Shown here in pieces: positions 1 to 64,000 of a DNA stretch of 64,000 nucleotides (position 1 is the stretch's first letter; every line of letters starts with the position of its first letter). The notes below the pieces were generated by a model. It was not told the origin of the DNA. It was given only the letters and a program-made list of their open reading frames with translations, and made no database searches. This DNA is from Candidatus Altimarinota bacterium. Its GTDB lineage: Bacteria > Patescibacteriota > Gracilibacteria > 1-14-2-50-48-13. The DNA lies in the NCBI GenBank assembly GCA_046314355.1, contig JBKBWQ010000001.1, positions 128,001-192,000 on the forward strand. The letters are read 5' to 3'. A program made the position numbers and the translations under genes.

Positions 1-5
1 AGGAA

Positions 6-1724
6 GTGGGATATTTTGATGAAGAAAGATTTGGTAAAGGATATGGGGAAGAAAACGAGTGGTGTATGCGCGCTGAGAAATTCGGATACATACATTTATT
101 GGATGATGCAACTTTTGTACATCACAAAGGAAGTATGACCTTTGGAAATAGTCCTGAAAAACTAAAAAAACAGCAGGAAAATCTAGCAAAACTTCTTGAA
201 CTCTATCCGGATTATGAAAAGAGAATCCATGAGTATATCTTGAGAAAACCACTTGAGGAGATACATAATAATGTAAAGGCACATCTTGCTTATGCAAATG
301 GAAAGAGAAATATTCTACTTGTACTTCACATGCCTATTAGAGGGGCTATTGGAGGTACAGAACTTCATGTAAAGGATATTGTGGAGCATTTTTCAGATAC
401 ATACAACTTTTTTCTTTTGTATCCGGTAGGCATCCACTATTGGCAGCTTGAGGTACTCGGCGCCAAGGATCAGAAATATATTTTCCCCTTTGAGGTAAAT
501 CTCTTCACTTCTTCACTAAATAGGAAAGAAACACATAATGTTTTAGGGACTATTCTTCACCAGTTCTCTATCTCTCTTGTACATATTCATCATCTTCTCG
601 GATTTTCACTTGATGTGCCGGAAATCGTAAAGAAGTTTGGTGTACCAGTATTATTCACTGTGCATGATTTTTATTACTATGCTAATCATCCCCAGCTTTT
701 AGGAACTGATGACATACTTGAAGGGTTTGATAAAACTTCCTATGATCTCTCTAGAGATGGAATGCTGAATAAATACGAAGTAGGAAACTATGAATCATAT
801 CTCAAGTCTAGAAGAGCTGTCTGGAAACGTATATTCACTCAAGTTGCAGATAAGATTATCGTTCCTTCAAAATTTGTAGAAAAAAAGGTAAAGGAATTTA
901 TAGGAGAGGACGCGGCACCAGTGGCATTTATAGATCATCCCTCCGCATATCTGAATGCCCAAGAACCGGGAGAAAAACCTAATGACACGAGCAAGATATT
1001 AAAAGTTGCTTTTTTAGGAACATTTACACGGAATAAAGGAGCAGCATTATTTGCGGAGATAGTGAAGGAGCTTCGTAAACGAAAAGTAAAAGTAGAATTT
1101 TATATTATTGGTGCAGTCGGAGATTGGAAGACGTATTACTCAATTAAAAATAATGTTCATCACATTGCCTTTTATGATAGGGATAAAGTTGTATCGTTAC
1201 TCAAAAACAACGGCATTGAACTTATTCTTATGCCTGCTCAAGCTTATGAGACCTTTAGCTACACTCTGTCTGAAGCACAGTTTGCGGGGATACCAGTGAT
1301 TGCCACGACTATGGGTGCCCTTGAAGAAAGAGTCCATGCAGAAGATACAGGATGGACTTTCTCAAATGAAACATATATTGAAGAGACTCTTTCATTAGTA
1401 GAAAAAATAGCTCATGATAAAACTCTTCTTCATAATAAAATAAAGAATCTTAAAAACTTTCATACAAATTCATCACATGATAACAGCTTTGCTAAATATG
1501 CGGAGCTCTATTCAGCTTTTAATAAAAAAACACCTGCTGAGATGCGGCTTCACAACCATCTTTCTGACTTTACTCTCAAGGAAGGAGGAAGCAGATATAA
1601 TATTGGAGTCAGAATAAAAAACATGAAGTTTCATACCATAGATTCTCTTTATAGATTTTTGGTAAATACAAAATTAATATTTTTGATACGACCAGTGTAC
1701 AATAAGATAAAGAGAGGAAAATAA
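6..1724 (+). CDS. Glycosyltransferase (end of GT2 domain fused to GT4/GT-B domain), 5'-truncated by window edge
   Basis: GYFDEERFGKGYGEENEWCMRA (GT2 C-term); GGTELHV, TVHDFY, ETFSYTLSEA..GIPVI (GT4). Confidence 0.85.
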   Translation: MGYFDEERFGKGYGEENEWCMRAEKFGYIHLLDDATFVHHKGSMTFGNSPEKLKKQQENLAKLLELYPDYEKRIHEYILRKPLEEIHNNVKAHLAYANGKRNILLVLHMPIRGAIGGTELHVKDIVEHFSDTYNFFLLYPVGIHYWQLEVLGAKDQKYIFPFEVNLFTSSLNRKETHNVLGTILHQFSISLVHIHHLLGFSLDVPEIVKKFGVPVLFTVHDFYYYANHPQLLGTDDILEGFDKTSYDLSRDGMLNKYEVGNYESYLKSRRAVWKRIFTQVADKIIVPSKFVEKKVKEFIGEDAAPVAFIDHPSAYLNAQEPGEKPNDTSKILKVAFLGTFTRNKGAALFAEIVKELRKRKVKVEFYIIGAVGDWKTYYSIKNNVHHIAFYDRDKVVSLLKNNGIELILMPAQAYETFSYTLSEAQFAGIPVIATTMGALEERVHAEDTGWTFSNETYIEETLSLVEKIAHDKTLLHNKIKNLKNFHTNSSHDNSFAKYAELYSAFNKKTPAEMRLHNHLSDFTLKEGGSRYNIGVRIKNMKFHTIDSLYRFLVNTKLIFLIRPVYNKIKRGK

Positions 1725-1760
1725 TAAAAAAGCTGTCCGATTCCGGACAGCTTTTTTATT
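1723..1760. terminator. Bidirectional intrinsic terminator
   Basis: aataaaaaagctgtccg-attc-cggacagcttttttatt between convergent genes. Confidence 0.85.
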
Positions 1761-1767
1761 TCGTACT

Positions 1768-4458
1768 TTAGACTACAAAGTTTACGAGTCTTCCTCCGAC
1801 ATAAATTTCTTTCTTTATCTTAGTATTATCTAAAAATTTTATTACAGAGTCTGTCCTCTTAGCTTCAGCGATAGCATCTTCCTGACTTATGTCCTTATTT
1901 GCTTTGAAGGAACCTCTAAGTTTTCCATTCACCTGTACTGCAATCACTATGGTATCTTCTACGGTCAGAGCAGGATCATAGCTGGGCCATGAAGAGAGGT
2001 GGATACTATCCTTATGTCCTAAGATATGCCAAAGTTCTTCTGTAATATGAGGCGCAAATGGTGATAAGAGTTGGAGAAATGTCTCAAAGGTTGCCTGGTG
2101 TATATGATCCGCATCTGTTGCAGCATTCATAAAGATCATAAACTGTGAGACTACAGTGTTGTAATTGAATGTCTTAATATCATCAGTTGCTTTCTTGATC
2201 GTCTGATGCAGAAGAGTAGTCATCTCCTTAGAATCAGGTACATCTGATATTTTATCTTGGAGTTTCCATGTCCTTTGCAGAAATCTATAGACTCCAGCGA
2301 TACCTTTTGTGTTCCAAGGTTTTACAGCATCAAATGGTCCCATAAACATCTCATAGAGACGAAAGGCATCTGCTCCAAATTCCTTTATCGTATCATCAGG
2401 ATTAATGACGTTGCCCTTGGACTTACTCATCTTCTGGCTATCTTCTCCAAGGATCATTCCCTGGTTTTTGAGAGACTGGAAAGGCTCTACCGTTGGTACA
2501 ACTCCACAGTCATAAAGTACTTTATGCCAGAATCGAGCATACAGCAGATGGAGTACCGCATGTTCTGCGCCACCGACATACATATCTACAGGCAGCCATT
2601 CCTTTAATAAGGTAGGATGAGCTAAATATTCCTTATTCTTCGGGTCAATAAATCTCAAATAATACCAGCATGAACCTGCCCATTGAGGCATCGTATTTGT
2701 TTCTCTTTTGGCAGGACCGCTACAATTCGGACATGTGGTATTTACCCATTCATCTATGGCAGCAAGAGGACTCTCTCCAGTACCCGTAGGTTCATATTGT
2801 TCTACTTCGGGAAGCAGTACAGGGAGATCTTTCTCAGGCACAGGTACTATACCGCATTTGGCGCAGTGTACGAGAGGTATTGGTTCTCCCCAATAACGCT
2901 GTCTGGAGAAAATCCAGTCTCTAAGTTTATAGTTCACTGTTCTTTCTCCTTTTTCATGCTGTTCCAGCCAGATTGTCATTTCTTCCCGTGCATCCTCGGA
3001 AGTCATACCATTAAAGTATCCAGAAGAAATCAGATAACCATCTTCTGTGAATGCTTCTCTCATCAATTCAGAATGTTCTCCGCTCCAAGAAGCACCTTCC
3101 TGAGTCTTCAAAAAGCTATTCCAAAGTGAGTATGCATTCTTAGCAGTCTCATTAGCTTCAGAATTTTCTAGACACTCCTTTTCCTTTAAAAAATGAAGCC
3201 ATGCTTCTCGTTCTTCTGCAAGAGTTTTTTCATCCTCTTTCCCTACAGGAATAATACTTCCAGATTTAATTGCTTCAAATATCTCTTTCTCTTTTTCAGA
3301 GCTCTTAAGATATATTTCATCAAATTCTGTCTGAGTCAGTGAGGGAAATTTTGTTATGACTCTTTTTACAGGTATGGAGTACTTTTTTGCAAAATCAAAA
3401 TCTCTCTCGTCATGAGCAGGGACTCCGATCACAGCTCCTGTCCCGTAAAATCCTAGAACATAATCACCCACATAGACAGGTATCTTTTCTCCTGTAAATG
3501 GATTGATAGCGTAAGATCCCGTAAATACTCCAGTCTTTTCCTTTGCTAACTCAGTTCGTTCGAGCTGAGATTTGCTCTTTGCCTGAAAGATATAACTCTC
3601 CATAACCTTTTTATTTTCTTCAAGGGTAAGCATATCCACAAGAGGATGCTCAGGTGCAAGAGTAATAAAAGTTATTCCGTATGCGGTATCTAGTCTCGTT
3701 GTAAAGGCTTCAATAGTCTTATCTGTAGCTTGACCTTCTTTTGAGGCAATCTGAAGTGTAAATGTTGCCCCAGTACTTTTGCCTATCCAGTTACGCTGAA
3801 GTTCAAGTATGCTTGATGGCCAGTTTAATCCATCAAGATCTGTCAGAAGTCTCTCGGCATATTCCGTAATTTTAAGTACCCATTGTCGTATAGGACGCTG
3901 TTCTACAATAGCTCCGCATCTTTCACATTCATTACCTTTTACAACTTCCTCATTTGCCAAACCTGTCTTACAGCTTGGACACCAGTTGATTGGAAGACTG
4001 GATTCGTAAGCAAGACCCTTTTTAAAGAGTTTCAAGAATATCCATTGAGTCCATTTATAATACTCTGGGTCAGTGGTATTTACTTGTCTGTCCCAATCGT
4101 AAGAGAACCCGATCTGTTTTAACTGCTGAGTAAAGTAAGCAATATTTTTTTCTGTAGTAATGCGGGGATGTACTCCAGTCTTTATAGCATAATTTTCTGC
4201 AGGCAATCCAAATGCATCCCACCCCATTGGATGAAGTACGGCATAGTTATTCATTCTATGAAAACGTGCAAAAATATCTGTACCAATATAACCGAGCGGA
4301 TGACCTACATGTAAGCCAGCTCCTGAAGGATAGGGGAACATATCAAGAACGTACATTTTTTTCTTACCTGAATCCACAGGTGTTGCATAGGTTTTATGAG
4401 AATGCCAGTATTCCTGCCATTTTTTTTCAAAGGAATCCGGCTGATAGGTAGTGGACAT
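1768..4458 (-). CDS. leuS: Leucine--tRNA ligase
   Basis: MFPYPSGAGLHVGH (HIGH), KMSKS, GTGAVIGVPAHDERD editing domain, DWIFSRQRYWGEPIP. Confidence 0.98.
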   Translation of the reverse strand: MSTTYQPDSFEKKWQEYWHSHKTYATPVDSGKKKMYVLDMFPYPSGAGLHVGHPLGYIGTDIFARFHRMNNYAVLHPMGWDAFGLPAENYAIKTGVHPRITTEKNIAYFTQQLKQIGFSYDWDRQVNTTDPEYYKWTQWIFLKLFKKGLAYESSLPINWCPSCKTGLANEEVVKGNECERCGAIVEQRPIRQWVLKITEYAERLLTDLDGLNWPSSILELQRNWIGKSTGATFTLQIASKEGQATDKTIEAFTTRLDTAYGITFITLAPEHPLVDMLTLEENKKVMESYIFQAKSKSQLERTELAKEKTGVFTGSYAINPFTGEKIPVYVGDYVLGFYGTGAVIGVPAHDERDFDFAKKYSIPVKRVITKFPSLTQTEFDEIYLKSSEKEKEIFEAIKSGSIIPVGKEDEKTLAEEREAWLHFLKEKECLENSEANETAKNAYSLWNSFLKTQEGASWSGEHSELMREAFTEDGYLISSGYFNGMTSEDAREEMTIWLEQHEKGERTVNYKLRDWIFSRQRYWGEPIPLVHCAKCGIVPVPEKDLPVLLPEVEQYEPTGTGESPLAAIDEWVNTTCPNCSGPAKRETNTMPQWAGSCWYYLRFIDPKNKEYLAHPTLLKEWLPVDMYVGGAEHAVLHLLYARFWHKVLYDCGVVPTVEPFQSLKNQGMILGEDSQKMSKSKGNVINPDDTIKEFGADAFRLYEMFMGPFDAVKPWNTKGIAGVYRFLQRTWKLQDKISDVPDSKEMTTLLHQTIKKATDDIKTFNYNTVVSQFMIFMNAATDADHIHQATFETFLQLLSPFAPHITEELWHILGHKDSIHLSSWPSYDPALTVEDTIVIAVQVNGKLRGSFKANKDISQEDAIAEAKRTDSVIKFLDNTKIKKEIYVGGRLVNFVV

Positions 4459-4496
4459 AGTATCTATAGTGAAGACAGAAGGTGTATAACTGTATG

Positions 4497-4525
4497 ATAG
4501 TAGTCAGAAAAGAGGAATTAGGCAA
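4497..4525 (-). promoter_or_regulatory. Sigma70-type promoter for leuS
   Basis: TTGCCT-17bp-TACTAT on minus strand. Confidence 0.55.
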
Positions 4526-4535
4526 GGGAGGAATT

Positions 4536-4654
4536 CAATATTGGACTCAATAATTGGGGCTCGTTATTTGGCTCTTATAATTAGGGCTACAGTAATTGAG
4601 CTCAATTACTGAATTATTGAGCCCAATTATCGCGCCCAAATTACCGAGCCAAAT
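4536..4654. repeat. Palindromic array of degenerate ~13-bp units (AATAATTGGGCTC / GAGCCCAATTATT), copy 1
   Basis: Units in opposite orientation either side of the perfect 22-bp palindrome cagtaattgagctcaattactg (4590-4611). Confidence 0.8.
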
Positions 4655-4657
4655 CCC

Positions 4658-4686
4658 TTGACTTTACACTTCATTAAACGTATATT
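4658..4686 (+). promoter_or_regulatory. Sigma70-type promoter for MarR-efflux operon
   Basis: TTGACT-17bp-TATATT, followed by imperfect palindrome aatattttaaaagtatt (possible MarR operator). Confidence 0.6.
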
Positions 4687-4724
4687 TTGATTGACTAAAT
4701 ATTTTAAAAGTATTCAAATATAAA

Positions 4725-5168
4725 TTGAATTCAATACTACACTACACACAGTCGCTGATGCATGTGATGAGGAATGTGCATAAAGGTCTTCATCAAGATG
4801 AAGGGGCAAAAAGTGATTTGGAGCATCTCACTATGCAGCAGTTCCAGGCTATCCTTTTTGTGCAGTGTAAAAAAAGAGTGTCTATGAGAGAAGTTGCAGA
4901 GGAGATGAAAGTTACCCCGGCAACAGCCACATCTCTTGTGGAGAAGCTTGTAAGGAAAGGACTACTTAAACGGATTATCCTGCCTGAAAATAGAAGAAGT
5001 GTCTATATAACCCTAAGCGAGCACGCAGAACAGCATTTTGAACAAATGATGGAAAAGAAGCTCTATGCTCTTTCAAAGGTATTTTCTAAAATGACTGAAA
5101 AGGATAGAGAAGATTTGCTCCGGGTTCTTACTAACCTGAGTGAGATCGTAGATAAGCATTCAAATTAA
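4725..5168 (+). CDS. MarR family transcriptional regulator
   Basis: LTMQQFQAI, wHTH SMREVAEEMKVTPATATSLVEKLVRKGLLKR, ENRRSVYITL. Confidence 0.92.
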   Translation: MNSILHYTQSLMHVMRNVHKGLHQDEGAKSDLEHLTMQQFQAILFVQCKKRVSMREVAEEMKVTPATATSLVEKLVRKGLLKRIILPENRRSVYITLSEHAEQHFEQMMEKKLYALSKVFSKMTEKDREDLLRVLTNLSEIVDKHSN

Positions 5169-5201
5169 CATATAAACTTCCATATTATTATATTAGTACT
5201 T

Positions 5202-7436
5202 ATGAACTTCTTGAAAAAAAATTATAAATGGCTGCTTGGAGTGCTAGTAATAGCCGGAGTGATAGCAGTGGTGAAAGGGGCAGGAGAAAGTGCTTCTGCT
5301 GTTGAGTATGAGACTACTACGATTGGTTCAGGAAGTGTTCAAGCTACGGTATCTGTGGTAGGTTCAGTTACACCTAAAAAAGAAATACAGCTTTCTTTTC
5401 AAAATAGCGGAAGAATTCAGACTCTTAATGTAAAAGAGGGAGATCGTGTAAGCAGCGGACAGGTACTTGCGGAAATCAATACGGATGATATCCAAAGCCA
5501 AATAGCAAGAGATGAAGCTGCTGTTGCTGTATCCAGAGCGCAGCTTGAGAAAACGCTACAGGGGATAAAGCTGGAGGATAGACAAGTACTTCAGACAAGT
5601 ATTTCAAATGCTGAGAGATCTCTTGCTCAAGCCCAGTCAAGTTATAAAAGCACACAAGCATCCAGTCAGGCAGATATTGCAGCTGCTGATACTGCACTGA
5701 CAAATGCCAAAAAGGTTTTTGATGCAACTTCTACTTCTAATGAGACGGTGAATACTAAGGATATACAGACTTTTCAGGCTGCTGTTGCAAATTCACTGAG
5801 TGTACTTGCAGCAACGCAGGCAGCAAATGTTGAAACTGTGAAATCCTCTCAATCAGGGGTGGAGAGTGCTCAGGTTGCTTTAAATAATACAAAGAAAAAC
5901 CTAGAGACAGGTATTCCTGTCCAGGATAAGAATGTTTCGAAGGCTCAGGAAGATTCTTTCTATAACTCTGTAAACTATCTTAACGAAGTAGATAATTCAC
6001 TTAGAGCTATCAATAACATCATCACAGTTGAAGAATATAACAAAGATGCCAATCGTGCTTACAGAGAATTATTGGGAGTACAAAAACAGCATTCCTATAA
6101 TACTACCGTCAATGCATACTATATTTTAAAGAAGGAATTTAACGATAATAAATCATTATTTGTAATAACTGACCGGACATTGAGCTATGGCGAAATTGTC
6201 GCGCGTTTGGAAAAATTAAAGACCTTGTTAGATAATGCATTCAATACATTGTCTACGACGTATGAAATGGTTTCAAATTCTTTAACAAGCAGAGATTTAA
6301 GCCAAAGTACTTTAGATGCTTTTAGAACAAGTATACTTGCCCAGAGAACAGCGGTGACGAATGCTCTTTCTGCTCTTTCAAATATTAAGAAAAATGTTGA
6401 ATCTCTTGAACTTCAGAGAACTTCTAATGTAACGACACTCCAAAATGCTGTGGATACAGCAGAGAAATCTTTAGACAGTGCAAAGCAGAGTCTAGAGAAT
6501 GTAAGAGCACAGGCAGTTCTATCAGAGACTAATGCAAAAAATAATCTTAAAACAGCTCAGGATAATGTTGAAAAAGCAAAAGCAGGACTTTCTAGTAAAG
6601 AACTTACTGTTATAAATGCACAGAATGCATATGCGGCTGCGCAAAAAAATCTAGAAAGTGCATTAGCTAGAGCTGACTCACAGCTTCAGACAGCACAAAA
6701 TAGTGTAGTATCAGCACAGTCTCAGCTCTCCACTGCTCAAGCTCAACTAGCCGCTCAGACAGCTCCAGCAAGAGCTGCAGATATACAAGTAGCTCAAGCA
6801 CAGGTAAAACAGGCAGAGGCAACGCTCGCAAGTACAAGAACAAGACTAGGGCAAACTCAGCTTATAGCTCCAGGACAAGGTACAGTAACGACCATTCCTG
6901 TTAATATAGGTGAGCAGGCTGGACCAAGCACTATCGCTGTACGTATGATCTCTGAGGATGTAAATATTATTGAAGCAAATGTGGCTGAGACCGAAGTTGG
7001 TAAGGTTGCCGTTGGTCAGAAAGTACTGATAGATTTTGATGCATTCTCAGTGAATGATAAATATCAGGGCACAGTAGCATTCATCAATCAGGATAAAACG
7101 GTACAGGATGGAGTAATATACTACCGGATTCAGGTTACTTTCAATACAAAGGAGTTTGCAGCTAACAATATACGACCAGGAATGACGGCAAATCTTAATG
7201 TCATCACTTCAGAGTTAAGTGGAATTGTGACTGTATCTAATCAGGCTTTAAAAGAAGAATTTAAAGATGGCGTCTCCTCTGATTATGTGGAAGTTGCTGA
7301 AATGGAGGGAAGTAAGCAGAATGTAGTCAAGAAATTTGTACAGCTTGGAGTAAGAGGTGACTCAACTTCAGAGGTACTCTCAGGACTTACAGAAAGTGAT
7401 CAAATCATACTTTTTACAAAGACAGCTAATGAGTAG
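5202..7436 (+). CDS. Efflux membrane fusion/adaptor protein (MacA/HlyD family) with very long coiled coil
   Basis: N-terminal TM, SGRIQTLNVKEGDRVSSGQVLAEI lipoyl half, IAPGQGTV, IRPGMTAN, GVRGDSTSEVLSGL. Confidence 0.88.
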   Translation: MNFLKKNYKWLLGVLVIAGVIAVVKGAGESASAVEYETTTIGSGSVQATVSVVGSVTPKKEIQLSFQNSGRIQTLNVKEGDRVSSGQVLAEINTDDIQSQIARDEAAVAVSRAQLEKTLQGIKLEDRQVLQTSISNAERSLAQAQSSYKSTQASSQADIAAADTALTNAKKVFDATSTSNETVNTKDIQTFQAAVANSLSVLAATQAANVETVKSSQSGVESAQVALNNTKKNLETGIPVQDKNVSKAQEDSFYNSVNYLNEVDNSLRAINNIITVEEYNKDANRAYRELLGVQKQHSYNTTVNAYYILKKEFNDNKSLFVITDRTLSYGEIVARLEKLKTLLDNAFNTLSTTYEMVSNSLTSRDLSQSTLDAFRTSILAQRTAVTNALSALSNIKKNVESLELQRTSNVTTLQNAVDTAEKSLDSAKQSLENVRAQAVLSETNAKNNLKTAQDNVEKAKAGLSSKELTVINAQNAYAAAQKNLESALARADSQLQTAQNSVVSAQSQLSTAQAQLAAQTAPARAADIQVAQAQVKQAEATLASTRTRLGQTQLIAPGQGTVTTIPVNIGEQAGPSTIAVRMISEDVNIIEANVAETEVGKVAVGQKVLIDFDAFSVNDKYQGTVAFINQDKTVQDGVIYYRIQVTFNTKEFAANNIRPGMTANLNVITSELSGIVTVSNQALKEEFKDGVSSDYVEVAEMEGSKQNVVKKFVQLGVRGDSTSEVLSGLTESDQIILFTKTANE

Positions 7437-8151
7437 TACTACACCGGTTATTCAAATGAATGGCATAGAGAAAAGCTACAATGTTGGAGAAAACAGTGTG
7501 CTTATCCTCAAAGGTATCGATCTAACTGTGATGGAAGGAGAATATGTCGCTATCATGGGACCATCTGGTAGTGGAAAATCCACATTGATGAATATTATTG
7601 GATTTTTGGATCGTCCCACAAAGGGAGATTACTACCTCGATGGCGTACACATGCAGTCTCTGCATGATGAGGATCTTGCTAAAATTAGAAATCAGAAGTT
7701 GGGATTTGTATTTCAGTCCTTTAATCTTCTCGCGAGAACTTCAGCTCTTGATAATGTAATCCTTCCCCTTATCTACGCAGGTATCAACTCTAGAAAAGAG
7801 CGGATTCAGAGGGCAGAAGAAGCTCTAAGATCTGTAGGACTAGAACAGAAAATGAAGAATAAACCCAATGAACTCTCAGGAGGTCAGCAGCAGCGTGTCT
7901 CCATCGCACGGGCGCTCGTAAATAATCCCGCAATGATTCTCGCAGATGAGCCGACGGGAGCGTTGGATTCTCATACTACAGAGGAGGTGCTAAATATCTT
8001 TGATAAGGTACATGGGATGGGAAGAACAATTGTAATGATTACTCATGAGCCGGATGTTGCAGCTCGGGCTGAACGAGTGATTCACATACGTGATGGTCTC
8101 ATTGTGGAAGATATACAAAATCGCCCTAGACTTAATACTTTTCAAGCATGA
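7429..8151 (+). CDS. ABC transporter ATP-binding protein (MacB/LolD family)
   Basis: GPSGSGKST, LSGGQQQRV, ILADEPTGALD; ATG at 7429 overlaps upstream stop. Confidence 0.95.
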   Translation: MSSTTPVIQMNGIEKSYNVGENSVLILKGIDLTVMEGEYVAIMGPSGSGKSTLMNIIGFLDRPTKGDYYLDGVHMQSLHDEDLAKIRNQKLGFVFQSFNLLARTSALDNVILPLIYAGINSRKERIQRAEEALRSVGLEQKMKNKPNELSGGQQQRVSIARALVNNPAMILADEPTGALDSHTTEEVLNIFDKVHGMGRTIVMITHEPDVAARAERVIHIRDGLIVEDIQNRPRLNTFQA

Positions 8152-9410
8152 TACTTCAGTTAGGAAATAACATTAAACAGGCGCTATCGAGCATACGCTC
8201 TAATAAACTAAGATCTATACTTACAATGCTTGGTATTATCATTGGTGTAGGATCTGTTATTGTTTTGCTTGCAGCAGGTAAAGGTGCCCAGCATCTTATT
8301 CTGCAGCAGGTAGAAGATCTTGGATCAAATATTATTTTTATCCTTCCAGGCGGAGATGGAGGTCAGAGGACTGGTCCACCAGCAAGTGCTCGGGGTATCA
8401 TAGTAAAGACTCTCACTCTCTCTGACGCAGAAGCGATTATGCAGAAGGGAAATGTACCTTCTGCAAGTAGAGTGTCTACTTTTACGGGACTTACACGGAC
8501 GCAGATAAGTCTTGGAAATGGCAAAGAACTCAGCATAAATGCCCAAGGACGAGACAGGACATATTTTGAAATGAAAAACTTTACTCTTGCCTCAGGACGA
8601 ATCTGGAATTCTTCTGAAGAAAAATCCTTGGCAAAGGTTGCTATTCTTGGACATAAAGCAAAAGTTAATATTTTTGGTGAAGATTCAGGCAATGTAGTGG
8701 GACAAAGAATCAAAGTGAAAAATCAGAATTTTCAAATCATAGGAGTCTTATCAGATACTGGCGGAGGGTTAGGAGCTGCCTTTGGTCAGGCAGATGATGA
8801 AAATATCATTGTCCCTGTAGAGGTAGCACAAAAATATCTGCTTGGAGTGGACTATCTTGCGGGGTTACAGATTGAAGCTGTCTCTGAGAGTCAGATTACA
8901 CCTGCTATTGATCAGGCTACAAAGCTCCTGCGAGACCGTCACAATATTCGTGAGGGCAGAGAAAACGATTTTTCAATACGTACTCAAAAAGAAGCTCTTG
9001 ATATATTAGGTACAATTACCAGTGTATTTACACTATTCCTCGCCGCAGTTGCTGCTATCTCACTGATAGTAGGAGGTATAGGTATTATGAATATTATGCT
9101 TGTCGTAGTGACTGAGCGCACAAAGGAGATCGGTCTTAGAAAAGCCATAGGTGCGAGAAGAAAAGATATTCTTTTACAATTTCTTATAGAGTCAATTTCT
9201 GTCACTCTTGTGGGAGGTACTATCGGTATTGCGATAGGTCTTTTAGGTTCTCTTGGTCTTGCACAGGCTGGAGGATGGCCATTTGAATTAGACTTAAGCG
9301 CTATAGCACTTGCCTTCGGAGTATCTGCGGTATTTGGTATAGTATTTGGTCTTTACCCTGCAAATAAAGCCTCTAAGCTCAATCCAATTGATGCGCTTAG
9401 ATATGAATAA
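8148..9410 (+). CDS. ABC transporter permease (MacB/FtsX family)
   Basis: RSILTMLGIIIGV, VGGIGIMNIMLV.VTERTKEIGLRKAIGA, PIDALRYE. Confidence 0.95.
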   Translation: MILQLGNNIKQALSSIRSNKLRSILTMLGIIIGVGSVIVLLAAGKGAQHLILQQVEDLGSNIIFILPGGDGGQRTGPPASARGIIVKTLTLSDAEAIMQKGNVPSASRVSTFTGLTRTQISLGNGKELSINAQGRDRTYFEMKNFTLASGRIWNSSEEKSLAKVAILGHKAKVNIFGEDSGNVVGQRIKVKNQNFQIIGVLSDTGGGLGAAFGQADDENIIVPVEVAQKYLLGVDYLAGLQIEAVSESQITPAIDQATKLLRDRHNIREGRENDFSIRTQKEALDILGTITSVFTLFLAAVAAISLIVGGIGIMNIMLVVVTERTKEIGLRKAIGARRKDILLQFLIESISVTLVGGTIGIAIGLLGSLGLAQAGGWPFELDLSAIALAFGVSAVFGIVFGLYPANKASKLNPIDALRYE

Positions 9411-9950
9411 TTAAGGCTGGGAGGAAAAGAGAGGAGTAATCTTTAGAGTATTCAGTGTTGTTTGAGTATTTTCCGGTAATATAAGTTGTACTGTAAGGGA
9501 AGAAACAGGCTCACCTAATGCAATATCCTGATAAAAGGCATTTGTACCCGAAGTAACTATTGTATGAAGGGCTTTTCCACTATCAGCTATAAGCTTTATG
9601 ACGATAGGTGAAGAATTCTTTGTAGTACTATCTAACGCAACTCGTAATCCAGATGTCTGCGGTGCTAAAGCAATACGTTGGCTAAGTGTTATCTGGGAAC
9701 TGCCGGTACTAAATATACGTCCGCCACTGGATGTAGTGCTTTCCATAGCAGGAGTGATTTTCCAGAGAGAAGGATCAGCAAATGTAAAAATTTCATCTTT
9801 GACTAAGTTATCTGATGTGCTTATTTCTGGTGATGGAAGAAGGCTTATAGGTACACTTGGGGGATTGAAGGGCGTGGCTATGATAGCGATGATCATAAGA
9901 ATAATCGCCCCTGCAAATAGAAAAAATTTCTGCTTCTGCTGTGGATCCAT
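9411..9950 (-). CDS. Hypothetical membrane-anchored protein
   Basis: N-terminal TM helix then beta-rich domain; follows cmk on the same strand. Confidence 0.6.
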   Translation of the reverse strand: MDPQQKQKFFLFAGAIILMIIAIIATPFNPPSVPISLLPSPEISTSDNLVKDEIFTFADPSLWKITPAMESTTSSGGRIFSTGSSQITLSQRIALAPQTSGLRVALDSTTKNSSPIVIKLIADSGKALHTIVTSGTNAFYQDIALGEPVSSLTVQLILPENTQTTLNTLKITPLFSSQP

Positions 9951-9973
9951 AGTTGTAGAGTAATAGTAGATAC

Positions 9974-10660
9974 TTAAGAATGAACTTTTGTATGATACAG
10001 ATCAATGATTTTTTGTGCTGTATCTTCAATGGTCATATGTGATGAATCTATGATACATGCATTCTCCGGAACTTTCAATGCTCCAAAAGCCTTACTTTTA
10101 TCATTGGTGTCGCGGATGATTGTATCCTGCAGGATTTGCTCATATGTAAGGTTACCGATCTTACCACTCTGCATGAGTTGTTCCATCCGTCTTTGAGCAC
10201 GGATCTCTGGTGATGCGTCAAGATATATTTTAAGATCAGCATGTGGAAACACGACGCTGCCAGTATCTCTGCCATCAATAATAATATCATGACTAATCGA
10301 TAGCTCTCTGAGGAGAATATTTACTTTTTCTCGGACGGGAATAAATTTACTAAAATCAGAGGTTGCTAAAGATACCTTTGGATCACGAATTTCTGCTCCG
10401 ACTAACTTTCCGTTTAATATCCATTTGATTCTCTTTTCTTCAATCTGCATATCGACATGCACGTTTTTGAGCTCTACAACTATATGATCCTGATTGGTAG
10501 GCAGTTCATTGTTAAATACTTTTAAAAAATGTACGGTGATCAATCTATATAATGCTCCGGAATCAAGCTGAATAAGACCAAGAGTCTTACCAACTATCTT
10601 TGCAACAGTACCTTTACCAGCTCCAGCGGGTCCATCTATAGTGACAATACGACGTGACAT
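9974..10660 (-). CDS. cmk: Cytidylate kinase
   Basis: TIDGPAGAGKGT, LDSGALYR, DGRDTGSVVFPHADLKIYLDASPEIRAQRR. Confidence 0.95.
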   Translation of the reverse strand: MSRRIVTIDGPAGAGKGTVAKIVGKTLGLIQLDSGALYRLITVHFLKVFNNELPTNQDHIVVELKNVHVDMQIEEKRIKWILNGKLVGAEIRDPKVSLATSDFSKFIPVREKVNILLRELSISHDIIIDGRDTGSVVFPHADLKIYLDASPEIRAQRRMEQLMQSGKIGNLTYEQILQDTIIRDTNDKSKAFGALKVPENACIIDSSHMTIEDTAQKIIDLYHTKVHS

Positions 10661-10730
10661 AAATACAACATAGAATATATTTTATCTACTATGTGAGAAA
10701 CTGATATTCTTGTAAATTGAAAAGAAAAAA

Positions 10731-12428
10731 TTATTTATAGAGCCAGCATGATTCATCTGTGAGCTTCGCTTTGACACATGTGGAGAGTATCTTTACTTGA
10801 TCAAGCATGGAAGTCCCGTAACGTTCATTAGAAAGAAGAGTAGAACCTTCATCAAGATCATTCCATCCATCAAGCATAAAGAGGGGATTCACGGCATTTA
10901 TTGAACTAATAGTGTTCTTTGCCACATGAAGGCTGTACATGAACCACTTAGCTGAGCTACCCAGTACCACTATTGGCTCCTTTGTCTCATCAAAACGTGT
11001 ATCATAAAATGCCCGTACACTTGGATAGATAGGATTTAATCCGCTATTACTGTATGTTGCATGTGCAAGTGTCTCAAAAAGATCATGGAATGTTTTATAG
11101 GTTAACACATTACCAACCTTTTCTTTTACATATGAAATTTGAGATTTCATAACATACGCTTCAAATCCTGCCTCTTTTGCTGCGATGGTAATGCCGTTTG
11201 TAAGCGTATTAGCATCACTAAATACAAAGACAAAATAAGGATCAATTCTCTGTTTAAGAAGTTCAAGGATTCTTTTAATCTTTTCCTTATTTATCTTCAA
11301 AGCTTCCTCCGTATAGCCGCCGATAAATAACATAGGTCTGCCATCCTCTCCTTTGAGATAGCGGGATGCTGATGTATAATTTGCAGCAAGAGTAAGCCCT
11401 AAAGCATTGATATCTTCATCCTTAGCGAGTAATAGTTCGCTTGTAAGATTGAGATGCAGCGCAAATCCTACCTTTGATTCAGGATGTGCTTTATTATAAT
11501 TTAAAGCATAGTTTTTCTCAGATGAAGTACTCCTACTGAGAAAGTTCCAGGAAAAATCATAGGCAAAGAATTGAATGCCGTTTTTGAAAGCCATATTGAG
11601 CTCCTGAGAGAGAAAAGCTTCACTGCTGAAATTTGAAGATGACAAAGGTTTCATGTCAGGATTCTTTGCAAGAAACGCATTTGCAGCTTTATAAGACGTG
11701 CTTCCTTCATTCCATTTCTGATTATAAAATGAACCGATCTTTGCGTGGGCTTCATCACCGGTGACTAGATATGCGTTACCGGATGTAACTTTTAATTCAG
11801 CATCATCGTAGATAATTCCTTGGTCGCCATTGCTTGAATAGCAGTTTTCCGCGGAACAGTTCTGCCATAAATATACTACAAATCCTGGCACACTTCCATA
11901 TGATGGATAGTCAGGAATCGTGTAGGACACTTCTATTTTTTTCCATGTGGGATCTCCGGGAGTCAGAAGAACTCCACCGTAATTCTGTTTTCCTTGAGGT
12001 CCTTGATGGGTAAGTTCAATTACGGCATATTGAGGAGAAGTATTTGCGGCTGCTGATTTTGCCCAGACACTATAGGTGAAAGTGCTCTTTGGTGCTCCCT
12101 TGATAGCTACAACCTGACCCACTCCCCATCTTTTTACTTCTATGGCTTTGCTCCCAGTCCGAGCTTGAGTAGAGGAAGTAACTCTTCCTTCAAAACCGTT
12201 ACTGAGCCTCCATGCTGCTTCACGGCTTCCTACAACATTTGCCCCGATGATGCCAGATTCAAAACCAGCATCATCTAGTAAATTACCTGTTGATGTTTCC
12301 GGGTAATTCACACCATTTTCACTATTAATGCTTGCCTTTGCAAAGTCTAGTGGACCCACCTGAGAAAGTGCAAATGATCCTACCAGAAGCAGAAGACTTA
12401 AAGCTGATATTTTATGTGTAATATGCAT
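10731..12428 (-). CDS. Secreted protein: CBM-like domain plus degenerate GH99-like TIM barrel
   Basis: Signal peptide, NLLDDAGFESG carbohydrate-binding-module-like start, MAFKNGIQFFAYDF, GWNDLDEGSTL. Confidence 0.65.
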   Translation of the reverse strand: MHITHKISALSLLLLVGSFALSQVGPLDFAKASINSENGVNYPETSTGNLLDDAGFESGIIGANVVGSREAAWRLSNGFEGRVTSSTQARTGSKAIEVKRWGVGQVVAIKGAPKSTFTYSVWAKSAAANTSPQYAVIELTHQGPQGKQNYGGVLLTPGDPTWKKIEVSYTIPDYPSYGSVPGFVVYLWQNCSAENCYSSNGDQGIIYDDAELKVTSGNAYLVTGDEAHAKIGSFYNQKWNEGSTSYKAANAFLAKNPDMKPLSSSNFSSEAFLSQELNMAFKNGIQFFAYDFSWNFLSRSTSSEKNYALNYNKAHPESKVGFALHLNLTSELLLAKDEDINALGLTLAANYTSASRYLKGEDGRPMLFIGGYTEEALKINKEKIKRILELLKQRIDPYFVFVFSDANTLTNGITIAAKEAGFEAYVMKSQISYVKEKVGNVLTYKTFHDLFETLAHATYSNSGLNPIYPSVRAFYDTRFDETKEPIVVLGSSAKWFMYSLHVAKNTISSINAVNPLFMLDGWNDLDEGSTLLSNERYGTSMLDQVKILSTCVKAKLTDESCWLYK

Positions 12429-12438
12429 GAAGTGAATA

Positions 12439-14586
12439 TTATTGAACTAAGGAATAGATAATCTTTGCAGCTTCACCTCTCGTTATTGTTCTGTTTGGTT
12501 CAAAGAAAGGTCTGCTGTCGATAAGTTTTTTAGATGCTGCTGTATATATGTACCCAGAGTACCAGCTTGATTTTGAGATATCTCTAAAATACAAAGCGTT
12601 CATATTCTCAAACTTCTTTGATTCAGCTGATTCATCGATACCTGAAGCTTCGATTACCATTTTTACAAACTCAGCTCTGGTCACAGAACGTGCCGGCTCA
12701 TAGCTGCCTGCAGATACTCCCTGTATGATTTTGTTTTCAAATCCGTATCCAATATATGATGCAAACCATGATGCAAGAGGTACATCTTTGAAATAGACAT
12801 AACTATAATTTGGATGAGATTTTTTAAAGTTATTTATAAAACTCTCTGTCTCTGCTGACTTATTTGTTGCTGCAAGTACCAGCTTGAGAGCTTCTGCTCT
12901 ATTTAATGATGAATTAGGAGCAAAAGTGTTTGCAGTTCTACCTTGGATGATATCTTTATCAAACAGTGCTTTTATAGCATTTTCTGCAAAGTGTCCTGAG
13001 ATATCTCTAAAGAGAATTTGCTTTGGTGCACTCGGTCGTACATTTAATGAGGAATTTGTATTATTGTTAGTTGGATATTGTACAATGTAATTATATTGTG
13101 CTCCTGCTGCCTGTGTTTTTACAGGATCAGGATTACTATTTGAATTATTTATTACAATTACAGGAGTATTAGTATTACTGTTATTATTCGAAAGCATATT
13201 TGTGTTCGAATTTATAATTGGAGCAGTATTTGTATTACTATTTTCAATAATAACATTTTCATTTCCCTGAGCATTCACATTGTTATTTGCTGGAAGTCCA
13301 ATTTCAGAAATTGTATTTGTATTAAGGTTCTGATTTGAAACAGCTGGTTCTTTGAAAGGTGAAAAATCATCAGGAAGCGCAGGCAGATCACAGTTATGCT
13401 GAGCCATACATGTTTTTACTTTTTTCAGCGCTTCAAGGGCACCAAACTTCCACTGTTTTGTAGGAAGCAGATAGGCTCCTTCTCCCATTTCATTCCATGA
13501 TTGAATGATAATTGTCTGAAATGCTTTAGGTTGTGCCTGCAGTATATTATATGCGAGCTTCAGCTGAGCTTCAAACCACTTTGGATCATTTTGCAGAAGC
13601 TGTGTCGCAGGTATCAACGCCCATGGTTTTTCATTTCTTCCTGGGAGTATTCCAGGATAAATCTCAATACTGCTGGTTGGAAGTGTTTTATATAACTCAG
13701 ACATGGCTCTCGCAGCATAATCTTTGAAGACTTCATATTGAGAGACGCTTGTCTGATGATAGCCCCCGTTTCCATTGAGATATCCCCATCCAATAGCAGC
13801 ATCAGTTTCTAGACCTTTTAATGATGCATTTGTTGCACTATCCATACCATCTGCCACCACCGCGATATGTAAGTTGAATTTGTCTTTTAATTTTTTATAA
13901 AATGCTTGCATACGTGCGACACCTCTATTCCAGTCAGGATTTTGTCCATTGGCATCCAATGATAGAGATCTGATGGTATCTCCCCAGTTCCAGTAAGTGA
14001 AGAAAGGTTTCCCCTCAGGGGTTCTCATAAAGTCGGGATCTGTAAAATAGTTATCCTCCCAGAATTTTGTTAGTATTTCAAGATCCGCATCTGAAAGAGG
14101 CGAGCCGTCATGATTACACCAGAGGAGCGTATATTTTAATCTTCCGTTATTTATCTTTTTAAAGGCTTCAAGAGCGTATGCAAGATCGTTTGTTGGTGAT
14201 TTTCCAGGCATTTTAGTGTATTTATCCCAATACCAGTCAAAGATAAAGTAATCCACTCCGTGATCCTTTGCCCATGTGATTTCCTTGTCCATGGATGCAA
14301 GTGTAGTCATATCTTCCCAGCCATCTATTTTCTCTCGTTCAGGAAACTCCTCTTTAATTGAATGGTAAACATTCCATTCGTAATTATTAGGTGCCCATCC
14401 TGGGAAGTAAAATACACCTACGGCTACTTTACCGCTTCCTGTTTCAGCAAGAGAACTCCCTGTTGATGTAGGGAGTATACTTGCTTGGAAAAGTTGAGGG
14501 TTGAGAAAGCCTAAGAATGCAGCCATGAGAGCAAAGCTTCCTATAATTCCTCCTGCAATGAGAGTATTTTTTATTTTTATATTCAT
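12439..14586 (-). CDS. Secreted GH99-like (WbsX-like) glycoside hydrolase with Asn-rich linker and C-terminal SLH domains
   Basis: VGVFYFPGW, WAKDHGVDYFIFDWYW, SWNEMGEGAYLLP; FRDISGHFA..FAPNSSLNRAE, VTRAE, ITRGEAA SLH motifs. Confidence 0.8.
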   Translation of the reverse strand: MNIKIKNTLIAGGIIGSFALMAAFLGFLNPQLFQASILPTSTGSSLAETGSGKVAVGVFYFPGWAPNNYEWNVYHSIKEEFPEREKIDGWEDMTTLASMDKEITWAKDHGVDYFIFDWYWDKYTKMPGKSPTNDLAYALEAFKKINNGRLKYTLLWCNHDGSPLSDADLEILTKFWEDNYFTDPDFMRTPEGKPFFTYWNWGDTIRSLSLDANGQNPDWNRGVARMQAFYKKLKDKFNLHIAVVADGMDSATNASLKGLETDAAIGWGYLNGNGGYHQTSVSQYEVFKDYAARAMSELYKTLPTSSIEIYPGILPGRNEKPWALIPATQLLQNDPKWFEAQLKLAYNILQAQPKAFQTIIIQSWNEMGEGAYLLPTKQWKFGALEALKKVKTCMAQHNCDLPALPDDFSPFKEPAVSNQNLNTNTISEIGLPANNNVNAQGNENVIIENSNTNTAPIINSNTNMLSNNNSNTNTPVIVINNSNSNPDPVKTQAAGAQYNYIVQYPTNNNTNSSLNVRPSAPKQILFRDISGHFAENAIKALFDKDIIQGRTANTFAPNSSLNRAEALKLVLAATNKSAETESFINNFKKSHPNYSYVYFKDVPLASWFASYIGYGFENKIIQGVSAGSYEPARSVTRAEFVKMVIEASGIDESAESKKFENMNALYFRDISKSSWYSGYIYTAASKKLIDSRPFFEPNRTITRGEAAKIIYSLVQ

Positions 14587-14587
14587 A

Positions 14588-16543
14588 TTATTTTTGAAGA
14601 TGAGGAAGTAGCTTCTCACTTATTTTCTCCGCTATGCCGCGCATACCTACGTCACCAGGGTGCCAAAGTACGCCAGGCATCCAATTGTGTTCATTTGACG
14701 ATGGATGTGAGAGGGGATTATTGACTACTGACGTGATATCAATGAAGTCAGCACCAAACTCCGAAGCAAGAGGTGTCATAATCTGATTGCGAGGTCCTTG
14801 TGCGAGAGTAGATTCCGCCCAGCTGCCGACCATAAGGATAGGAACTTTTATTTCAGCACTCAGAAAAGTGAGCAACGCTCTATAGTTTTTTTCATATGCT
14901 TCTAGTTCTTTAGAAGCATCCGCAGGACTTTCCCGGTTTTCTGCAAGCTGTATCACTATGACATCAGGTCTTACTTTTTTAATGGCATCCTGCTGCAGTA
15001 TATTTAAGTATCCATAGATGACGCCTCCACCGCTCGGCAAATCTTTCCCGGGAATAAGAGGAATGATTGGATGACCGCCTTCACTAACGATCTTTTGAAC
15101 CTGGTGTACATAGTCCTTATCTTCAGTACTTGCAGCCATTCCCCAGTTCCCATCCCAAGAGAGACCATCCCAGTTTGCATCTGCTAAAGGGGGATGAAAG
15201 GTAAGGGAATTGCCAAGAAAGAGTACTCGTTTAGGTCTTGGAATTTGAATACTAAACTCCTCTGCAATTTTTGAACGCAGCTGAGTAATTGCAGCTAAAA
15301 ATTGTGTATTCCACTGTCGTGTAGGAATAATAGGCTCCATATGGGCATAATCATTCCAGCTGTTGATTAGTAAAAACTCTGGAGTTTTATTCGCAAGGTG
15401 CATAGCTGTGATAAACATAGTGCCAAGCTCTTCAAATTCCTCAGGCGATTGACCTGTAATCACAGCTGGTATTTTTGACATATCAGCTACAGGATGCGGA
15501 TCCCATCCTGCCAGTAGGGAAGGAATATATATAATGTTTCTCTGCTGTGTGTTTATAAGATTCATAAACTTCTCCATTACTTTTCTATAATTTGAATAGA
15601 AAGCGAGGGGTTCTGTTTTTTCCATCACACTTATACCTGAATATCCAGCTATGGTTTCAAATCCAAGTGAAGCAAGCGTCTCAGATATAATTATTGGAAG
15701 TCTTTTCTGATAAAAATATTCTTGATATGGTATAGTATTTGGTCTTAATTCCTGCTGTCCTATAGGTCTAGATAAATCAATCTGATAATGACTGTAAGCA
15801 TTCGAAAGCGCACCATTTCTAATGGCATTCTTAATATCGGGAAATACTTCGCGGTATGTTTCTTCATCAAAAGGAAATGTACCAGTAATTGTAGGACTTA
15901 AATCATCCACTGCTATAAGATCGGCGTTTATCGTTGCTTTAAGTGTAGAAAAAAAATCCTTTGTATTCGGCAGAGAACCTCCAGCAATCAGATCTTTATT
16001 ATCAAGAGTTTGTGTCAGAGCATGTATGTTTTTTACAAAGACCACAGGCTTTAGTGTCTTATTCTTTAAATACCCTGAGATGTTCAGATTTTTCTTTATT
16101 TCTTCGACTGTTTCAGAATTTGTAAGATTTGATGCTTCTACAGCTAATGCATAGGAAAAGTTTGGCTGAAGATTTTCACTCAGTTTATTAAAAAACTGCT
16201 TCTCTTCTGCAGCTGCCATATTTGTACTTTGTACAATAAAGAAATCTATTCCTGCATTTTTAGCAGTCTCGATTTCTTTTTTAAGATACACAGTACTTGT
16301 TACATCCTCCTTTGAAATAATTGGAAGCCTCCCGGGATAAGCATTTACTATTGATCCTATCTGAGGTTCAGTACTTTCATATATTGGAGAATAGTATGCA
16401 CCTATTTTTAATGGCAGATTTGCCTCAATATTTGGCTGTGAAATAACATCAGAACGGAACATAGTACCATTTGAAATTATTCCGAACCCTATAAAAGACG
16501 CTATCCCCACAATTCCGAGCAGAAGAGCATTAGTTTTTCGCAT
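14588..16543 (-). CDS. Secreted protein: degenerate GH99-like domain plus C-terminal SGNH/GDSL hydrolase
   Basis: IGAYY, AKNAGIDFF, INSWNDY; VLFLGNSLTFH, QLAEN, HPGDVGM. Confidence 0.7.
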   Translation of the reverse strand: MRKTNALLLGIVGIASFIGFGIISNGTMFRSDVISQPNIEANLPLKIGAYYSPIYESTEPQIGSIVNAYPGRLPIISKEDVTSTVYLKKEIETAKNAGIDFFIVQSTNMAAAEEKQFFNKLSENLQPNFSYALAVEASNLTNSETVEEIKKNLNISGYLKNKTLKPVVFVKNIHALTQTLDNKDLIAGGSLPNTKDFFSTLKATINADLIAVDDLSPTITGTFPFDEETYREVFPDIKNAIRNGALSNAYSHYQIDLSRPIGQQELRPNTIPYQEYFYQKRLPIIISETLASLGFETIAGYSGISVMEKTEPLAFYSNYRKVMEKFMNLINTQQRNIIYIPSLLAGWDPHPVADMSKIPAVITGQSPEEFEELGTMFITAMHLANKTPEFLLINSWNDYAHMEPIIPTRQWNTQFLAAITQLRSKIAEEFSIQIPRPKRVLFLGNSLTFHPPLADANWDGLSWDGNWGMAASTEDKDYVHQVQKIVSEGGHPIIPLIPGKDLPSGGGVIYGYLNILQQDAIKKVRPDVIVIQLAENRESPADASKELEAYEKNYRALLTFLSAEIKVPILMVGSWAESTLAQGPRNQIMTPLASEFGADFIDITSVVNNPLSHPSSNEHNWMPGVLWHPGDVGMRGIAEKISEKLLPHLQK

Positions 16544-16654
16544 GGCTGTTTGTTTATGTATATTTTTCTATCTATTTATAATACTCCTAGTAGGGTCTTT
16601 TTGTCAAAAAACCACATTTGTCATATACTATAGGTAGATTATTTTCTGCCTACT

Positions 16655-17977
16655 ATGTATTCAACAGCGGTTCAAATTGTACAAACACTGAGAAAAAATG
16701 GCTTTGATGCATACTTTGCAGGTGGATTTGTACGTGATTTGTTACTAAAGAAAGAGCATAAGGATATAGATATTGCGACCTCAGCTCATCCAGAGCAGAT
16801 TGAAGCACTCTTTTCTAAGACTTATCCCATTGGAAAACAGTTTGGAGTTATCCTTGTTCAGGAGAGCGGACACACCTTTGAGGTGGCAAGTTTCCGTTCT
16901 GATAGTGGATATTCAGATGGTAGAAGACCAGATTTCGTAACATTTACTACAGCAAAGGAGGATGCCCAGAGGAGAGATTTTACGATTAATGGGATGTTTT
17001 ATGATCCGCTGAAAGAAGAAGTATTAGACTTTGTTGGAGGTAAAAGAGATGTCGAGGCGCGAGTGATAAGGTTTATCGGCAATCCGGTAGAAAGATTAAG
17101 GGAAGATCATTTAAGGCTGCTACGAGCGGTACGCTTTGCTCATCAGATAGATGGACAGTTCGAACCAAACACATATGCAGCCATCAAACAGGAAGCACAT
17201 CTGATCACAAATGTGTCTGCTGAACGAATTCAGCAGGAACTTTCGAAAATATTATTACTCAGATCAAGAGCTAGAGCCTTGGAGGATCTGCAGGATTTAG
17301 GTTTACTTCAGTATATTTTACCAGAAGTAGAGCTTCTTAAAGGAGTCGCGCAGCCAAAAAATTTTCACCAGGAGGGAAGTGTTTGGGATCATGCTATGAA
17401 GTCTATAGATTCACTTTCAGGTGAAGATGCAGAAGATATCACACTTATTTGGGCAGTACTACTGCATGATATTGGGAAGCCTGCAACTTTTTCTGTGGAT
17501 GAAAGGATACGTTATAACGGACATGCTGAAGTCTCTGCAGAGATGGCTAGTGTCATTATGAAGAGGCTTAAATTTCCAAACACATATAGTGAGAAAATTC
17601 AGTGGGCGATCGGGCGTCATATGTCACTTGAGCATTTAAGTGATCCAGACACTCCAGAGATCTCTAGACGAAAATTTATAACTCATCCATGGTTTCCCTT
17701 TCTCCTGGAGCTGCATAAGGCTGATGTACAAGGTACAATTCCTGCCGATCTGCAGCTTTATGAAGACCTATTAAAAATTCACAAAGATATTATTTCATCA
17801 CTACCTCAAGTACTTCCAAAGCTTATCTCTGGCGATGAAGTCATGAAGCTTATGCATGTTGAGAAAGGACCAGAACTCGGAAAAATCATGACTGAAATTA
17901 AAGACTGGCAATTGTTAGGAGAAGTGAAGACAAAAGAGGAAGTACTACAAAAGTTGAGGAAGAGTACTAAAGTATGA
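16655..17977 (+). CDS. cca: CCA tRNA nucleotidyltransferase with HD domain
   Basis: GGFVRDLLL..DIDIAT, RRDFTING, EDHLRLLRAVRF, LLHDIGK. Confidence 0.92.
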   Translation: MYSTAVQIVQTLRKNGFDAYFAGGFVRDLLLKKEHKDIDIATSAHPEQIEALFSKTYPIGKQFGVILVQESGHTFEVASFRSDSGYSDGRRPDFVTFTTAKEDAQRRDFTINGMFYDPLKEEVLDFVGGKRDVEARVIRFIGNPVERLREDHLRLLRAVRFAHQIDGQFEPNTYAAIKQEAHLITNVSAERIQQELSKILLLRSRARALEDLQDLGLLQYILPEVELLKGVAQPKNFHQEGSVWDHAMKSIDSLSGEDAEDITLIWAVLLHDIGKPATFSVDERIRYNGHAEVSAEMASVIMKRLKFPNTYSEKIQWAIGRHMSLEHLSDPDTPEISRRKFITHPWFPFLLELHKADVQGTIPADLQLYEDLLKIHKDIISSLPQVLPKLISGDEVMKLMHVEKGPELGKIMTEIKDWQLLGEVKTKEEVLQKLRKSTKV

Positions 17978-18125
17978 GTAACTTTAATAACCTATGCTAT
18001 GTTTATGCTTAATAATTAAGAGTGAACTCTTTGTCCTCTTTTTGTAAATGATGACAAAATGTAATTTATATGCTATAATAACCTATTAATGAGAGACTTA
18101 AAGTTTACAATTTGTGCTTACACCT

Positions 18126-19115
18126 ATGTTTAAGGTTCTCGTTACACGGCAAATACCCGAAAAAGGCATTGAACTTCTGCGAAATGCAGGATTAGATGTT
18201 GAGGTCTGGTCACAGCCAAATCCCATGAATCGCGAAGAATTATATGAGAGAGCAAAAGATAAAGATGCGGTGATTTCTACTGTTGCTGAGAAAATAGATG
18301 GAGATTTCTTTAATGCTTGTCCCTTCATAAAGGCAGTGGCAAACTATGGCACTCACTTTGATAACTTTGATGTGGGAGAAGCATGTGACCGTGAAATTGC
18401 TCTTACATATACTCCTGGAGTCTATGTAGAATCACTGGCAGAGCATGCTGTGAGTCTTATGCTCGCCTTGTCCCGGCATGTTGTAGCAGGACAAAAATAT
18501 ATCAATGATGGTCACTTTAAAAGATGGGATCCGCTGCTCTTTCGAGGTATGGAGCTGAAAGGAAAAACTCTTGGCTTGATTGGATATGGAATGGTAGGTC
18601 AGCGTGTAGCACAGATCACTAATTTAGGATTTGGAATGCATGTTATTTATAATGACTACGAGGAAGTAGAAAATGCACATGGAAGTTTTAGGACTCTGGA
18701 TGCTCTTCTTGCTGAGTCAGATATTATTTCTGTTCATCTACCCAACCGTCCATCTACGCATCGACTCCTAGGCGCGGAACAGTTTAGAAAAATGAAAGAC
18801 AAGGTACTGATCATTAATACGTCACGAGGTACAGTTATCGATGAGCAGGCTCTTGTACAGAACATACGAGGAGGGAAAATAGGCGGTGCTGCTCTTGATA
18901 TTTTGAGCTGTGAAGTACTGAATGTGTGTAATGCAGATGACCATGCAGATCTAAAGAAGCTTCATAATGTAATTCTGACTCCCCAGATAGGAAGCTCTAC
19001 TCATGAAGCCCGCGATGCCATGGCTGAGATGGTTGCGGTAGATATTATTGCAGTGGCTGAGGGAAGGATACCTCAAGGAATCATCAACCCAGAAATATAT
19101 GAATGTTATAGATAG
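18126..19115 (+). CDS. D-2-hydroxyacid dehydrogenase family (glyoxylate reductase-like), catalytic His apparently replaced
   Basis: GKTLGLIGYGMVG, INTSRG, AALD, TPQIGS in place of TPHIGS. Confidence 0.85.
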   Translation: MFKVLVTRQIPEKGIELLRNAGLDVEVWSQPNPMNREELYERAKDKDAVISTVAEKIDGDFFNACPFIKAVANYGTHFDNFDVGEACDREIALTYTPGVYVESLAEHAVSLMLALSRHVVAGQKYINDGHFKRWDPLLFRGMELKGKTLGLIGYGMVGQRVAQITNLGFGMHVIYNDYEEVENAHGSFRTLDALLAESDIISVHLPNRPSTHRLLGAEQFRKMKDKVLIINTSRGTVIDEQALVQNIRGGKIGGAALDILSCEVLNVCNADDHADLKKLHNVILTPQIGSSTHEARDAMAEMVAVDIIAVAEGRIPQGIINPEIYECYR

Positions 19116-19116
19116 T

Positions 19117-19152
19117 TAAAAAAAGCCCTCCAGCATTGGAGGGCTTTTTTTA
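19117..19152. terminator. Bidirectional intrinsic terminator
   Basis: aaaaaaagccctcca-gcat-tggagggcttttttt. Confidence 0.85.
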
Positions 19153-19161
19153 TAGGGCAGA

Positions 19162-19572
19162 TTATTTTCTTTTCTTCTTTTTAGATAATGAAAGGTAAGG
19201 ATCTGCTTTCTTAACAGTATTGGGTGTAATATCTTTTGCCTGATGATATGAAGTTCTTCCAATAAGATACGTAACAAATGCTATCACCCAAAGTAGAAAG
19301 AAGACTCTCATAGATAAAATCGGAATCCCATTGAGACGAAAAATAACAAGCAGCATTCCTAGAATTGAAAACCAGAAGATATGGCTTACCATGGGAACGA
19401 GATTCTTTTTTCTTGTCTTATCAAGACTATGACTCCTCGTATAAATCATAAGTGCGATTGAGACACCTAGGATTGCTAGAAAGAAGATAATAGCAAAAGA
19501 TGCATATTTGAAATCTGGACCTGGATTGAGGTCAAAAAGATACATGGGAATATATTCAAGAACATTGAGCAT
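19162..19572 (-). CDS. Hypothetical membrane protein (about 3 TM)
   Basis: Hydrophobic segments, basic C-terminus. Confidence 0.65.
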   Translation of the reverse strand: MLNVLEYIPMYLFDLNPGPDFKYASFAIIFFLAILGVSIALMIYTRSHSLDKTRKKNLVPMVSHIFWFSILGMLLVIFRLNGIPILSMRVFFLLWVIAFVTYLIGRTSYHQAKDITPNTVKKADPYLSLSKKKKRK

Positions 19573-19750
19573 AGGAGAGGGGTTGGAAATGAGGATAGTT
19601 CTATTATACAGCTCATGAGTGAAGTATGCAAAATTAGCTATGTCTCTGTAAAAAGATTTTAAAAATACTGAAATTTTATGGAAGGTATGGTAGTATAGTT
19701 CCCCATGATTAATTATTATCTCAAGTGGTATTTTTTAAGTAGAAACATCT

Positions 19751-20260
19751 ATGAACAAACCTGAACTTCGAACTTTTTTTGGTAAAAAGCGTGCAGTACT
19801 CTCATCCCAGGAGATAAAAGATAAAAGCAGTAGTATCTGTGAAAAAGTAGTATCGAGCCATGAATGGCAAAATGCTAAAGTGGTTATTCTTTATGAATCT
19901 ATAGGTCAGGAGGTGCAAACTATTCGTCTGCTCTTAGAAGCCATGTCTTCCGATAAGATTATGGCAACAACAGGTAAAAAAGAGAATAACTATGCTTTGA
20001 TTAGCTATCCAGATCTAAAAGAATTACATAGCAGTATTTCTCCTGATCTTATCATACTACCAGCGGTATCCTGTGCAAAAGACGGAAGCAGGCTAGGACG
20101 TGGCGGCGGATATTATGATAAGCTGCTGGCAAGGTTTCCTGATGCATTTACGATAGCTTTAGTCTATGAGAGTCAGCTATCAGATTGTCTGCCTCTGGAA
20201 GCTCATGATAAAAAAGTAAAAATGGTGGTCACTGAAAATAATGTATATATTTCTTCTTAA
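19751..20260 (+). CDS. 5-formyltetrahydrofolate cyclo-ligase
   Basis: KPELR N-terminus, DLIILPAV, RLGRGGGYYDKLL, EAHD. Confidence 0.9.
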   Translation: MNKPELRTFFGKKRAVLSSQEIKDKSSSICEKVVSSHEWQNAKVVILYESIGQEVQTIRLLLEAMSSDKIMATTGKKENNYALISYPDLKELHSSISPDLIILPAVSCAKDGSRLGRGGGYYDKLLARFPDAFTIALVYESQLSDCLPLEAHDKKVKMVVTENNVYISS

Positions 20261-20328
20261 GAGATACCTAATTGCTATTTTATCTTCTTTCAGTATACTA
20301 AGTTTTGTTTATTCTTTTCGATTGATTA

Positions 20329-21120
20329 ATGCTTTCATTGACTGCTTTTGCTCCTAAATCTCCCATGTTTATCCCGGAGATCAGCGGAGAGACTCTCAAG
20401 GAGGTAGAAAAAACCGTAAATGCCTTTTTAAAACTCTCTATTAAGATTCATGCACTGAATCCTGATTTTCTGGTATTAGTTTCTCCAGATGCACCGCTCC
20501 TTCATAATAGATTTTCTCTTGCAACAGGAGACTTTCTTGCACGTGTATTCTCATCAAACTTGAATCCAAATGATATTATAGAAATTACCACTCCAATTGC
20601 ATCAGGTGAAATTGCAAGTTTCTCTTCTATTGCTATGGAACAAAAGATCCAAATAGACCCATACACTCAGGAACATAATGTTGTGGCAATAGATAATGGC
20701 TCACTATCTCTGCTCTATTATCTTTCAAAGGTAAAATGCTTTCCGCAGACACTGCTGCTAGGTGTATCCGATATGGGAGTATCCAAGCATCAAAAACTTG
20801 GGAAAGCTATATCAGAATGGGCAGATCAAAAGACAGACAAGAAAGTTGCAGTGGTGTCATTTGGCGAGATAGGTCTTCTCAATGAAGAGCACTCATCTCT
20901 TTTTAAGGAAACTCTTGAAAGCGGTGAAATAAGTCCATATATAGAAAAAGGATCTCTTGAGGACGCTGTAAATAGCGGTTCAAATCTTTTTATGCCATTG
21001 GTAGTACTTGACTCTCTTATGAAAAACAATTGGAATACATCTCCAAAATTACATCTTCTCGGTGAAGATATGTATGACCATAAGGGGTTTTACACTGGAT
21101 ATTTTGAACAAACAAATTGA
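20329..21120 (+). CDS. LigB/MEMO-like (class III extradiol dioxygenase fold) protein, metal ligands degenerate
   Basis: APKSPMFIPEI, NPDFLVLVSPD, IDNGS, KKVAVVSFGEI align by eye to PHPP/SPH/DHG/ASGDLSH motifs. Confidence 0.6.
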   Translation: MLSLTAFAPKSPMFIPEISGETLKEVEKTVNAFLKLSIKIHALNPDFLVLVSPDAPLLHNRFSLATGDFLARVFSSNLNPNDIIEITTPIASGEIASFSSIAMEQKIQIDPYTQEHNVVAIDNGSLSLLYYLSKVKCFPQTLLLGVSDMGVSKHQKLGKAISEWADQKTDKKVAVVSFGEIGLLNEEHSSLFKETLESGEISPYIEKGSLEDAVNSGSNLFMPLVVLDSLMKNNWNTSPKLHLLGEDMYDHKGFYTGYFEQTN

Positions 21121-21267
21121 CTAAAAGCCTAAAAAAAGACAGAATACACCTACGTTAATCTGCCATTCTCACGATATCTGAGAATTCAATCTAAAAAGAT
21201 GGGACTATAATTTCATCTTTAGCTGTGCAGAAGCAAAATTAACTCATTTATTAATTTTTTCGTCTCT

Positions 21268-22560
21268 ATGGAAGTAACAGTAAAAAAACTTGAACATTCA
21301 CATCTTGAATTGACGATTACTGTGGATAGTATGACTTGGGAAAAAGCCAAGAAATCTGCACTTGAAAAACTAAAATCTCAGGTAAATATTCCTGGATTTA
21401 GAAAAGGACATGTCCCTGAGAAGATACTTCTTGCAAGATATGGTCATGAAATGGTGGAAGAGTATGCAAGCGAAGAAGCAATCAATCTCTCATATCCTGA
21501 AGCGATAGCGCAGGAAAAGCTCCAGATAGTAGAAAGACCACACGATCTTGAAGTTCTTTCAAAGAGTCCTTTCTCATATAAACTTGTGGTTGCTGTACTT
21601 CCAGAGATATCCATCGATGATACGTACAAGACAATGAAAATAAAGAAGGAAAAAGTTGAGGTATCTGACAAGGATGTAGAATCTGAGATTGAAGCACTTC
21701 AGAAGCGGATGACTACCTATGCTGAAGATAGTACGAAAAAAGCAGCTGCCGGAGATAAGCTTACTATCGATTTTGAGGGATTTGATCCAAAGGATGCGAA
21801 ACCACTTGAGGGTACACAAGGTAAAGATGCAGTATGTGTTATCGGAGAAAAAATGTATGTAACTGGATTTGAGGAAGCACTTATTGGAGCAAAGATGGGA
21901 GAGACAAAGGAATTTGAAGTTACATTCCCTGCAGATTATTTTCACGAGCCATTCAAAAATAAAGCTGTGAAGTTTGTGGTTACGGTGACTAAAGTTGAAA
22001 AGCAGGTACTCCCTGAGATTAATGAGGAGTATGTGGAGAAACTTACTGGAAAAAAACAGTCAGTGGCAGACTTCAAAAGCGATCTCAAAAAGAAGCTTCT
22101 AACGGAGAAGGAAAGCGCTGAGCGTCTTAGACAAGAGGATGCCTATCTTGATGAAGCTGTAAAGAAGTATCTTAAAGAGGACCTACCTCATTCTCTTGTA
22201 GATCAGGAGCTTGAGTATATGGTATCTAGCTGGAAAGAGCAGATTAAAAGTCAGGGGATGAAGCCTGAGGAATATCTTATGCATATACAGAAGTCTGAAG
22301 ATGATCTCAGAAAAGAGTGGCATCCAGATGCACACGCACGTGCAGCAAAGAGATTCATACTTTCTCTTTTACTAGAAAAGGAAAATGTAAAAGTCACTGA
22401 TGCAGATATTGAGAAAGAAGTAGATAAGATTGCAGAGAGATTTGAGAATCCAGACCATAAAGCAAAATTGAAAGAAATATATGCAAACAAAGCTACAGCA
22501 AGAGAGCAGATGGAAGGACGGCTTCAAATTCAGAAATTTTTTGATACAATTCTCGCCTAA
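21268..22560 (+). CDS. tig: Trigger factor
   Basis: IPGFRKGHVP ribosome-binding motif, FKBP-type domain GFEEALIG..EVTFPADY. Confidence 0.96.
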   Translation: MEVTVKKLEHSHLELTITVDSMTWEKAKKSALEKLKSQVNIPGFRKGHVPEKILLARYGHEMVEEYASEEAINLSYPEAIAQEKLQIVERPHDLEVLSKSPFSYKLVVAVLPEISIDDTYKTMKIKKEKVEVSDKDVESEIEALQKRMTTYAEDSTKKAAAGDKLTIDFEGFDPKDAKPLEGTQGKDAVCVIGEKMYVTGFEEALIGAKMGETKEFEVTFPADYFHEPFKNKAVKFVVTVTKVEKQVLPEINEEYVEKLTGKKQSVADFKSDLKKKLLTEKESAERLRQEDAYLDEAVKKYLKEDLPHSLVDQELEYMVSSWKEQIKSQGMKPEEYLMHIQKSEDDLRKEWHPDAHARAAKRFILSLLLEKENVKVTDADIEKEVDKIAERFENPDHKAKLKEIYANKATAREQMEGRLQIQKFFDTILA

Positions 22561-23201
22561 TGGCATATAAAGGAAAAATTGACCAGGTAAAAGAATATGA
22601 AAGTAAAGAGGGGTATGCAAAATATGCCCCTCTTTATAAAAAAGATCAGAATTTTCTCAATACCTTTGATCAGAAGATATTTCTACGGGAAGTGCGAGAC
22701 TTATCAGGATTAAAAATCCTGGATGCCGGATGCGGAGATGGTCGTCTCGTTCCGCTTTTAAAGAAGCGCGGAGCTGCAGATGTTACAGGAATTGATATCT
22801 CAGAGGAGATGCTCGCTGAAGCCAGAAAATTAGGATTTTATAAGGATCTTTTAGTGGAAGATATACGGCAGGAGATGTCCTTTGACTGGGATACTTTTGA
22901 TGCTGTCTTCTGCACACTTGTGATTGTCCATGTCTCAGAGAGAGACCTGCTGAAGGTATTTGACGAACTATTTAGAATCTTGAAACCAGGTGGTACTTTA
23001 TACTTAGGAAATATTGCCCAGCGAAGAGCTCCCATGCTCGAATCCAACGGTGAGAAGTTTTATATTAAATCTTATCAGCATTCAGATAAAAACGTGATTC
23101 AATATCTTGAACAGGCAGGGTTTATTGATATCCGTGTAAGTTCTCAGCAGGAAGAAGGAGTACTGATTGCAAGCCTCATCGTTGCTAAGAAAGAAGTTTG
23201 A
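22560..23201 (+). CDS. Class I SAM-dependent methyltransferase
   Basis: ILDAGCGDG, GIDISEEML, RILKPGG; TAATG-coupled to tig. Confidence 0.9.
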   Translation: MAYKGKIDQVKEYESKEGYAKYAPLYKKDQNFLNTFDQKIFLREVRDLSGLKILDAGCGDGRLVPLLKKRGAADVTGIDISEEMLAEARKLGFYKDLLVEDIRQEMSFDWDTFDAVFCTLVIVHVSERDLLKVFDELFRILKPGGTLYLGNIAQRRAPMLESNGEKFYIKSYQHSDKNVIQYLEQAGFIDIRVSSQQEEGVLIASLIVAKKEV

Positions 23202-23819
23202 TTATTTTCCAAGATCGATACCTTTTCCTTGAGCATAATCAGCAAGCATCTCAGCTAGAAGGGTTTGGATCATTTCATGCTTTTCTGTTTTTGCTATTCC
23301 TCTAGATGCTTCATGAGCTTTCATTGACTGAAGGATCATGTGTTCAATATGTTTTGGATTAGAGGCGTTAAAAAGTGTAACGTCATTATGATCTGAATGC
23401 TTAAGGAGCTGGATCTTTCCTTTGTTGAGTATCGTATTCCAGAATCCTTTTACCTCGTGTGCAATTCCCTCAAGTGTATCATATTCCATACGGATGACTT
23501 TTTTGCTGAAGATATTTGACCAGAAGTAATCTATAACTGCTTTATCCGTAATGACCCAGCAGTCAAAATACCAGAGAATAAATCTAAGGTAGAATCGTAT
23601 AAAGGAACAAATTGCTACTATTCCTCCCACAAGATGTGTGAAGTTATTTGCATGCACGCTACCTGAGAGTGCAATAGGGATCATAATACCTATTAAGACA
23701 TAGAGTATCGCATCTCTTAAAAGGACATACGTATGCACATGAGCCACATATATAATATTTTCTCCTTCCTGAAGATCTCCTTTAAAGACCTTACGTCCAA
23801 GTCGGGTATTATGAAACAT
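23202..23819 (-). CDS. Membrane protein with bacterial PH-like domain
   Basis: LQEGENII, two TM helices, WYFDCWVITDKAVI. Confidence 0.65.
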   Translation of the reverse strand: MFHNTRLGRKVFKGDLQEGENIIYVAHVHTYVLLRDAILYVLIGIMIPIALSGSVHANNFTHLVGGIVAICSFIRFYLRFILWYFDCWVITDKAVIDYFWSNIFSKKVIRMEYDTLEGIAHEVKGFWNTILNKGKIQLLKHSDHNDVTLFNASNPKHIEHMILQSMKAHEASRGIAKTEKHEMIQTLLAEMLADYAQGKGIDLGK

Positions 23820-24654
23820 GCTGAAGACGGTAAGCGGTTAGAGCATTTTTTATAAGCATACACACAGTTCCTGGACCAACTCCTCCGGGTACTGGGGCAT
23901 ATGCTTTGACTTTATTTTGTATATTCTCAGTATCAATATCACCTACGGCTTTGCCGTCACAGAAAGTGCATCCTACGTCAATAGTGACCGCGCTATCCTT
24001 GATCATATCTTCTGTGATCAGCTTTGGATTACCTGTAGCTGCTATGACAATGTCTCCGCTTAGGGTAATATCTTTTAATCCCTGTGTCTTGCTATTGCAA
24101 ACTGTTACGGTTGCACCTCGATTGATAAGTTCTACAGAGAGAGGTTTCCCTACAATATTGCTTCTTCCTATGATTACTGCATGTTTTCCTTCTACAGGGA
24201 TATTATACATTTCTAGTAGTTCTACAATCGCACGGGCGGTAGCAGGTGGAAGATACTCACCTGCTCCAAGAAAAAGTCTTCCAATATTGAGCGGATGAAA
24301 GCCATCGATATCTTTCTTCGGGGCAATTCTTTCAATGAGAGCCTGGCTATTAAGATGCTTTGGAAGAGGCATCTGTATAATATAACCAGTCATAGTCTGA
24401 TCGGCATTTAACTGATCCACAAGCTCCTCTAATTCTTCCTGTGTAATTGAAGTCTCTTTCTGAATAAGTACAAAATCATATCCTACTGACTCCGCAGCCT
24501 GCTGTTTTTTTCGAATATATGAAAGGGAAGCAGGATTATCTCCCACTAGTATGACGGCTATTTTGATATGCAGCTGTTCCTTTTCTACTACCTCACGTAT
24601 TTGAGTGAGTACCTTATCAGAAAAAGGTTTTCCAGCAATTTTTATAGGTTCCAT
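23809..24654 (-). CDS. folD: Methylenetetrahydrofolate dehydrogenase/cyclohydrolase
   Basis: VGDNPASLSYIRKK, KDIDGFHP, GRSNIVGKP, PVPGGVGP. Confidence 0.96.
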   Translation of the reverse strand: MEPIKIAGKPFSDKVLTQIREVVEKEQLHIKIAVILVGDNPASLSYIRKKQQAAESVGYDFVLIQKETSITQEELEELVDQLNADQTMTGYIIQMPLPKHLNSQALIERIAPKKDIDGFHPLNIGRLFLGAGEYLPPATARAIVELLEMYNIPVEGKHAVIIGRSNIVGKPLSVELINRGATVTVCNSKTQGLKDITLSGDIVIAATGNPKLITEDMIKDSAVTIDVGCTFCDGKAVGDIDTENIQNKVKAYAPVPGGVGPGTVCMLIKNALTAYRLQHVS

Positions 24655-24666
24655 TAACTGTAGGTT

Positions 24667-25542
24667 TTAAGAGCGGAATTCTTTTACTATTTCGATATTA
24701 TCCATTGGCCAGAAGAGCTGAAATACTGAAGGATTTCTCATATGTGCCGCTGCTTGACTAAAAGGCCAGAATACAAACCAGGCTTTTCCAATAATATTTG
24801 CTTTTGGTACAAAATGAATTGATGCATCATCCGTACATGCACGGTCATTCTGAGCGCCAAAACAGCTTCTCGAATCAGAGGAATGATCACGGTTGTCACC
24901 CATAACATAGTATTCTCCAGGCTTCACAGTAAAACTCTTTTTTTCCATACTTCTATAGTTGCAGATCCCTCTCTCACGGCTTGAAAGATCATTTGCCTGA
25001 TGCTGAGCCACACACTTTGTATATGGTTCTTCAAGAAGCTTACCATTGAGATATACATTATTGTTCTCATAGGATACAGTATCACCAGGCACACCGATGA
25101 TACGTTTGATATAGTACTCAGTTGTGTCGATGGGAGGATGGAAGACAATGACATCCCCACGCTCAGGAGATCCTATCTGATGTCCAAAGATATTTCCGTA
25201 ACCTATACGGTTAACCATGATCAGCTCATGATCCTGAAAAGACTCCTCCATAGAAGCACCGCTTACTATAAAAGGAGATACAACAAAATATTGTAGTGAC
25301 AAATATACGATCATCAAAAGAGATACTTCGATCACCGCATCAATCATCTCAAAAAGAAAGAGTCTTTTCTTTTCTTCCTCTGGTATATCTGTAGGAAGAG
25401 AATCTTCATTTACGATACTTATCTCTGATGCAATATTTTTTGATCTGTCATAGTTCGCAGATTCCTGCGTACTTCCCGTACCTCGCTCATGTGTTCTTTT
25501 TCGGATATCATTAAATTCCTGTAAGTCTTGATTTTCTTTCAT
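24667..25542 (-). CDS. lepB: Signal peptidase I
   Basis: SGASME, RGDVIVF, YIKRIIGVPGD, MGDNRDHSSDSR. Confidence 0.95.
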   Translation of the reverse strand: MKENQDLQEFNDIRKRTHERGTGSTQESANYDRSKNIASEISIVNEDSLPTDIPEEEKKRLFLFEMIDAVIEVSLLMIVYLSLQYFVVSPFIVSGASMEESFQDHELIMVNRIGYGNIFGHQIGSPERGDVIVFHPPIDTTEYYIKRIIGVPGDTVSYENNNVYLNGKLLEEPYTKCVAQHQANDLSSRERGICNYRSMEKKSFTVKPGEYYVMGDNRDHSSDSRSCFGAQNDRACTDDASIHFVPKANIIGKAWFVFWPFSQAAAHMRNPSVFQLFWPMDNIEIVKEFRS

Positions 25543-25605
25543 AGCAAATGTAAATAATAGTGCAGGGTCAGTATAGTAGAACTTCTAGTTTTTCTCAACA
25601 CACTT

Positions 25606-26637
25606 GTGAAAAAAGAAACAGATAGCGAACAAGGCAGCAAAAGGAATATACTTTTTTTTACAGGAGATAATCTACCTGCTATTTCAGATGCACTGCATAA
25701 GGAAAAACTAAAATTTATAGAGACTTGCGGAGATTTAAATATCAATGAGTTTCATGTGGATGAAATAGGAGATGCTGGAGAACTAAAGTCCTCTTTATAT
25801 GCTATGCCGTTTTTGAGTGACAAGAGACTTGTAATAATTAAAGGATTTCCTTTTTCTTCAGAATTTGTGGAACAACATAAAAAGGATAGTGCTGAAAAAA
25901 AGAAAAAATTTGATCACATTGAAGAGACTATTCTGCAAGCCTTTACCGATCTTCCGGAGCAAACAATGCTTGTACTCTCATCTCCTCGGCCAGATGGTAG
26001 AAGAAAAGCCTCAAAAGAAACATTAAAAATAGCAAAGGTGCTCTCTTTTTCTGTAGCAGATCTCGTACCATTGATGGAGGAGAGATTTAAGGATGTCTTC
26101 ACGAAGCAGCAGCTTACATATATTTTTCAAAGAGTTGGAGAGAATCCACATGTCTATATTTCATCACTGGAAAAGCTTGCACTCTATTCTGAGACACATC
26201 CTCTTACAAAAGAGGTGATGTTCCGTCTTGTTCCAGCGAGTATTGAAGAGGAAGTATTTTCTTTTATTGAGGTACTTTTTTCCAAAAGAAGACAAGAAGC
26301 TCTTAAAATTTTTGAACAGCTTATTGTCCAAGGAGAAAATATTCTGAAGCTCCTGGGACTTATCGTCTGGCAGCTGGAACAGGTCTTTTTTGTGAAAGAA
26401 CTTATGGAAAGGCGGATTCAAAGACAGGAAATATTGGATATCACAGGCATTAAACCATTTTCATATCAGAAGGTGTTGCCTCTTGCTCAGAAGGTAAGCC
26501 TAAAAGATATAGCAAAGCTTTATGAAAGCCTGGTACATTTTGACCGTAAACTAAAAAATGGAACAATCCAGATGGAAAGAGATGTGCCCACAGAAGTAAT
26601 TCAAGGATTTAGCGAAGTAATTCTAAAGGTCTTTTAG
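25606..26637 (+). CDS. holA: DNA polymerase III delta subunit
   Basis: MPFLSDKRLVIIK, LEKLALY, DRKLKNG. Confidence 0.85.
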   Translation: MKKETDSEQGSKRNILFFTGDNLPAISDALHKEKLKFIETCGDLNINEFHVDEIGDAGELKSSLYAMPFLSDKRLVIIKGFPFSSEFVEQHKKDSAEKKKKFDHIEETILQAFTDLPEQTMLVLSSPRPDGRRKASKETLKIAKVLSFSVADLVPLMEERFKDVFTKQQLTYIFQRVGENPHVYISSLEKLALYSETHPLTKEVMFRLVPASIEEEVFSFIEVLFSKRRQEALKIFEQLIVQGENILKLLGLIVWQLEQVFFVKELMERRIQRQEILDITGIKPFSYQKVLPLAQKVSLKDIAKLYESLVHFDRKLKNGTIQMERDVPTEVIQGFSEVILKVF

Positions 26638-26651
26638 ACCATACGTTTTTG

Positions 26652-26701
26652 ATATAAAAAGAAAGAGCAGATCAATATAAGTCAGCTCTTTCTTTTTATA
26701 T
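26652..26701. terminator. Bidirectional intrinsic terminator
   Basis: atataaaaagaaagagc...gctctttctttttatat. Confidence 0.8.
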
Positions 26702-26711
26702 TTTCAGAAGG

Positions 26712-27518
26712 TTACCCCGTGATTTTTGGAAGCTTCTTTGTAAAGAGATATACGGCAAAAGCCATACCTACAATTGCTCCATACTGATTGATGGTGACAT
26801 CAAAAAGACGCATAATATTGTCATTTCCTCTTAGGAATTCTATAAGAAAACTCTGAAGTGAAAGAAGGAATAGTCCTAGAGTTCCCACAACACCATCTAC
26901 TTTTACTTTTTTAGATATTTCAAAAAGTATAAAGAATATGATCAAGCTTACGATTGCTCCGTAGAGCTGGATCGGATGTATCGGAATGATGTAGCTTGCT
27001 GCTGCATAAGAATAGTTTGGATCCCCTGTAAAAAGCAGCCCGGGAAATGAAGGTGAAGGTTTTCCTACGAAATATCCTCCAAGAAAACTTCCTATATAGC
27101 CAAATACGAAGGCAAGACTGAGAGAAGGAAGGATAACATCCATCCATTTCAGAAGAGGCTCAGCATGTTTTTTTGCGTAAAAGTAGAACAGCAGAGTAAA
27201 AGCTATGAGACCTCCTATGACGTAGAACTGCTCGATATTGAAAAGATATTTGAATACAGCAAAGTAGTCTCCTTGTCCGATACTGGACATGATGTATGTC
27301 CAAAGAACATCATAATTAAATATCCAATAGAGCAGTTTTGCTCCAAGAATAGTTGAGAGAAAAAGTGAGAAAATATGATTAGAAAAGAACTCCATTTCGA
27401 GTCCTTTTTTATGTGTCAGCTTCACTAGCACAACCATGAATACTACAAAAGCTATAGTCAAAAAAAGCCCAAAGGACGTGATAATGATATTATTATAATG
27501 AAGCAGAATAGGGTACAT
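26712..27518 (-). CDS. lgt: Prolipoprotein diacylglyceryl transferase (Lgt) family protein, divergent
   Basis: MYPIL, LGAKLLY, HPIQLY, IEFLRG, multi-TM; key Arg residues appear substituted. Confidence 0.75.
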   Translation of the reverse strand: MYPILLHYNNIIITSFGLFLTIAFVVFMVVLVKLTHKKGLEMEFFSNHIFSLFLSTILGAKLLYWIFNYDVLWTYIMSSIGQGDYFAVFKYLFNIEQFYVIGGLIAFTLLFYFYAKKHAEPLLKWMDVILPSLSLAFVFGYIGSFLGGYFVGKPSPSFPGLLFTGDPNYSYAAASYIIPIHPIQLYGAIVSLIIFFILFEISKKVKVDGVVGTLGLFLLSLQSFLIEFLRGNDNIMRLFDVTINQYGAIVGMAFAVYLFTKKLPKITG

Positions 27519-27667
27519 AAGTGAGATTACTAGTAAAGTCGTTCTCTATATTTGCAGGCACTATAGATCTTTCTTATTCAAAAGTCAAAAATGAGTGATT
27601 GACGAAAATTTTCCTTGCAAAGAGTTACAGCTGTTTTAGACTAGAGCTACTATATTTAAATATATTT

Positions 27668-30600
27668 ATGAGTCTGCCCTTTGAAGAACGTTTAGAAAAA
27701 CTCAATGAAGCCCAGCGGTTAGCAGTCGAAACAATTGAAGGACCAGTCATGGTAGTGGCTGGACCAGGATCAGGAAAAACCGAACTCTTGAGTCTCAGAG
27801 TAGCAAATATCTTAAATAAAACGGATACTTTGCCAGGATCTATTTTATGTCTGACCTTTACTGAATCAGGAGCAGTGAATATGAGAAAACGGCTTGCAGG
27901 TCTCATTGGGAATGCAGCATACCATGTAGCAATTCATACTTTTCATAGCTTTGGTACAGAAGTAATAGGACAGAATAGAGAATATTTTTACCAGGGGGCT
28001 GAGTTTAACCCTGCAGATGAGATAGTAAAAATGGAAGTACTGCATGATATCTTTGAAAATCTCCGTTTTGATAATCCTCTGAAGTCTAAGCATCCTGAAC
28101 AGGGATATGTATATCTTGAAGGCGTAAAGTCACGTATTACTGATTTAAAAAAAGGCGGTTTAAAACCTGAAGAATTCAAAGATATACTTGAAGCGAATAA
28201 GATTTTCCTTGAGATGACAGGTCCTATTCTTAGCAGCTTTTTTGGAGAAAGGATTTCAAAAGCTATTATAGATAAGATGCCGGGACTCGTAGCACAGATC
28301 GCAGAAATGCCTGTCAAAAATGCAGTCAGATCCGATATTTTTCCAAGTCTGAGAGAAGTGGTGCTTGAGAGTTTTCGCCCACTGCTTACTGCGGACTCTA
28401 CGAAACCTTTTACTGAATGGAAGAAAAAGTACTTGGTAAAGGATAAAGATGGAGTAAATATTTTAAAGGATCAGAAAAATCTTGAGAAATTCTTTGCCCT
28501 TAGTGAAATCTATCAAAGTTACCAGGAAGAACTTCATAAAAGAGGCTATTTTGATTTTGATGATATGCTTCTTGATACCGCAAGCGCGTTAGAAATGCAT
28601 GCAGACTTTAGACTCGCACTTCAGGAAAAGTATCTCTATATACTGGTAGATGAATTTCAAGATACAAATGGAGTTCAGATGAGGCTTCTGGATAATCTTT
28701 TAAATATGGAACTCTCCGGCGGAAGACCGAATATTCTTGCAGTTGGGGATGATGATCAGGCGATTTTTAAATTTCAGGGGGCAAATCTTGAAAATATTTT
28801 AGGATTTCACAAAAAATTTAGAGATCCAACTTTTATTACCTTGATTCATAATTACAGATCAACACAAGCGATCTTAGATCTCGCTAGAAAAGTGATCCTG
28901 CAGGGAGAAGATAGATTGGAGATGCATATGCCTGATGTTGCGAAAACTCTGATTTCATCAAATAGCACGTTACCTGAGGGATATATTAAAGAGCAGAATT
29001 TTCAGACAATCCTCCATGAACTGATCTGGGTAGCGGAAGAAATCAAACGTAAGATAGAGATAGAAAAAGTAAATCCAAGCGAAATAGCCGTGATTGCAAG
29101 AAAGCATGGAAATCTGAAAGATATAGTGCGTATTCTTGAACTCTATAAGATACCTATTTCTTATGAAAGAAAGCAGAACGTATTTGATCAGCCACATATC
29201 CAGCAGCTCATATGCATGATCAGATATATAGATAGTTTGATGAAGGTAGGTGACGCACCTGCAGATGAGTATCTTCCTCAAATTCTGAGTTATGACTTCT
29301 GGCAGATCGATGAACTCACTATATGGGAATTGTCCCGTAAGGCTCATGATGAGAGAAAACCTTGGATAAGCATTATGCTTGCCTCAGAAAATCAAAAACT
29401 TCAAGATATAGCTAAATTTTTTATTAAGCTGAAAAAAGATTCTGCCTCTGAAACAGCAGAAACTATTATAGATTGTCTGTTGGGAGTAGCGGAAAGTCCT
29501 GAGGACGAAGACGGAGAGATAGACGAAAACCCCAAGGAGGTGTGTGAACCGCTGGAAAATAATAATTTTTCTAGTCCCTATAAAGAATATTATTTCAATG
29601 AAAGAAAATTTGAAACTGCGAGAGAAGAATATCTGACTTTTCTTTCCAATCTTCAAACATTTATCAACAAAATCAGAAGTCACCGGAAAAAAGAAGTACT
29701 CTCTATCACAGATATTGTAGCATTTGTGGATCTGCATCAGCAGTATAGAATTCCCGTTACAGATACAAGTCCCTTTAATACAAGTACACATGCTGTACAG
29801 CTTCTCACTGCCCATAAGGCAAAGGGACTGGAGTTTGATACAGTGTTTGTGATCTCATGTATAGAAGAATGCTGGATTGAAAAAGCCAGAGGTCAGACTG
29901 TGGGTCTCCCAAGTAATCTGCCCCTTATCCCTGAGTCAGATACAGTAGATGATAAGCTTCGTCTTTTCTTCGTGGCAATCACACGTGCAAAGTGCAACCT
30001 TTATCTTACCTATCACGATTTTGCGCTCAACGGCAAAGAGACTATGAAGCTAAGATTTATACAGGACACTCATGAAGAAAAAGGAAAAAGAGAAAAGCTT
30101 GGTGAAGAACAGATGAGTCTCATGCTTCAAGGAGCAATGGCAAACTTGGATATTGATAAGAAAAAAGTATTGGAGACTTGGTTCTTTATGCAGAGTGCGA
30201 AGCCTCTTGAAAATGATAAAATGGAGCTTTTAAGAAATGTCCTGAAAGACTATAAAATGAGTGTGACTCACCTCAATAATTTTCTTGATGTAACACACGC
30301 AGGTCCGCAAGTCTTCCTTGAGCAGAACCTTCTGCAGTTCCCAAAGAGCAAAAATAAAAGTGCTTCCTACGGTACTGCGATGCATGCAGCGATTCAGAAT
30401 TTCTATCAGGAGTTTAAAAGAACTCGAATTTTACCGCCACTATCCTTGCTTCTCAAAGAGTTTGAAAACTGTCTGAAAAATCAGAGACTCAACGAAAAAA
30501 ACTATAAAGAGATGCTTGAAAAGGGTATATCTATGCTGGAAGTGTATTATGAAAACAGAAAAAATTTCTTTGACTGGAAGGATCTCCTGGAGGTCAACTT

Positions 30601-31051
30601 TGCCTCTCAGGGAGTCAAAATCGGTGATGCAGAGATCACTGGAAAGATAGATAAGATGCATATTGATGAGGCTACCCATCAGATAGGAGTGTATGATTTC
30701 AAAACAGGAAAATGTTTCTTTGACTGGAATACGAGGGGAAATCCTTTTGATGAAGTAAAGCTTTGGAAATACAGACAGCAGCTGCTGTTTTATAAAGTAC
30801 TTGTAGAAAATTCAAGCCGCTTTGCAAAGAATTACCGTGTAGATCATGGGTATCTCGAGTTCTTAGAATGTGATCACAAAAAACGGATAGCTTTATTGGA
30901 ATGGAGTATTAGTGACGAGGAAGTAGAGAAGATGAAGAAACTTATTCAGGTAGTGTATGAGAAGATTATGAATTTGGACTTTCCTGATGTGAGTGGATAT
31001 GAAAAGAATATGAAAGGAATAACGAAATTTATGGAAGATTTACTTGGGTAA
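27668..31051 (+). CDS. UvrD/PcrA-family helicase with C-terminal PD-(D/E)XK nuclease
   Basis: AGPGSGKT, VDEFQD, VGDDDQAI, TAHKAKGLEF, FVAITRAK; GKIDK..YDFKTG. Confidence 0.92.
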   Translation: MSLPFEERLEKLNEAQRLAVETIEGPVMVVAGPGSGKTELLSLRVANILNKTDTLPGSILCLTFTESGAVNMRKRLAGLIGNAAYHVAIHTFHSFGTEVIGQNREYFYQGAEFNPADEIVKMEVLHDIFENLRFDNPLKSKHPEQGYVYLEGVKSRITDLKKGGLKPEEFKDILEANKIFLEMTGPILSSFFGERISKAIIDKMPGLVAQIAEMPVKNAVRSDIFPSLREVVLESFRPLLTADSTKPFTEWKKKYLVKDKDGVNILKDQKNLEKFFALSEIYQSYQEELHKRGYFDFDDMLLDTASALEMHADFRLALQEKYLYILVDEFQDTNGVQMRLLDNLLNMELSGGRPNILAVGDDDQAIFKFQGANLENILGFHKKFRDPTFITLIHNYRSTQAILDLARKVILQGEDRLEMHMPDVAKTLISSNSTLPEGYIKEQNFQTILHELIWVAEEIKRKIEIEKVNPSEIAVIARKHGNLKDIVRILELYKIPISYERKQNVFDQPHIQQLICMIRYIDSLMKVGDAPADEYLPQILSYDFWQIDELTIWELSRKAHDERKPWISIMLASENQKLQDIAKFFIKLKKDSASETAETIIDCLLGVAESPEDEDGEIDENPKEVCEPLENNNFSSPYKEYYFNERKFETAREEYLTFLSNLQTFINKIRSHRKKEVLSITDIVAFVDLHQQYRIPVTDTSPFNTSTHAVQLLTAHKAKGLEFDTVFVISCIEECWIEKARGQTVGLPSNLPLIPESDTVDDKLRLFFVAITRAKCNLYLTYHDFALNGKETMKLRFIQDTHEEKGKREKLGEEQMSLMLQGAMANLDIDKKKVLETWFFMQSAKPLENDKMELLRNVLKDYKMSVTHLNNFLDVTHAGPQVFLEQNLLQFPKSKNKSASYGTAMHAAIQNFYQEFKRTRILPPLSLLLKEFENCLKNQRLNEKNYKEMLEKGISMLEVYYENRKNFFDWKDLLEVNFASQGVKIGDAEITGKIDKMHIDEATHQIGVYDFKTGKCFFDWNTRGNPFDEVKLWKYRQQLLFYKVLVENSSRFAKNYRVDHGYLEFLECDHKKRIALLEWSISDEEVEKMKKLIQVVYEKIMNLDFPDVSGYEKNMKGITKFMEDLLG

Positions 31052-31060
31052 AGAAAATAA

Positions 31061-31088
31061 AAAAGATCTCTGATATCAGAGATCTTTT
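31061..31088. terminator. Palindromic terminator between convergent genes
   Basis: Perfect palindrome aaaagatctctgatatcagagatctttt. Confidence 0.75.
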
Positions 31089-31103
31089 ATTAGTATGATG
31101 TTT

Positions 31104-31340
31104 TTATTTAGTGTTTTTTTCTAAATTACTAGATTTCTCTAATGATTTAGATTTTTTATTAGCGATTTCCTTTCGTAACAGAACTTGTAGTTCAGTTACA
31201 GCCTGATGATATTCGGCTACAGTTGGATGATCTTCTTCTTTGGCGGCTTCATAGATTTGTACCACTAGTGGGACCGAAAGAATTAAACCAACAATAATAA
31301 TCACTACTAAAAATTTTTTACTTTCATCTTTGTTTTTCAA
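31104..31340 (-). CDS. Small single-TM hypothetical protein
   Basis: GGAGG SD, upstream TTGACT-17-TATCTT promoter, TM helix. Confidence 0.6.
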   Translation of the reverse strand: MKNKDESKKFLVVIIIVGLILSVPLVVQIYEAAKEEDHPTVAEYHQAVTELQVLLRKEIANKKSKSLEKSSNLEKNTK

Positions 31341-31481
31341 TTTACTTCCTCCATATAATGTTTTTGTTTTATACTAAGATACTTATTCTCTAAATATGAG
31401 TCAATAAACATTGTCATAACTATCTAAAGCAGTACTATATAGTAAATTTTAAAATGGTATCTATTAATTACTCTATATATT

Positions 31482-31871
31482 TTGATAGACTTGGATCAAT
31501 TAGATGGAAAGTACTTTGATACTGAAACAAAGAAGCTTATAAATAATTGCAATGCAGCATCCTTCATTAATTCGCACCCTGAGTACACCGCATTGCTGAT
31601 TGAACAAATTCGTATATGCATTAAGAATTCCCTAAATCTTGAGCAGTCTCTCACAGAGTATCCTGGTCTTTATGAGAATCATGACCACGAGCGAGATGAA
31701 AAAAAGAAAGAGAATTCTGTATTAATAGAAGGTGCCTATGAGCTATTTAGTGGATTTCTAACTATAAATGCTCAGCTAACTGCTAATGATATGCTTATAA
31801 AAGAATTAAAAAATACACAATCGCATATATCAGATAGAATTCTTACGGAACTTGATGAGAAATCTAGATAA
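31482..31871 (+). CDS. Hypothetical protein
   Basis: 129-aa ORF followed by terminator; no recognisable motif. Confidence 0.5.
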   Translation: MIDLDQLDGKYFDTETKKLINNCNAASFINSHPEYTALLIEQIRICIKNSLNLEQSLTEYPGLYENHDHERDEKKKENSVLIEGAYELFSGFLTINAQLTANDMLIKELKNTQSHISDRILTELDEKSR

Positions 31872-31919
31872 TAGCAAAAAAAACCTAGTTGTAAGCACCT
31901 CTATTATAGATATGACAAA

Positions 31920-31945
31920 AAATACCTTTCGTATGAAAGGTATTT
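31920..31945. terminator. Intrinsic terminator
   Basis: aaatacctttc-gtat-gaaaggtattt. Confidence 0.75.
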
Positions 31946-31952
31946 AGTATTT

Positions 31953-32261
31953 TTACCGGTATTTTTCTTTTACTTTTTTAAGTTTTTCATACTCAGATTC
32001 TATCTCAGGCGATGAATTACCTGACTTACGCAACACCTCGAGCTTTCCTTCTATATCTTTTTCGATAAATGCAGAAAGTTGTTTAATGCATTCTCCACCT
32101 TGTTTAGTAACCGCTATTAGTTCTCTTTGAGATTCTTCCAGTTTTACTTCAAGGGACTTTTTTTCTATCAGTAGGGCTTCAAGTTCATTTTGCTGACTAC
32201 ATCCTAGAAGACTAAATAGACTAACAACAATTAATACAGTACTGAATTTTTGATTTTTCAT
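31953..32261 (-). CDS. Small coiled-coil lipoprotein
   Basis: MKNQKFSTVLIVVSLFSLLGC lipobox; AAGGA SD; TTGACG upstream. Confidence 0.65.
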   Translation of the reverse strand: MKNQKFSTVLIVVSLFSLLGCSQQNELEALLIEKKSLEVKLEESQRELIAVTKQGGECIKQLSAFIEKDIEGKLEVLRKSGNSSPEIESEYEKLKKVKEKYR

Positions 32262-32408
32262 TTGTTTTTCCTTCTTTGTATATATTTCACACAAAGTACT
32301 CTTTTTATATATTACGTCAATGTCTATGGTTTATACGTAGACATCATTGTATCTTATATATTTAGTACCTTATGAAGCAGCTGCAGAAATAAATGTAATT
32401 ATTATAAA

Positions 32409-32434
32409 AAAGCTGCATATTGATATGCAGCTTT
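32409..32434 (-). terminator. Intrinsic terminator
   Basis: aaagctgcatat-tg-atatgcagcttt with A-tract on plus strand, after the 467-aa ORF. Confidence 0.7.
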
Positions 32435-32449
32435 AGTGAATGTATATAA

Positions 32450-33853
32450 TTATATTAATGTTTTTATTTCTGCCATCAAGTCGCTAGTAAGAGGGGTTAG
32501 CTTCCATTCTGGGAAATGCCGTATTAAGAACTCATGTTCAGATATACTAAAGTCTCTTTCTAACGTTTTCTTCATACGTATTCCTGCATCTTCCTTTAGT
32601 AGCGGTACATTTTGAATAATAATTTTGAGTATTTCCGTTGGAACATAATCATCTGCAAGAATTCTTTTTGCAGCAAATTCACTTCCTGGAAATCCCTTTT
32701 TAACATATTTTACCATTTGATCACGTAGACGATATTTATCAGAATCACTATATTCAGTGATAAATTTTTCTATGTCATTCAGCGGCAAAATACCTAGAAT
32801 TTTCTCATCAAAAAATTTATTTTTGATACGCTCCTCATATTCTGTTCCAATGGCTTCAATCCATTCAATCCATTGAAATCGAATATCCATTGCACTATAA
32901 TACTCTTTCCCGTTTTCATAACTCTCATACCTTAACTTCAGATCTTCAAGCTGTTTTTTTGTCGCAGGATCTAAATTTAAGAAAAACTGAGTTTGTATTG
33001 GTGTGTAGAGAGCAATGAGAGCATAGTAGAGCGGATGTAATTCTAACTTATCTTTTAGAATGTACTCTGCCGAGACTGAGGCACAACCTTGAGCAATCAG
33101 CATAACAGTAGCGTATTCTTGTAAAGTAAGCGTGTAACCGCTTAAAAGCTTTGCTCCAACCTCTTCTCGAGTATTCTGATAGTCTTTAGTTCTAAAGTAA
33201 TTATTTTTTAGAAAAACTAAAAACTCATCTTTAGTTCTCGGCATTTCTTTTAATGTACTAGGTAGTACATAATCTTGCACATTCCTTTCAATGTAAAAGA
33301 TAGTCTCAAGGGATGGAAAGCCAGCAAGCAGCAGATTACATATTTTTGACCTTCTAAATGAATTTGTAGAACGGTAGATAAAGTCTGTAAATTCTGATGC
33401 AGATTTACTTGCAAGTTCCTTTTCAATTTTCTTACCTAAAGAAGGATAATTCTCTTGGCAGTCGAATAAAACATCAATAGAGATTTTGAATTCTGAGATT
33501 TTATATTCTATTGCTTCTTTCATCCGCTTCTTTGAAGAGGGATATTTCTTTTTATAAGCGAGTAATTCACTTATGCTATTGTGACTACCGGAGAGGCTGT
33601 ACTCTATTCTCTCATTAACTTGCTCTGTCAAATTGGGTATATATTCTTTCACTTTTGTGATTAGAAAAATATCCTTTCTCAATCGTAGAATATACTCAGC
33701 AACTTTTTCACTTATTACAGAAATCTCCAGTAACTCAGCAAGCTCCGAATCTGTGGGACCGGGGACACTCTTCAGTATTTTCTTCCAAAGAGTATTTATT
33801 TTCTTTGCTTTTGTTTTACTGATTTTCTGCAAAACATTTTCTTTTGTACTCAT
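32450..33853 (-). CDS. Hypothetical helical protein
   Basis: 467-aa AT-rich ORF with TTGACA promoter and AAGGAAGG SD. Confidence 0.7.
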   Translation of the reverse strand: MSTKENVLQKISKTKAKKINTLWKKILKSVPGPTDSELAELLEISVISEKVAEYILRLRKDIFLITKVKEYIPNLTEQVNERIEYSLSGSHNSISELLAYKKKYPSSKKRMKEAIEYKISEFKISIDVLFDCQENYPSLGKKIEKELASKSASEFTDFIYRSTNSFRRSKICNLLLAGFPSLETIFYIERNVQDYVLPSTLKEMPRTKDEFLVFLKNNYFRTKDYQNTREEVGAKLLSGYTLTLQEYATVMLIAQGCASVSAEYILKDKLELHPLYYALIALYTPIQTQFFLNLDPATKKQLEDLKLRYESYENGKEYYSAMDIRFQWIEWIEAIGTEYEERIKNKFFDEKILGILPLNDIEKFITEYSDSDKYRLRDQMVKYVKKGFPGSEFAAKRILADDYVPTEILKIIIQNVPLLKEDAGIRMKKTLERDFSISEHEFLIRHFPEWKLTPLTSDLMAEIKTLI

Positions 33854-34005
33854 AATTTTTTCCTTCCTTTTGATTTCAATGTTTATTTATATTTGATGTA
33901 AAATAGTCTATTTAATATATTTGTCAATTATCTACTGTACTTTCTTCCTCTTGCTATAAGACACATCCTCATTAAAGTATGAGATGAATAAACCCTACTG
34001 TCACT

Positions 34006-36039
34006 ATGCTCGGTACAAATCTCAAAGAAGTACTCAATACGACACCGTTTCACCTAAAGATGCTTTCCCAGGCAGGCATCGATACTGTTCGTGATCTTCT
34101 TTTATACTTTCCGAGAACATATGAGGATAGATCAGTCTTCCGCACACTTTCACAGATCAATATCAAGGAAGTAAATACTTTAAAAGGAAAGATAGGAAAA
34201 GTAACGAAGAGCGTGACAAAAAATAGATTTAAACTCACGAAGGCAGAATTCGTTGATAGCGATGGATTGGTAGCAGAGCTAGTGTGGTTCAATCAGCCCT
34301 TTATTGCTAAGACTCTCCCGGAAGGAGCGGATGTGATTATTTCAGGAAAAGCGAAATATGACTTTCATAAATTCAGCTTTCCTGCTCCCCATATAGAAGT
34401 ACTAAAGAATGGGATTAGTCCTGTGCATTCCGGACGTATTATCCCAGTATATTCAGAGATAGATAAACTCTCCACCGACTGGTTTAGGACCAAGATGCAG
34501 CAGGTCATCAAGTATGTTGAAGAGTTTGAAGAGTATTTGCCGGAGGAAATTATCAAAGAAAAAAATCTCATTAGCAGAAGTGTAGCTTTGAAAGAAATTC
34601 ATTTTCCTTCTACTTCTCAGCTCCTTCAGCGTGCCCGAGAACGGCTTGCCTTTGAAGAGCTCTTTTTACTTCAGCTTCGCGGACTACAGAAAAAATTTGT
34701 ATTTCAGAAAGAAGCAGGAGAAAAAGGGTATACTATTCCTATAGATCCGGAGTTTATCAAAGAATTTCTGGAAACTCTTTCTTTTCAACTCACAGATCAT
34801 CAAAAGATTGCTGCGTTTCAGATACTGCAGGATATGGAAAAACCATACCCTATGCATCGCTTGCTTGAAGGAGATGTTGGTTCTGGAAAAACTATCGTCT
34901 CAGCGCTAGTTGCTTTACATGCGATCAAGAAAGGAGGTCTGCAGGCAGCACTCATGGCGCCGACAGAAGTACTTGCTTATCAGCATTATCAGAAGCTCGC
35001 AGTACACCTTGCGAGATGGAACGTAAATACCAAATACCTAGCTGGATCAGTACCGCAAAGTCAGAAGGAAGAAATCTATCAAGGTATCGCCTCTGGAACA
35101 GTTGATTTTGTAATAGGTACTCATGCACTTATACAAAAGGAAGTACAGTTTGCAAAGCTTGGTCTCGCAATTATTGATGAGCAGCACAGGTTTGGTGTAG
35201 GACAGAGGGAGATACTCACGAGTCACGGCTTTCCACATGTACTCCATATGACGGCTACCCCGATCCCACGTACACTTGCCCTTACTATTTATGGAGATCA
35301 GGATCTATCTATTATCAATCAGATGCCTGCAGGCAGAAAACCTATACAGACCAGGATTGTACAGCCCCATCAGAAGCAGCAGATGTACACCTGGATTCAC
35401 AGTGAGATAGATAAAGGATTTCAGGCTTTTGTGATTTGTCCGCTTGTGGAGGAGTCTGACAAACTAGAAGATGTACGTGCAGCCACAGCAGAATATGCGC
35501 TCCTGCAGGAACATATTTTTCCAGATCTGAAGCTAGCATTGCTTCACGGACGGATGAAAGCGGATGAAAAGGAGAAAATAATGCAGGATTTCAAGGATAA
35601 AAAATATCATATTCTTGTTTCCACTTCTGTTATTGAAGTAGGTATCGATATTCCAAATGCTACGGTGATCGTCATTGAAGGATCAGAGAGATTCGGTCTT
35701 TCACAGCTGCATCAGTTTCGGGGACGAGTTGGACGTTCAGATATGCAGTCATACTGTTTTCTATCCACAGATAAAACCTTTGCTACTCAAATAGACCGGC
35801 TAAAGGCAATGGTCAAACATAATGATGGTTTTAAGCTTGCGGAAATTGATCTCGAACTTCGGGGACCAGGAGAAGTATATGGTATCCGTCAGAGCGGTAT
35901 TCCGGATCTTAAGATGGCAAATCTTGCTGATATTGATACGATCATGGAAGCTCGCGAGGCAGCGGAAGCGCTTCTGAAAAAAGATCTTCTGCTTGAGAAT
36001 TATCCGAGATTAAAGACTTTATTAGAAAAAAATATGTAA
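34006..36039 (+). CDS. recG: ATP-dependent DNA helicase RecG
   Basis: YFPRTYED wedge, GDVGSGKT, DEQHRFGV, LHQFRGRVGR, DLELRGPGE. Confidence 0.97.
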   Translation: MLGTNLKEVLNTTPFHLKMLSQAGIDTVRDLLLYFPRTYEDRSVFRTLSQINIKEVNTLKGKIGKVTKSVTKNRFKLTKAEFVDSDGLVAELVWFNQPFIAKTLPEGADVIISGKAKYDFHKFSFPAPHIEVLKNGISPVHSGRIIPVYSEIDKLSTDWFRTKMQQVIKYVEEFEEYLPEEIIKEKNLISRSVALKEIHFPSTSQLLQRARERLAFEELFLLQLRGLQKKFVFQKEAGEKGYTIPIDPEFIKEFLETLSFQLTDHQKIAAFQILQDMEKPYPMHRLLEGDVGSGKTIVSALVALHAIKKGGLQAALMAPTEVLAYQHYQKLAVHLARWNVNTKYLAGSVPQSQKEEIYQGIASGTVDFVIGTHALIQKEVQFAKLGLAIIDEQHRFGVGQREILTSHGFPHVLHMTATPIPRTLALTIYGDQDLSIINQMPAGRKPIQTRIVQPHQKQQMYTWIHSEIDKGFQAFVICPLVEESDKLEDVRAATAEYALLQEHIFPDLKLALLHGRMKADEKEKIMQDFKDKKYHILVSTSVIEVGIDIPNATVIVIEGSERFGLSQLHQFRGRVGRSDMQSYCFLSTDKTFATQIDRLKAMVKHNDGFKLAEIDLELRGPGEVYGIRQSGIPDLKMANLADIDTIMEAREAAEALLKKDLLLENYPRLKTLLEKNM

Positions 36040-36109
36040 GACTCTTCTAAACTACTCTTGCAGTACTGCATAAATCCGGCAAAATGAAGTGGATTAATTA
36101 ATTTTTACT

Positions 36110-36559
36110 ATGAAAAAATACGTTCTGCTAGATAAGATCCGGAGCATGTATAATGTTGGATCTTTTTTCCGTACTTGTGATGGGGCAGGGATTTCAAAGC
36201 TTATACTTACCGGATATACTGCCACTCCTCCTAGAAAAGAGATTTCCAAAACTGCTCTTCATGCAGATGAGCATATTCCATGGCAGCATTATGAAAATGC
36301 AATGGATGCAGTGCTTGAACTCAAGAAAGAGGGCTTTATTATCGTATCAGTAGAAAAAAACAATATAAGCAAAGACTTTAGAGAAACTGATCTGCATACA
36401 TATGAAAAAATCTGCTTTATCTTTGGTAATGAAGTAGAAGGTGTAGCCTCTGGAATCTTGGAGATAAGTGACCATATTATCCACCTTCCAATGTTGGGAA
36501 TAAAAGAATCTTTGAACGTTGCAGTGAGTGGTGGAGCCATTCTATATCATTACTTGTAG
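36110..36559 (+). CDS. TrmH/SpoU family RNA methyltransferase
   Basis: RSMYNVGSFFRT, FGNEVEG, ESLNVAV. Confidence 0.92.
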   Translation: MKKYVLLDKIRSMYNVGSFFRTCDGAGISKLILTGYTATPPRKEISKTALHADEHIPWQHYENAMDAVLELKKEGFIIVSVEKNNISKDFRETDLHTYEKICFIFGNEVEGVASGILEISDHIIHLPMLGIKESLNVAVSGGAILYHYL

Positions 36560-36625
36560 AAAAGTACAAAAGTCACTATACTGCATGCACTTAAATCCAT
36601 AACGATTATCTCTCTTTTTCACAAT

Positions 36626-38446
36626 ATGAATAAAAAGATTATTATTCCTCTCCTTCTTATACTTGTCGTTGCACTTTTAGGAGTGTCAGTTAGCGGATTC
36701 TTCCTCAAAAGTGGTGATGCCCTTTCCGTGAGTGAAAATGCTGCATTGCTGCTGAGAAAGACGAAGGTAGAAAAGGTGGAAGGAACCGTAGAAGTATTGC
36801 ATAATGGATCATCAAAGGAAGTATCTGAGAATCTTGAAATTAGTGAAGGAGATAGTGTAAAAGTAGCTGAAGGCGGAAAAGCAGTAATCTATTGGCAGGA
36901 TGGCTCACTCAGCCGAATCAAAGGACCTGCTGAGATTGCTGTGACACAGATGAATATAAACCAGAACCTTGATACACACGTAGATATGACAGTGCAGTCT
37001 GGTGAAGTTTGGACAAAGGTACTTGATATGGTAACCGAGGATTCAAGCTTTACAAGCCGTACAAAGACAACAGTTGCAAGCATTCGAGGTACGGAGCTAT
37101 TTCAGAAGAGTTCTGATGGCGAGGAGATTATTGCGACTTATGAGCATGGGGTAGATCTAGAGATAAATGGAGAAAAGAAAATGGTGATGGACGGAGAGGA
37201 GTTCCGGCTTGAGCATGGAAAAGAATCTCTACAGACTCGTGCCTCTGATCCTGCGTCATGGATAAGTGATGCAAAAAAAGCGGATAAAGAGTATATGGAG
37301 TCTCTCTCTGTAGAACGGATAGCTGCTATGAAAAAGCTTATGGATAAACGCACAGCTTCTTTCCCCTCTGATGAGGAATTAAATGCTCTTTTAGATTTTT
37401 CTACAGGAGAATTAAAAGAGAAGAATGAAAAAGTTCAAAATATTATTGATACACTTAGTCTTCAAATCAGGATCGCCTATGCTTCCGGAGATAAGGACGG
37501 AGCAAAGAAAAAAGCAGATCAGCTTGGTATGCTTTTAGATAGCTATATACCATCTCTTGAGATGAGTGAGCAGCGGGATGCGTTAGTCTCGGATGCACTC
37601 AACCGTATGAATGTTCAGCAAAAGATTCTATTCGCAGATCAGACACCAGATGAGCTTATAGCACTCCGAGCAAAGCTTGGTCTTGCAAAACTCACTCTCC
37701 TAGGAGATAACCCTGAAAAATCTGCGATACTCATGCAGAGGCAGCTGTTCTTTGTGCAGGATATGGTAAAAAATGGAAAAGCTGATGAGGCGAGACAATT
37801 TTTTATAAAACTTTCAGAATTTGATCGAATCAATGAGCCAGTATGGAATACGATGTCTGATTCTAGAAAAGCTATGATGCAGAAGACATCAGAACATCTT
37901 GTTAATCAAATGCCTGAGTTAAAGGATGCAGCTGCTGAATTTCAAAAGCGTGTACTGTCAGGAGAGTCAAGAAATACTAATGCAAATACAGCATTAAGCA
38001 CTACTGAACAAATTCGAGTACTGATGTCAGAGGGAAAGATTACTGAAGCAGAAAAGCTATTTGCGACGCTCACCCTCATAGAGAAAACTAATGTAAGTAA
38101 AGAATTCCCAGTACTTGGAGGCGTAACTCCAGCTGAAAAAACTAATGCCAATATCAATGCTGTTGTTAGAGATGAGAAAAAGACAACTACTACCAGTACC
38201 ACTCAAAAAACACAGGCAGCATCTTCAACAACAACAAGTACTACCACTTCTACAAATACTTCAGCACCAACTACAACGACACAGCCTAGTAGTACTACTC
38301 AGACAAATAGTACCGCTAATACGACAACGACTATAGAAAAGCCAGCACCCATTCCTGCTCCAGTAAGAACAGTAAATAAGAATGCAAATACTGCAACAAC
38401 TATAGCTCCGACACCAGTCAAAGGTGTCTATACCCCTGCAAACTAA
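36626..38446 (+). CDS. FecR-domain membrane-anchored protein with Thr-rich tail
   Basis: N-terminal TM, EGDSVKV..DGSLSRI..GEVW..ASIRGT FecR pattern. Confidence 0.7.
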
Positions 38447-38718
38447 TGCTAAAGTTTATTATTGAAACTATCTGGAAGCTGCCGAGAAACGCTATGATTT
38501 TGCTTGTGAGAGTGTACCAAAAAACACTCTCACCTGATCATGGTGTTATCTTTAAGCAGATGTATCCTTACGGCTACTGTAAATATCATCCCACATGCAG
38601 TGAGTACGGATGTCAGGCTTTTGAGAAAAAGGGATTTGTGAAAGGAATGCTGTTGACTATATGGAGGATACTGAGATGTAATCCGTTTTCAAAGGGTGGG
38701 GAGGATCCCGTGAAGTAA
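38446..38718 (+). CDS. yidD: Membrane protein insertion efficiency factor
   Basis: [33 protein letters not shown]. Confidence 0.93.
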
Positions 38719-38731
38719 TAGAGAATTCTAA

Positions 38732-38765
38732 AAAATAGTGATCTTCTACTGAAGATCACTATTTT
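38732..38765. terminator. Bidirectional intrinsic terminator
   Basis: aaaatagtgatcttc-tact-gaagatcactatttt. Confidence 0.85.
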
Positions 38766-38766
38766 C

Positions 38767-40686
38767 CTATGCAGCTATATTCTTTCCTCTTTTCTCTTCT
38801 TCTTGGCGCGCAAGTTTAATGGCTTTGATTAATTCGTGTACTTCTTGGTATCGGATGAAAGGAAGTATTTGTAGTATATAATCAAGCTGACGGTCTATCT
38901 CATAAGTCATGTGCGATACTGGAGAATGAGGATCTAGATCAAGACAGTATGTATCCTCAGAGAGTAGCTGTATCTCTCTTCCTATCCCATCATAGCCCAT
39001 GCCATAAATCTTGATGTCCTTCCAGTCTGAAGATGAATTTTTGTTTTTACCATCTCCCTTTTTCTTTTTGTGAAGTTTATTTACTATCATAAATTCACCA
39101 GGAAGCAGCTCTGTGTAGTGCTCTTTTTTGACTAAGCTTTTTAAACCGAGACAGTTTTTTCCAATATCCTCAGCAAAAGAAAGAACTTGTTTTTCGAGTG
39201 CGGGATTTGAAGAGATCTGTTCTGCACTGTAATCAAGCACGATTGCAGCTCTAGCGAGGTCAAATATTTCCTCAAAATTTCCTTTTCTTGTAACTAATTT
39301 CCGTTGGATTGAATCTGGGGTTTTAGAGCCAATAGCACGAAAATGAAATTTAAAATCGTTTCCAAAAACATCTTTTTCAGGTGTACCATGAGGTGTCCAA
39401 TGTCTATAGTTAAGTACCTTTGGGGTCTGATCAGGGTGAACAATTGTAGAGGTAAGTTCATCCAAGCTTTCATTTAAGCCTTGATCAGGGTGCTCTATTG
39501 ATTCAATGATATTTTCATTATGTACTGTATGCTGTAAATGTGTAGGGAGTTGGGATACAAGCTGCCATTTATCATTTTTATCTTTAATAGCATATTTTAC
39601 GATGTTTGTACGCTCAGATAAAGCATCAAAGTCCATCTTACGTTTTATCTCTGGAAGTTTTTTCATCTTAGGATGATTTTCGATGGCGATGAGTTCAGTA
39701 GTTAATAATGCAATTAACTGTGCGCTGTATTTATCCTGAGTATTAAATATTGGACTCTCTAAAGATGCTACGAGTTCCAGCAGGTTCATATGTCTCAACT
39801 CATTGAGGATAGTAATATTGATTGGTTTCAATATCTTACCCTCGCTATCATGAGTGATGTTATATTTCTGTTTCAATGCATTTAGGAAAGGTACAATACT
39901 ATCAAGCTGATGAATGGTTTTATCTCTCGCCTTATCCCATTTTTCCATAGCCTCTTCCATATCAACTTTGTTTTGAAGTTTCTTATGAAACAATCCTAAT
40001 CTGTTGAGCAAAGACATATTCCATTTACTCACATGTTCATTAAATACTGAGTTATATACTCTGCGGTACTCTCTTGGAAGATGGTTTTTTCTGTGTATTT
40101 CAGATCGAAATTCAGGAAAGGTAGTAATTTTACCTTCTTGTATTTCTTTCATAAGCTCTGTATTGAGAGGTGGAATTTTTTCTGAAATACCGTATTTCTT
40201 TCGTAAAACATTTGCTTGTTTTTGAGCATTTTTTATAAAGATTTCTTTTCCCTTCTCTACTATTTCCTTTGATGCAGAGAGAAGTTTCTCAGGAGTGATA
40301 GGAGTTTTCTTAGGATTTACTGCCTTCCAGAGATTCATATTATGTCTCAAAAAACCTCTATTTTTTTGAATATTACTATAGATTTTTGATCTAAAATAAT
40401 CCTGTAATTCTTCAATATTTGTGTCTGGCTCAAGAGTGTCTTTTACTTTCTCCGATATCCTTTCACTAATCTGATGTGCAAGATTTTCTACTTCATGATT
40501 TGCTACGTCGAAAGGCACCATACTAAAAGAATGCTGTATGTCTTTTTTCTCGATTCTTTTTTCTGCAAGGCTAATAATTCTCTCCTTTCCTTCTTTTATA
40601 TATTCTTTCACCACCTCCGGCATGACAGAGTGAAATATGTCTTTTGCAGAACTAATTGATGTATTGGATTGTTTTAGTGGAACCAA
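38767..40686 (-). CDS. Large protein with C-terminal RelA/SpoT-like nucleotidyltransferase domain (start may be ATG at 40623)
   Basis: FRAIGSKTPDSIQRK, IFDLARAAI, DWKDIK, REIQL, SHMTYE resemble synthetase motifs Syn1-Syn4. Confidence 0.65.
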   Translation of the reverse strand: MVPLKQSNTSISSAKDIFHSVMPEVVKEYIKEGKERIISLAEKRIEKKDIQHSFSMVPFDVANHEVENLAHQISERISEKVKDTLEPDTNIEELQDYFRSKIYSNIQKNRGFLRHNMNLWKAVNPKKTPITPEKLLSASKEIVEKGKEIFIKNAQKQANVLRKKYGISEKIPPLNTELMKEIQEGKITTFPEFRSEIHRKNHLPREYRRVYNSVFNEHVSKWNMSLLNRLGLFHKKLQNKVDMEEAMEKWDKARDKTIHQLDSIVPFLNALKQKYNITHDSEGKILKPINITILNELRHMNLLELVASLESPIFNTQDKYSAQLIALLTTELIAIENHPKMKKLPEIKRKMDFDALSERTNIVKYAIKDKNDKWQLVSQLPTHLQHTVHNENIIESIEHPDQGLNESLDELTSTIVHPDQTPKVLNYRHWTPHGTPEKDVFGNDFKFHFRAIGSKTPDSIQRKLVTRKGNFEEIFDLARAAIVLDYSAEQISSNPALEKQVLSFAEDIGKNCLGLKSLVKKEHYTELLPGEFMIVNKLHKKKKGDGKNKNSSSDWKDIKIYGMGYDGIGREIQLLSEDTYCLDLDPHSPVSHMTYEIDRQLDYILQILPFIRYQEVHELIKAIKLARQEEEKRGKNIAA

Positions 40687-40744
40687 GTATTGTCGTGTAA
40701 AAGATTACATCATATTATTGTATCAGAATTCTTCCCGCTGTACT

Positions 40745-40775
40745 AAAAAAGCCCCGGTTTCTCAGGGCTTTTTTT
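40745..40775 (-). terminator. Intrinsic terminator of putative attenuator
   Basis: Minus-strand AGCCCUG-AGAAAC-CGGGGCU-UUUUU; the U.G pair forms only on the minus strand. Confidence 0.8.
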
Positions 40776-40789
40776 ACAGGTGGTATCTT

Positions 40790-40870
40790 TTATTTCTTAC
40801 CCTGTGCAAAAGCCCCATGCGTGAGCATGTTCACAATAATGACGAGGGCTAGAGAAACCGGTAAGTTCAT
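40790..40870 (-). CDS. Putative 26-aa Leu/Val/Ile-rich leader peptide MNLPVSLALVIIVNMLTHGAFAQGKK
   Basis: ATG..TAA between a promoter and a terminator; sequence pattern like E. coli IlvL. Confidence 0.65.
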   Translation of the reverse strand: MNLPVSLALVIIVNMLTHGAFAQGKK

Positions 40871-40894
40871 AATTTCTGATAATAAAACGCCCAA

Positions 40895-40923
40895 ATATTA
40901 ATTAAGAGTATAAAAATAGTCAA
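40895..40923 (-). promoter_or_regulatory. Sigma70-type promoter of the leader transcript
   Basis: TTGACT-17bp-TAATAT on minus strand. Confidence 0.65.
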
Positions 40924-40992
40924 CGAGAGTTATTTTTTCTTGAACTTCTTTGAAAAAGGCATACTATTTAGGTGATAATATTTCAACCTCTC

Positions 40993-42420
40993 ATGATTCA
41001 GGATAAAATTTTTTCGATAGTAGATATAGAGACCACAGGGGGAAGCATCAACTTTGACCGTATCACTGAGATAGGGATTATTCAAGTGCAGAATGGAGAA
41101 GTAATCAATGAATTCAGATCTTTCTTTTTGCCTGGAAAGACACTCTCACCATGGATTACGGAACTTACAGGTATCACAAATTCTATGCTTCGCGGTGCTC
41201 CGCGCTTTCGGGAGAAGGCTCAGGAGATCTATGATATGCTCCAGGGCACAGTGTTTGTTGCTCATAATGCACGTTTTGATTATTCATTTATCAAGGCTGA
41301 GATGAAGCGCGCTGAGATAACCTTTAATAGTCCCATATTATGTACTGTGAGACTCTCCCGTGCTCTTTTTCCTGAACATAAACGTCACGGTCTAGATGCA
41401 CTTATTGAAAGATTTAATCTTAGCTGCGAGAATAGACATAGAGCTTATGATGACGCTTTGATGGTAAAGAAGTTTATAGATCTTCTTCCAAATTTTCATT
41501 CTCAAGAACAGATAGAAGCGCAGATAAAGAAACAGTTAAAACAATATGTAGTACCCTCAAAGGTTCCTGATCACCTTATAAAAAACCTGCCGCAAGGACC
41601 TGGTATATATAAATTTTATGGTAAGGATAATGCTCTTCTCTATGTGGGGAAAAGTATCAATATTCGCGAACGTGTACTATCTCATTTTACGGAATCCAGA
41701 GTTTCAAGTAAGGAACTCACTATGTTCAGTGACCTTGAATTTATAGACTGGCAGGAAACCTACGGCGAGCTCGGAGCCTTGTTACTTGAATCATCCCTGG
41801 TAAAGGATGAAAGTCCAATACATAATCGTAAACTAAGACGGCTGAGGAAGATGACTCTCATGAAGAAAAAACTTGATAAAAATGGCTATGCAACCGTAGA
41901 GATTTATGACTCTGAACATTTGGAACCTAGTGAAGCTGAAAGTATCTTAGGCATTTTTAGATCAAGAAAACAGGCGGAAGGATTCCTAGACCTCGTGAGC
42001 AAAAAGCATCAGCTGTGTCCGAAAATGATGGGCATTGAGAAATGTAATGGATCCTGTTTTTCTTATCGGTTAGGAAAGTGCACGGGAGCCTGTATGGCAG
42101 AAGAGGTGCAGGCATTATTTAACGCACGATTTGATCAAGCCTTCGAGGAAGTCCGTATCAAATCCTGGCCCTTTCCAGGTCCTATCCTTGTCAAAGAAGC
42201 AGGTGAAGAAGCTAATGAAGGTGCACTTTTTCTTCTGGATAAATGGTGTCTGCTTGGTGAAGGGAGTTTTTCTCAAGATGGATATGATCTCAAGACAAAT
42301 GCTTATACCTTTGATTTTGATCAGTACAAGATTCTTTCCAGTTACCTGCTGAAGAAAGCGAAGAAGGGGAGTATTGAGCGGATTACCTATAGGCAGATGG
42401 AGGAGTTGATGAGGGCATAG
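40993..42420 (+). CDS. DEDDh 3'-5' exonuclease (DnaQ-like) fused to GIY-YIG (UvrC/Cho-like) domain
   Basis: VDIETTG, AHNARFD, HRAYDDA; PGIYKFYG..LYVGKSINIRERVLSHF; Cys cluster. Confidence 0.9.
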   Translation: MIQDKIFSIVDIETTGGSINFDRITEIGIIQVQNGEVINEFRSFFLPGKTLSPWITELTGITNSMLRGAPRFREKAQEIYDMLQGTVFVAHNARFDYSFIKAEMKRAEITFNSPILCTVRLSRALFPEHKRHGLDALIERFNLSCENRHRAYDDALMVKKFIDLLPNFHSQEQIEAQIKKQLKQYVVPSKVPDHLIKNLPQGPGIYKFYGKDNALLYVGKSINIRERVLSHFTESRVSSKELTMFSDLEFIDWQETYGELGALLLESSLVKDESPIHNRKLRRLRKMTLMKKKLDKNGYATVEIYDSEHLEPSEAESILGIFRSRKQAEGFLDLVSKKHQLCPKMMGIEKCNGSCFSYRLGKCTGACMAEEVQALFNARFDQAFEEVRIKSWPFPGPILVKEAGEEANEGALFLLDKWCLLGEGSFSQDGYDLKTNAYTFDFDQYKILSSYLLKKAKKGSIERITYRQMEELMRA

Positions 42421-42429
42421 GGCTGATTT

Positions 42430-42662
42430 CCACTGTGTGTCATTCACGTACTGATCTGAATCAGCATAAATTCCGACGGGAATCCATTGTAATGTAGTGG
42501 TTTATAAAGGTAGTGTTTCTTAAGTGGCTTGTTCTTCACCTTGCCGGTGGGGCGTCACTTTTGTGACCAAAAGTAACCAAAAGTCTTTAAGGGGAGAAAA
42601 ACCATCTAGCAGGATTTGTGATTTCTATAAGTCATCAGATGGTTTCTCCCCATAAAAATCCC
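42430..42662. repeat. Cluster of hairpins resembling REP/MITE-type interspersed elements
   Basis: gtcattcacgt..acgggaatcc; cttttgtgaccaaaagtaaccaaaag; ggggagaaaaaccatct..agatggtttctcccc. Confidence 0.5.
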
Positions 42663-42802
42663 AGAACGGTGCGGTCTATACGCGGCTCAAGCTCATAGCT
42701 CAAACCTAAGGTTTTATACACAATAGTGCATTTCCTCTGTACATTTTTTTTGAAATCAGTATAAATGCTTCAAACAAAATTTTTGAAAAAAGGAGAAGTT
42801 GA

Positions 42803-43174
42803 TTGATGACTAAATTTCCATTACTAGTTAGCGCTGTCACAATGGACAAAACTACACTACACATGATCGATGAAAGATTAGGCGAGAGATATATAAATCA
42901 GACACCTATGGGTTTAAAAAATCTTGAGCAGGTAAATAATCTCATCGATTTTTCAAAGGCAGTATTTATTGAGCACTCGGCTCTTTATCCCTTTGAAAAT
43001 TATGATAATTTGACTGTGCTTCTAAATTACGGAACTGGTTTTAAAGAAATTGAGGTAATTTGCTGCCGAGACTCAAGTCTTAAAAAGATTAAAGAGTTTC
43101 GGAGACATAAACAACTGAAATTCTTTTCTCCGGAATGTTATAAAAAATCAGTTCATTCCTGGACAGAAAAATAA
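42803..43174 (+). CDS. Hypothetical protein
   Basis: GGAG SD, 123 aa, own terminator. Confidence 0.55.
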   Translation: MMTKFPLLVSAVTMDKTTLHMIDERLGERYINQTPMGLKNLEQVNNLIDFSKAVFIEHSALYPFENYDNLTVLLNYGTGFKEIEVICCRDSSLKKIKEFRRHKQLKFFSPECYKKSVHSWTEK

Positions 43175-43190
43175 AAAAATCATTGTAATG

Positions 43191-43210
43191 AAAAGCCTTC
43201 GGGCTTTTTT
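43191..43210 (+). terminator. Intrinsic terminator
   Basis: aaaagcc-ttcg-ggctttttt. Confidence 0.8.
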
Positions 43211-43267
43211 CTTTTGCAATTTTTCTATTTACTGTAGAATACAGCTACTTATATAAATTTTGAATGA

Positions 43268-44710
43268 ATGTCTGATCAAGAGAAGGTTTTAAAAAATCTG
43301 ACTGAAGGTGATTATAAATACGGCTTTACTACTGACATTGCGCAGGACATAGCGGATGTTGGTTTGACTGAAGATACAATCCGCTTTATTTCAAAAAGTA
43401 AGCAGGAACCTGAATTCATGCTTGAGTGGAGACTAAATGCTTTTCGAAGATGGCAGAAAATGACACCTCCCACATGGCAGAATGTAAGTTTTCCTCCCAT
43501 TGATTATCAGGCTATTAGCTACTATGCTGCACCAACTAAGAAAAAGAAACTTGGAAGTCTCGATGAGTTGGATCCTGAACTTAAAAAGACCTTTGATAAG
43601 CTTGGTATTTCACTCGATGAACAGAAGCGTATCAGCAATGTAGCTGTAGATGCTGTTGTGGATAGCGTTTCTGTGGCTACGACGTTTCAAAAGAAGCTTA
43701 AGAAGGCAGGAGTAATCTTTTGTCCTATTTCTGAGGCGATAAGAAAATACCCGAAGGTTGTAGAGCGGTATATTGGTTCAGTGGTTTCTGTCACAGATAA
43801 TTATTTTGCGGCTCTCAACTCTGCAGTATTTAGTGATGGAACATTTTGCTATATACCTAGGGGAATACGCTGTCCTATGGAGCTTTCAACGTATTTCCGT
43901 ATAAATGCAGCAAATACAGGGCAGTTTGAAAGGACTCTGATTATTGCTGATGAAGGATCTCATGTGAGTTATCTTGAAGGCTGTACTGCCCCTCAGAGAG
44001 ATGAGAATCAGCTTCATGCGGCAGTAGTAGAGCTTATAGCACATAAAGGAGCAGAGATTAAGTATTCGACAGTACAAAACTGGTATCCTGGTGATAAAGA
44101 AGGCAAAGGTGGAATTTACAATTTTGTGACAAAGCGGGGTATTTGTGAAGAGCGGGCAAAGATTTCATGGACACAAGTAGAGACAGGCTCTGCGATCACG
44201 TGGAAATATCCCAGTGTTATTCTAAAAGGAGATTATTCAATAGGAGAGTTTTACTCTATTGCTGTGACAAATAATTATCAGCAGGCAGACACAGGAACAA
44301 AGATGATTCATATGGGTAAGAATACAAAAAGCCGGATTATTTCAAAGGGAATCTCTGCAGGCAAAAGCCAAAATTCATACCGTGGACTTGTGCGCATACT
44401 TAAGAATGCAGATAACGCTAGAAACTTTACCCAGTGTGACTCTCTTCTTATGGGTAGTGAATGCGGCGCGCATACATTTCCATATATTGAAGATTCAAAT
44501 AAAACCGCTGTTATAGAACATGAGGCTACTACTTCAAAAATTGCGGAGGATGTCCTCTTATACTGTAATCAGCGAGGGCTTTCTACGGAAGATGCAGTTG
44601 CAATGATTATTGGAGGATATTGCCAGGAGGTACTTGCAGAGCTTCCGATGGAGTTTGCGGTGGAAGCAAAGAATCTTTTATCACTGACACTTGAAGGCAG
44701 CGTCGGATAA
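43268..44710 (+). CDS. sufB: Fe-S cluster assembly protein SufB
   Basis: [36 protein letters not shown]. Confidence 0.97.
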
Positions 44711-44845
44711 GTATAGTAGATATAAGAATACTTTTTCTTATCTATAGTTTTTATAGATGAACAATATTATTTAAAATATTGTTTTTAACTAAAATATAAC
44801 TAATATTGTTTCGAAATAAAAATTTGCAAAGTAAAGGGAGATATT

Positions 44846-45100
44846 ATGAAGGTAGAATTAAAAAGAGAACAAATAAAAATTGAGAGTATATTTCTTGTAT
44901 TGCCTATGATCATTATGTTTTGGCTAGGTAGTAAAGGATTGCTCTATAGTCCCTATCATAAAAAGTTCTTCTTACAGATGTATTTTGTATATGTAGCACT
45001 ATATATCCTCGTAAAAGAATATGAGATCACAAATCATGAGATTAAAATAGGGAGTATAAGTTTTCTTATAATGAGTTTATATATTAAATTCTATCTATAA
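44846..45100 (+). CDS. Small hydrophobic membrane protein inserted between sufB and sufC
   Basis: GGGAG SD, about 3 hydrophobic segments, very AT-rich, own terminator. Confidence 0.5.
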   Translation: MKVELKREQIKIESIFLVLPMIIMFWLGSKGLLYSPYHKKFFLQMYFVYVALYILVKEYEITNHEIKIGSISFLIMSLYIKFYL

Positions 45101-45103
45101 GAA

Positions 45104-45134
45104 AAAAGGACTGATGAAATACATCGGTCCTTTT
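45104..45134 (+). terminator. Intrinsic terminator
   Basis: aaaaggactgatg-aaata-catcggtcctttt. Confidence 0.75.
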
Positions 45135-45283
45135 AATAAAGAACTGCTATAGCCAAATATTCTAATTTGCGCTATAGTTCATTATGACTTGTACATATAT
45201 GTGTGGATGTCGCACAGTGGGTTTTAAAATACTAAGAAACGCCCCTGAATAACAAGAAATTGCTAATATAATTATGTCTTTCA

Positions 45284-46021
45284 ATGTTAAAAATAACTAA
45301 TCTTTCAGTTTCGGTAGAAAACAAAGATATTCTCAAAGATTTCTCACTTGAAATAAAAGCTGGAGAGATACATGCGATAATGGGTCCCAATGGTACTGGA
45401 AAAAGTACACTTGCATCTGTATTGGCAGGTAAGGCAGGCTATAGTATTACCTCAGGCGAGGTCATATTTAATGGTAAGAATCTTTTAGAGTTTTCTCCTG
45501 AGATTCGTGCCAGAGAAGGACTTTTTCTAGCATTCCAGCATCCAGTCGAGATCCCAGGAGTAAGTAATGCACAGTTTCTGAAAAATGCTGTAAATGAGAT
45601 ACGGAAATATAGAGGGAAAGAAACTCTAGATGCCTTTGATTTTGAAGAGTTGCTGAAAGAAAAAATGTCTTTGATGAAAATGAAGGATGAATTCGTGAAT
45701 AGATCTTTCAATGAAGGATTCTCAGGAGGAGAAAAAAAACGTAATGAAATCCTTCAGATGGCATTACTGGAACCTAAGCTTACAATTCTTGATGAGATTG
45801 ATTCCGGATTGGACATTGATGCCCTTCGAATAGTAGCTGAGGGAATTAATACCATTCATGGAAAAGAGGATGGTATTCTTATGATTACACATTATCAGAG
45901 ACTTTTGGATTATATTACCCCCGATTTTGTACATATGATGGTGGATGGAAAAATAGTTAAGACAGGGGGAATAGAGCTTGCAAAAGAGCTGGAAGTAAAA
46001 GGATACATTGATCATATTTAA
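45284..46021 (+). CDS. sufC: Fe-S cluster assembly ATPase SufC
   Basis: [46 protein letters not shown]. Confidence 0.97.
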
Positions 46022-46038
46022 TAATACACTTACACCAC

Positions 46039-46587
46039 ATGGCAGTTTCTTATACATTTGTTCCAAAGCCCTTTAAACTTTACTATGCTTCTACGGAACG
46101 CGGACTTGTAAGTATTATCCCATCTTCATTGAGAAATAGAGATGAGAAAGAAGGAGATATTGTCTCTGCGACGCCTTCAAAGGCATTTGCGGCAGCGTTC
46201 TTATTTCAGCAAGGGAAAGATAGCTGTTTATCAGGCTGCTTTGGAGACATGGTCTATTTTGTGTATAAGGGTACCAAAAAAGAATTCATGAGTCTTGATA
46301 AGGGAGGTGTACTATATGAAGTCTCTTCTGATAACTTTAAATGTGATCCTAAATTTGGATTGGGCTTAATGGAGTGGGTAAGTGATAAGCCTGTTACTCC
46401 GCTTAAATCGGTAGCAGTAGATTCTATCCTGGAGGAAATGATCCAGCAGTATGTACAGGTATATTTTGTAGATGAGGAGACATTCTCTTTATGCAGCACA
46501 TCTCAGGATCATGGACGAAAAATGCTTGATGAGATGACTTCTGAGAATAAAAAACGGAATAAAAATGTTCGGTCACTTTATGCATAA
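46039..46587 (+). CDS. Hypothetical protein, possible ADP-ribosyltransferase-like fold
   Basis: LYYAS..IIP..VSATPSKAFA..GVLYEV..EWVS pattern; tightly packed between sufC and sufD. Confidence 0.5.
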   Translation: MAVSYTFVPKPFKLYYASTERGLVSIIPSSLRNRDEKEGDIVSATPSKAFAAAFLFQQGKDSCLSGCFGDMVYFVYKGTKKEFMSLDKGGVLYEVSSDNFKCDPKFGLGLMEWVSDKPVTPLKSVAVDSILEEMIQQYVQVYFVDEETFSLCSTSQDHGRKMLDEMTSENKKRNKNVRSLYA

Positions 46588-46591
46588 AGTC

Positions 46592-47866
46592 ATGGATAAA
46601 AAAATACTTACAGAAAGACTGCGGGGACAATTTGAACAATTTATTACATTGAGAGAAAAGCTTGAAAGTAATGATGCTATTGTTTTAAGAAGAAAACTCT
46701 TTGATGCATTTGAAAAAAATGGCTTTCCGGACAATAAACTTGAGGAGTGGAAATATACAAATATAAATCAGTTTATAGATGACTCAATGTATCTTTTCAC
46801 TGATAAAGATGGGATTGTACTGCCGAAAGATGAAATATCAGCACTCGTTGAGACGACGGGTGATAATACTGTCGTTTTTGTAAACGGATTCTATAGTGAA
46901 GAGTTATCAAAAGTATGCGGCGGTTGTGTGCAGATCGATGATGCAGGATTTATGTTAAGTGATGTACTTCCTGATGAAGATGGGTACTCATTGCTCCACA
47001 GAGCATTCGCCACTGAAGAGATAACTATTACTTTAGGTGGCACTATAGAGGATTTTCCTGTGAAGCTGCTTTTTTGTACCTACGGAACTGCCTTGCCGTT
47101 TATAGTTCAGCCCCGTCTGAATATTGTGATGCCGGAAGGTGGAGAAGGAATTATTATTGAAAGGTATGCCCACTTTGGAGATCAAAAATGTTTGACTAAT
47201 CTAGAGATAAGGTGCGATTTAGGTACTGATTCAATATTAAAACATTATCGTATTCAGAATTTTTCAGAAAATATGGTGCATGTGCATAACCTGGAAATCT
47301 CTCAAAAAGAGAAAAGTAATTATGAAGTTATAACTGTTACTACAGGAAGTGCTGTTGTAAGAAATACTCAGAGTATCATGCTCACTGAATCCAGCGCAGA
47401 AACGGCATTATATGGAGCATATTCTCTAGATGAGGATGGGTTTGCGGATAATCATACTGAGGTTCTTCATCAAGCATCTGATACAAAGAGCAGACAGATA
47501 TATAAAGGAACATTAGATGCGAGGTCCCATGGTGTATTTAATGGAAAGGTTATTGTAGAGAAAAATCTCATACATATCAATTCTGATCAAAATAATAAAA
47601 CCATGCTGCTTTCTGAAAATGCACGCATGGATACAAAGCCTGAATTACAAATTTTTTCAGACGATGTAAAATGTAGTCACGGCGCTGCACTAGGACACTT
47701 GGACGAAGATACATTATTTTTTATGAGGGCACGTGGTATTGGAGAGCAGAAAGCGAAATACATAATGAATCTCGCATTTATTCAGGACATTATACAGAAG
47801 ATTACAGACGAAGCTCTACGGGAAGAGCTGCTAAGCAATATGAAGAAGAAATTTCTCTTGGAATAA
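46592..47866 (+). CDS. sufD: Fe-S cluster assembly protein SufD
   Basis: GFP..EEWKYT, VFNGKV, TKPELQIFSDDVKCSHGA, FMRARGI. Confidence 0.95.
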   Translation: MDKKILTERLRGQFEQFITLREKLESNDAIVLRRKLFDAFEKNGFPDNKLEEWKYTNINQFIDDSMYLFTDKDGIVLPKDEISALVETTGDNTVVFVNGFYSEELSKVCGGCVQIDDAGFMLSDVLPDEDGYSLLHRAFATEEITITLGGTIEDFPVKLLFCTYGTALPFIVQPRLNIVMPEGGEGIIIERYAHFGDQKCLTNLEIRCDLGTDSILKHYRIQNFSENMVHVHNLEISQKEKSNYEVITVTTGSAVVRNTQSIMLTESSAETALYGAYSLDEDGFADNHTEVLHQASDTKSRQIYKGTLDARSHGVFNGKVIVEKNLIHINSDQNNKTMLLSENARMDTKPELQIFSDDVKCSHGAALGHLDEDTLFFMRARGIGEQKAKYIMNLAFIQDIIQKITDEALREELLSNMKKKFLLE

Positions 47867-47946
47867 TGCTACGCGTACGGACATAAAACTCTTTTCTTTT
47901 CTTGTTTTCTTAATTACACTCTTTTCAATGTTTACTATTATAAGAT

Positions 47947-49164
47947 ATGTTTGATATACAAAAAATACGTCAGGATTTTCCAATTCTAACAAGACAAGTT
48001 CACGATAAACCTTTAGTGTATTTAGATAATGCTGCTACTAGTCAGAAGCCTAGTGCTGTGATTGATTCACTTGTGGATTACTATACACGTTATAACAGTA
48101 ATGTGCATCGAGGCGTTCATACTCTCTCTGAAGAGGCGACACATGCATATGAACATGCAAGAGAGACTGTGAGAAGGTATATCAATGCTGCAAGCACAAA
48201 GGAGATAATCTTTGTAAGAGGTGCAACTGAAGCAATTAATCTCGTAGCGGCCACTTGGGGTAAGGTACATATTCAAAAGGATGATGAAATACTCATTACC
48301 ACTCTTGAGCATCATGCAAATCTTGTTCCTTGGCAGCTGTTATGTGAAGAAAAAGGTGCAAAATTAAAGGTAGTACCTATTACTAGTACAGGTGAAGTAA
48401 GAATAGAAAATGTAGAGGCAATGTTATCAAACAAGACAAAGCTTGTAGCATGTGCACACATCTCAAATGCATTGGGGACTATTTTACCTGTGGAAGAGAT
48501 TATAAGAAGTGCACATGAAAAAGGTATTCCAGTTCTTATTGATGGATGCCAGGCGGTACCTCATATGAGAGTTGATATGCAAAAGCTTGATGCTGATTTT
48601 TATGTATTCTCTGGTCATAAAATCTTTGCTCCTACGGGAATAGGTATTCTTTACGGCAAAGAAACATTACTTAATGCTATGCCTCCATATCAGTCCGGAG
48701 GTGACATGATATCTTCTGTAAGTTTCGAGAAAACTACTTTTAATGAACTGCCATATAAGTTTGAAGCAGGTACACCGGATATCGCAGGTGCCATTGGATT
48801 AGGAGCTGCACTAGAATACCTTGAACAGCTTGATTGGGATGAAATAGCCAAACATGAAAAAGAATTACTAGAATATGCGACAACCATGCTTCAAGAGATA
48901 CCAGGACTGCAGATTATTGGTACAGCACCTCAAAAGGCTTCAGTCATCTCATTTACACTTGGAAATATTCATCCTCACGACGTAGGGACGATCTGCGATA
49001 TGGAAGGTGTTGCTCTTCGTACCGGACACCACTGCGCTCAGCCTGTGATGGAAAGTTTTAATGTACCTGCAACCACACGTGCATCCTTTGCCTTTTATAA
49101 TACTAAGGAAGAAATTGAAATGCTTGTAAAAGCACTTTATAAAGTTTTATCTATCTTTGCCTAA
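47947..49164 (+). CDS. sufS: Cysteine desulfurase SufS
   Basis: YLDNAATSQKP, EHHAN, SGHK, RTGHHCAQP. Confidence 0.97.
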   Translation: MFDIQKIRQDFPILTRQVHDKPLVYLDNAATSQKPSAVIDSLVDYYTRYNSNVHRGVHTLSEEATHAYEHARETVRRYINAASTKEIIFVRGATEAINLVAATWGKVHIQKDDEILITTLEHHANLVPWQLLCEEKGAKLKVVPITSTGEVRIENVEAMLSNKTKLVACAHISNALGTILPVEEIIRSAHEKGIPVLIDGCQAVPHMRVDMQKLDADFYVFSGHKIFAPTGIGILYGKETLLNAMPPYQSGGDMISSVSFEKTTFNELPYKFEAGTPDIAGAIGLGAALEYLEQLDWDEIAKHEKELLEYATTMLQEIPGLQIIGTAPQKASVISFTLGNIHPHDVGTICDMEGVALRTGHHCAQPVMESFNVPATTRASFAFYNTKEEIEMLVKALYKVLSIFA

Positions 49165-49613
49165 TGGAAAATCTTAGAGAGCTCTATCAGCAGGTGATAC
49201 TTGATCATAATAAAGACCCGAAGAACTTTGGTGATCTTGAGCATTGCACGCATCATGCAGAAGGAAGGAATCCTGTATGTGGAGATCATTATATCGTTAA
49301 AATGCTTATTGAGGATACTTTAATTAAAGATATACATTACCAAGGGTCGGGATGTGCTATTTCGAAATCATCCGGATCACTGATGACTTCTATGCTCAAA
49401 GGCAAAACAGAAAAAGAAGCTTTAGAGCTTTTTGATGTATTTCAGAAACTAGTCACATCTTCAATAGAGAGCGAAGTTGATAAGGAAAAACTTGGAAAAT
49501 TAAGTGTATTTGCAGGTGTAAGAGAATTTCCAGCACGAGTAAAATGCGCAAGCCTAGTTTGGCACGCCATGAAGGCTGCAATAGAAAGGGGAAGAGATGT
49601 AACAACGGAATAA
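49164..49613 (+). CDS. sufU: SUF system sulfur-transfer protein SufU
   Basis: LYQQVILDH, NPVCGD, GCAISKSS, RVKCASL. Confidence 0.95.
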   Translation: MENLRELYQQVILDHNKDPKNFGDLEHCTHHAEGRNPVCGDHYIVKMLIEDTLIKDIHYQGSGCAISKSSGSLMTSMLKGKTEKEALELFDVFQKLVTSSIESEVDKEKLGKLSVFAGVREFPARVKCASLVWHAMKAAIERGRDVTTE

Positions 49614-49771
49614 CAAGCTCTCTATTCCGTTCGAAAACATTTCTTAATTATAAAGATTCTCAAACGGGATCCAACTGACCTTATGATAAGTATATCTATA
49701 ATTAAATATATAAAAACTTTTTTATATATTTTCTCTGCATATGATATACACAATACTTCGTTATCTTACAT

Positions 49772-50464
49772 ATGAGCATAGAAATATTATTTGGAAAAGA
49801 AGGAGCGTTAGCTGCAAAAGGAATTGTAGTAGTAGTTGATGTCTTTCGTGCTGCAAGCTGTGCATCGGTGGCATTAGCCCGAGGTGCAGAAAAAATACTG
49901 CCGGTGAAGACTACAGAAGAAGCTTTTGATTTAAAGAAGATGTATCCGGACACCATTATTATGGGTGAAGAAGGTGGTGTGATGGTTGAAGGATTTGATC
50001 TTGGAAATTCTCCATCTGACCTAGAACAGTATGATGTAAAAAATAAAGTAGTAATTCAAAGGACTTCAGCAGGAACAAAGGGGCTAGTGCTTGCTTCACA
50101 GAGATTGGGACAGGAGGTCTCAAAAGTATATTTCGGAGCCTTTACTACTATCTCTGCTCTTGCTAAGTTGCTGCTAAATAATAGGTATGAAAAAATATCT
50201 ATTGTCGCCATGGATGGACCAGATACGGAGGATAGCTACTATGCAGACTGTTTAAAAAGTCTTCTAGAAGGTAAAGTAATTGATAGGAATACTATTATTA
50301 AATATCTTCAAATACATAAAAAATCTGCACATTTTTTTGATAAGACACGTCTTTCACATCCTGAAGAAGACTTCTATATTTGTACAGATGTAGATAGATA
50401 CAATTTTGTTGTAGAGTTGAACTATGAGAGGGGGAAGATGATCTTGCAAAGGGTCAATAATTGA
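49772..50464 (+). CDS. 2-phosphosulfolactate phosphatase (ComB) family protein
   Basis: VVVDVFRA, GEEGG..GFDLGNSP, RTSAGT, EDSYYA. Confidence 0.88.
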   Translation: MSIEILFGKEGALAAKGIVVVVDVFRAASCASVALARGAEKILPVKTTEEAFDLKKMYPDTIIMGEEGGVMVEGFDLGNSPSDLEQYDVKNKVVIQRTSAGTKGLVLASQRLGQEVSKVYFGAFTTISALAKLLLNNRYEKISIVAMDGPDTEDSYYADCLKSLLEGKVIDRNTIIKYLQIHKKSAHFFDKTRLSHPEEDFYICTDVDRYNFVVELNYERGKMILQRVNN

Positions 50465-50530
50465 TATCTAGACTTACTATTACTTGATTTAGGCTCTAGT
50501 AAAAATATAAATAGAAACTCACGATGTTAG

Positions 50531-50776
50531 CTGAAAGGAGAATTATCTACGCATGATTATGCTAAAGTACTTCATTCGATAGTCTGGGAAGGAAAAGAAC
50601 TTATTGAAAACGGAGAATTCCAATACATAGGTATTCCTTGTCAACAAGGAGTAATTGAAGTTTTATCTATTCCTGCAGGTACTTGGCATGGATTTACAGC
50701 AGAAACATTTACGGTTTTGCTCGCTGTACAGACTTCTGATACCCACGGAGATACAGAATACTACAAACTTAAATAA
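50531..50776 (+). pseudogene. 5'-truncated cupin-domain fragment (absent from ORF track)
   Basis: Open frame LKGELS...LSIPAGTWHGFTAE..VLL ending TAA; in-frame TAG at 50528; no canonical in-frame start at its 5' end. Confidence 0.55.
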
Positions 50777-50781
50777 TTATG

Positions 50782-50812
50782 AAAAACGCTGATATTATTT
50801 ATCAGCGTTTTT
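50782..50812. terminator. Bidirectional intrinsic terminator
   Basis: aaaaacgctgata-ttatt-tatcagcgttttt. Confidence 0.8.
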
Positions 50813-50821
50813 ACCATTAAA

Positions 50822-51562
50822 TTATTTCTTCACCGCCGTCGCTCCATTAATCGCCGTCTCCAACTCTTCTTTATCTCCTAAATAATAATGTTTAACTGGC
50901 TGTAGCATATCGTCAAGCTCATAAATCAATGGAAATCCGCAGGGAATATTTAGTTCCATGATCTCTTCATTGGACATTTTATCAAGGTGCTGTACCAGTG
51001 CCCTTAGACTATTACCATGCGCTACGATAAGTACTGTCTTGTGTTCTTTAATCTCAGCGACGATGGAATTTTCCCAAAATGGGAGCATTCTTTTTAAGGT
51101 ATCAGCAAGACATTCTGTGGAAGGTAGATCTGCTTTATCTATTGATCCATATCTTATATCGTGTATTGGGTGCCTTTCATCCTCCAGAGTGAGTGCTGGC
51201 GGCTGCGTATCATAACTCCTGCGCCATATTTTCACTTGTTCCTCTCCGTACTGCTCTGCGGTTTCCGCCTTATTGAGTCCCTGGAGAGCTCCATAATGAC
51301 GTTCATTGAGTCTCCATGATCTCTCTACCGGCAGCCAAAGCTGCTCAACCTCCTCAAGAATATACCACCAAGTTTTTATAGCTCTTTTAAGTACAGATGT
51401 AAAAGATATATCAAAGACTATATTGGCTTCTTTCAGCAGTTTTCCAGCCCGTTTCGCGTCACTGACACCTTGTTCTGTAAGATCTACGTCAGTCCATCCG
51501 GTAAAACGGTTTTCTTTATTCCATGTACTTTCTCCGTGGCGTACTAATACTAATTTATGCAT
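50822..51562 (-). CDS. gpmA: 2,3-BPG-dependent phosphoglycerate mutase
   Basis: [38 protein letters not shown]. Confidence 0.97.
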
Positions 51563-51623
51563 AAGATATACTTACAAAATACCAGGTATATTCTACCTGA
51601 TTCAGAAAAATTTGTACATTATG

Positions 51624-52142
51624 CTATGGAATTTTTCTTGGTTTTCTCACTATTGATTTGAGCTCCCGCATTATAGCAAGTGCGTCTTGCCTTTCCTTAA
51701 GCTGAACCAAATAATCTTTCTCCAGAACTGTATCCTGTTCACTGAGTACTTCCACCCATACCCGCATTTCAATAGGAGTACGTGACGGGAGTTTACTTCG
51801 TTTCTTTTCTACTTTTTTAGGAGATTTTTTAGAAATCTTTTTATTCACAACAGTAGCTTTTTTTCTCACTTTTGTTGCAGGCTGTTTTTTTTCTACAGCT
51901 TTTTTTACCTTTGATGCTTTTTTCGTCACTTTCTTTGCTGCGGATTTAATAATTTTACTTCTGCCTGCAGTAGATTTTTTTAGTGGAACTTTCTTTGATT
52001 TTACTGTCTTTATAGAGGATTTCTCTAAAGATTTTTTAGTTTTTAGCTTACGGGAATTTGCCTTCTTTTTTAAAGAAGCATCTTTTACAGAAACTGCCGG
52101 GAATAATGTAAGCTGAGGTATAGTGGCTTTCTTCTTAGTCAT
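51624..52142 (-). CDS. Lys-rich histone H1-like protein
   Basis: Long K/A/S/V low-complexity region plus a short folded C-terminus. Confidence 0.6.
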   Translation of the reverse strand: MTKKKATIPQLTLFPAVSVKDASLKKKANSRKLKTKKSLEKSSIKTVKSKKVPLKKSTAGRSKIIKSAAKKVTKKASKVKKAVEKKQPATKVRKKATVVNKKISKKSPKKVEKKRSKLPSRTPIEMRVWVEVLSEQDTVLEKDYLVQLKERQDALAIMRELKSIVRKPRKIP

Positions 52143-52207
52143 AGTATCAATACCATAAAATCACCGATACGCTAACATGCAGCTAGTAATAAGTCAACGA
52201 TCTGCAT

Positions 52208-52238
52208 AAAAAGAGCTCTAGAAAGTTCTAGAGCTCTT
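52208..52238 (-). terminator. Intrinsic terminator of putative ncRNA
   Basis: Minus-strand AAGAGCTCTAGA-ACTT-TCTAGAGCTCTT followed by T-tract. Confidence 0.8.
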
Positions 52239-52239
52239 C

Positions 52240-52463
52240 GTAGAAATATCTTTGTTCACTAGTGGCTAAGAATAGTGCCGTTAAAGAGGGAAAACACGTA
52301 TATGCAATACAAAACCCTCCTAAGGAATATCTATTTCCGAAAACAAAAAAACGAAAATAGTTACAACATGAGATGTATAATCCTTATATCTCTACTCTAG
52401 TACTCTCTGATTAAATAGTAAGTACTAAAGGAACAATGTGAGTGATAAAGGATTAATTTCTAC
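52240..52463 (-). ncRNA. Putative structured non-coding RNA (~224 nt), family unrecognised
   Basis: Promoter and terminator bracket an ORF-free segment whose 5' and 3' ends pair and that holds 4-5 internal hairpins. Confidence 0.65.
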
Positions 52464-52469
52464 ATTGTT

Positions 52470-52498
52470 ATTTTACAATATAATTGTAGTTACGTCAA
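52470..52498 (-). promoter_or_regulatory. Near-consensus sigma70-type promoter of putative ncRNA
   Basis: TTGACG-17bp-TAAAAT; predicted +1 G at 52463. Confidence 0.7.
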
Positions 52499-52502
52499 AT
52501 AT

Positions 52503-52615
52503 GTAATTAAGTTATTGGTAATTAAGTAATTGAGGCTCATAATTCGGCTGCAATCATTGAGCTCAATTACTTAATTATTGAGCCCAATTATGTGAGCCCC
52601 AATGACTCGAGCCCC
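52503..52615. repeat. Palindromic ~13-bp unit array, copy 2
   Basis: Shares attgagctcaattact(t/g)aattattgagcccaattat with copy 1. Confidence 0.8.
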
Positions 52616-54742
52616 TTACTTCGTCTTCATCTCGTGCACCCCATCCCAATCTTTCTCGGGTGGATTCTTTATATATTCTTCGATGCGGGATTTATATAGT
52701 TTTAAGACAGAATCATTAGGATGTATTTTTATCAGCCGAGCCAAATGCTTCTTTGCTTCAACAAATTCTTTTGCTAGATAAAGTTCATATACTTTCTCAA
52801 AATCTTGTATGTACTTAAGTAGGGGTGTGTCAGCAAGAGATCTCTCTTCAATGAGTTCATATATTTGAATTGGCTGATTTTTTCCTTTTACTTTAATACG
52901 GTCAAGTATTCTAAATACAAATTCTTTTTCTGAGAGAATCTTTGTATTTTCACTGACGCATATTTCTGTACCATATACTTTATTTACTCCTTCCAGCCTT
53001 GAGGCTAGATTTACCGTATCTCCGATCACTGTATAATCAAAACGTTTCTTAGAGCCTATATTACCTACTACCATGTCTCCAGAAGCGATACCAGTACGAA
53101 TACCAACTCCTGCAAAGGTGTTCATAGTCTCTTCATCGGTTACAAGCTTGTTCATTTCCTTATGCATAGACAGAGCGCTTCGGCAGGAGAGTACTGCATG
53201 TTCTTTGAGATCAATTGGTGCCCCCCAAAATGCCATAATGGCATCTCCAATATACTTATCAAGTGTGCCTTCATATTTTAGAATGATGGAGGTCATCCGC
53301 TCAAGGTAGACATGTAAAAAGTCTACTACTTCTTCAGGAGTACGTGTTTCCGAGATCGTAGTGAAGCCTGCAATATCAGTAAATGAGACTGACATATGTT
53401 TCTTCTCTCCACCCAGTGATATCATGGAGGGATGGTCAATAATCTTCCGTACTACTTTATCTGAGACATAGTGAGAGAAGGCAGCGGTTATCTTGTTCTT
53501 AGTACGTTCTTCACGAATATATTTATAAATAATTACGGTTATAAATGTAAGAAGCAGAGCAAGAGGAGGGAACAGGGTATTAAGAACAATCTGTAGTTCA
53601 TTAAAAAACCATAAAGCAGCTACAATATATCCAGCCATAAGCAGCACCATACATATTCCGCTTACCCACGGACGCATACGGTAGAAGAGGAGAGATGCAA
53701 AAATACTGAGTAACAGCAGAATAAAAAATTCTATATATATCGGCACAGACTGAAGTCCTTTATTTGTAAGCATAGTCTCAATTGCATTTGCATGGAGCTC
53801 TACACCGGGCATTAATGTTCCAAAGGATACAGGAGCTGAGACTTCATCGTGAAGTCCAGCATTCATTTCTCCAATAAGAACAATTTTATTTTTAAAGAGT
53901 TCTGGGGAGAAGTCATTATTGTAAACTTTTACGAAAGATACAGAAGGTATACTATTTGCAGGTCCAAAGAAGTTTGTATAAAGATATTCAGTTTCCATGG
54001 GAATAATAATTGGACCATAATTCTTTCCAGTATCGGGGTTTTTTATTTTATCCTTGAGTATAACTAGTGATTTTTCAACTGCAGTTATCTCTGAAGAAGA
54101 GAGATCAAAAAATCTTCTAATGATTTCAAGAGAAAAACTGTTCTTGATGAGATCTGAATTTACTTTAAGTGGTATGTTTCTAACTGTTGCATCTGTATCA
54201 AGCGGCACATAGACGCTTCCTAGACTCATTGAAGTGCTTTTAGAATCATAGATGGTATTTACAGGTATAAGAGCAGGAGTGCCTTCCTTGGCGGCAAGTA
54301 CGATGTCTGGGTGCAGTGCGATTTTTTTTCCAAGCTCCTTATCGTCATTTGCTAATATTTCTTTTAATTTTTCTTCGTTCTCATCGCCCTCAAATACTCC
54401 TGTAAAAGCCTCATTTGCAGGTTCAGTAAAAAGCACATCTATTCCTATCACTTTTGCACCAGCGTTCTGAAGGTTTTGTACCACTTGAGCAAAATAAGTC
54501 CTTCTCCAGTTTTGCCACCGGCCTAGACCTCCTTCTGACTGCGCTTTTAGACTTTCCTCATCTATTTTTACCACCACTACATCTCCTGTATGATAACTGG
54601 TCTGATAGGAGTAGAGAAAATTACTGATCTTTAAATGCCATGAAGTAAAACCTCCAGCAAGTTCTACAGCAAAAAGAAAAATGCTGATTAAAAGAGCAAT
54701 GAAAGATATTTGGAAGATACGTGATTTTGAAGAGGCTTTCAT
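52616..54742 (-). CDS. CHASE2-domain adenylate/guanylate cyclase (class III)
   Basis: VVVVKIDEESL..W..WRR, PGVELHANAI, 3 TM, FTDIAGFTTISE, DKYIGDAIMA, GDTVNLASRLEG. Confidence 0.93.
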   Translation of the reverse strand: MKASSKSRIFQISFIALLISIFLFAVELAGGFTSWHLKISNFLYSYQTSYHTGDVVVVKIDEESLKAQSEGGLGRWQNWRRTYFAQVVQNLQNAGAKVIGIDVLFTEPANEAFTGVFEGDENEEKLKEILANDDKELGKKIALHPDIVLAAKEGTPALIPVNTIYDSKSTSMSLGSVYVPLDTDATVRNIPLKVNSDLIKNSFSLEIIRRFFDLSSSEITAVEKSLVILKDKIKNPDTGKNYGPIIIPMETEYLYTNFFGPANSIPSVSFVKVYNNDFSPELFKNKIVLIGEMNAGLHDEVSAPVSFGTLMPGVELHANAIETMLTNKGLQSVPIYIEFFILLLLSIFASLLFYRMRPWVSGICMVLLMAGYIVAALWFFNELQIVLNTLFPPLALLLTFITVIIYKYIREERTKNKITAAFSHYVSDKVVRKIIDHPSMISLGGEKKHMSVSFTDIAGFTTISETRTPEEVVDFLHVYLERMTSIILKYEGTLDKYIGDAIMAFWGAPIDLKEHAVLSCRSALSMHKEMNKLVTDEETMNTFAGVGIRTGIASGDMVVGNIGSKKRFDYTVIGDTVNLASRLEGVNKVYGTEICVSENTKILSEKEFVFRILDRIKVKGKNQPIQIYELIEERSLADTPLLKYIQDFEKVYELYLAKEFVEAKKHLARLIKIHPNDSVLKLYKSRIEEYIKNPPEKDWDGVHEMKTK

Positions 54743-54836
54743 GGAGAGATATTATATATGGAAAAATACTATTCCATATGTTGAATAATCATTTCCACCA
54801 CTATACGTATTTTACAAGAATTTGAAACATCTTGTC

Positions 54837-55787
54837 TCAAGAATTGATAACCAATGCTTTTTCAAATCCAAGATCTTGAAGTATTTCCTGAAAAACTGCA
54901 GGCAGGGGAGCGATGATTTGCTCTGTGCTACCAGTACTTTGAGTCTTAAACTGGAGTTTCCATGCATGTAGGAACTGCCCTTGAAGCAGCTTAGAATAGG
55001 GACTCTTTCTTTGAGCATACGTATCGTCACCCACAAGCGGAAATCCAATATTTGCAAAATGAACACGAATCTGATGAGTTCTTCCGGTATGAAGAATAAT
55101 TCTCAGTAACGTAAAATCCTTAGTTGAAGCAAGTACGTGGAATTCTGTGCTTGCAGGCTTACCATTTGCAACGACTGCCATTTTCTTCCGATCACGTGGA
55201 GAACGCCCTATTGGTGCATCAATAAAACCATGAGATTGCGTCATTGCACCATACACTAGTGCTATATACTCTTTCTGAACAGTTCTCTCTTTGAATTGAG
55301 CACTATAGTAGTTGACAGCCTGATCATTTTTAGCAGTAAGGAGCACCCCGCTGGTCCATTTATCAAGTCTATGGACGATTCCTGGTCGTGCCGTATCTTT
55401 AATAGAAAATTCTGTGTCAGGTAGCCCTAGAAGTGCATGGGCAACACTCAGAGTGCGTGAATGCATGTCATCTCCAGGATGTACAGTAAGTCCTAGAGGC
55501 TTATTGATGACTAAGGTGTCTTTATCCTGATAAAGAATATCCAGAGCAATATCTGTCCTTCCTTCAATATGCCATGGTGTATCTTCTATATTATGTGAGA
55601 TAGAAATTTCGTCTCCTTTTCGAAGTTCAGTGCTCACTTTTTTGATAACTATATTATTTATCAAAAGAGAACTACTTTCAATAATATGCTGAAAAAAAGA
55701 ACGCGACCTCTCAGGATACAATTTTGAGAGGTACGCGTCTATTCTTCTTTGAGGCTTAATGATACATATCTGCAGATGAAACCGCAT
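54837..55787 (-). CDS. RluA/RluD family pseudouridine synthase
   Basis: S4-like RIDAYL, INKPLGLTVHP, HRLDKWTSG, TGRTHQIRVH. Confidence 0.93.
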   Translation of the reverse strand: MRFHLQICIIKPQRRIDAYLSKLYPERSRSFFQHIIESSSLLINNIVIKKVSTELRKGDEISISHNIEDTPWHIEGRTDIALDILYQDKDTLVINKPLGLTVHPGDDMHSRTLSVAHALLGLPDTEFSIKDTARPGIVHRLDKWTSGVLLTAKNDQAVNYYSAQFKERTVQKEYIALVYGAMTQSHGFIDAPIGRSPRDRKKMAVVANGKPASTEFHVLASTKDFTLLRIILHTGRTHQIRVHFANIGFPLVGDDTYAQRKSPYSKLLQGQFLHAWKLQFKTQSTGSTEQIIAPLPAVFQEILQDLGFEKALVINS

Positions 55788-56296
55788 TATAATCCGAGTT
55801 TACGTTTGATATCATCCACTTCACTTTGAGTCTGGTTCTGAGCCTGAGCCTGTCTGCCCTCAAGTTCGAGCATTTGCCATTCTCTCGCGTTATCATTGAT
55901 AAGCTTTTGAACTTGTTCAGGATGTTTTTTCTGAAGTTCTTCAAATTTCTGTTTTTCTTCTTCTAAAATTTTTACAAGCTCATCAATCTGAAACTGTGAG
56001 AGTCCAGGGAGTTTTGTAAATAAGATATCTTTCTTTTCTGTAATACTAAGCGAGAGTGATCCTGCGAAGAGATAGAGAAAATATTTTTCGTCAAATATTG
56101 TAGTTGGATGTTCAGGAAGTTTTACAATAGTAGTAAACATCTGAAATGCACTAGTCTGTTTATATGCTGCCCCTCTTGGCTCTGGCGGAGGAGTTGCGTT
56201 CAAAAAATCTTCTAATTGAGCGTCATCTTGTTCAACTGCTACAGGATCTTGGGTAGACCCTCCTTGTGTTTGAGTCTGCTGACCATCGTCATTCAT
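55787..56296 (-). CDS. Hypothetical protein
   Basis: 169-aa ORF TAATG-coupled to the pseudouridine synthase. Confidence 0.7.
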   Translation of the reverse strand: MNDDGQQTQTQGGSTQDPVAVEQDDAQLEDFLNATPPPEPRGAAYKQTSAFQMFTTIVKLPEHPTTIFDEKYFLYLFAGSLSLSITEKKDILFTKLPGLSQFQIDELVKILEEEKQKFEELQKKHPEQVQKLINDNAREWQMLELEGRQAQAQNQTQSEVDDIKRKLGL

Positions 56297-56391
56297 ATCG
56301 GATAGTATAAAAATTTAACTTTGTCACAGAACAATTCTACGGGTATAATTAAAAAAAAGCAAGTAATCGGCTTAAAACTTATGTTTTTCAC

Positions 56392-57564
56392 ATGGAAGCT
56401 CTAGACAGAAACGAACAGCAAAAAAAAGCAGCGACATCTTTAGATATACATTCAACAGGAGATTTTTCTACTGCGGCCACTGTAGTTTTTTTGGTAGGTA
56501 ATTCTCTGAGAAGACTGCATGCTTTCTGGTCAATTATGAATATCTTGGATAGTTTGGATCATCCGTTTACAGGACTTACAGCGACCCTTAAGAAGGATGA
56601 ATTGGAATTTATGAAATCCCGGACACCACTAAAGAACGGCACCTGTGAGCATTATTCTCTTCATACCTTTCAAGAAGCTTATAAAAAGCATCAAATAGCA
56701 TCTACGAAGAAAGCTTTCATCATTATAGAGATGGATTTTAATCTTCTATCTAATATCTCTTTCCCTCAGCATGAGGTCCAGACTCTACTTCTTACGGACT
56801 TTACATTTAGTGATCCTGATACTCCTGCATTTTTGGAGGAGAGAATCATTTCACAGATGAGAAGATCGTCATTACTTCAGACAATAGTATACAATTATGA
56901 TATTGGACAGTTTGAAAGCCAGACTCAGAGTTCATTTCATTTGCGTCTTGATGATATTCCTATTAGAACTCATTATAGTTTCGGTAAAACCACAGACAGC
57001 CTGATGCAGTTTTCAGAAAAAGGAAATACCCTGCTGACTGCCATGCCGAATCTTCAGCTTACTCTTCCTTTTGATCCCCATTCTACTGTGATGAGAAAAG
57101 AAGGGTACTTTGCAGCGGTTGGTCTTCTGCTTGCCGAGAGAGTTCTCAATCATGATGTATCGTTTCATTCTCAGCCTGCATCGCCATGGCTTGAAGAACA
57201 GATTTCTCCTAAGCTTACTGCGCTTTGGGCAAAGTATTCATCGAGACCTGAGGAAATCCAGTCTATTATTGAAAGATGTCCTCGTCTTTGTATGAGTTTG
57301 AGTGTGTATCTCAGGTTTGAACAGACTATAGAAAATTCCATCGCGGATATTGAAAGAGTAGTTGTGGTTGCCGAAGAAAAAAGTCAGGAGGCAGTATTTT
57401 CTGAATACTTTGTACAAAAGGAAAAAGATTCGTATCATACAATTGTATTTATCCCTGATGCGGCACAACTTCCTGATTTGTTATCAGCGGTTGCTGGTGA
57501 AGAAGAGTTCTATCTTTTGTTTGATGATCTCCGTACATACCAATATTTTTTCAAATCTGCATAA
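56392..57564 (+). CDS. Degenerate Mur-ligase-like protein (P-loop absent)
   Basis: VFLVGNSLRR, IIIEMD, LLTDFTFSDPD, KYSSRPEEI spaced like MurC motifs. Confidence 0.45.
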   Translation: MEALDRNEQQKKAATSLDIHSTGDFSTAATVVFLVGNSLRRLHAFWSIMNILDSLDHPFTGLTATLKKDELEFMKSRTPLKNGTCEHYSLHTFQEAYKKHQIASTKKAFIIIEMDFNLLSNISFPQHEVQTLLLTDFTFSDPDTPAFLEERIISQMRRSSLLQTIVYNYDIGQFESQTQSSFHLRLDDIPIRTHYSFGKTTDSLMQFSEKGNTLLTAMPNLQLTLPFDPHSTVMRKEGYFAAVGLLLAERVLNHDVSFHSQPASPWLEEQISPKLTALWAKYSSRPEEIQSIIERCPRLCMSLSVYLRFEQTIENSIADIERVVVVAEEKSQEAVFSEYFVQKEKDSYHTIVFIPDAAQLPDLLSAVAGEEEFYLLFDDLRTYQYFFKSA

Positions 57565-57613
57565 GTGTGATATAATAAGTACAAATCTTTCTTACCTTTC
57601 TCATTTCACTTGT

Positions 57614-58402
57614 ATGAAACAGTCTCTCTCTCTTTCCGGAGTTATTCTGTCAGTGGTGCTCTTAGCTAGCTGTGGCAACTCTCAGCTTGATGCGTCTCTT
57701 ACTGCACAATCAGCTTCTGGTACGGCTTTAGCTGCGGCTAAAACAGAACCTACCGAAGCTCGTCTTACTGTGCCTGAATCAAAAATAAAGTTTAATAATC
57801 TATTCTACGGAGAGCCTCTCCGAATGGAAACTGAAAAAACTAAATGTAGAAATAATACTACAGACGCAGTCTGTAAGCAGGGATTTAAGCTATATCATAT
57901 TGGTAATGTAGGAGATGCTCATTTGCCTCTTCTTCAGATTTTGATTGTAGATCCATCAACGATTAAAGATACTGCGCTTAAAGCTTACGCAGATACTCTT
58001 GTTGCAAATATCGACGGAGGACAGAAGTCGCTTAGTGCTTCGGATGATCTTTTTGGAAAATTCAACAATGAAAAGACACTTGCTGTACTTAAAGGTACAC
58101 AGGGTGAGAAGAATGGTAATAAATACTATAGCTTTTATACTGTAAATGAGAAAAATAAGACACAGTCTCTTTACTATACTACTGCAAAGAAACTTGGAAA
58201 TGAACTCGTGATGCTTAAGCTCAATGCAGGTGTAAACCAGGAAACAAAGAAGGAATCATTTAATGCATATAAAGATTGTGGTGCAACATGTACTGCAGAA
58301 CAGAAAGCAGCATCTTACATCGAAAAGAAAGAAGGTTTCGCTACATACAAGACGCTACTTGATAAAGTAAACACGATGCTTGTATCTTTTGAAACAAAGT
58401 AA
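57614..58402 (+). CDS. Lipoprotein
   Basis: MKQSLSLSGVILSVVLLASC lipobox; ATG at 57614. Confidence 0.75.
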   Translation: MKQSLSLSGVILSVVLLASCGNSQLDASLTAQSASGTALAAAKTEPTEARLTVPESKIKFNNLFYGEPLRMETEKTKCRNNTTDAVCKQGFKLYHIGNVGDAHLPLLQILIVDPSTIKDTALKAYADTLVANIDGGQKSLSASDDLFGKFNNEKTLAVLKGTQGEKNGNKYYSFYTVNEKNKTQSLYYTTAKKLGNELVMLKLNAGVNQETKKESFNAYKDCGATCTAEQKAASYIEKKEGFATYKTLLDKVNTMLVSFETK

Positions 58403-58416
58403 CCCTGAGAATATCC

Positions 58417-58986
58417 ATGAGTCAGATGAAAACAGCGGCGCTATTTATAGACGCAGAAAACCTTTACTTTATACAGAAAGGATTGGGATGGGAGGTTGAT
58501 CTTCCAAAGGTATACGAATTTTTCGAAGAAAGATACAATATATACAATGCATTTTACTACACAGTAGTTGATCCTTCCAGTGAAGGATATATTGAAAAGA
58601 ATCAGTTTCTTGATACGTTGAGCCCAGTGGGCTACACGATCAGGAAGAAGATCATAAAGATCATCAAAGCAGGAGACAAGATCATCAAAAAAGGTAATTT
58701 GGATATAGAGATGGTCCTCGATATGTTTAATACCAAGGATCTCTATCAGGTCATTATACTATTTTCAGGTGATAGCGACTTCGAGCGAGCTTTAGAGCTT
58801 CTACGCACACATGGGAAGGAAATCATAGTAATCTCTTCGAGAGGATATGTATCAAAGGAACTCATGAATGCTCCTGATAAATACTACGATCTCCAGGATT
58901 TAAAAGAATACTTCAAGAAAGAGGGAACTGACAAAGCAAAAAAAGTGAATCTTGGAAAAAGAATTGGAGTGAAGAGGAGTAATTAG
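58417..58986 (+). CDS. NYN domain (LabA/DUF88) protein
   Basis: FIDAENL, KGNLDIEMVLD, SGDSDF. Confidence 0.92.
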   Translation: MSQMKTAALFIDAENLYFIQKGLGWEVDLPKVYEFFEERYNIYNAFYYTVVDPSSEGYIEKNQFLDTLSPVGYTIRKKIIKIIKAGDKIIKKGNLDIEMVLDMFNTKDLYQVIILFSGDSDFERALELLRTHGKEIIVISSRGYVSKELMNAPDKYYDLQDLKEYFKKEGTDKAKKVNLGKRIGVKRSN

Positions 58987-59125
58987 GCTCAAGTAATTGG
59001 ACGCACATCATTGGGGCTCAATAATTAAATAATTGGGCTCTATTTTTGTATGTATAATTATTTGCGTCTTATGATTGAATGATTGCAGCCCAATAATACG
59101 CGCCCTAATTATCGAGCCCAATTAC
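58981..59125. repeat. Palindromic ~13-bp unit array, copy 3
   Basis: tcattggggctcaataattaaataattgggctc ... gcccaataat..gccctaattatcgagcccaattac; first unit overlaps the NYN stop codon. Confidence 0.75.
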
Positions 59126-59199
59126 TTTGCTTCTTTCTTCCTTCACTTGACAAAACATTTTTTTACATTATTATTTCCTCGATTTCAAAATCAGAAAGG

Positions 59200-59235
59200 A
59201 GAAGCTTGGTGGGACAATATCAAGCTTCTTTTTTT
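59200..59235 (+). terminator. Intrinsic terminator
   Basis: agaagcttggt-gggacaat-atcaagcttct followed by T-tract. Confidence 0.75.
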
Positions 59236-59327
59236 ATATTTTACCTGTTCGTCAAGGGTACAGAATATCAAAAAAGATGGAGGTGAGGTATAATAGTATG
59301 AATACATTTATTCATAGCTGATAGAAC

Positions 59328-59879
59328 ATGATCCGAGATCCGGAATTACCTCCCGAAGAGGCATTAAAGCTGAGCAAACCAAATATTATACTGCCTTCCC
59401 GGGAGGGGCAGGTGATACGTTATGCTTGGGATTCTCCTGTTTCTATTGATCATCAAAGAGATAAAAACTGGTATATAATAATGAGCATACTCACTGCTTT
59501 GTTAGTTGTATATGGTATCTTTACAGGTTCAGTCTTGATGGCTATTACGGTCGTGACCTTTGCAGCTGTCTATAGATATGTACATACCAATGAAAAATAT
59601 ACAGGCAGTATTAGAGTAGTCCTTACTGAAAGAGGTATTATTTATGGCAGCCATTTCTATGATTATGCTGAAATATCAAAATTCTCTTTTATATATGGAG
59701 ATGCATTTTTGATGCTGGAGCTTGCTCTGACAAAAAAATATTCTTCAAATCCAACCATATATTTGACTGGTGCAGAGGATATGGAAGAGATCAGACGTAT
59801 CTTAAGCGAGAAATCAGAAGAGGTAACAGGAATTCATGAGAGTATAACCCACCGCATTTTTAGGATCTTGAAGCTATAA
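59328..59879 (+). CDS. Conserved-looking 2-TM membrane protein with PH-like C-terminus
   Basis: W..P...HQRDKNWY, 2 TM, LTERGIIYG..YDYAEI. Confidence 0.7.
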   Translation: MIRDPELPPEEALKLSKPNIILPSREGQVIRYAWDSPVSIDHQRDKNWYIIMSILTALLVVYGIFTGSVLMAITVVTFAAVYRYVHTNEKYTGSIRVVLTERGIIYGSHFYDYAEISKFSFIYGDAFLMLELALTKKYSSNPTIYLTGAEDMEEIRRILSEKSEEVTGIHESITHRIFRILKL

Positions 59880-59888
59880 ACAAAAACT

Positions 59889-62525
59889 ATGAAATATATA
59901 CAAAAAATAAAAAAGAGTCTCGTTGTAGTAGCATTAAGCGGAATGCTTTTCTTTGGTGGTACAAATAATGTACAGCAGGTATATGCAGCTGCTACTCCAG
60001 TAACAACAACTGCATCTGGGGATACTCTAGATAACCCTGTAGATCCAAAATTTAAGGCACAGCTTGAGCAGAGTTTTGGTACTGAGCTTGCAAATACATT
60101 TACCATGTTTGCGCTTACTATCTCTCTTGTACTGAAGTACTTGTATGTCCTTCTAATGCCGCTTCTCGCGATCATTGGAAAATTTATGAGTAATGACTGG
60201 GTAACTGGAAATGTACTCAATGTGGATATTATTATAGAAGTAGCATGGAGCTATATACGAAATCTAGTGAATGTGGCGATGATGTTTTATCTCCTCTTTA
60301 TTGCTGGATCTAATATTCTTTTTGGATATGGAGGAAAAATGCCACAGGATGCACAGAATATGCCTGAAAAGCTTCGAAAGGTGGCATTGGTATTGATCCT
60401 GGTAAATTTCTCAATGCTTTTCTGCCGTACTATTATCAATGTCTCCGGAGTTGTGACTACAGGAGCCTTTGGTATTGCTAAGCAATCAGGAGCTTTCTTT
60501 GATTCTCAGACCAAGGGGTATTTCCCATTTATATGGAAAGAGGCATTAGGGTCTAAGACTACGGTGGTTTATAAGAATGAAGCTGCAGTAACGAATGCTG
60601 GAAGTAATGACAACAAAGCAAAATTTCCTGATACTTATGCACTGGAATGTATACATAAAAACTATGCAGTAAGTTTGAAAAGTCTAAGTCTGCAGGGAGA
60701 TGGAGGAAGCATTGTTATAGCAAATCCAATCGTTAATGATAGAGGAGAGTACGACCGTGCTTGGTATCATAATTATAAAATCCTTGTGAACTCAGAAGCT
60801 GAGTATGAAACCAAGTCACAATGGGTAAAAGACAATGCTTCACCAGGTGCTGCAGGATTTGTATCATCAGAGCAGGAATTCAAGCAGGTAACGGATTCAG
60901 GCACCACAGGAGGGAAAAGGTCATATCCATATTATTCAGACTGTGTGACTGACTGGAATGATCTCTACTTCTCATCGAGAAACGCGATGTTCCTCTTTGC
61001 CTTTAATCTCATGAAGATCGGAGACTACGAAAGCGGACTTGGAAACATCAGCTCCTTTTCGGACCTCCTTTCCCGAGTAGTAATATCAGTGACATATCTA
61101 GTCGTATTCTTCGCAGTAATTCTAGCATTGGCGGTTGCGGTAATACTTAGAGGAATTATGCTCTGGTTCTTTATGGTAATGTCACCTATATGGCTGACAC
61201 TTGAAATCTTAGGGAAAAGAGATATGGCTGCCTTTAAAGGAAAAGTGGGAACAATGGAGAGTTTTATTAAACTCGCATTTATGCCGGCAGTATTAGGATT
61301 CATCCTCTCCATAGTATTTCTGATGATCAATTATCTCAAATATATTGGAAAACTAGAAGGTGCAGATGCTGGAGTGATCAGTCTTATGGGACTGAACCTG
61401 TACTTCGACGCAAACAATCCAATCATTGGTGGACTCAATAGTATGTTTGATATGATGATTGCGATCGTCACTATCGTTGCAGTCTGGTTTGCGGTGAAAA
61501 CTGCCTTTGAATTCGGATTTAAGGATACTGGTATGTTCTACGACAAGGTATACAAGCCTACAGTTGGACGTATCCTTGGTACAGCTGAACAGATTGGTAA
61601 ATACGCAGCTCAGACGCCGCTGTATGCAAGGTGGATACCGGCAGGGAAGAACAAGCTCTCTTTTGCAAACTTACGAGATATGTCTTCGACTGCTCTTCCT
61701 GCAGCTCTACAAGGCAGAGATACGGCTTCTAGAAACTTTGTAAATGATATCCTTCATCCTGAGAATGCTGATGATTACAAATTAAATGATGACAAGAGAG
61801 ATGCTCTTCATGAGAAATTAAGCACAGCAAAGGTTAGTTCTGCTGCACTTAGAAAAGTATTTAAAGATGACTTTAAGCTTTCAAATAAACCTGAGAAGAA
61901 GGTCATGCTTGATCTATTAAGTAAGATTGATCAATCAGATGGCAATAGTGATATTACGCTTGATGTAGGTGGAAAATCGGTCACTATTCCTAAAGGAACT
62001 ATAAGTGCTTTGAAAACAGATCTTAACAATAATAGAGCTGGATTAGTAACACTCCTCAATAGTGTAAAAGAAGGTAAATATGAAAAGACACCTATTACAG
62101 AAACTATGAGCAGTACTATAACTCAGATCTTGACAGGTGAAGTACCAAGCAATAGCGCAGTAAAAGCAATCAAACTTGAAGGAGATAATGTATCAGTGGG
62201 AGGAACTACAATTGGTGCTACGGATCCACTTTATACAGCTGCAACTGTCACTAATCATAAACAACTCTTAACGAAGGTAAGAGCCGCAGCAATGCCAGCC
62301 AATACTCTTCCTGCTACTACAACATTAGATACTTGGTTGCATCTTCCAGCTGGCACAAACAATAACCTTGCAAAAGCACTTGAGAAGCTTATGGATGATA
62401 TGAAGAGCAGCAATGATGGTCATGCATTTACTGCAAAGAGTTTGAAGGATTCTGGAGTGTTCGGTAATGATTGGAGTGAGGATCAAATCAAGAAGTTCTT
62501 TGGAAGTAAATATGTTGTACAATAA
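59889..62525 (+). CDS. Large polytopic membrane protein, CPR VirB6/TrbL-like
   Basis: Signal peptide, AWSYIRNLVN, LILVNFS, ILRGIMLWFFMVMSP, LAFMP pattern. Confidence 0.6.
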   Translation: MKYIQKIKKSLVVVALSGMLFFGGTNNVQQVYAAATPVTTTASGDTLDNPVDPKFKAQLEQSFGTELANTFTMFALTISLVLKYLYVLLMPLLAIIGKFMSNDWVTGNVLNVDIIIEVAWSYIRNLVNVAMMFYLLFIAGSNILFGYGGKMPQDAQNMPEKLRKVALVLILVNFSMLFCRTIINVSGVVTTGAFGIAKQSGAFFDSQTKGYFPFIWKEALGSKTTVVYKNEAAVTNAGSNDNKAKFPDTYALECIHKNYAVSLKSLSLQGDGGSIVIANPIVNDRGEYDRAWYHNYKILVNSEAEYETKSQWVKDNASPGAAGFVSSEQEFKQVTDSGTTGGKRSYPYYSDCVTDWNDLYFSSRNAMFLFAFNLMKIGDYESGLGNISSFSDLLSRVVISVTYLVVFFAVILALAVAVILRGIMLWFFMVMSPIWLTLEILGKRDMAAFKGKVGTMESFIKLAFMPAVLGFILSIVFLMINYLKYIGKLEGADAGVISLMGLNLYFDANNPIIGGLNSMFDMMIAIVTIVAVWFAVKTAFEFGFKDTGMFYDKVYKPTVGRILGTAEQIGKYAAQTPLYARWIPAGKNKLSFANLRDMSSTALPAALQGRDTASRNFVNDILHPENADDYKLNDDKRDALHEKLSTAKVSSAALRKVFKDDFKLSNKPEKKVMLDLLSKIDQSDGNSDITLDVGGKSVTIPKGTISALKTDLNNNRAGLVTLLNSVKEGKYEKTPITETMSSTITQILTGEVPSNSAVKAIKLEGDNVSVGGTTIGATDPLYTAATVTNHKQLLTKVRAAAMPANTLPATTTLDTWLHLPAGTNNNLAKALEKLMDDMKSSNDGHAFTAKSLKDSGVFGNDWSEDQIKKFFGSKYVVQ

Positions 62526-62603
62526 TTTCTCCTTGCATATGAAAATAATGAGACTAGAATCGGCGCGTGAGGAGAAAAATATTTTATTCTTTACACTATA
62601 ACT

Positions 62604-64000
62604 ATGTTCGGAAGAAATAATAGTTTCAATAGTGGCCGGGAATACGTGTCCCCGGAAGAATTGGAGAGTGAAAAGAACACACTGAAAAAGCTTGAGAGGG
62701 AGCTTGCTTTTAAAGATGTAATTGATATTCGTGCTCTAACAGGTGCAAGGTTAGAAAATGTATTTGAACTCACGTCTGCTCCAGATGTGGAAGAGAGAGA
62801 AGCGAAGATACTATTCCCTGATGCTACACAACAGGCTGAAGCATTAGTAAAAGCAAAGGATGCTTTTAAGACTGATCTTGATACAAAAAATCAGACACTC
62901 CCGGCAAATGCAAGTTTGATGGAGGTGATAGAACGCTATGTATTTAATGATAGATATTTAAGTATAAATTATACTGCATTAGGTTCAGAACAATATATAA
63001 TAGATAGAATAGTGAAACTCTCTTCTATACTTGGATTAGAATATCCTAAGTTAGGAAAGAGTCTGTATAAAACCCGCACTTATAAGATTGCAGTTGATAG
63101 TGAAGCTGTAGAAGAGAATATTGGTATTAATGCTGTAGGACTTTCCAAATTTGATTTTAAAAATCAGGAAGATTATGAAAAAGCTTATGCAATGCTCCGA
63201 ATAGAGACTATACGCAATAACAAACTTGCGATCGAGAATGTTGACTCAAAATTGCAGAAAGATTTATGGAAAATCATAGAAAATGATAGAGTACCGCATC
63301 CTAGAGATCCAGCTAAATCCTTAAGACCAGCAGGATACTATTCTGAAGATAATATTACTGAGTTCTCAGATCACCTTGTAGAAGTAATGACGAAATACTA
63401 CAAGCAGTTAAATGATGATATTTCAGAACTGGCAAAGAGAATACAGGATGAAATGATAAAAAATGGTTATGATTTGACCAAGATGGATAAGCCACTTACA
63501 CCAACCTTAGTATTAGACTTAGATAAGCTCAAAAAGGCTAATGATACGATGAAAAATTATAATAAGATCATGGAGAAAGTCATGACTCCTTTAATCACAA
63601 AGAAGAATTTTGCAGGCTCCATGACAAGTTTTACTACCGCAGGACCTACTGGAGCCGGAGGCGTCCCTACTACATATACATTTCCATCTAAGGCTTTTCT
63701 TCCAAATACCGAGGAACAGGATAAGGTAAAAGCACAGCTCAATGCAGAGATTCTAACTTTTACTGATGAAGCGGTAGAAAAGTTTTTCTCCAAAGCCTTT
63801 GGTAAAGATCCTGATGCTCACTCAAAAAAGGCAAATGATGTCCTTGCAAATAAACTTCGAAGTGATGCAAATAATGGTGGTATGAGAAGTACCTATATCA
63901 GATCTCCTGAAGAAGCTGAGAACCTTGTGAAGATTCTTACAAAGAAAGATATTCATATACGTCCTGGAGCATGGTTTAAATTTACTGGATTAAGAGATCC
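62604..64000 (+). CDS. Hypothetical protein, 3'-truncated by window edge (absent from ORF track)
   Basis: ATG at 62604 (MFGRNNSFNSG...); same frame is open at the window end (..RPGAWFKFTGLRD); middle not translated codon by codon. Confidence 0.65.
   Translation, partial: MFGRNNSFNSGREYVSPEELESEKNTLKKLERELAFKDVIDIRALTGARLENVFELTSAPDVEEREAKILFPDATQQAEALVKAKDAFKTDLDTKNQTLPANASLMEVIERYVFNDRYLSINYTALGSEQYIIDRIVKLSSILGLEYPKLGKSLYKTRTYKIAVDSEAVEENIGINAVGLSKFDFKNQEDYEKAYAMLRIETIRNNKLAIENVDSKLQKDLWKIIENDRVPHPRDPAKSLRPAGYYSEDNITEFSDHLVEVMTKYYKQLNDDISELAKRIQDEMIKNGYDLTKMDKPLTPTLVLDLDKLKKANDTMKNYNKIMEKVMTPLITKKNFAGSMTSFTTAGPTGAGGVPTTYTFPSKAFLPNTEEQDKVKAQLNAEILTFTDEAVEKFFSKAFGKDPDAHSKKANDVLANKLRSDANNGGMRSTYIRSPEEAENLVKILTKKDIHIRPGAWFKFTGLRD

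What the first reader, a model, noticed from the sequence alone, without database searches (positions are those of the whole stretch)
52208..52498. Candidate novel ~224-nt structured ncRNA with its own promoter and terminator
Seen (minus strand): TTGACG-17-TAAAAT puts +1 at G52463, exactly the first base of a closing stem (5' GUAGAAAU..AUC.UUU..UCACU with 3' AGUGA..AAAGAU.AUUUCUAC). That stem ends at 52240, immediately before a 12-bp terminator. Internal hairpins: UAGUACUU/GAGUACUA, GAGAU.AUAA-GGA-UUAU.AUCUC, CUAUUUUCG-(U-rich loop)-CGGAAAUAG, GAGGG..GUAU/AUAC..CCCUC and a weak GGC/GCC. The only AUGs give 1-2 codon ORFs. It lacks the signatures I know for tmRNA, RNase P and SRP. Inference: a stable multibranch RNA of unknown class, or a highly divergent 6S-like RNA.
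Basis: partly seen in the sequence, partly recalled or inferred. Interest (0 to 1): 0.8.

Follow-up and report, generated by a model that had tools for sequence, protein, structure and literature searches.

The report
Orphan structured small RNA gene
Between two protein genes of a small-genome uncultured bacterium lies what looks like a gene for a folded RNA of about 224 bases that matches no described RNA family and recurs at the same spot in two related genera; its function is unknown.

Summary
On the minus strand the window has TTGACG-17-TAAAAT (52498..52470), a G at 52463 that opens an 8-bp helix with 52247..52240, and next to it a 13-bp terminator hairpin with a U-run. The 224-nt core folds better than shuffles (z -3.3). 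Rfam gives nothing, either at gathering score or at E<=10.

The window's order holds four genomes. Two other genera carry a 232-nt and a 264-nt counterpart directly downstream of the same CHASE2-cyclase gene. They share the promoter layout and a 5' GYAGAAR / 3' YUUCURC end helix (23 of 23 cells paired, 3 of 8 pairs changed on both sides). The fourth genome has none at that site.

The interiors cannot be aligned, and single-sequence covariance models do not find one another's counterparts. No RNA run is listed.

It is not RNase P RNA or tmRNA, which lie elsewhere. The genome has no SRP system. It does not look like the typical 155-165-nt 6S RNAs of sister families.

Verdict: probably a real orphan structured sRNA gene restricted to this order. 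Its mechanism is only inferred.

The parts
52470..52498 (-). Sigma-70-type promoter: -35 TTGACG (52498..52493), 17-nt spacer, -10 TAAAAT (52475..52470)
   Evidence: 10 of 12 matches. The same layout stands before the counterparts in G002 (TTGACG-18-TACACT) and G003 (TTGCGC-17-TATTAT). A near-identical -10 region elsewhere in the genome precedes a protein gene that has an AGGAGG site.
52240..52463 (-). 224-nt structured RNA core; the start at G52463 is inferred
   Evidence: MFE -51.7 kcal/mol, z -3.30, 1 of 200 shuffles as good. No Rfam match. No ORF from AUG longer than 2 codons. Single copy in the genome.
52456..52463 (-). 5' strand of end helix P1 (GUAGAAAU); consensus GYAGAAR in three genera
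   Evidence: Pair probability 0.96. 23 of 23 cells paired in three sequences and 3 of 8 pairs changed on both sides.
52240..52247 (-). 3' strand of end helix P1 (AUUUCUAC); consensus YUUCURC
52395..52430 (-). Hairpin H1 (RNA 34-69), CUUUAGUACUU / GAGUACUAGAG
   Evidence: p 0.98. In all three RNAs a hairpin ends just before the GAGAU motif (my reading).
52388..52392 (-). GAGAU motif (RNA 72-76), present in all three RNAs 54-77 nt after the 5' motif
   Evidence: In G002 and G003 its GAU pairs with GUC or AUC on the 5' side of the same arm. AUC 18-20 could do the same in G000 (constrained fold).
52331..52360 (-). Hairpin (RNA 104-133), CUAUUUUCG - U-rich 12-nt loop - CGGAAAUAG
   Evidence: p 0.98.
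52284..52321 (-). Hairpin arm (RNA 143-180), AGGAGGG/CCCUCUU with UGUAU/AUACG; carries a GGAGG-like motif
   Evidence: p 0.89 and 0.92. GGAGG-like motifs at comparable places in G002 and G003 were read by eye.
52257..52283 (-). Last small arm (RNA 181-204, GGC/GCC core) and UAGUG motif (RNA 203-207) at the junction before the 3' end strands
   Evidence: GGC/GCC p 0.75. UAGUG is invariant in all three sequences. The corresponding arm in G002 (UACCAC/GUGGUA) and G003 (UAUUGC/GCAAUA) differs on both sides at 3 of 6 pairs.
52208..52239 (-). Intrinsic terminator: 13-pair hairpin, loop ACUU, U-run
   Evidence: In G002 and G003 there is no separate hairpin: the U-run follows the 3' strand of P1 directly.
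52499..52615 (-). Repeat-rich spacer between the cyclase stop codon and the RNA promoter (context, specific to G000)
   Evidence: Folded from 52499 to 52616: z -5.10, 0 of 200 shuffles as good. It holds a 16-nt perfect inverted repeat, 52519-52534 with 52562-52577, and three direct-repeat families.
52616..54742 (-). Upstream neighbour: CHASE2 + class III nucleotide cyclase gene (708 aa), the syntenic anchor
   Evidence: Pfam CHASE2 1.5e-47 and Guanylate_cyc 1.2e-26. Orthologues at 41-48% identity in G001-G003.

Best explanation
This is a gene for a stand-alone, non-coding, highly folded small RNA of a family not yet described. It appears restricted to one small order of a reduced-genome bacterial class that looks like the Gracilibacteria group of the candidate phyla radiation; that placement is my inference.

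Shown from sequence:
- A sigma-70-type promoter places the start at about G52463.
- The first 8 nt pair with the last 8 nt of a 224-nt core.
- An intrinsic terminator follows at once.
- The same arrangement (promoter, GYAGAAR 5' end, YUUCURC 3' end, U-run) stands directly downstream of the orthologous cyclase gene in two other genera. There the next gene is convergent, so the element cannot be a 5' leader.

Inferred: the RNA is made as a discrete transcript. Its paired ends and compact branched fold make it long-lived. It acts in trans as a protein-binding or scaffold RNA. The conserved parts (the end helix, GAGAU on the first arm, UAGUG at the last junction) would be the recognition surface, and the freely diverging arms would be spacers.

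My odds: about 0.7 that it is a real RNA gene. Given that, about 0.4 that it works by binding protein rather than by base pairing.
For: Anatomy.

No known family: 0 Rfam matches at gathering score in the 64-kb window. Only 10 weak matches at E<=10 in 551 nt, the best 23 bits against a cut-off of 49. 0 matches at E<=1 in the two counterpart loci.

Conservation:
- The order and the family hold the same 4 genomes.
- 3 of the 4 have the element directly after the cyclase stop codon. The metagenome contigs L033 and L034 read the same as G002 over the 501 bases shown.
- The promoter and 5' end align.
- P1 has 23 of 23 cells paired and 3 of 8 pairs changed on both sides, against 42-60% paired and 0-1 such pairs when the partner is slid by 1-3 columns.
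- In 100,000 shuffles of each spacer, the 5' motif together with a perfect 7-nt complement at least 150 nt downstream arose 98 times (G000) and 27 times (G003).
- Each counterpart folds better than shuffles: G002 z -2.61 (4 of 200), G003 z -2.82 (1 of 200).
- The independent ensembles of G002 and G003 give the same order of elements: P1, a long arm, a second closing helix, a long arm, a short arm, UAGUG. G000 can adopt this order at -50.0 against -51.7 kcal/mol.
- The short arm differs on both sides at 3 of 6 pairs between G002 and G003.

Not a leader: the next gene in G002 and G003 is a convergent sufU.

Not coding: no small ORF is conserved in frame or has a stop codon inside the transcript in all three.
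Against: - No transcript evidence: no RNA run is listed for this sequence.
- There are only three sequences, all related by descent, so synteny counts as one event.
- The P1 shuffle control is weak: 26 of 500 shuffles reach the observed values.
- In the shuffle test the real G002 spacer did not meet the strict criterion, because its first pair is G-U.
- The interiors are not alignable. Local alignment scores are reached by 362 of 500, 369 of 500 and 38 of 500 shuffles.
- A covariance model of the G000 fold does not find G002 or G003: of the 91 matches at E<=10 in 21 kb, the best E was 0.15 and none covers the counterpart RNAs. A model of the G002 fold finds neither G003 nor G000 at E<=1 in 22 kb. 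Its best hit inside the G003 region is 3.5 bits and it finds nothing meaningful in the window.
- The 'shared architecture' is therefore my reading of three separate ensembles, not a tested consensus, and for G000 it is not the minimum-energy fold.
- The fourth genome of the order (G001, 85% complete) has only a 75-nt spacer at the site. Its three pattern matches elsewhere lack a 3' partner.
- Promoter-like sites are no more frequent here than in shuffles.
- Nothing bears directly on protein binding.
Confidence: 0.55

Rival explanations
1. A trans-acting base-pairing sRNA. It would be transcribed from its own promoter and ended by the terminator, with an exposed conserved stretch that pairs with mRNAs to change their translation or decay.
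For: The promoter, terminator and U-tail are the standard form of bacterial sRNA genes. The short conserved motifs GAGAU, UAGUG and a GGAGG-like stretch could be seeds. C/U-rich stretches such as CCCUC occur in each RNA (my reading).
Against: The best-conserved sequence, the 5' end, is locked in a helix that keeps pairing through changes on both sides. That points to structure, not a seed. The RNA is large and almost wholly paired. No target search was made.
Confidence: 0.15
2. A cis element of the neighbourhood rather than a gene. It would be a structured 3' UTR and terminator region of the cyclase mRNA. In G002 and G003 it would also be a barrier or antisense partner between the convergent cyclase and suf transcription units.
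For: It is always directly after the cyclase gene. In G002 and G003 there is no terminator between the cyclase stop codon and the element, and the U-run abuts the stop codon of the convergent sufU. A distant cyclase orthologue on a metagenome contig (L035) is also followed by an ORF-free, strongly folded stretch, z -4.48.
Against: A promoter with conserved spacing to the conserved 5' end sits between the cyclase gene and the element in all three genomes. In G000 the element is not next to suf: three genes lie between. G000 also has a separate folded spacer before the promoter. Of the 30 cyclase loci of the class that I scanned, only G002 and G003 carry a promoter, an end helix and a U-run. G000, whose U-run follows a separate hairpin, is missed by that scan.
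Confidence: 0.12
3. A very divergent 6S-type RNA that binds RNA polymerase holoenzyme by mimicking an open promoter.
For: No 6S RNA was detected in any of the 4 genomes of the order, whereas 33 of 121 genomes of the class have one, so the role is vacant. The paired ends and the size class are loosely similar.
Against: RF00013 gives no match at E<=10 in the genome or the region. The 10 6S RNAs of the class that I read are 154-164 nt and fold mostly as one long arm. This RNA is 224-264 nt and branched. In G003 there is about 1 nt where the 5' strand of the bubble should be. The five class 6S loci that I examined lie beside M50 peptidase/MurJ, PolX, or creatininase/T4SS-pilin genes, not cyclase or suf. 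Many other families of the class also lack a detectable 6S.
Confidence: 0.06
4. The mRNA of a small hydrophobic peptide (type I toxin-like). Translation would be held off by the pairing of the 5' and 3' ends and by burial of the ribosome-binding site.
For: A GGAGG-like motif is followed by a start codon and a hydrophobic reading frame in each RNA: G000 UUG, 17 aa; G002 AUG, open beyond the RNA; G003 UUG, open beyond the RNA. Closure of the two ends is known from hok-type mRNAs (recalled, not tested).
Against: The frames are not the same relative to the invariant UAGUG. In 2 of 3 RNAs there is no stop codon before the U-run. In AU-rich sequence I/F/Y/L-rich frames arise by composition. No antisense partner was seen.
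Confidence: 0.04
5. No function: a promoter-like site, a terminator and a chance long-range helix in a fast-evolving spacer.
For: Promoter-like sites are as common as in shuffles. The interiors are unalignable. One genome of the order lacks the element at the site.
Against: The same 7-nt 5' motif sits at the same distance from a -10 element, with its complement 210-250 nt downstream next to a U-run or terminator, in three genera whose flanking protein is only 41-48% identical. All three have z-scores between -2.6 and -3.3.
Confidence: 0.08

Closest known systems
6S RNA (Rfam RF00013)
   Same: A stand-alone, abundant-type bacterial RNA whose two ends pair. Its structure is conserved much more than its sequence. 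Here no typical 6S was found in the order.
   Different: No covariance-model match at all. It is 224-264 nt and branched, whereas the 10 class 6S RNAs I read are 154-164 nt and fold mostly as one long arm. No single-stranded central bubble is conserved. The genomic neighbours differ.
Y RNA / YrlA with Ro (Rsr) protein
   Same: The conserved part is the helix formed by the 5' and 3' ends, and the interior varies.
   Different: No TROVE-domain (Ro) protein gene in the genome. No Rfam match. About twice the length (length of Y RNAs recalled).
Orphan large or medium structured bacterial ncRNAs known only from comparative analysis (for example raiA-motif, OLE, ROOL; names recalled)
   Same: A multi-arm fold, its own transcription unit, narrow taxonomic range, function not evident from context.
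   Different: No match to any of those Rfam models. The support here is three sequences, whereas those families (recalled) rest on far more.
hok-type type I toxin mRNAs
   Same: A compact RNA of a few hundred nt with its 5' and 3' ends paired, its own promoter and terminator, and a Shine-Dalgarno-like motif buried in a helix.
   Different: No reading frame is conserved or closed inside the transcript in all three RNAs, and no antisense RNA gene was seen.

Membership tests
6S RNA (RF00013) | Scores with the family covariance model | tested here: not met
   No match at E<=10 in the whole genome. No 6S row among the 10 matches at E<=10 in 52100..52650. 0 of the 3 other genomes of the order at E<=0.01.
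6S RNA (RF00013) | One long irregular duplex with a large central bubble whose 5' strand is single-stranded | tested here: not met
   The minimum-energy and ensemble folds are branched in all three RNAs. In G003 the corresponding 5' strand is about 1 nt. These are predicted folds only.
6S RNA (RF00013) | Binds RNA polymerase holoenzyme and templates product RNAs | not testable with these tools
   Needs experiment.
RNase P RNA (RF00010) | Covariance-model match; one gene per genome | tested here: not met
   The genome's RNase P RNA is elsewhere, at C1:1260698-1261138, 149 bits. Nothing in the window.
tmRNA (RF00023) | Covariance-model match with a tRNA-like end | tested here: not met
   The tmRNA is at C1:790733-791154, 105 bits. 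Nothing in the window.
SRP RNA (RF00169, RF01854) | Covariance-model match, and an Ffh partner in the genome | tested here: not met
   No SRP RNA match at E<=10. No Ffh M domain. No SRP54-type GTPase above the cut-off. Ffh M domain found in 0 of 61 genomes of the class.
Y RNA with Ro | A Ro (TROVE) protein gene in the genome | tested here: not met
   PF05731: no match at E<=0.01.
Stand-alone bacterial sRNA gene (generic kind) | Own promoter and intrinsic terminator flanking a non-coding stretch | tested here: met
   These are consensus matches and a fold, not mapped ends.
Stand-alone bacterial sRNA gene (generic kind) | Conserved in relatives, with pairing kept through changes on both sides | tested here: met
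   For the end helix only: 3 of 4 genomes, 23 of 23 cells paired, 3 of 8 pairs changed on both sides. The interior is inconclusive.
Stand-alone bacterial sRNA gene (generic kind) | A discrete transcript | not testable with these tools
   No RNA run is listed for the sequence.
Riboswitch or 5' leader | Lies upstream of a co-oriented regulated gene | tested here: not met
   In G002 and G003 the next gene is convergent. In G000 a full terminator separates it from the next ORF.
Type I toxin mRNA | A conserved small hydrophobic ORF closed inside the transcript | tested here: not met
   The frames differ relative to UAGUG, and 2 of 3 have no stop codon before the U-run.
Miniature inverted-repeat transposable element | Several copies in the genome | tested here: not met
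   The only other match in the 1.69-Mb genome is the terminator palindrome hitting itself on the other strand.

The most novel reading that the evidence does not exclude
The RNA is a new class of sensor or effector RNA coupled in function to the CHASE2 nucleotide cyclase beside it, for example an RNA that binds the cyclase's cyclic-nucleotide product. In G002 and G003 the end helix P1 is followed directly by the U-run. A ligand that stabilised P1 would therefore itself cause termination; without it, transcription would run antisense into the suf operon. A folded RNA also follows a distantly related cyclase gene on metagenome contig L035. No natural cAMP- or cGMP-binding RNA is known to me (recalled).
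Probability: 0.05. Interest if true: 0.85.

Novelty: new member of a known kind. Interest (0 to 1): 0.42.

Why it matters
I found no paper that pairs these reduced-genome, uncultured bacteria with non-coding RNA (three searches). This lineage lacks the SRP system and, in this order, a detectable 6S RNA. A conserved, independently transcribed RNA of 220-260 nt would therefore be one of very few regulatory or structural RNAs known there. If real, it gives a handle on regulation in organisms that cannot yet be grown. Its constant position beside a sensor cyclase gives a concrete hypothesis to test. On present evidence it is a well-formed candidate from three genomes, not a characterised family.

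Tried and rejected
**Known families.** Rfam was searched over the whole window, the region at E<=10 and the counterpart loci: nothing usable. RNase P RNA and tmRNA lie elsewhere. SRP RNA, Ffh and FtsY-type GTPases were not found. No Ro protein gene.

**Homologues by DNA similarity.**
- BLAST of the 301-nt region found nothing beyond 28-35-nt chance pieces in 41 genomes.
- One of those pieces (L004) is only a similar -10 region before a protein gene.
- The genome-contig scan with the cyclase gave four distant loci from other phyla, of no use.
- The metagenome scan gave two contigs that read the same as G002 where I looked, plus the distant L035.

**Sequencing runs.** No RNA holder is listed; the one holder is a DNA run.

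**Structure-aware alignment.** mafft-qinsi is not usable in the box because MXSCARNA is missing.

**Covariance models.** Single-sequence models R1 (G000 fold) and R2 (G002 fold) did not recover the other two RNAs. The third model was not built.

**Pattern searches.**
- Promoter plus 5' motif in the four genomes of the order recovered the three known sites. Nine of the other twelve sites lacked a 3' partner. L073 and L084 had only a 7-of-8 partner with no U-run. L076 (G002:C3) is left open and listed under noticed in passing.
- Both end motifs plus A-run in 401 genomes of the class matched in 196 genomes. The control columns looked of similar size, which I judged by eye and did not sum, so this was uninformative.

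**Other loci of the class.** Downstream of the cyclase orthologues, most are followed at once by stop-to-stop frames. That filter is unreliable, since it also covered the G002 RNA. A direct scan for an end helix plus U-run found a promoter-preceded case only in G002 and G003.

**Smaller checks.** Pairwise local alignment of the cores is not significant. Small ORFs are not conserved. Neighbours of the class's 6S genes share nothing with this locus.

**Literature.** Three full-text searches (Gracilibacteria + signal recognition particle; candidate phyla radiation + 6S RNA; Peregrinibacteria + noncoding RNA) gave 5, 0 and 0 papers. Of PMC8080830 I read one passage only. Supplements were not consulted.

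Full report
**1. What is in the sequence**

Read on the minus strand, the spacer between a CHASE2 + class III nucleotide cyclase gene (52616..54742; Pfam 1.5e-47 and 1.2e-26) and a lysine-rich 172-aa ORF without family matches (51624..52142) contains the following:
- TTGACG (52498..52493), a 17-nt spacer and TAAAAT (52475..52470), 10 of 12 consensus positions.
- G52463, 7 nt after the -10 element.
- A 224-nt stretch whose first eight bases (GUAGAAAU) pair with its last eight (AUUUCUAC, 52247..52240).
- Directly after it, a 13-pair hairpin with loop ACUU and a U-run (52239..52208).

The consensus terminator scan did not list this hairpin, so I read it from the fold.

The core has MFE -51.7 kcal/mol against -38.8 +/- 3.9 for shuffles (z -3.30, 1 of 200 as good). 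With the terminator z is -6.89. In the ensemble the end helix has probability 0.96. The proposed GAGAU..AUCUC hairpin is not among the helices with p >= 0.25.

The only internal AUG opens a 2-codon frame. The element is single-copy in the 1.69-Mb genome. The promoter match taken alone is not beyond chance (7 sites against 5.6 +/- 2.4 in shuffles).

**2. Known families**

Rfam release 15 gives no match at gathering score in the whole window. In 52100..52650 it gives ten weak matches at E<=10, the best 23 bits against a cut-off of 49. None of them is to 6S, RNase P, SRP RNA or tmRNA.

In the whole genome:
- RNase P RNA is at C1:1260698-1261138, 149 bits.
- tmRNA is at C1:790733-791154, 105 bits.
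- 6S RNA, small SRP RNA and large SRP RNA give nothing at E<=10.
- Ffh is absent too: no M domain and no SRP54-type GTPase above the cut-off. Across the class, 0 of 61 genomes match the M domain.

One passage of PMC8080830 already says that SRP subunits are absent from many bacteria of the candidate phyla radiation, so this is a known trait. It rules out an SRP RNA here.

Many genomes of the class read through TGA in the cyclase orthologue. Together with genome sizes of 0.6-2 Mb, this is why I place the class near Gracilibacteria. That placement is my inference.

**3. Relatives**

BLAST with the 301-nt region finds no homologue in 41 related genomes. The order equals the family and holds four genomes. 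I therefore went by synteny.

- In G002 (L027) the cyclase gene is followed by TTGACG-18-TACACT, then GCAGAAGG.., and 232 nt later ..CCUUCUGU and a U-run.
- In G003 (L028) it is followed by TTGCGC-17-TATTAT, then GCAGAAAGG.., and 264 nt later ..CCUUUCUGC and U7.
- In both, the next gene is a convergent sufU, so the element is not a 5' leader.
- In G001 (85% complete) only 75 nt separate the cyclase gene from a peptidase gene.

The promoter and 5' end align. On the alignment of the cores, the end helix has 23 of 23 cells paired and 3 of 8 pairs changed on both sides. With the partner slid by 1-3 columns, 42-60% of cells pair and 0-1 pairs change on both sides. With only three sequences, 26 of 500 shuffles still reach the observed values.

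In 100,000 shuffles of each spacer, the 5' motif together with a perfect 7-nt complement at least 150 nt downstream arose 98 times (G000), 13 times (G002) and 27 times (G003). The real G002 fails this strict test because its first pair is G-U.

G002 and G003 fold better than shuffles: z -2.61 (4 of 200) and z -2.82 (1 of 200). Rfam finds nothing in them at E<=1.

**4. Is the interior conserved?**

This is the weak point.
- Local alignments of the cores are not significant: 362 of 500, 369 of 500 and 38 of 500 shuffles score as high.
- A covariance model of the G000 minimum-energy fold does not find G002 or G003.
- A model of the G002 fold finds neither G003 nor G000 at E<=1 in 22 kb.
- Restricted to the G003 region, its best hit is 3.5 bits. 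That hit does line up the last arm and the UAGUG motif.
- In the window the G002 model only picks up the terminator.

On the other side, the independently computed ensembles of G002 and G003 show the same order of elements:
- P1.
- A long irregular arm that starts right after P1 and carries GAGAU on its 3' side. The GAU of this motif pairs with GUC or AUC.
- A second closing helix that begins where that arm ends.
- A long arm.
- A short arm (UACCAC/GUGGUA in G002 and UAUUGC/GCAAUA in G003, 3 of 6 pairs changed on both sides).
- UAGUG, and then the 3' strands.

G000 can take the same arrangement at -50.0 kcal/mol against -51.7 for its minimum. That is not its preferred predicted fold. I regard the common architecture as a hypothesis, not a result.

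**5. How far does it reach?**

- A pattern for promoter plus 5' motif recovers the three known sites. It gives three further sites in G001, none with a 3' partner.
- A class-wide pattern for both ends was uninformative.
- Of the 30 cyclase loci of the class that I scanned, only G002 and G003 have a promoter-preceded end helix followed by a U-run. G000 is missed by that scan because a separate hairpin stands between the helix and the U-run.
- A distant cyclase orthologue on metagenome contig L035 (32% identity) is followed by TTGACA-17-TTTAAT and an ORF-free stretch. Its first 9 nt pair about 180 nt downstream, and a long terminator hairpin follows (z -4.48, 0 of 200). The end helix there has a similar sequence with the strands swapped. 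I cannot tell whether this is homology, analogy or chance.

**6. What it is not**

*6S RNA.*
- The class does have typical 6S RNAs: 33 of 121 genomes at E<=0.01, and 8 over the cut-off. The 10 I read are 154-164 nt and fold mostly as one long arm. None is in this order.
- The five 6S loci I examined lie beside M50 peptidase/MurJ, PolX, or creatininase/T4SS-pilin genes.
- The present RNA is longer and branched, has no model match, and in G003 leaves no room for a single-stranded 5' bubble strand.
- The vacancy is suggestive, but every testable defining feature fails.

*Other kinds.*
- Y RNA: no Ro gene.
- Riboswitch or leader: there is no co-oriented downstream gene in two of three genomes.
- Mobile element: single copy.
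- Small-protein mRNA: each RNA has a GGAGG-like motif followed by a hydrophobic frame. But the frames differ relative to the invariant UAGUG, and two of the three have no stop codon before the U-run.

**7. Most likely mechanism**

Shown: the anatomy, the positional conservation and the maintained end helix.

Inferred: a discrete primary transcript from about 52463 to the U-run. Paired ends and a compact fold would protect it from exonucleases. It would act in trans. The parts under selection are a helix and two junction motifs, while the arms drift freely, so I favour a protein-binding or scaffold role over a base-pairing seed. I put this at about 0.4 of the 0.7 that I give to its being a real RNA gene.

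Rivals are listed with their tests: a base-pairing sRNA, a cis element of the cyclase/suf convergence, a 6S analogue, a peptide mRNA, and no function.

The boldest reading left open is a sensor RNA coupled to the neighbouring cyclase. Its end helix followed directly by the U-run would then be the switch itself. I give that 0.05.

**8. Novelty and verdict**

No described family fits. Three full-text searches found no paper that pairs these lineages with 6S RNA or non-coding RNA, and the only relevant passage concerned SRP loss (search listings, and one passage of PMC8080830). Supplements were closed.

The kind (promoter, structured RNA, terminator) is ordinary and the family is new, so I file it as a new member of a known kind. 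It is a good candidate that rests on three genomes, one maintained helix and no expression data. Interest is moderate.

- No RNA run is listed for the sequence; this counts neither for nor against expression.

Noticed in passing
whole genome G000 and class sample: No SRP system was detectable. There is no SRP RNA, no Ffh M domain, no SRP54-type GTPase above the cut-off and no DTAGR motif in any frame of 150 aa or more. The Ffh M domain was found in 0 of 61 genomes of the class. One passage of PMC8080830 says SRP subunits are absent from many bacteria of the candidate phyla radiation, so this is known.
   Followed up: partly
window 52499-52616 (minus strand): The spacer between the cyclase stop codon and the RNA promoter is full of repeats built around TTGAGCTCAA-like palindromes. 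It has a 16-nt perfect inverted repeat (52519-52534 with 52562-52577) and three direct-repeat families, and it folds with z -5.1. It could be the cyclase terminator or an operator for the RNA promoter. G002 and G003 have nothing like it.
   Followed up: partly
window 51624-52142 (minus strand): A 172-aa ORF whose first ~120 residues are rich in lysine, with a short non-repetitive C-terminal part. It has no Pfam or NCBIfam match and I saw no Shine-Dalgarno-like site before its ATG. It is not at this position in G001-G003.
   Followed up: no
L035:4590-4912 (metagenome contig, downstream of a 32%-identical cyclase): TTGACA-17-TTTAAT is followed by an ORF-free stretch of about 280 nt. Its first 9 nt pair about 180 nt downstream, and a long terminator hairpin follows (z -4.48, 0 of 200). 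This may be an analogous RNA beside a cyclase gene in another lineage.
   Followed up: partly
L076 (G002:C3, about 26.3-27.1 kb, minus strand): A gap of about 660 nt, G+C-rich by eye, lies between the clear ORFs; one 129-aa stop-to-stop frame lies inside it. It begins with TTGCGT-18-TATACT and GUAGAAAG. The 228 nt I folded form a compact structure at -75.1 kcal/mol; no shuffle control was run. No Rfam match at gathering score. It could be another unannotated RNA or a chance pattern hit.
   Followed up: partly
G000:C1:790733-791154: The tmRNA is found by the Rfam model at 105 bits, but ARAGORN with -m did not call it. It may be an unusual form.
   Followed up: no
G000:C1 near 1569524 (plus strand): An open frame of about 6006 residues: a giant gene in a 1.69-Mb genome.
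   Followed up: no
class genomes, cyclase orthologues: Many orthologues in families f22 and f30 carry 1-33 in-frame TGA codons, as expected for a reassigned stop codon. The window's own order has none.
   Followed up: no
window 43268-49613 and relatives L026-L028: The suf genes (sufB, sufS and a sufU-like gene) lie near the cyclase gene in all four genomes of the order. In G000 three extra genes and the RNA lie between the two.
   Followed up: partly
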